The notes below the pieces were generated by a model that did not search any database, was not told the DNA's origin, and saw only the letters and a list, made by a program, of their open reading frames with translations. The translations under genes were made by a program, and so were the position numbers. Positions 1 to 19,654 of a stretch of DNA of 19,654 nt are shown in pieces (within the stretch, counting starts at the first letter, position 1; the number at the start of each line of letters is the position of its first letter). The stretch lies in contig JAZGFI010000056.1 of the NCBI GenBank assembly GCA_036479435.1, positions 1 to 19,654 of the forward strand, read 5' to 3'. The stretch comes from Planctomycetota bacterium. GTDB lineage: Bacteria > Planctomycetota > GCA-002687715 > DRQF01.

Positions 1-87
1 AACAAGACTCGCAATTCGAAGGCGCTATTCTCCGCATCAAACCTACGCCCCGCCTCTAAACCACCTTTGAGGCTCGTTGGCCTTGCC

Positions 88-131
88 TGAAGGGATGGCG
101 AGAACCAGCAGATGCGGAATCGCTGTGCCAT
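88..131 (+). promoter_or_regulatory. Candidate selenocysteine UGA plus bacterial SECIS stem-loop
   Basis: In-frame TGA 88-90. Upper stem CAGC-A-GAT (106-113) pairs with ATC-GCTG (119-125) around loop GCGGA (114-118), which starts with G 23 nt after the UGA. Lower stem ATGGC (95-99) pairs with GCCAT (127-131). Confidence 0.55.
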
Positions 132-1164
132 AGGCGCTTTGCTGGACAAATTCGTGCTTTGTCGGGTGGATGACTTGCGCGGCATTGATGTCGGGCATTA
201 TGACTTTGATTCCGATGTGACGATTTTTCTGTTTGTCGTGAATGCGGAGGAAGATATTTATCTTCGCTACGGCGGGCGGGATGATCGGTCGCCGGAGCGG
301 TTCCTTAATTTTGAGGCGCTCGATGTTGCTCTTGGTCGCGGCTTGAAGCGGCACGCACAGTGTCGAGCGGGTAAGTGGCGAGCGCCGAAGCGGAAGTCGG
401 CTTTGTTTCCTCGTGACTTTGCCGACATCAAACGCAAAGAGATTGCCGCCGGGCGCTGTGTTCATTGCCACATGCTCGGCTCCAACCGTACGCGGCAGGC
501 ACAAGAGCGCGGGAGTCTGGACAAACTCAAAGACCTTTGGGTGCTGCCCGACATTCGCAAACTTGGAATCGATGTTGATCCTAAGCACGGGCTTAAGATT
601 GCGGCGGTTGGTGGTATTGCGGAGAAGGCAGGCATCCTAGTTGGCGAGGAGATTCTCGCTTATGATGGCAAGACCGTCTTGACTCATGCCGACCTTCAAT
701 ACGGGCTCGACAAGCTTCCTCGCCAATCAAAGAGCCTTGAACTGACGATCGGCAAGGTGGGTGTACCCAAACACCGCCGGGTAAGGCTGAATCTTCCGCC
801 GCGGTGGCGGGTCACCAAAATTGGACGGCGCTCGCAGACCCATGCCTTGACGCCCTTCCCGGAGTTTTGGGCCCGGGAATTGAGTGACGGCGAACGGGAA
901 GAAGAAGGGATCGCCGCCGGAGGCATGGGAGGCCGCGTCACAAAGTTCTGGGCGAACCCGAGACTTCACGCCGCTTTTCGAAAAGGCCTGAAGAAGGGTA
1001 ACATCGTCTACTCGGTCAACGGGACTACTCGGAGTCCTTACACCACGAATCCAACGACTTGGATTCGCCTGAATTGTGAGACCGGCGACACCGTCACGAT
1101 CAAGGCGAAGCGAGGAAAGATTGAGTTGAGTTTCCGATTCAAACTGCGAGCCCGCCCCTGGTAA
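112..1164 (+). CDS. Thioredoxin-like / CxxCH / double-PDZ protein, candidate selenoprotein; true start probably upstream of 112 (TTG at 67 or outside the window) via read-through of TGA 88-90
   Basis: Translation shows LLDKFVLCRV..GIDVGHYDFDSD..IYLRYGGRD (thioredoxin-like segment), CVHCH at 457-471, and two PDZ-like segments (GIAEKAGILVGEEILAYDG; GLKKGNIVYSVNG). The same frame is open from base 1 to 87. Resembles the 'Trx7/PDZ domain-containing (seleno)protein' family from memory. Confidence 0.75.
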   Translation: MRNRCAIGALLDKFVLCRVDDLRGIDVGHYDFDSDVTIFLFVVNAEEDIYLRYGGRDDRSPERFLNFEALDVALGRGLKRHAQCRAGKWRAPKRKSALFPRDFADIKRKEIAAGRCVHCHMLGSNRTRQAQERGSLDKLKDLWVLPDIRKLGIDVDPKHGLKIAAVGGIAEKAGILVGEEILAYDGKTVLTHADLQYGLDKLPRQSKSLELTIGKVGVPKHRRVRLNLPPRWRVTKIGRRSQTHALTPFPEFWARELSDGEREEEGIAAGGMGGRVTKFWANPRLHAAFRKGLKKGNIVYSVNGTTRSPYTTNPTTWIRLNCETGDTVTIKAKRGKIELSFRFKLRARPW

Positions 1165-1192
1165 GGGTCAGAAGCGAACTGCGCCAGAGAAA

Positions 1193-1678
1193 CTAAAAAG
1201 TCGTGAGCTTAACGCCGTTGGTCAGCTCAACGTCAGTCGTGAAACTAAACGTGCTAAAAAAGCTATTGGCACCCTGCAAGTAAATGTCGACAGCGGGTTG
1301 CACCCAGGGCGGCAAGGCGACGAGGATTTCGTCGGCGGCATTGGCACCGAGAGCAACGATGAGATCGACTTGAGCCAACAGATTGCAAGTCGGTCCAAAA
1401 GCTGGCACCGGGGTGTTGGCGGCATTGTTGCCGACGATCAAAAAGCGTCCGTTACGGAAGGTGTTGCAACATGACTGCGCTGAACTCATGTTCAAAGTCA
1501 GGATGCACGTTGAGGCATCGAAACTTCCGGAGAGAGTGGGTGCGGCGAAAAAAGGCGAGCAGCCCTGCCCGTAGGCGCTGATGTTGATTCCCTGGGCGGG
1601 ACAGACGGTCACCTGTGCTGAACAAAAGGCCATCGCGATGAGGCTGCACGCGACAAATAGAATTCCAATTCGAATCAT
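1193..1678 (-). CDS. Secreted Cys-rich hypothetical protein
   Basis: ATG at 1678 with GGAG 9 nt upstream (the ORF track starts at TTG 1684). Signal-peptide-like N-terminus MIRIGILFVACSLIAMAFCSA-Q; six Cys in the mature part; YGQGC...LQG...LTNGVKL pattern. Confidence 0.7.
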   Translation of the reverse strand: MIRIGILFVACSLIAMAFCSAQVTVCPAQGINISAYGQGCSPFFAAPTLSGSFDASTCILTLNMSSAQSCCNTFRNGRFLIVGNNAANTPVPAFGPTCNLLAQVDLIVALGANAADEILVALPPWVQPAVDIYLQGANSFFSTFSFTTDVELTNGVKLTTF

Positions 1679-1791
1679 GATCAAAAACTCCAGTCGATTT
1701 GCGCTCCGACTTTGGGCATTTGCCCTGGTCTTAGATCCTCCTAAGCTTGGACGAAATCCACATCACGAGCAAGCGTTCTCTATAAATACAG

Positions 1792-2130
1792 ATGGAGCAT
1801 GAAGTACAAATGAGCACAGCAGGTCCGCAAAGCGATGCCATACGCCGGGTTCGCCACATTGGCCTCGTCGAAGGAGCTTCATTCTTGCTGCTCCTCGGCG
1901 TGGCGATGCCCCTGAAGTATGTCTGGGGTTGGCCGATGGCGGTCAAGTTCGTCGGCTGGGCTCATGGTCTGCTGTTTGTTCTATACGGCTTGGCAACCCT
2001 GCAAGCGCTGCGCGTATGCGCATGGAATTGGGGGCGTGCATTCTTGATTCTCGCGGCTTCGTTGGTTCCATTTGGACCCTTTATGATTGACCCGCGCCTG
2101 AAACGAGAAGAGCTAGCTGCCGCCAAGTGA
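1792..2130 (+). CDS. DUF3817-family small membrane protein (start may be ATG 1810)
   Basis: Three hydrophobic segments with EGASFLLLLGVAMPLKY, GWAHGLLFVLY and ASLVPFGPF, typical of DUF3817. Confidence 0.85.
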   Translation: MEHEVQMSTAGPQSDAIRRVRHIGLVEGASFLLLLGVAMPLKYVWGWPMAVKFVGWAHGLLFVLYGLATLQALRVCAWNWGRAFLILAASLVPFGPFMIDPRLKREELAAAK

Positions 2131-2353
2131 ATGTACTCGTGAAGGCGAGTTGTATAAGCGATGACAGTGAGGGTAAGGGATGTCCCGATTGACCTGATTC
2201 GCTCTATCGCGATGCGCTCCAGATGGCGATGATGCCCGCGCATGAGTCCTCGGATTCATGTCGCCGTGTGGGTGAAGTGTTGGCGCATCTTTCGCCCCGA
2301 GTTCCCGAGATCTGAAGAGTCATCAATAGGGTTTACGCCGATCGGTGACTTGT

Positions 2354-2383
2354 CCGTGGTCGCTCGCTTGCGAGCGACCACGG
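2354..2383. repeat. Perfect 14-bp inverted repeat (hairpin, possible terminator or palindromic element)
   Basis: CCGTGGTCGCTCGC-TT-GCGAGCGACCACGG. It can be enclosed by ACGCCG (2335-2340) / CGGCGT (2386-2391); a short T run lies at 2391-2394. Confidence 0.75.
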
Positions 2384-2453
2384 CACGGCGTTTTAGGCTT
2401 TGGCTCCATCGCCCCTTAGTTGGGTGATCCCGCCCACTGTCGTAGTTTGGGCT

Positions 2454-3080
2454 ATGAAATTCAGTCTCGATATCTTTCACGAGAGCCGGACCTCAAGGCA
2501 GGCTCACCTTCGCTACCCCAGCGATGGAACCGAAGCCGCCGTCTTTGCTCTTTTCAACGTCCATGCGCCGCCGACGGCTCCGGCTTACGCGACTCTCCAT
2601 GTTGTCGACCCCAAGCTTGAGATCTCAAGCCAGCTTGAAGACGTGCTGAGCGGCTTGCGCGTGCTCACCGAAGAGAGCATGAAATTCGAGATTGAGAGTT
2701 TCATCGTCTCCCAGGCCCTGGATATCGAAGCCGACCCGATAGATGACTCCGGCGAGGTCCCGAAGATACCCTTTGCGATCGAACGCCATCGCCCGAGCGG
2801 CAACTCTACCCGCGACCTAGTTTTGGACGACACCGAGGGCTCTAAAGACCAGCGCCGAATCGTCGCTATCTTTGAACGCTTCATTGAGGCCGAAGGCAGC
2901 ATGAACGTGCTGACCATTGTCGATCCGCGCTTTCACACCGAAGCCAGTGTCGACCCCTTGATGAGCATGATTGACAGCAACATCGGCGGCCCCACCAGCC
3001 CCGGCGATCACCAGCTCGACGTCATTTGCGCCAACTTCATCGGCCAGTTCGGCGCCCAGCCCACAAACCCGCAACTCTAG
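2454..3080 (+). CDS. Hypothetical acidic protein with two internally repeated domains
   Basis: 208-aa ORF from ATG 2454 (the ORF track extends to TTG 2400). Codon usage is C/G-ending like the core genes. The two halves align at an offset of about 105 aa. Confidence 0.7.
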   Translation: MKFSLDIFHESRTSRQAHLRYPSDGTEAAVFALFNVHAPPTAPAYATLHVVDPKLEISSQLEDVLSGLRVLTEESMKFEIESFIVSQALDIEADPIDDSGEVPKIPFAIERHRPSGNSTRDLVLDDTEGSKDQRRIVAIFERFIEAEGSMNVLTIVDPRFHTEASVDPLMSMIDSNIGGPTSPGDHQLDVICANFIGQFGAQPTNPQL

Positions 3081-3360
3081 CGTCAGACGCTTTTCACTAC
3101 CCTTTCAAATCCAAAGTCAGCCCTTCACCCACTCTAGCGACCGCCGGGAAGTTTTTGACACTGTACTCAAGGTCGACTCCCAAAATCCCGATGAATGCAG
3201 TGGCCTTCGGGCCGCTACAGAGGGCCTCTTGGGGGGGCCAAAGATCCGATCGGAGCGCCACGGTCACAAGTTTCTACTAAATATTGAGCGTGCAGCCGGT
3301 TAGGACGCTCTGATCGATCTTTTTACTCCTCCCAAGTCCACAGCCCTCGACCGTACAGCG

Positions 3361-3391
3361 AACCGCCACTCTTCGAAGTGGCGGTTTTTTT
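3361..3391 (+). terminator. Intrinsic terminator upstream of tonB
   Basis: AACCGCCACT-CTTCGA-AGTGGCGGTT stem-loop running into a T7 tract. Confidence 0.85.
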
Positions 3392-3437
3392 GTGCCCAGA
3401 ACCAGAACTGAGCGCTCGAGGGTGAACCTGCCGGGTT

Positions 3438-4337
3438 TTGATAACGTTTCGGCCAGAAGAAGGAGCCTTTTTGGATCAGCTCAAGCGACAAATCACTCCC
3501 TCGGCTCGCGAGGCAAAGCTCCTGGCGAGGTCAGTGACCCGTTGGCGGTTCAAGCTGCCCTTTGGCGCGTCTGTTGCGGTCCACACCTGCTTTTTAGCCG
3601 CCGTCGGCCTGGGTGCCGCTGGCGTGCTGAGTTCAGATCCGCGGGCGGACACCTCGACTCCGCTATCACTCTCCTGGGAGCTTTCGGCCCCAGCCGTCTT
3701 CGACGTCGACATCGATGAGCCGGTCGAGGAAATCAGTGAAGATTTTTTTCGCGAAGCGGAGAAGGTCTTAGTCTGGGAACCCGATTTCGAAGAGCCCGAG
3801 ATTCCAGTCTTTGCCGATGACCTCACTGAGCTTGAACGCAAGCGCACGCCCGACGGCGAGTTCAAGCCGCTGGTCAGCCGACCGGTCGAATTGCAAAGGC
3901 TGCCCGTCGAAAACACCGCGCTGACGAAGCCAACAAGGCGACCCCGTGAATCGGATTCGAAGGCAGCTACCACCATCGCCGCCCCACCCGCCGTCGTTGC
4001 CAAGAAAAAGCCACAAGTAGCGTCAGCTTCGCTGCCCACACCCCAAAAAACCGAGGAACCGGCAGCAAAAGTTGTGCTCGCCCGTCCAGAGGGAAACGAG
4101 GCGTCTCTTAGACGCCTGCGTCGTCTCGGCGCGCGACATCGTTGGCGCGGACGCGTTGTGGTCAGAGTCCGCGTCTCCGCGGAAGGAAGTGCGATCAGCG
4201 CCGTCATTGCCACATCGTCGGGCTCGAAGCGCCAAGATGAGGCCACCAAAAAAGCAGTGCTCTCTTGGGCCTTTCGTCCTGCGCAACGCGGCCAACACAC
4301 CGCGCCTTGCACCTTGGACATCCCCTTCGAGTTCTAA
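3438..4337 (+). CDS. tonB: TonB family energy transducer (start codon uncertain)
   Basis: N-terminal TM helix with SxxxH (SVAVHTCFLAAVGL), Pro/Glu/Lys-rich linker, and C-terminal TonB_C pattern GRVVVRVRVSAEG...SSGSKRQDEATKKAVLSWAFRPA...IPFEF. Confidence 0.8.
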   Translation: MITFRPEEGAFLDQLKRQITPSAREAKLLARSVTRWRFKLPFGASVAVHTCFLAAVGLGAAGVLSSDPRADTSTPLSLSWELSAPAVFDVDIDEPVEEISEDFFREAEKVLVWEPDFEEPEIPVFADDLTELERKRTPDGEFKPLVSRPVELQRLPVENTALTKPTRRPRESDSKAATTIAAPPAVVAKKKPQVASASLPTPQKTEEPAAKVVLARPEGNEASLRRLRRLGARHRWRGRVVVRVRVSAEGSAISAVIATSSGSKRQDEATKKAVLSWAFRPAQRGQHTAPCTLDIPFEF

Positions 4338-4362
4338 GTTCGCTCCTTCGCGCAGACTCGAA

Positions 4363-6552
4363 TTAGAATTTGAAATCGATGCCGATGATGAGGTTGGCTC
4401 CGGGTTCTTGCAGGCCCGAACCGTGAGTTCGGTAGTTCTTATCCAACAGATTTTCGATGGACAAAAAGACGTCGGTACCCTCGTCGATCCGGTACCCGCC
4501 TTCCAAGTTCAGCGTGATGTAACCTGGAGTACCACCGGGCGGAATCCGACTGGTATCGGCACGGTCGCGAGTGCTCAAGCGATCCTGCCGGTCTGCGGCC
4601 AAGGCCCAGGCCTTGAGGTGAAGGCGATCATCATGGGTTTTCCACCCGAGCCCTAAGGTGCCGCCCAGCGGTGGCAGGCGTGAGATGACCTCGGTTCTCG
4701 AAACCGGGTCCGAAGTCGGAAAAGTCTCGGCTTGGCCGTCGAGCCAATGAAAAGTGCCAAACACCCACCAATTGTCATCAAGGTCATAGCGCAGGCTGAG
4801 GTCAACTCCCTGCAGATGTCCGTCGCCCCCGTTTCGCTTGATCACCTCCGCTTCGCCATCAATGATGTTGCCTGTGGGCTGGCGGATAACGAGGTCATCG
4901 ATGACGGTGTAGTGGTAGGCCGCAGTACCGGTGAAGCCCCGCCAACGCAGTTTTGCGCCGAACTCAAGACTCAAAAACTTCTCGGGGTCGATGCCGGGCG
5001 AAGGGACCTCGAGCTCGCCGCTGCGCGCCGAGTCGAGTCGTGATAGGTCGGACAGATTCGGAGCTCGAAAAGCCTGCGAAACGCCGGCGTAGAGATTGAG
5101 CTCATTCGCAGCGCGCCAGTTTACACGGACCGAGCCGATGACATTCAGCCAATCATCTTCGAGCGATATCTGTCCGCCGGACAAAGGGTCTTCGACCGCA
5201 TCGGCATCCGCCGCGGCGTAGGTCAGCCGCCCGCCCACGATGAGATTCACGGTGTTGCTGATTTCGATCTCGTTCTGGGCGAAGAGACCCAAAAGGTCGT
5301 AGCTGGCGTCATCGCCGACTGGCCCCTGAATTCGAACGGTCCGTTGCCCCAAAGCGTTGGTGTCGGTTCGAAACGAGTCGACTTCGTCGTGGTAGTAGTC
5401 GACGCCATAGGTGAGACGACCAAGCGCCGTGTCTGAAACAAACTCAACGGCGACGCCAAAAGTGTCGACGTCAAACCCCAGATCGTTGACCCGTCCGTCG
5501 CCGCGGCGGCGTTTTTGACGCTCGGCGATGCGATGCCAACTTAGACGGATGTGGATCTCGTCAACGAATCCTCCGAGATTGAGATCGTACCCGTCGAGGA
5601 AGGCTGCCGCGAGATCGCGCTCCCAGTCAAAATCTCGGGAGAGATCCGAACCAATCGTCGTGCCGTGGAAAGAGACGCCGTCGACGGTTCGGTGAACGCG
5701 GTTGACGTTCGCCACCCGGCCCAGCTGCGCCAGTATCCCCAGTGACCAGTGCTCGTTGAGGTTGATGTCAAAACGGCCATCGGCGAAATAGTTGTGATAG
5801 TTCGTTGCGTCTTGACGCCCGAGATCGCCACCCGCATTGAGGTCGCTGAAAGCGCCGCCCGAGGCTCCCAACACAAAACCGAAGTCTTCGCCGATGTTCC
5901 CCGACACCTGGGCGCGGCCAGAAATGCTGTTTTCGGCACTGCTGTAGCGCAGAACAACGCGACGGTCCCAGGAGTTCTCGGGACCGTAGTCGCGGCGACG
6001 AAGGGGAATGGCATTGACCGCACCTCCGACGGCATCCGATCCGTAGAGAACGGAGCCCGGACCAAACACCGCTTCGACGCGATCGAGCGAAAACCCATCC
6101 ACGAGGCCCCAATACTCATTGGGCCCCGAGCGCAGCACTGAATTGTTCAGCCTGATCCCATCGATCATCATCAAGGTGTGATAGCCGGTGAAACCGCGCA
6201 GAAAGGGGGAAACTTGCCCGTAAGAAGTCCGCTGCAAATGGACACCGGGCAATTCCTTCAGCGAATCTTGGATCGTTCGGGCCCGGCGGAGTTTGTCTCG
6301 GCCCGTCACGGTCACGTGGAAGGGGGAGTCAAAAAGCTCTTCGTCGTGCCGAGTTGCCGTCACGACAATCGTATCGAGCGTGCCCACGACGTCGTCGACC
6401 GCCAGCTCAAGCGCCTCTTTTCTCCTCAGCTCTTCGGCTTGTTGTCGTTCCGCTTCACGGAGCCCTCTCGGGCTTCCCTGGGCTAAAATGACCGAAGCGA
6501 GGAGGAAAAAGCTGGCGATGGCGCCGAGGAGAGTCTTTGACGTATACTGCAT
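4363..6552 (-). CDS. TonB-dependent outer-membrane receptor, substrate unknown
   Basis: Signal peptide, TonB box DTIVVTA, plug motifs (LPGV, LRGF, MIDGIRLN, GPGSVLYGSDAVGGAVN), FRAP, ENLLDKNY and terminal Phe. Confidence 0.93.
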   Translation of the reverse strand: MQYTSKTLLGAIASFFLLASVILAQGSPRGLREAERQQAEELRRKEALELAVDDVVGTLDTIVVTATRHDEELFDSPFHVTVTGRDKLRRARTIQDSLKELPGVHLQRTSYGQVSPFLRGFTGYHTLMMIDGIRLNNSVLRSGPNEYWGLVDGFSLDRVEAVFGPGSVLYGSDAVGGAVNAIPLRRRDYGPENSWDRRVVLRYSSAENSISGRAQVSGNIGEDFGFVLGASGGAFSDLNAGGDLGRQDATNYHNYFADGRFDINLNEHWSLGILAQLGRVANVNRVHRTVDGVSFHGTTIGSDLSRDFDWERDLAAAFLDGYDLNLGGFVDEIHIRLSWHRIAERQKRRRGDGRVNDLGFDVDTFGVAVEFVSDTALGRLTYGVDYYHDEVDSFRTDTNALGQRTVRIQGPVGDDASYDLLGLFAQNEIEISNTVNLIVGGRLTYAAADADAVEDPLSGGQISLEDDWLNVIGSVRVNWRAANELNLYAGVSQAFRAPNLSDLSRLDSARSGELEVPSPGIDPEKFLSLEFGAKLRWRGFTGTAAYHYTVIDDLVIRQPTGNIIDGEAEVIKRNGGDGHLQGVDLSLRYDLDDNWWVFGTFHWLDGQAETFPTSDPVSRTEVISRLPPLGGTLGLGWKTHDDRLHLKAWALAADRQDRLSTRDRADTSRIPPGGTPGYITLNLEGGYRIDEGTDVFLSIENLLDKNYRTHGSGLQEPGANLIIGIDFKF

Positions 6553-6672
6553 GTTTGGTCTCGAAAACGAATCCCAGCGCTGGCGGTTTCGACCTGCCCA
6601 GGCGAAGGCAATGGCAAAGGAAACTCAACGCTGGGAAGACCGGGATGGTTCGCAGAGATTTAGAGGACTTTT

Positions 6673-7083
6673 TCAGCCGCAAGCGCCAAGTAGCTGTTTG
6701 ATCCGGACTTCAATGTCATCACGAGTCTCACGGAAAACGCGTCGGATTTCATCGTCTTCGCCCGAGGCATCGGCGGGATCTTCGAGATTCCAATGAATGC
6801 GGCGGATGGACTCGAGTTCCGCTGGCAGTTTCTCCTCAGCGTTGCCGCAGAGCGTGACGACGAGATCGAGGTCTGCAACCGGCACTTCGTCGAGGTCCTT
6901 TGAGTACTGCTGCCCGATCGAGACGCCGATCTCATCCATGGTTTGGGTCGTTCGCGGGTTGATCCCCTGGGGCGTAAGCCCCGCCGACCACACGCGATGG
7001 CCCGAGGCCACAAATCGGCTACCGAAGGCCTCGGCGATTTGGCTTCGGCAAGAATTACCGGTGCAGAGAAAAAGCACGTTCAC
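6673..7083 (-). CDS. arsC: ArsC-like low-molecular-weight phosphatase-fold protein (arsenate reductase family)
   Basis: P-loop CTGNSCRSQIAE, VVTLC and HWNLEDPA. GTG start with GAGGA upstream. The third catalytic Cys is replaced by Leu. Confidence 0.8.
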   Translation of the reverse strand: MNVLFLCTGNSCRSQIAEAFGSRFVASGHRVWSAGLTPQGINPRTTQTMDEIGVSIGQQYSKDLDEVPVADLDLVVTLCGNAEEKLPAELESIRRIHWNLEDPADASGEDDEIRRVFRETRDDIEVRIKQLLGACG

Positions 7084-7093
7084 GTTTAGATCC

Positions 7094-7975
7094 TCATGTC
7101 CTATTTAGCGCGGCTAGCACAACCGGGTGCAGGCCATGATTCGCAGCGGCGATCGAACGGCCGAAAAGCCAATCATCGCCTCCATTCATGTCGGTGACCA
7201 CCCCACCCGCTTCGCGAATCAAAACGGCGCCGGCGGCGACATCCCAAGGCGAAAGTTCCAGCTCCCAAAAGCCGTCGAAGCGGCCGCAAGCGGTGTAGGC
7301 CAAGTCCATCGCCGCACTCCCGCAACGCCTCACGGCCCGGGTCCGGGGAATGAGGTGGCAAAAGTGGTCGAGGTTGTTCTCAGCGATCTCACCCACGCGG
7401 TAGGCAAATCCGGTCGCGAGCAGAGAGTCGAGCAATTCCGTGGTCTTAGATACTTGAATGGGCTTGCCGTTTAAGATCGCCCCTTTGCCTTCATGCGCAA
7501 AAAACAACTCATCCAGCCGCGGCGCGTAGATGGCCCCCGCCACGGGTTGGTCGTTTTTGAACAGGCCGATGGAGACGGCGAACATCGGCAGTTGATGCAC
7601 GAAGTTGGTCGTGCCGTCGAGGGGATCGACAATCCAATGGTAGCCCTTTGCGGCGCTGGCTTTTTCGCTAGCACTGGGATCGGTCGATGCGGCTTCTTCG
7701 GCGAGGATGCTGTGGTCTGGAAATCGCTCAGAAATCGCCGCGACGATGAGTTCTTCAGCGGCGCGGTCGGCCACGGTCAGCAAATCTCGCCGGCCTTTGA
7801 AATCGATGTCGCCCGCCTCAAGTCGGCCGAAATAGCTCATGAGGACCGCACCCGCGTTGCGAGCTGTCGATTCCATGAAGGTACGCAATTCATCGGCTTC
7901 CACCATCGTCTTAGCCCTGGTCATGATCGAAGCCCGGCGGGCGCTAGGTTCAGGTTGGGGGAGCGGCGGTGCCAT
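7094..7975 (-). CDS. suhB: Inositol monophosphatase family protein (SuhB-like)
   Basis: ILAEE, WIVDPLDGTTNF, RRCGSAAMDL and WDVAAG motifs. The start may be a downstream Met. Confidence 0.9.
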   Translation of the reverse strand: MAPPLPQPEPSARRASIMTRAKTMVEADELRTFMESTARNAGAVLMSYFGRLEAGDIDFKGRRDLLTVADRAAEELIVAAISERFPDHSILAEEAASTDPSASEKASAAKGYHWIVDPLDGTTNFVHQLPMFAVSIGLFKNDQPVAGAIYAPRLDELFFAHEGKGAILNGKPIQVSKTTELLDSLLATGFAYRVGEIAENNLDHFCHLIPRTRAVRRCGSAAMDLAYTACGRFDGFWELELSPWDVAAGAVLIREAGGVVTDMNGGDDWLFGRSIAAANHGLHPVVLAALNRT

Positions 7976-8011
7976 GAACTTTGCAACGCATTCAGTGGCG
8001 ACCTTCTTTCG

Positions 8012-9433
8012 TCATTCCCGCCCATTTTGAGCCTTTGTCTTTCCCAAGGTGCCAGCCGCGCCCAACTTGGCTATGAGGCCGTCCCAGTAGGCCATCCGGC
8101 GCCCAATGTCTTTTTCGAAACCGTAGGGCGAGGGCTGGTAGAAACGACGGCCAGCCATCGCCTTGGGAAGGTAGTTTTGCCCGCTAACGGCCTGGTCGAA
8201 GTCGTGGGGGTACTCGTAGCCCTTGCCAAAGTCGAGCTGCCGCGCGACCCGGTTGGTGGAGTTCTTCAGATAGTTCGGAACGTCGTAGACTTCGCCCTTT
8301 TTGATCGCATCCCGCGCGGCGTTGAACGCGGCGTAGACCGCATTCGATTTCGGCGCGGTCGCGATGTAGACCGCAGCTTGCGCCAAGGCGAGTTCGCCCT
8401 CTGGAGATCCGAGCCGGCGAAATGCCTCTTCAGCTGCGATGGCTTGAGTCAGCGCCTGCGGATCGGCGAGACCAACGTCTTCACTCGCAGCGCGCACGAT
8501 CCGGCGCGCGACCCAGCGCGGATCCTCGCCGCTTTCCAACATTCGGGCCAACCAGTACAAGGCGGCCTGGGGATCACCGCCGCGAAGGCTTTTGTGAAAA
8601 GCGCTCATGACGTTGAAATGGCTTTCACCGGAACGATCATAACGCAGCCCCGCCCCGCCAAGTGCGGTGGTCACCGCCTCTGCATCGAGCACCGAGCGAG
8701 CCAACGCGCCGAGTTCCGATTCGCGCCGCACGACTGCTTCTAGGCGATTCAATAGGGTACGCCCATCACCGTAAGCACCGGCGACGAGAGCCTTCATGCC
8801 GCCTTCGTCAAAATCAATCCCCGAGGGCAGACCCGAACTTTCGCGGTCGTTGAGGGCGCGGCGCGCGATGAGTTCCAAAGAGTCTTCGCCAAGAGCCTCC
8901 AAGACCACGACGCGACAACGCGAGAGCAAGGCAGGGTTGAGCTCAAAGGCGGGGTTTTCGGTAGTGGCACCAACCAAGACCACCGTCCCATCCTCGACGT
9001 GAGGTAAAAACGCGTCCTGTTGGGAGCGATTGAAACGGTGAATTTCGTCGACGAAAAGTAAGGTGCCGACGCCGCAATGCCGACGCTCGAGCTTCGCCTC
9101 GGCGATCACCCCACGCACTTCTTTGACACCGGAAGTCACCGCGCTAAAGGCAATGAACCTCAACCCGGTCTTGCTGGCTAAAAGTCGCGCTAAAGAGGTC
9201 TTGCCGCAGCCAGGAGGCCCCCAAAAAACCACCGACGGGATGTGGTCAGTTTCGATCAAGTCGCGCAGAAGGCTCCCGGGCCCAACGGCCTCGTCTTGGC
9301 CAATCAGCTCATCGAAAGTCGCTGGCCGCAAGCGCTCCGCCAGGGGAACTATTGGTTCTGCTCCGGCAACGTTGGATTCGTCAGAGCGGTCGCTGAAATC
9401 GAAAAGCCCGGCTTGGTCGTCTGAGCAAGCCAT
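8012..9433 (-). CDS. rarA: Replication-associated recombination protein A (RarA/MgsA AAA+ ATPase)
   Basis: PLAERLRP, Walker A GPPGCGKT, LFVDEIHRFNRSQQD, GATTENP, SAFHKSLRG, SEDVGLADP, APKSN, YEYPHD. Confidence 0.96.
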   Translation of the reverse strand: MACSDDQAGLFDFSDRSDESNVAGAEPIVPLAERLRPATFDELIGQDEAVGPGSLLRDLIETDHIPSVVFWGPPGCGKTSLARLLASKTGLRFIAFSAVTSGVKEVRGVIAEAKLERRHCGVGTLLFVDEIHRFNRSQQDAFLPHVEDGTVVLVGATTENPAFELNPALLSRCRVVVLEALGEDSLELIARRALNDRESSGLPSGIDFDEGGMKALVAGAYGDGRTLLNRLEAVVRRESELGALARSVLDAEAVTTALGGAGLRYDRSGESHFNVMSAFHKSLRGGDPQAALYWLARMLESGEDPRWVARRIVRAASEDVGLADPQALTQAIAAEEAFRRLGSPEGELALAQAAVYIATAPKSNAVYAAFNAARDAIKKGEVYDVPNYLKNSTNRVARQLDFGKGYEYPHDFDQAVSGQNYLPKAMAGRRFYQPSPYGFEKDIGRRMAYWDGLIAKLGAAGTLGKTKAQNGRE

Positions 9434-9439
9434 GCCCGA

Positions 9440-11029
9440 TCAGCCCCCGAAAGCGGCCAGCTGGTCGCAGATTCGGTCCTGAATACGGCGCGAAGTAGAA
9501 GTGGCTCCGCCGTTGAAAATCCCGGCGAAGACCAGCCAGCGACCCCCGCGTGAGCGTACGTATCCCGACAAAGTGCTCATTCCCGTCAGCGTTCCGGTCT
9601 TCGCGAAAACGCGGCCTTTTAGACCTGTCATCCGTTTTCGCAAGGTGCCGGTTTTCCCCGGTTCGGCGAGCGAGGCACGAAAGACCTCGCGAATTGAGCG
9701 GCGCTGCCACATCAATGTCAGAACACTCGCGAGTTGACGCGCGCCCAGGGCATTCGCTCGCGAAAGGCCGCTACCATCGCGGATCACGGTGCCCTCTTCG
9801 AATATCTCTTCGCGCTTCAACCAGTTCGCGATGACGCGCGTACCGCCAGCAAAACTGCCTTCGGCGCCCTGGGTTTGGCCGAGCTGGCGAAAGACAATTT
9901 CGGCGTACAAGTTCTGGCTGCGTTTTAGCAGCGGCTTAACGATCTTTTTGAGCGGGCTGCGCTCGATCAGGATGGAGGTGAGGCGAGCCTTAGGCCAGTC
10001 TTTGGTCGACTCGCTCAAGTCCTTGGGAACAACGACCCCGCGCTTTTTGAGAGCGGCTCGAAGACCCGAGAGGTAGTAGAGCGAACCGTTGGCTACATTC
10101 ACGTCGTGATCGTGACCGCGGCCCTTGCGATAGAGTTTGCCCTTTACGGTGTAAACCGGCTTATCATCTTGGCGGTTGTACTGGAGTGACTGCCGCGAGC
10201 GATTGGACACGAGCGAGACTTTGTTGATGGCGCGCCCGTAGCCGACAGCTGGCAAAAAGCTGATGCGGGCCTTCGTCCCTTGGGGGCGCACTTGGATACG
10301 AATCTGATTGTCGTTGAAAATGAGCGGTGCCAGTTCGACCATCCAATAGTTGACGTAGGAATCCCGCGGCCAACGCTCGCCGCGTTGCGGACCCACGAAG
10401 GGGTTTTTTGCCGCGAAAATCCCCTTCTTCACTTCGCGAAGACCTGCCGCCACCAGCCGGTCGGCGATGCCGTCCAGACCTTTGCTGAAGCTTTGTCCCG
10501 AAAAGCGAAACCCGGCACTGGGATCGCCGCTACCTTTGACCACCAAGCCTCCGCGAGCGACGCCGTCTTCCCAATCCAAAGCTGAAAACTCGGTTTCGAA
10601 TTCCCAGTTGGGGCCCATCAGATCGTAGGCCGCCGCGGCGGTGATCACCTTCATGTTGGAGGCGGGCACGAGGGCCAGGGTTTCGTTGCGAGCGAAAAGC
10701 ACTTGCCGAGTCGCGGGGTCGGCGACGAAAAAGGAGATCTTCGTTTTGGACTTCGCCAAACCGAGGCTCGCCTCAATGCGTTGGGACAAGACGTCGACGG
10801 CCGCTTGATCGAAGAAAGCCGGCACCGGCTCGGGCGGCAAAGTCGAATCGGCTCCGGACGCGGTGGCCTGGTCGCTCGACGGCGCCGCCGCTGACTTTGC
10901 GGGGCGCTCGCCCCAAACGGCGACGGGGACTCCGCTCAATGCAGAGAGGGCCAAGACCACCAAGATCGTGACCCCCAGCGCGATCGAGCGCGGCCCAATG
11001 ACCGCTTTGTGGCCAGTTGAATACGTCAT
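9440..11029 (-). CDS. dacB: D-alanyl-D-alanine carboxypeptidase/endopeptidase (PBP4, peptidase S13)
   Basis: SxxK (PASNMK), GSGDP, SxN (SQN), DGSGLSR and KTGT. ATG 11029 has AAGGA upstream; the longer ORF-track start overlaps galE. Confidence 0.92.
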   Translation of the reverse strand: MTYSTGHKAVIGPRSIALGVTILVVLALSALSGVPVAVWGERPAKSAAAPSSDQATASGADSTLPPEPVPAFFDQAAVDVLSQRIEASLGLAKSKTKISFFVADPATRQVLFARNETLALVPASNMKVITAAAAYDLMGPNWEFETEFSALDWEDGVARGGLVVKGSGDPSAGFRFSGQSFSKGLDGIADRLVAAGLREVKKGIFAAKNPFVGPQRGERWPRDSYVNYWMVELAPLIFNDNQIRIQVRPQGTKARISFLPAVGYGRAINKVSLVSNRSRQSLQYNRQDDKPVYTVKGKLYRKGRGHDHDVNVANGSLYYLSGLRAALKKRGVVVPKDLSESTKDWPKARLTSILIERSPLKKIVKPLLKRSQNLYAEIVFRQLGQTQGAEGSFAGGTRVIANWLKREEIFEEGTVIRDGSGLSRANALGARQLASVLTLMWQRRSIREVFRASLAEPGKTGTLRKRMTGLKGRVFAKTGTLTGMSTLSGYVRSRGGRWLVFAGIFNGGATSTSRRIQDRICDQLAAFGG

Positions 11030-11072
11030 GTTTTCCTTGCGGCGGCGCGAACCATGAGTTTCGATGATCCGA

Positions 11073-12074
11073 CTAGTCGTCGTAGCCTTCGGGGTGGCTT
11101 TCGTGCCATTTCCAGGCCGTCGCGATGATGGTCTCGATGTCGCCGTAGCGTTGGGTCCACCCCAAGGTTTCGGCGGCGCGTTTGTAGTCCGCAATCAACA
11201 CTCCGGGATCGCCAGCGCGGCGCGGGGCGACTTCGCTTTTGATCGTTTTCCCCGTGACCTTCGCAGCGGCATCGACAATCTCTTTCACCGAGTAGCCCTT
11301 ACCATTGCCAAGGTTGAAGCTCGTGCTGTCGCCGCCCTTGTCGAGGTAGGCGAGCCCGCGAATGTGGGCATCGGCGAGATCGGTGATGTGAATGTAGTCG
11401 CGAACACAGGTCCCGTCGGGCGTGTCATAGTCATCGCCAAACATCTTGATGATGTCGCGCTTGCCCTGGGCGACCTGCAAAACCAACGGGATGAGGTGCG
11501 TTTCGGGATCGTGGTCCTCGCCGATCTCTCCGCTTTCTGCGGCACCGGCGGCATTGAAGTAACGCAGCGCCACGTACTTCAAGCCGTAGGCGGCGGCGTA
11601 GTCGCTGAGGATGTGTTCAATCATCAACTTCGTGCGGCCGTAGGGATTGATCGGCTCTTGCGGGTGAGTCTCGTCGATGAGATCGCGGATCGGATTGCCG
11701 AATGTTGCCGCCGTCGATGAGAAAATGAACTTGTCGACACCCGCCTTGCGCATGCTGTGAAGCAAAGTCAGCGTGTTCGACACATTGTTGAAGTAGTACT
11801 TTTCTGGATTTTCGACGGACTCACCTACGTAACAGTGAGCCGCAAAATGGAAGACGGCTTTGACCTTGTGCTCGGCGAACAGACGGTCGAGTTTGGGGCC
11901 ATCGTCAAGTCCACCTTCGATCAACGGCGTTTCGCCAGCCGCCGCACGGTGGCCTTCCGAGAGGTTGTCGTAGCACAGGGTTCTAAATCCCTGGCGACGC
12001 AGCTCGTGAAGGCAGTGACTGCCGATGTAGCCGCAGCCACCAACGACGAGGATCAAGTCGGGATCAGAACTCAT
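11073..12074 (-). CDS. galE: UDP-glucose 4-epimerase
   Basis: GGCGYIGSH, HFAA, VGESV, YGRTK (YxxxK), LRYFNAAGA, TPDGTCVRDYIH, RRAGDP. ATG overlaps the upstream stop (TGATG). Confidence 0.96.
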   Translation of the reverse strand: MSSDPDLILVVGGCGYIGSHCLHELRRQGFRTLCYDNLSEGHRAAAGETPLIEGGLDDGPKLDRLFAEHKVKAVFHFAAHCYVGESVENPEKYYFNNVSNTLTLLHSMRKAGVDKFIFSSTAATFGNPIRDLIDETHPQEPINPYGRTKLMIEHILSDYAAAYGLKYVALRYFNAAGAAESGEIGEDHDPETHLIPLVLQVAQGKRDIIKMFGDDYDTPDGTCVRDYIHITDLADAHIRGLAYLDKGGDSTSFNLGNGKGYSVKEIVDAAAKVTGKTIKSEVAPRRAGDPGVLIADYKRAAETLGWTQRYGDIETIIATAWKWHESHPEGYDD

Positions 12075-13621
12075 CAAAATTCCTTGGGTTCATGCTTGCG
12101 ATACATATCGCGGTGTTTTTTGTACCAGGCTTGCCACTTTCCGCGGATGCGGCTCATGTCTTGAAGCTGCAGCGTTTCGGGAGGAACTCGTTCGATCCAA
12201 GCCAAGGTGAGGCGGTTGAGACTCTCGTGAATCCGCGAAAAAACGTAAGGATCGGCCTCGTTGCGAAGGGCCATGAGCAAGATCGGGATGGCTGGCTTGC
12301 CCCGGTGATACGCGCTGAGCAAATGACAGGCCATGCCGCGCACTTTGGAGCCCATGCGAGTATCCAAAGCCACGACCTCGAGCAGCCCGAAGACGTTTTC
12401 GTTTCCAGGCAGCCGCGCCGCAACTTGCTGCAAACCCTTGGCCGCGACAATGTCATCGGGGTCTTCGACGGCCTTGGAAAAAGCGAGAAGCAAACGCCGT
12501 GCACGGTCTCGATCCGGCAAGGGCCAAGGGACCCCAGACAAGACAAAGATCGCGTCTCGGCGACGCTCGACTTCGGGCGCTTGGCCGACGCGGGCAATCA
12601 ACTTGTCGAAAGAGAGTTCGCGCTTGGAAGGGTCTTCGACTCGAGGTAACTTCGCGAGGCGATCACGCTCATTTGCCGTTGAGTTGCGAGCCCGAAAGTC
12701 AAGGCCCGAGCCAGCCTTACGCAGGCCCTGGTCATACTCGACCACGGCGTCAGCGTTGCGGCCAAGCCTTGCGTAACAACCGGCTAGACTGAAGTAGTAG
12801 CGATACTCGGTCGGATCGAGCTGAATGATCTTGCGATAGTCTTTGGCCGCTTCGGTCCAGCGCTCGAGGGCACGATGACAGTGAGCCCGCATCAATCGGA
12901 GATTGAGTTGGCGCTCGTTGGGGCGGAGCAGCTGGTCGATCTGGCCAATGGCCTCGGCGAATTCGCCGCGCTGGCGGTAGACCTGAGCCAAATTAAAACG
13001 CGCACGCTGGCGCACGGCTTCGTCTTGGCCAGCCTTCATCAGAATCGACAGCAGGTGAGAAACGGCCGTATTGAAATCGCGGGCGCGCACGGCCAGGTCG
13101 ACCAAGCCAAACTCGGACTTCAGGTGTTGCTTGTTGATTTGTAGCGCCCGCTCAAAGGCGTCCTTCGCCAGGCGGTTGTCACCTTTATTGAGGTAGTAGA
13201 CGCCAACGCCATCCCAGGCCCAAAAGAAGTAGCGGTCGAGGGTGAGGGCGCGCTTGAAGTGGCTAAAGGCGACTTCTAGCTGGCCGTCAAGCCCCATAAG
13301 GCGACCGTAGAGATAGTGATCGACGGCCCGGGACGAGTTTTGGGCGAGAGCGTGGTAGCGCGCCCTCACCGCTTCGAGCCCGGCTGGGGGTCCGCCCAAA
13401 GCGCGATTTTGCTCTTCAACCGCGCTGTGAATCTGCTGCTCCTCGGCCCTCCAGGACGAGCGCGACCGCTGGAAATCGGGCTGGCTCTGGAGACGGCTGG
13501 GACTAAGAGCTTTAAGGGCTCTTTTTATCTCTTTGAAGATAGGATCCTCGTCAAACTGCGCCCATCCGGTGGCGCTCAGCAATAAAGTGGCGGCGAGGGC
13601 GGCAATCAGGGTCCGCTGCAT
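12074..13621 (-). CDS. Exported TPR-repeat protein with C-terminal HEAT-like repeats
   Basis: Signal peptide (AWA-like site GWA-Q), several TPR patterns (AWDGVGVYYLNKGDNRLAKDAFERAL; ARFNLAQVYRQRGEFAEAI), and HEAT-like segments (VRGMACHLLS; AIPILLMALRNEADPYV). Confidence 0.85.
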   Translation of the reverse strand: MQRTLIAALAATLLLSATGWAQFDEDPIFKEIKRALKALSPSRLQSQPDFQRSRSSWRAEEQQIHSAVEEQNRALGGPPAGLEAVRARYHALAQNSSRAVDHYLYGRLMGLDGQLEVAFSHFKRALTLDRYFFWAWDGVGVYYLNKGDNRLAKDAFERALQINKQHLKSEFGLVDLAVRARDFNTAVSHLLSILMKAGQDEAVRQRARFNLAQVYRQRGEFAEAIGQIDQLLRPNERQLNLRLMRAHCHRALERWTEAAKDYRKIIQLDPTEYRYYFSLAGCYARLGRNADAVVEYDQGLRKAGSGLDFRARNSTANERDRLAKLPRVEDPSKRELSFDKLIARVGQAPEVERRRDAIFVLSGVPWPLPDRDRARRLLLAFSKAVEDPDDIVAAKGLQQVAARLPGNENVFGLLEVVALDTRMGSKVRGMACHLLSAYHRGKPAIPILLMALRNEADPYVFSRIHESLNRLTLAWIERVPPETLQLQDMSRIRGKWQAWYKKHRDMYRKHEPKEF

Positions 13622-13739
13622 TGTGTAGATCCCTGTAGTACCAATGACTTAGGAAGGTCAGCAGCGCATTTTAGCACAGCTCGGAGACGGTCGAAAGCAA
13701 GGGTTTCGAGGGCCAGTTCCGGATTGTTGCCCACTCTGG

Positions 13740-13767
13740 TCAAGTAGGCCCGCCGAGGCGCCGATAG
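13740..13767 (+). promoter_or_regulatory. Candidate sigma-28 (FliA/SigD) promoter for the PilZ gene
   Basis: TCAAG-N15-GCCGATAG versus consensus TAAA-N15/16-GCCGATAA; lies 36 nt before the ATG. Confidence 0.55.
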
Positions 13768-13803
13768 TGAAATGGAATCCTACCCGGTCGGGAGTTTAGA
13801 GCG

Positions 13804-14166
13804 ATGGACGACAAGATCCCTCAAGAACGACGCGTAACCCAGCGCACGGACGCCGGAAACCTCGTCGTCCATACCGATGTCGCAGAATCGGACCTCGCCC
13901 ACACGCTGGGGCTCGGCGTCACCATCGACATGAACGAATTCGGGGTGAAGGTGCAAAGCACGGATCCCATGCCACTCGGCGAACGCTTTCGCTTCAAGCT
14001 CGCCCTGAAGGAGGAGGTCGTTGAGGCCACCGGCCAGGTGGTCCATGTCGGGCGCTGCCTCAACGGCACCTTTGAAATGGGGATCGAGTTCTTAGAGATC
14101 TCCGCCCAGGGCATCGAAAAGATCCGCGCCCACCTCTCGGAAAAGCCGAACCTCTTCGGCGTCTAG
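13804..14166 (+). CDS. Stand-alone PilZ-domain protein (putative c-di-GMP receptor)
   Basis: ERRVTQR (RxxxR), DMNEFG (variant of D/NxSxxG), G-x-VV and MGIEF beta-barrel pattern; GGGAG upstream. Confidence 0.82.
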   Translation: MDDKIPQERRVTQRTDAGNLVVHTDVAESDLAHTLGLGVTIDMNEFGVKVQSTDPMPLGERFRFKLALKEEVVEATGQVVHVGRCLNGTFEMGIEFLEISAQGIEKIRAHLSEKPNLFGV

Positions 14167-14272
14167 TCCGGCACGACCATCGGCGTCTTCCCGCGCTCGA
14201 TAGTGGTCTCCCTTCGTGGTAGAAAAATGATATTCCGCCATTAGGGTTCGCCGCTAGGGAAGACCATTTGCC

Positions 14273-15175
14273 ATGAGTACGCCCGCCGTCTCACAGACGG
14301 ATCTGGAGGGGCTAAAGCTCCTCGCACGCGGCAAAGTTCGCGACATCTACGATCTCGGTGACCAACTCCTCATCGTCGCGACCGACCGCATTTCGGCCTT
14401 CGATTGGGTGCTCGACACGCCCATTCCCGACAAGGGACGCGTGCTCACGCAGATCTCGGTCTTTTGGTTTGAGTTTCTCAAAGACCTCGTTCCGCACCAT
14501 CTCGTTGCGGCCGACGTCGATGAGATGCCGGAGAAGGTGAGACGCCATGCCGACATTCTTCGCGGTCGCAGCATGCTCTGCAAAAAAGCCAAGCCCTTCG
14601 AGGCCGAGTGCATTGTTCGCGGCTACTTAGTTGGGTCGGGCTGGAAGGACTACCAACGCACGGGGGCGGTTTGCGGCATCGAGTTGGCGCCGGGACTCAG
14701 CAAGGGTGCCAAGATCAGTCCGGCGATCTTCACGCCCTCCACCAAGGCGGACGTCGGCGAGCACGATGAGAACATCGACGGCGATGCCTTTTTGTCGATC
14801 GTCGGCGCCGAGCGTGGTGCGCGCTTGAAAGAGCTCAGCCTCGAGGCCTTTCGCCGAGTTCGCGAATACGCGGCGGATCGTGGAGTGGTGATCTGCGATA
14901 CCAAGCTCGAGTTCGGGTTGTTCGACGACCAGATCATCTTGATCGACGAGGCCTTCACTCCCGACTCGTCTCGGTTTTGGAAAGCGGACGAAATCGCGTC
15001 GACTCCCGCAGGGACCGATCCGCCGAGTTTTGACAAACAAGTCGTGCGCGACTGGCTGGAATCGACGGATTGGGACCAAGCCTCGCCACCACCGCGCATT
15101 CCGGACGACATCTTGGCTACCGCGCGATCGCGTTATCTCGACATTTACGAGCGCCTTACGGGGCAGCCGCTTTAA
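14273..15175 (+). CDS. purC: Phosphoribosylaminoimidazole-succinocarboxamide (SAICAR) synthase
   Basis: RGKVRDIY, TDRISAFD, ECIVRGYLVGSGW, FTPSTKA, HDENI, DTKLEFG, DEAFTPDSSRFW, SFDKQ. Confidence 0.97.
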   Translation: MSTPAVSQTDLEGLKLLARGKVRDIYDLGDQLLIVATDRISAFDWVLDTPIPDKGRVLTQISVFWFEFLKDLVPHHLVAADVDEMPEKVRRHADILRGRSMLCKKAKPFEAECIVRGYLVGSGWKDYQRTGAVCGIELAPGLSKGAKISPAIFTPSTKADVGEHDENIDGDAFLSIVGAERGARLKELSLEAFRRVREYAADRGVVICDTKLEFGLFDDQIILIDEAFTPDSSRFWKADEIASTPAGTDPPSFDKQVVRDWLESTDWDQASPPPRIPDDILATARSRYLDIYERLTGQPL

Positions 15176-15270
15176 GATAGTTGGGTTCTGAAGGACAATG
15201 GGCTGGCCACGTGACCAGCGCGCCTTGTTCATGACCCATATCGTTTCGCTCAAAACACGGGGACAATTCA

Positions 15271-15780
15271 ATGAGCCAGCCTACCGTCTTGATCATCATG
15301 GGAAGCGATTCCGACTTCGACACCATGAGGCCTTGCGTGGAAGTCCTTGAGGGCTTCAAGGTCAAAAACGAGGTCGTCGTGGCGTCTGCACACCGCACGC
15401 CGCATGTCGTCGAACGCCTCGCGCGCGAAGCCCAAGGTCGCGGAATCCAAGTCATCATCGCGGCGGCTGGATTGTCCGCACATCTGGCCGGAGTCATCGC
15501 GGCCTACACCATACTTCCAGTCATCGGCGTGCCCATGGAATCGGCGGCGTTGAAGGGCTTGGACGCGCTCTACTCCATCGTGCAAATGCCCGGGGGCATT
15601 CCAGTTTCTTGCATGGGAATCGGCAAGCACGGGGCCAAAAACGCCGCCTACCAAGCGGCGCAAATCCTGGCGCTCCAAGATCCAGATTTGAGAGAACAGC
15701 TTCTCCGTTATCGCGACGAACTCTCGGACAAAGTTGCCGCGATGAATTCCCGAGTCCAGGAAAAGCTGGGGCGGGCTTGA
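15271..15780 (+). CDS. purE: N5-CAIR mutase / AIR carboxylase catalytic subunit
   Basis: IIMGSDSD, SAHRTP, AAGLSAHLAG, PVIGVP, SIVQMPGGIPV, AKNAA. Confidence 0.97.
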   Translation: MSQPTVLIIMGSDSDFDTMRPCVEVLEGFKVKNEVVVASAHRTPHVVERLAREAQGRGIQVIIAAAGLSAHLAGVIAAYTILPVIGVPMESAALKGLDALYSIVQMPGGIPVSCMGIGKHGAKNAAYQAAQILALQDPDLREQLLRYRDELSDKVAAMNSRVQEKLGRA

Positions 15781-16835
15781 TGCCGGACCGCACTCCCGCA
15801 CATCCACCTACTTTGTGTTGGAGTGGTGGTCCCGGTGACGGCGTAGTCGAGATGATCGACCAAACCAAACTGCCCGAGTCACTTGAAGTCCTCCGCGTCG
15901 ATTCCGTGAAGGCGATGATTCAGGCAATGCGCCGCCTTTCGGTGCGCGGGGCGCCGGCCTTGGGGATTGCGGCGGCTTACGGCGCGATTTTAGGCCTGCG
16001 TGAATTGCCGGACAACGAGGCCGCATTCCGCGAGCGTTTTTCGCTGGTCGTCAGCCGGATTCGCGCCGCCCGCCCCACCGCGGTCAATTTGGGCTGGGCC
16101 CTCGATCGGCTGAGCCGAAAACTCGACGAGCTAAGCGGTCCCCCGCGAGGACTACGCCAACAACTCCTCGCGGAGGCCCGTGCCATTCACGAAGAAGACG
16201 CGGAACTTTGTCTGAAGTTGGGCCAGCACGGGGCGGCCCTCATCCGTGACGGCGACCGCTTGCTTACGCATTGCAACACGGGCGCCCTGGCGACCGGCGG
16301 CCGGGGAACGGCGTTGGCCGCGATGTTTAAGGCCCACGAGGCGGGGCTGAAATTTGAAGTTTGGGTCGACGAGACCAGGCCGCTGCTTCAAGGCACTCGG
16401 CTCACCAGTTGGGAATTAATGCGGGCCGGTATCCGGCACACGCTCATTTGCGATAACGCCGCGGCTTCGCTCATGGCCGCGGGCAGGGTTGATCGCATTT
16501 TCGTGGGGGCCGATCGCATCGCCGCCAATGGCGACACGGCCAACAAGATCGGCACCTACGCTTTGGCTCTCGGGGCAAAGGCCCATGACCTTCCCTTTTA
16601 CGTCGTCGCGCCGAGTTCCACGATCGACTTTGGGCTCGCCGATGGAAGCGCGATCCCCATTGAAGAGCGCGACCCCGCGGAGATCACCGCCGGATTTGCG
16701 CGCGCCATCGCCCCTCCCGGTGTTCGCGCCTACGCACCCGCTTTCGACGTCACTCCGGCCGGTCTCATCAGCGGCATCGTTACCGAGTTTGGGGTCTTGG
16801 CGCCCCACGACCTTCGATTGTCAATTCCGCAGTAG
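15780..16835 (+). CDS. mtnA: S-methyl-5-thioribose-1-phosphate isomerase
   Basis: IDQTKLP, VRGAPALG, RPTAVNL, LTHCNTGALAT, DETRPLLQG, GADRIAANGDTANKIGTY, PAFDVTP. ATG 15780 overlaps the purE stop (TGATG). Confidence 0.96.
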   Translation: MPDRTPAHPPTLCWSGGPGDGVVEMIDQTKLPESLEVLRVDSVKAMIQAMRRLSVRGAPALGIAAAYGAILGLRELPDNEAAFRERFSLVVSRIRAARPTAVNLGWALDRLSRKLDELSGPPRGLRQQLLAEARAIHEEDAELCLKLGQHGAALIRDGDRLLTHCNTGALATGGRGTALAAMFKAHEAGLKFEVWVDETRPLLQGTRLTSWELMRAGIRHTLICDNAAASLMAAGRVDRIFVGADRIAANGDTANKIGTYALALGAKAHDLPFYVVAPSSTIDFGLADGSAIPIEERDPAEITAGFARAIAPPGVRAYAPAFDVTPAGLISGIVTEFGVLAPHDLRLSIPQ

Positions 16836-16879
16836 GCGGCTCCACCCGGCCCCGGCTTCCCTAAGCCTCGTTTATTTTC

Positions 16880-16907
16880 TAAAGATATGAATCATTCAAT
16901 ACGATAA
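16880..16907 (+). promoter_or_regulatory. Candidate sigma-28-like promoter in an AT-rich patch
   Basis: TAAAG-N15-TACGATAA, with the same spacing as the site at 13740; the spacer holds the palindrome TGAAT-C-ATTCA (16888-16898). Confidence 0.45.
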
Positions 16908-16992
16908 ATAAGGTGTTAGAGGATTTTCGCACCGCGACCGTCGGAGACGAGACGACGAATCGAGGCGCGATCGAACGGCAGGAGAGTGTGCC

Positions 16993-17202
16993 ATGCCGGG
17001 AGAATGCCCCCGCCCAGTCTTGGTCCAAAAGACTGAGCCATCGCGACGAAAATCACAATTCAGCACAGCGGTCGACGGAGACCAGCTCGAGTTCATTCAG
17101 GCCATCGAGGCCTTCAAGAAGGAACACAAACGAGCTTTTCCGAGTTGGAGCGAGGTGCTGCAGGTGCTGAAAGGCCTCGGCTACGCAAAGCCCGAGTCCT
17201 AA
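16993..17202 (+). CDS. Small conserved hypothetical protein (planctomycete-type EF..A...K....FP.WSEVL.VL..LGY.K family)
   Basis: 69-aa ORF with AGGAG RBS about 8 nt upstream and a terminator downstream. The C-terminal motif matches a small family recalled from Planctomycetota genomes. Confidence 0.75.
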   Translation: MPGECPRPVLVQKTEPSRRKSQFSTAVDGDQLEFIQAIEAFKKEHKRAFPSWSEVLQVLKGLGYAKPES

Positions 17203-17237
17203 TCAGCGCAAGGTGCTGCCGTTAAAGATGAGTGCTC

Positions 17238-17276
17238 GATGCCGCCAGCTCCCTCGCTGGCGGCATCTCTTTTTCC
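17238..17276 (+). terminator. Intrinsic terminator between convergent genes
   Basis: GATGCCGCCAGC-TCCCTC-GCTGGCGGCATC (12-bp perfect stem) followed by TCTTTTT. Confidence 0.85.
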
Positions 17277-17314
17277 GCGCCTGCCCCGAAGCTGGCGGCA
17301 TCCCTTTTCCGCGC
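17256..17314 (+). repeat. Imperfect 24-25 bp direct repeat, two copies
   Basis: GCTGGCGGCATCTCTTTTTCCGCGC (17256-17280) and GCTGGCGGCATCCCTTTTCCGCGC (17291-17314), separated by 10 nt. Confidence 0.85.
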
Positions 17315-17328
17315 TGGTTCAACCTGAA

Positions 17329-18192
17329 TCAAAGCAGCCCATCAACCACCATCGCCACCATGAGCAACGAGATATGAAGAACTGAGCCCTTCAGCATCCA
17401 GCGCGCACTGCGGTCATCCCGGCGGGCGGCGAACACCACGCTCAAACCCATCAGCAGAACGCAGAGCACCGTCGCACCGAAGGCAAAGGCGATACTCGTG
17501 AATCCAAAGTAAGTCGGCAGCAGGCACAGCGGCCACAACAACGCCGTGTTCATCACCATTTGGCGGCCCGTGATCATGCCGCTAGGGTCAAATCGCGGCA
17601 GCATGCTGTAACCCGCTCGCTCGTAGTCCTCGCGGTGAAGCCACGCGATGGCCAGAAAATGCGGGAACTGCCACACAAAAAGAATCGCGAACAACAGCCC
17701 CGCCTCGAGGTCGAGCGTGGCATGCTCTGCCGACCAGCCCATCATCGGCGGGATCGCGCCGGGCACTGCCCCCACTGCGGTGTTGAGGGTCGTGACCCGC
17801 TTGAGCGGCGTATAAAGCAAAACGTAGGTGACGATCGAAAGCCCGCTCAAGATCGCGGTGATGGCATTCACAAAAACGGCGAGCCACAATATACCCAAAA
17901 GCGACAGGGCAATACCGAAGGCCAGAGCGCGAATCGGCTCAACTTTCCCCGCTGGTAGCGGCCGGTTCTTGGTGCGGTCCATGCGCTCGTCGTAGCGCCG
18001 TTCCAGTACCTGGTTGAGGACGATCGAACCGCCACCAGACGTCAACACGCCGATGGCCAAATGCAAAAACAAGGCCCAATCCATCGGCTGTCCCGACCGC
18101 GCGACGAATAGACCGGCTGCCGCCGTTACCCAGACGATGATCATCGCCCGCGGCTTGGTCATTTCGAGGTAGGCGCTCAGCCGAGCGAGCAT
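17329..18192 (-). CDS. ctaB: Protoheme IX farnesyltransferase (heme O synthase, CtaB/CyoE)
   Basis: MTKPR, DERMDRTKNRPLPAG, YTPLKR, GAVPGAIPPMMGW, WQFPHFLAI, DYERAGYSMLP; multiple TM helices. Confidence 0.95.
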   Translation of the reverse strand: MLARLSAYLEMTKPRAMIIVWVTAAAGLFVARSGQPMDWALFLHLAIGVLTSGGGSIVLNQVLERRYDERMDRTKNRPLPAGKVEPIRALAFGIALSLLGILWLAVFVNAITAILSGLSIVTYVLLYTPLKRVTTLNTAVGAVPGAIPPMMGWSAEHATLDLEAGLLFAILFVWQFPHFLAIAWLHREDYERAGYSMLPRFDPSGMITGRQMVMNTALLWPLCLLPTYFGFTSIAFAFGATVLCVLLMGLSVVFAARRDDRSARWMLKGSVLHISLLMVAMVVDGLL

Positions 18193-18403
18193 AAAGGGGA
18201 GCCTCCGTTGGGGTCCTACAGTCTATTCAGAGTGCTGCGCAAACCGAAGGTGATCGCCCGCTGCCAACAGACGCGCTACCTCGCCCAGATTGGCCCAGAC
18301 GCCTCCCCGCGGGCAGCTTTGTACCGGCTTTGGAATTGCCGCCGGAACACACACTATGGAGCCAACAGTCGCCAACGCTCACGAGGTAGGTTTCCACCTT
18401 TCG

Positions 18404-19063
18404 ATGACCGACAAAACCAATCACCTAATTCCCGTGCTGATTTTCGCCGGTATCACCCTCACCGTCGGCTTGATCGGCATCTTGTACTTGCTCATGGAGG
18501 ATAAAGCCTCCAAGAGTGAGATTCGGGCGGAGTCCCACGCGCCGCGCCGTATCGACGTTCCCCCGCTGCATGCCGTCCCAGATTTCAGGTTCGCAAAGTC
18601 TCGGGGCGGAGAGATCAGCAAAGAAAGCCTGAGGGGCAAGATCTGGGTCGTCGATTTCATGTTCACGACCTGCCCGACGATTTGTCCGACCATGACCAAA
18701 TCACTCGCGGAAGTCGTGCGCGACACTCAAGACCTTCCCGAAGTCCGCTTCGTCAGCATCACCGTCGATCCCGAGACAGACACCCTGGCGGTCCTCAATG
18801 CCTACGCCGAGAAATTCGCCCACGATCCCGCGCGTTGGTTTTTCGTGCGCGCCGAGGCGGACCTGGTGCATGACTTTAGTTACCGCGGTTTGGGGATCGG
18901 TGACCCCGACAATCCCATCGTTGGTCATTCCGCCCGCTTCGCTCTGATTGACGCCGATGGCCGTGTTCGCGGTTTCTACCACGGCATCAAACGCGACAAG
19001 ATCCCCGACGTCGACGAACTCAAAGAAGACCTTCGCGAACTCAGCGCCCGCGGCGGGCGCTAG
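18404..19063 (+). CDS. sco: SCO1/SenC family copper chaperone (start ATG 18404 or 18356)
   Basis: N-terminal TM anchor, FMFTTCPTICP (CxxxC), SITVDPETDT and GHSARFALIDADGRVRGFY with the conserved His. Confidence 0.92.
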   Translation: MTDKTNHLIPVLIFAGITLTVGLIGILYLLMEDKASKSEIRAESHAPRRIDVPPLHAVPDFRFAKSRGGEISKESLRGKIWVVDFMFTTCPTICPTMTKSLAEVVRDTQDLPEVRFVSITVDPETDTLAVLNAYAEKFAHDPARWFFVRAEADLVHDFSYRGLGIGDPDNPIVGHSARFALIDADGRVRGFYHGIKRDKIPDVDELKEDLRELSARGGR

Positions 19064-19101
19064 ATCCAAGTTCTTCATCATCCTCGAAAGAGTCCAAACT
19101 C

Positions 19102-19524
19102 GTGGAACATCTCCCCGCCATCAACGCGAGCCTCAATGCCCTCTCCTTCGTGCTACTGCTTTTGGGTTGGCGCTTCATCCGGCGAAAAAACATCGCCGCG
19201 CACAAGCGCTGCATGTTTTCCGCCCTGGCGTCTTCAGCCCTGTTCTTGACTTGCTATCTGACTTACCACTACAGCCACGGCCAAACCGAGTTCACGCACG
19301 AAGGTCTGCCACGGACGATCTACTTCATCATCCTCATCACGCACGTGCCGCTCGCGACCCTCATGGTGCCGCCGATCATCTTTTTGTTGATCCGCGCTCT
19401 TCGCGGCGAGATCGACAAGCACAAACGCCTCGCCCGCATCGTCTTGCCCGTCTGGCTCTACGTCTCCGTCACCGGCGTCGCCATCTACTTCATGCTCTAC
19501 CAGCTCTACCCCCCGACCCGCTAA
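19102..19524 (+). CDS. DUF420-family membrane protein (CtaM/YozB-like, oxidase assembly)
   Basis: LPAINASLN, HKRCM, FLTCYLTYH, YFIILITHV, HKRLAR, WLYVSVTGV; four TM helices; follows sco. Confidence 0.9.
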   Translation: MEHLPAINASLNALSFVLLLLGWRFIRRKNIAAHKRCMFSALASSALFLTCYLTYHYSHGQTEFTHEGLPRTIYFIILITHVPLATLMVPPIIFLLIRALRGEIDKHKRLARIVLPVWLYVSVTGVAIYFMLYQLYPPTR

Positions 19525-19654
19525 GCCAAACCGGCTATACGGCGTCAGTGCGCTGGGAAAGCTCAGTCAAGGAGTACGAAATGACTTAGTCAGATCTGAA
19601 ACTTTGTTCGAAACCCTATGGGTACCCAATCCCATCCGGCCAAGGTCGACCACC

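Follow-up and report, generated by a model that had tools for sequence, protein, structure and literature searches.

The window, by which we mean the whole stretch of 19,654 nucleotides analyzed here, starts at base 1 of its contig (C56; window base 1 is C56 base 1) in the genome that we call G000. Its first 125 bases (1-125, plus strand) are the right end of a multicopy insertion sequence (IS), recognized from identical contig ends, from the proteins of a copy on contig C103, and from a fold search. The rest of the element is absent from C56; the window carries the right end only. This end closes with a 15-bp terminal inverted repeat (111-125, plus strand), which is conserved in metagenome relatives and whose reverse complement matches the left end of the element on contig C46 as well as 12 other left ends. 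An ATG within the inverted repeat (112-114) is used by gene callers as the start of a 350-aa open reading frame (ORF). Immediately after the repeat comes a 9-bp target-site duplication (126-134, plus strand), and the same 9 bases stand directly before the IS left end on C46.

From that junction to the stop codon, positions 126-1164 (plus strand) hold the 3′ part of an IS-interrupted gene for a Trx7/PDZ domain-containing (seleno)protein, identified by searching the genome with the NCBIfam model NF041199 and by an in-frame empty site. This part encodes a CxHCH (CxxCH) motif, CVHCH (457-471, plus strand), which is found in 88 of 89 relatives and, from its sequence, is possibly a heme-c or metal site. 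Two PDZ domains follow, the first matching the Pfam PDZ_6 core (610-711, plus strand) and the second Pfam PDZ_2 (973-1143, plus strand).

Small exported-looking proteins without a Pfam match flank the split gene on either side (window 1193-1684, minus strand, and G000:C46:1956-2447, minus strand). Farther along the window, the gene for a TonB C-terminal protein converges on a 729-aa ORF that is TonB-dependent-receptor-like by eye (3438-6552), after which lies an ArsC-like gene, also recognized by eye (6673-7083).

The in-frame TGA at the contig edge

A first-pass annotation of this DNA had read the TGA at 88-90 as a selenocysteine (Sec) codon of the downstream protein, followed at once by a SECIS hairpin. 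Translation of the window bears out the reading frame, which is open from base 1 to the TAA at 1162-1164 with that TGA as its sole interruption, and the protein family of the claimed selenoprotein was correctly recognized (NF041199); the codon, however, was not. TGA 88-90 (plus strand) is noncoding IS DNA and is not a Sec codon. It occurs, together with a hairpin of −13.5 to −18.8 kcal/mol, at all 14 of the 14 places that carry the last 40 bases of the element, whatever sequence lies downstream. The TGA and its supposed SECIS are thus both part of the IS, and the predicted Sec codons lie on contig C46. The annotation expected the Sec residue to pair with a Cys of homologous sequence, but residues 1-45 of the read-through translation have no match to a profile of relatives; the true N terminus, on C46, scores 60.1 bits. 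The TGA does stand 16 codons upstream of LLDKF, in agreement with the C-x16-LLDxF spacing that the annotation gave for Cys-containing homologs, but its interpretation as the homologous Cys rested on a coincidence. At the aligned position, that of the third Cys, TGA is kept in 0 of the 75 loci that our script parsed out of 112 (37 were not parsed); 71 have TGY and 4 another codon.

The two-tier hairpin drawn at 95-131 (GCGGA loop at 114-118, stem 95-99/127-131) has a base-pair probability of 0.004 and, when forced, reaches −12.9 kcal/mol versus a minimum of −16.6 kcal/mol for region 88-140. The minimum-energy fold of that region instead places an AGAU loop at 110-113, and this alternative loop has the loose bSECIS geometry. 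Folding 88-140, which the annotation had proposed as a check, gives a stability not beyond chance (z = −1.30; 21 of 200 shuffles were equally stable), and an Rfam scan of window positions 1-3500 returned nothing above gathering. On the drawn-fold probability, the equally stable shuffles, and the lack of resemblance to the hairpin of the family described below, we rejected this hairpin as a SECIS.

The genome has the Sec machinery that the annotation had proposed to look for: selC, selA, selB, and selD are all present above model cutoffs. SelD itself has an in-frame TGA. The selA gene, selD (in-frame TGA plus downstream hairpin), and the tRNA-Sec gene are clustered at G000:C117:33648-36236 (minus strand), and selB is on C237.

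The two halves of the gene and the empty site

The 5′ part of the gene, with a signal-like peptide, a UxxUxxC motif, and a SECIS, lies at G000:C46:1830-1610 (minus strand) and was located by the NF041199 search and by the junction sequence. Read through the TGA, the window scores 297 bits against NF041199, for which the cutoff is 300. In the profile search of the genome, C56:106-1143 covers profile positions 39-389 (293.4 bits), and C46:1618-1752 (minus strand) covers positions 2-46 (40.6 bits) with two in-frame TGA codons. A tblastn search with the first 45 residues of homologs did not find the 5′ half, and a pairwise comparison (P0006) was uninformative, because database proteins are truncated after the UGA.

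The C46 reading frame encodes a signal-like peptide (by eye), a Trx-like start, and then R-U-I-P-U-K-P-C, whereupon it enters the IS left inverted repeat and terminates at a stop 9 codons inside the IS. A redox motif following a signal-like peptide is therefore found on C46 (UxxUxxC) and is absent from the window's own upstream frame. The IS cuts the gene downstream of the redox-motif codons, separating them from those for the remainder of the protein and leaving a 3′ piece that has neither export signal nor redox motif and is free of stops or frameshifts. When the C46 and C56 flanks are joined by script, the resulting empty site is 1251 nt long and in frame, with 416 codons of which only codons 52 and 55 are TGA. 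Scored on our own profile of relatives, not on the curated NF041199 model, this joined allele reaches 350.9 bits, compared with 281.8 for the read-through and 277.2 for the 3′ part alone.

No second NF041199 member was found by profile search in the genome, which is 92% complete. Six of eight genomes of the same taxonomic family have an NF041199 match, and in the parsed loci of those six the genes are uninterrupted except for one partial paralog. The split gene is probably inactivated. From the sequence, we infer what would be a recent null mutation, and the in-frame 3′ piece would still be intact because the event is recent, as the identical IS ends suggest.

Selenocysteine codons and hairpins of the family

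Members of NF041199 occur in 100 of the 301 genomes of our phylum sample. Among the 109 matches listed above the cutoff, a hand count gave 54 with two TGA codons, 33 with one, and 22 with none; TAA or TAG was present in none. Hairpins were analyzed at 112 loci, a set deliberately enriched for two-TGA matches (51 of 60 regions in one batch); subtracting 22 unparsed loci and 1 duplicate leaves 53 UxxU, 23 CxxU, and 13 CxxC genes. A hairpin was counted as significant at p ≤ 0.05 against synonymous-codon shuffles.

A distal hairpin whose loop lies 25-26 nt beyond the second redox codon passes in 44/53 UxxU, 20/23 CxxU, and 2/13 CxxC genes and is the SECIS of the family. In the C46 gene, its AGUU loop follows the second TGA by 25 nt and the first by 34 nt (−6.6 kcal/mol, p = 0.03). 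Both distances lie within the range of 16-37 nt after the UGA that PMC13188914 gives for the bSECIS model; therefore, one SECIS could serve both codons. A proximal hairpin lies directly after the second UGA, its loop about 16 nt beyond the first UGA; it passes in 32/53 UxxU genes and in 0/23 CxxU and 0/13 CxxC genes. It has no single fixed register, the best register pairing in 27-34 of the 53 genes per position. When both redox positions are masked, UxxU and CxxU members are interspersed on a tree built from 87 of the 89 proteins. In 19 of 22 greedy pairs, the stabler proximal hairpin belongs to the UxxU partner, and so it does in 5 of the 7 closest; distant pairs are not independent contrasts. 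The proximal hairpin of the C46 gene is weak (−1.0 kcal/mol, p = 0.64), and we therefore do not claim two SECIS elements for this allele.

The two TGA codons on C46 (codons 52 and 55) occupy the first and second positions of the motif, where relatives have TGA/Cys pairs. They are the predicted Sec codons of this allele.

Two further observations concern Sec codons elsewhere. An NF041199 match in another genome (G160:C148:7958-8860, locus L134) has three in-frame TGA codons. In G000 itself, an exported-looking thioredoxin-like gene (C274:4790-4948, minus strand) has an in-frame TGA in a VPGUxTC motif and resembles the VPGUxxT family, NF041383, that is tabulated in PMC13188914.

The insertion sequence

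Eleven other contigs carry, at 12 of their ends, sequence 100% identical to bases 1-125 (over 124-126 nt), and the internal copy in C103 is 99.2% identical. This C103 copy, about 1.95 kb long, has genes for a DUF6788 protein and a DDE_Tnp_1 transposase, both recognized by searching with its proteins; it is a complete variant copy and is without a target-site duplication. In the genome as a whole, the 9-bp duplication assigns a left-end partner to 10 of 17 right ends, C56 with C46 among them, and 7 of 17 are unpaired. Repeat contigs have about 20 times (run X2, which may be the source sample) and 15 times (run X3) the depth of a unique contig, a depth that is not a strict copy number. With terminal inverted repeats, a target duplication, a DDE transposase, and multiple copies, the element is a DDE insertion sequence.

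Elements in other genomes of the phylum have transposases of 39-70% identity, and two complete ones carry 9-bp duplications. Related proteins number 2,083 at E ≤ 1e-10, a plasmid search gave only six distant matches (24-28% identity), and a scan of genome contigs gave one locus. A DUF6788-like cysteine motif lies upstream in 73 of 80 metagenome loci.

Shorter or diverged variants of the IS end with the same inverted repeat occur on C68, C21, C152, and C263 of G000. C68 shares only the last 61 bases of the end and C21 only 43, and these are possibly nonautonomous or related elements. At L155:958-967 (G237:C372), 9 bp separate a right-end-like inverted repeat of the IS family from an adjoining left-end-like one, an arrangement like that of a tandem dimer or circle junction. 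The G000 assembly is also broken at contig ends by another repeat family, different from this one (C103:224534-224672 and the ends of C280, C241, C164, C148, C298, and C137).

The predicted model of the transposase has a pLDDT of 91.9, and its best fold match is the Tn5 transposase (E = 9e-11, TM = 0.56); the Mutator-type ISCth4 structure was matched only weakly (E = 0.019). A PDB sequence search with the transposase alignment gave no real match. No NCBIfam family model scored above its cutoff; five IS4-superfamily models were far below, the best being ISAs1 (32 versus 70 bits), and no ISLre2 or ISKra4 model was among the NCBIfam matches. The family may already have a name in ISfinder, for example within the ISNCY/ISDol1 group. 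Our literature search found no publications on DUF6788.

Insertion at a constant spacing from promoters

Within the L-D-K codons of the interrupted gene lies TGGACA (143-148, plus strand), a −35-like hexamer at an offset of 17 bp from the IS, where most copies have a sigma70 −35 box. A consensus promoter scan of window positions 1-400 found none, and TGGACA 143-148 is not followed by a good −10 box. Most other insertion sites in the genome are upstream of an ORF. TTGACA with at most one mismatch is present at offset 17 or 18 in 9/17 right flanks (background, 0.008), and a looser −35 rule or TAnnnT at 39-41 is satisfied in 14/17 right versus 0/13 left flanks (background, 0.025).

These offsets were chosen after the data had been inspected, and hence an independent metagenome set was tested, for which 80 loci were kept out of at least 196 confirmed. 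By a −35 or a −10 box, 28/39 unique right flanks carry the signature versus 2/49 left flanks. Right flanks (n = 39) have TTG at offset 17 in 22 cases, a near-perfect −35 in 13, and a −10 in 25; TTG is found in at most 3 right flanks at any offset other than 17, and left flanks have no peak. The 9-bp duplication is seen in only 2 of the 31 metagenome loci with both flanks, probably the result of short-read contigs joining flanks of different copies. Elements in the other genomes of the phylum, at the 39-70% transposase identity noted above, have the same promoter offsets. Statistically, then, insertions of the element family place the right end 17-18 bp upstream of −35 boxes of the sigma70 type.

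An unlikely alternative, confined to the targeting, is that insertion is random or follows DNA shape or sequence and that purifying selection leaves the copies near promoters. ISs in general are enriched between genes, according to bioRxiv 10.1101/2025.07.22.666184, and the signature is missing from 3/17 right ends in G000 and 11/39 metagenome right flanks. However, selection would not be expected to produce a fixed offset and orientation such as the one-sided TTG peak, and sites with a poor −35 keep TAnnnT at 39-41, which fits recognition of a whole promoter complex better than recognition of one hexamer. Because a poor −35 goes with a good −10 at the right distance, a bound holoenzyme is favored over direct reading of the hexamer, and it is rather likely, on these flanking sequences, that promoter-bound RNA polymerase holoenzyme positions the transpososome. 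G000 contains 1,642 TGGACA sites, and the one at 143-148 lacks a −10; therefore, the hexamer alone fails to explain the choice of this site. We infer that the insertion in the window was a mistargeting to a −35 look-alike, TGGACA, in coding DNA.

At L154:1601-2054 (G177:C117), an element has inserted 17 bp upstream of the promoter in front of another DUF6788-like ORF, and copies may in this way stack in front of the promoters of other mobile elements.

Origin and fate of the split gene

The reading that we hold with high confidence is that a recently expanded IS split the sole NF041199 Trx7/PDZ selenoprotein gene of the genome with a 9-bp duplication and that TGA 88-90 is IS DNA. In the mechanism that we propose, promoter-bound RNA polymerase holoenzyme would position the transpososome, and TGGACA in coding DNA would have been mistaken for a promoter −35, leading to insertion inside a gene. 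The IS would have entered between the redox-motif codons and the rest of the gene, duplicating 9 bp, and the assembler would then have collapsed the repeat, placing the 5′ part on C46 and the 3′ part on C56 behind 125 bp of IS end. The gene would now be null, its 5′ piece stopping in the IS and its 3′ piece being without export signal and redox motif. The product of the intact allele would have been a thiol/selenol oxidoreductase destined for export, with a UxxU site able to form a diselenide, a CxxCH site, and two PDZ domains whose role is probably substrate selection.

It is quite improbable, if the insertion is real, that the 3′ piece is expressed from the inverted-repeat ATG and serves, in a residual or new role, as a cytoplasmic CxxCH/PDZ protein of 350 aa. 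The ATG (112-114) shares its frame with a 3′ part that has kept its reading frame, but we see no convincing ribosome-binding site before position 112 (by eye) and no consensus promoter in positions 1-400, the thioredoxin-like domain is severed behind its first strand and active-site motif, and the recency of the event accounts for the intact frame.

Still less probable is that the join between IS and gene is a chimera of the assembly, or an allele of minor frequency, and that most cells have an intact UxxUxxC gene. The assembly is of metagenome type, with 299 contigs broken at the repeat, and contigs drop rare variants. No single contig examined spans the whole element at the site, a point against the insertion model, and none formally bridges the junction: in runs X2 and X3, which cover it (X7 and X9 do not), the long contigs carry 29 bases on the IS side, and the bridging criterion is 31. 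The uninterrupted genes of the six genomes of the same family, the partial paralog excepted, could also be taken in this sense. Against it, the two junctions have the same 9-bp duplication, a match also seen at nine further sites; among the loose ends listed for the four runs at 126-134 (all but three of the total), a place covered by X2 and X3, none leads toward C46 sequence; and the ORF that begins with the IS-derived Met is recorded from 4 contigs, of which the longest has 3,989,566 bp.

Finally, decoding of TGA 88-90 as Sec is barely credible even in its surviving form, in which the IS end supplies a chimeric Sec-containing N terminus: the frame open upstream to the contig end, the spacing alignment with the third Cys, the AGAU loop (G second) inside the 16-37 nt bSECIS range of PMC13188914, and the Sec machinery of the host are set against a mobile-element end at 14 unrelated sites, folding no better than shuffles, a lack of family similarity upstream of the junction, the 0/75 relatives with TGA at the third position, and the predicted Sec codons with their SECIS on C46; as native gene structure, it is refuted.

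Insertion of the IS into the NF041199 gene thus stands as our explanation, and it matters in several ways. For annotation, an IS end at a contig edge can fake a UGA and hairpin before a genuine selenoprotein-family gene. For transposon biology, the recurrence of the 17-bp geometry in a second transposase superfamily suggests that the two converged on a fixed holoenzyme surface, and the IS offers a compact two-gene system for testing promoter-anchored insertion. For recoding, the natural CxxC, CxxU, and UxxU alleles of NF041199, with and without a second hairpin, make two-Sec decoding directly testable. In sum, the locus is an IS-disrupted two-Sec allele of an already known selenoprotein family, and the IS that broke it targets promoters and has a transposase from a superfamily for which we found no such report. 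More broadly, we lean slightly toward a picture in which the element would represent an undescribed, widespread IS family with a Tn5-like fold and DUF6788 that independently evolved 17-bp sigma70 targeting by docking on RNA polymerase, and in which the UxxU of the victim family would be decoded with two tandem SECIS elements, one per UGA.

Comparison with known systems

Like the IS4 superfamily (IS50/Tn5, ISAs1, IS701, ISH3, and IS1380), the element combines an RNase H-like DDE fold and a beta-rich insertion with terminal inverted repeats and a 9-bp duplication; the target duplication of Tn5 is likewise 9 bp. Unlike the named families of that superfamily (ISAs1, IS701, IS4, IS1380, and ISH3), it scores below the NCBIfam cutoffs. 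We found no report in the literature of fixed-distance promoter targeting for IS4-superfamily families, nor any description of targeting by this element family (ISfinder, most subscription journals, and supplements were outside coverage).

In its mode of insertion, the element resembles Mutator-like elements. According to Guerillot et al. (PMC3942029), ISLre2/TnGBS (p-MULT 3) and ISKra4 (p-MULT 4) elements insert in one orientation, 15-17 bp upstream of promoters of the sigmaA type, and contact with the RNA polymerase initiation complex is put forward there as a proposal. As in TnGBS/ISLre2 and ISKra4, the right inverted repeat lies at a fixed distance before the −35 of sigmaA/sigma70 promoters, 15-17 bp in those elements and 17-18 bp here. 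Unlike them, our element has a DDE_Tnp_1 transposase with a Tn5-like fold accompanied by a DUF6788 ORF, and it does not have the Mutator-type (p-MULT) transposase. It works like a Mutator-like promoter-targeting IS but is not a member of that group, and in the literature that we searched, such promoter targeting is described only for Mutator-like elements.

The interrupted gene shares with NF041199 the Trx-like domain, the CxxCH, the two PDZ domains, the UGA-encoded Sec in the first CxxC-like motif, and the SECIS 25-26 nt after the second redox codon. In the table of PMC13188914, NF041199 is a CxxU family with one Sec and is credited to PMC2398784, in which a CxxU family appears under the name "putative secreted serine protease MucD." Unlike the family as so reviewed, this allele has UxxUxxC, as do about half of its relatives, and the copy is split by an IS. 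No description of tandem bacterial SECIS elements for UxxU was found in the literature searched, coverage of which did not extend to supplements and most subscription journals. The nearest parallel is with the group 4 [NiFeSe] hydrogenases, where a single bacterial redox motif likewise contains a pair of UGA codons at a distance of three codons; for their UxxU, it has been suggested that a single downstream SECIS may serve both codons (PMC13582414). Unlike in that proposal, most UxxU genes of NF041199 have an extra, proximal hairpin, and the CxxU genes are without it.
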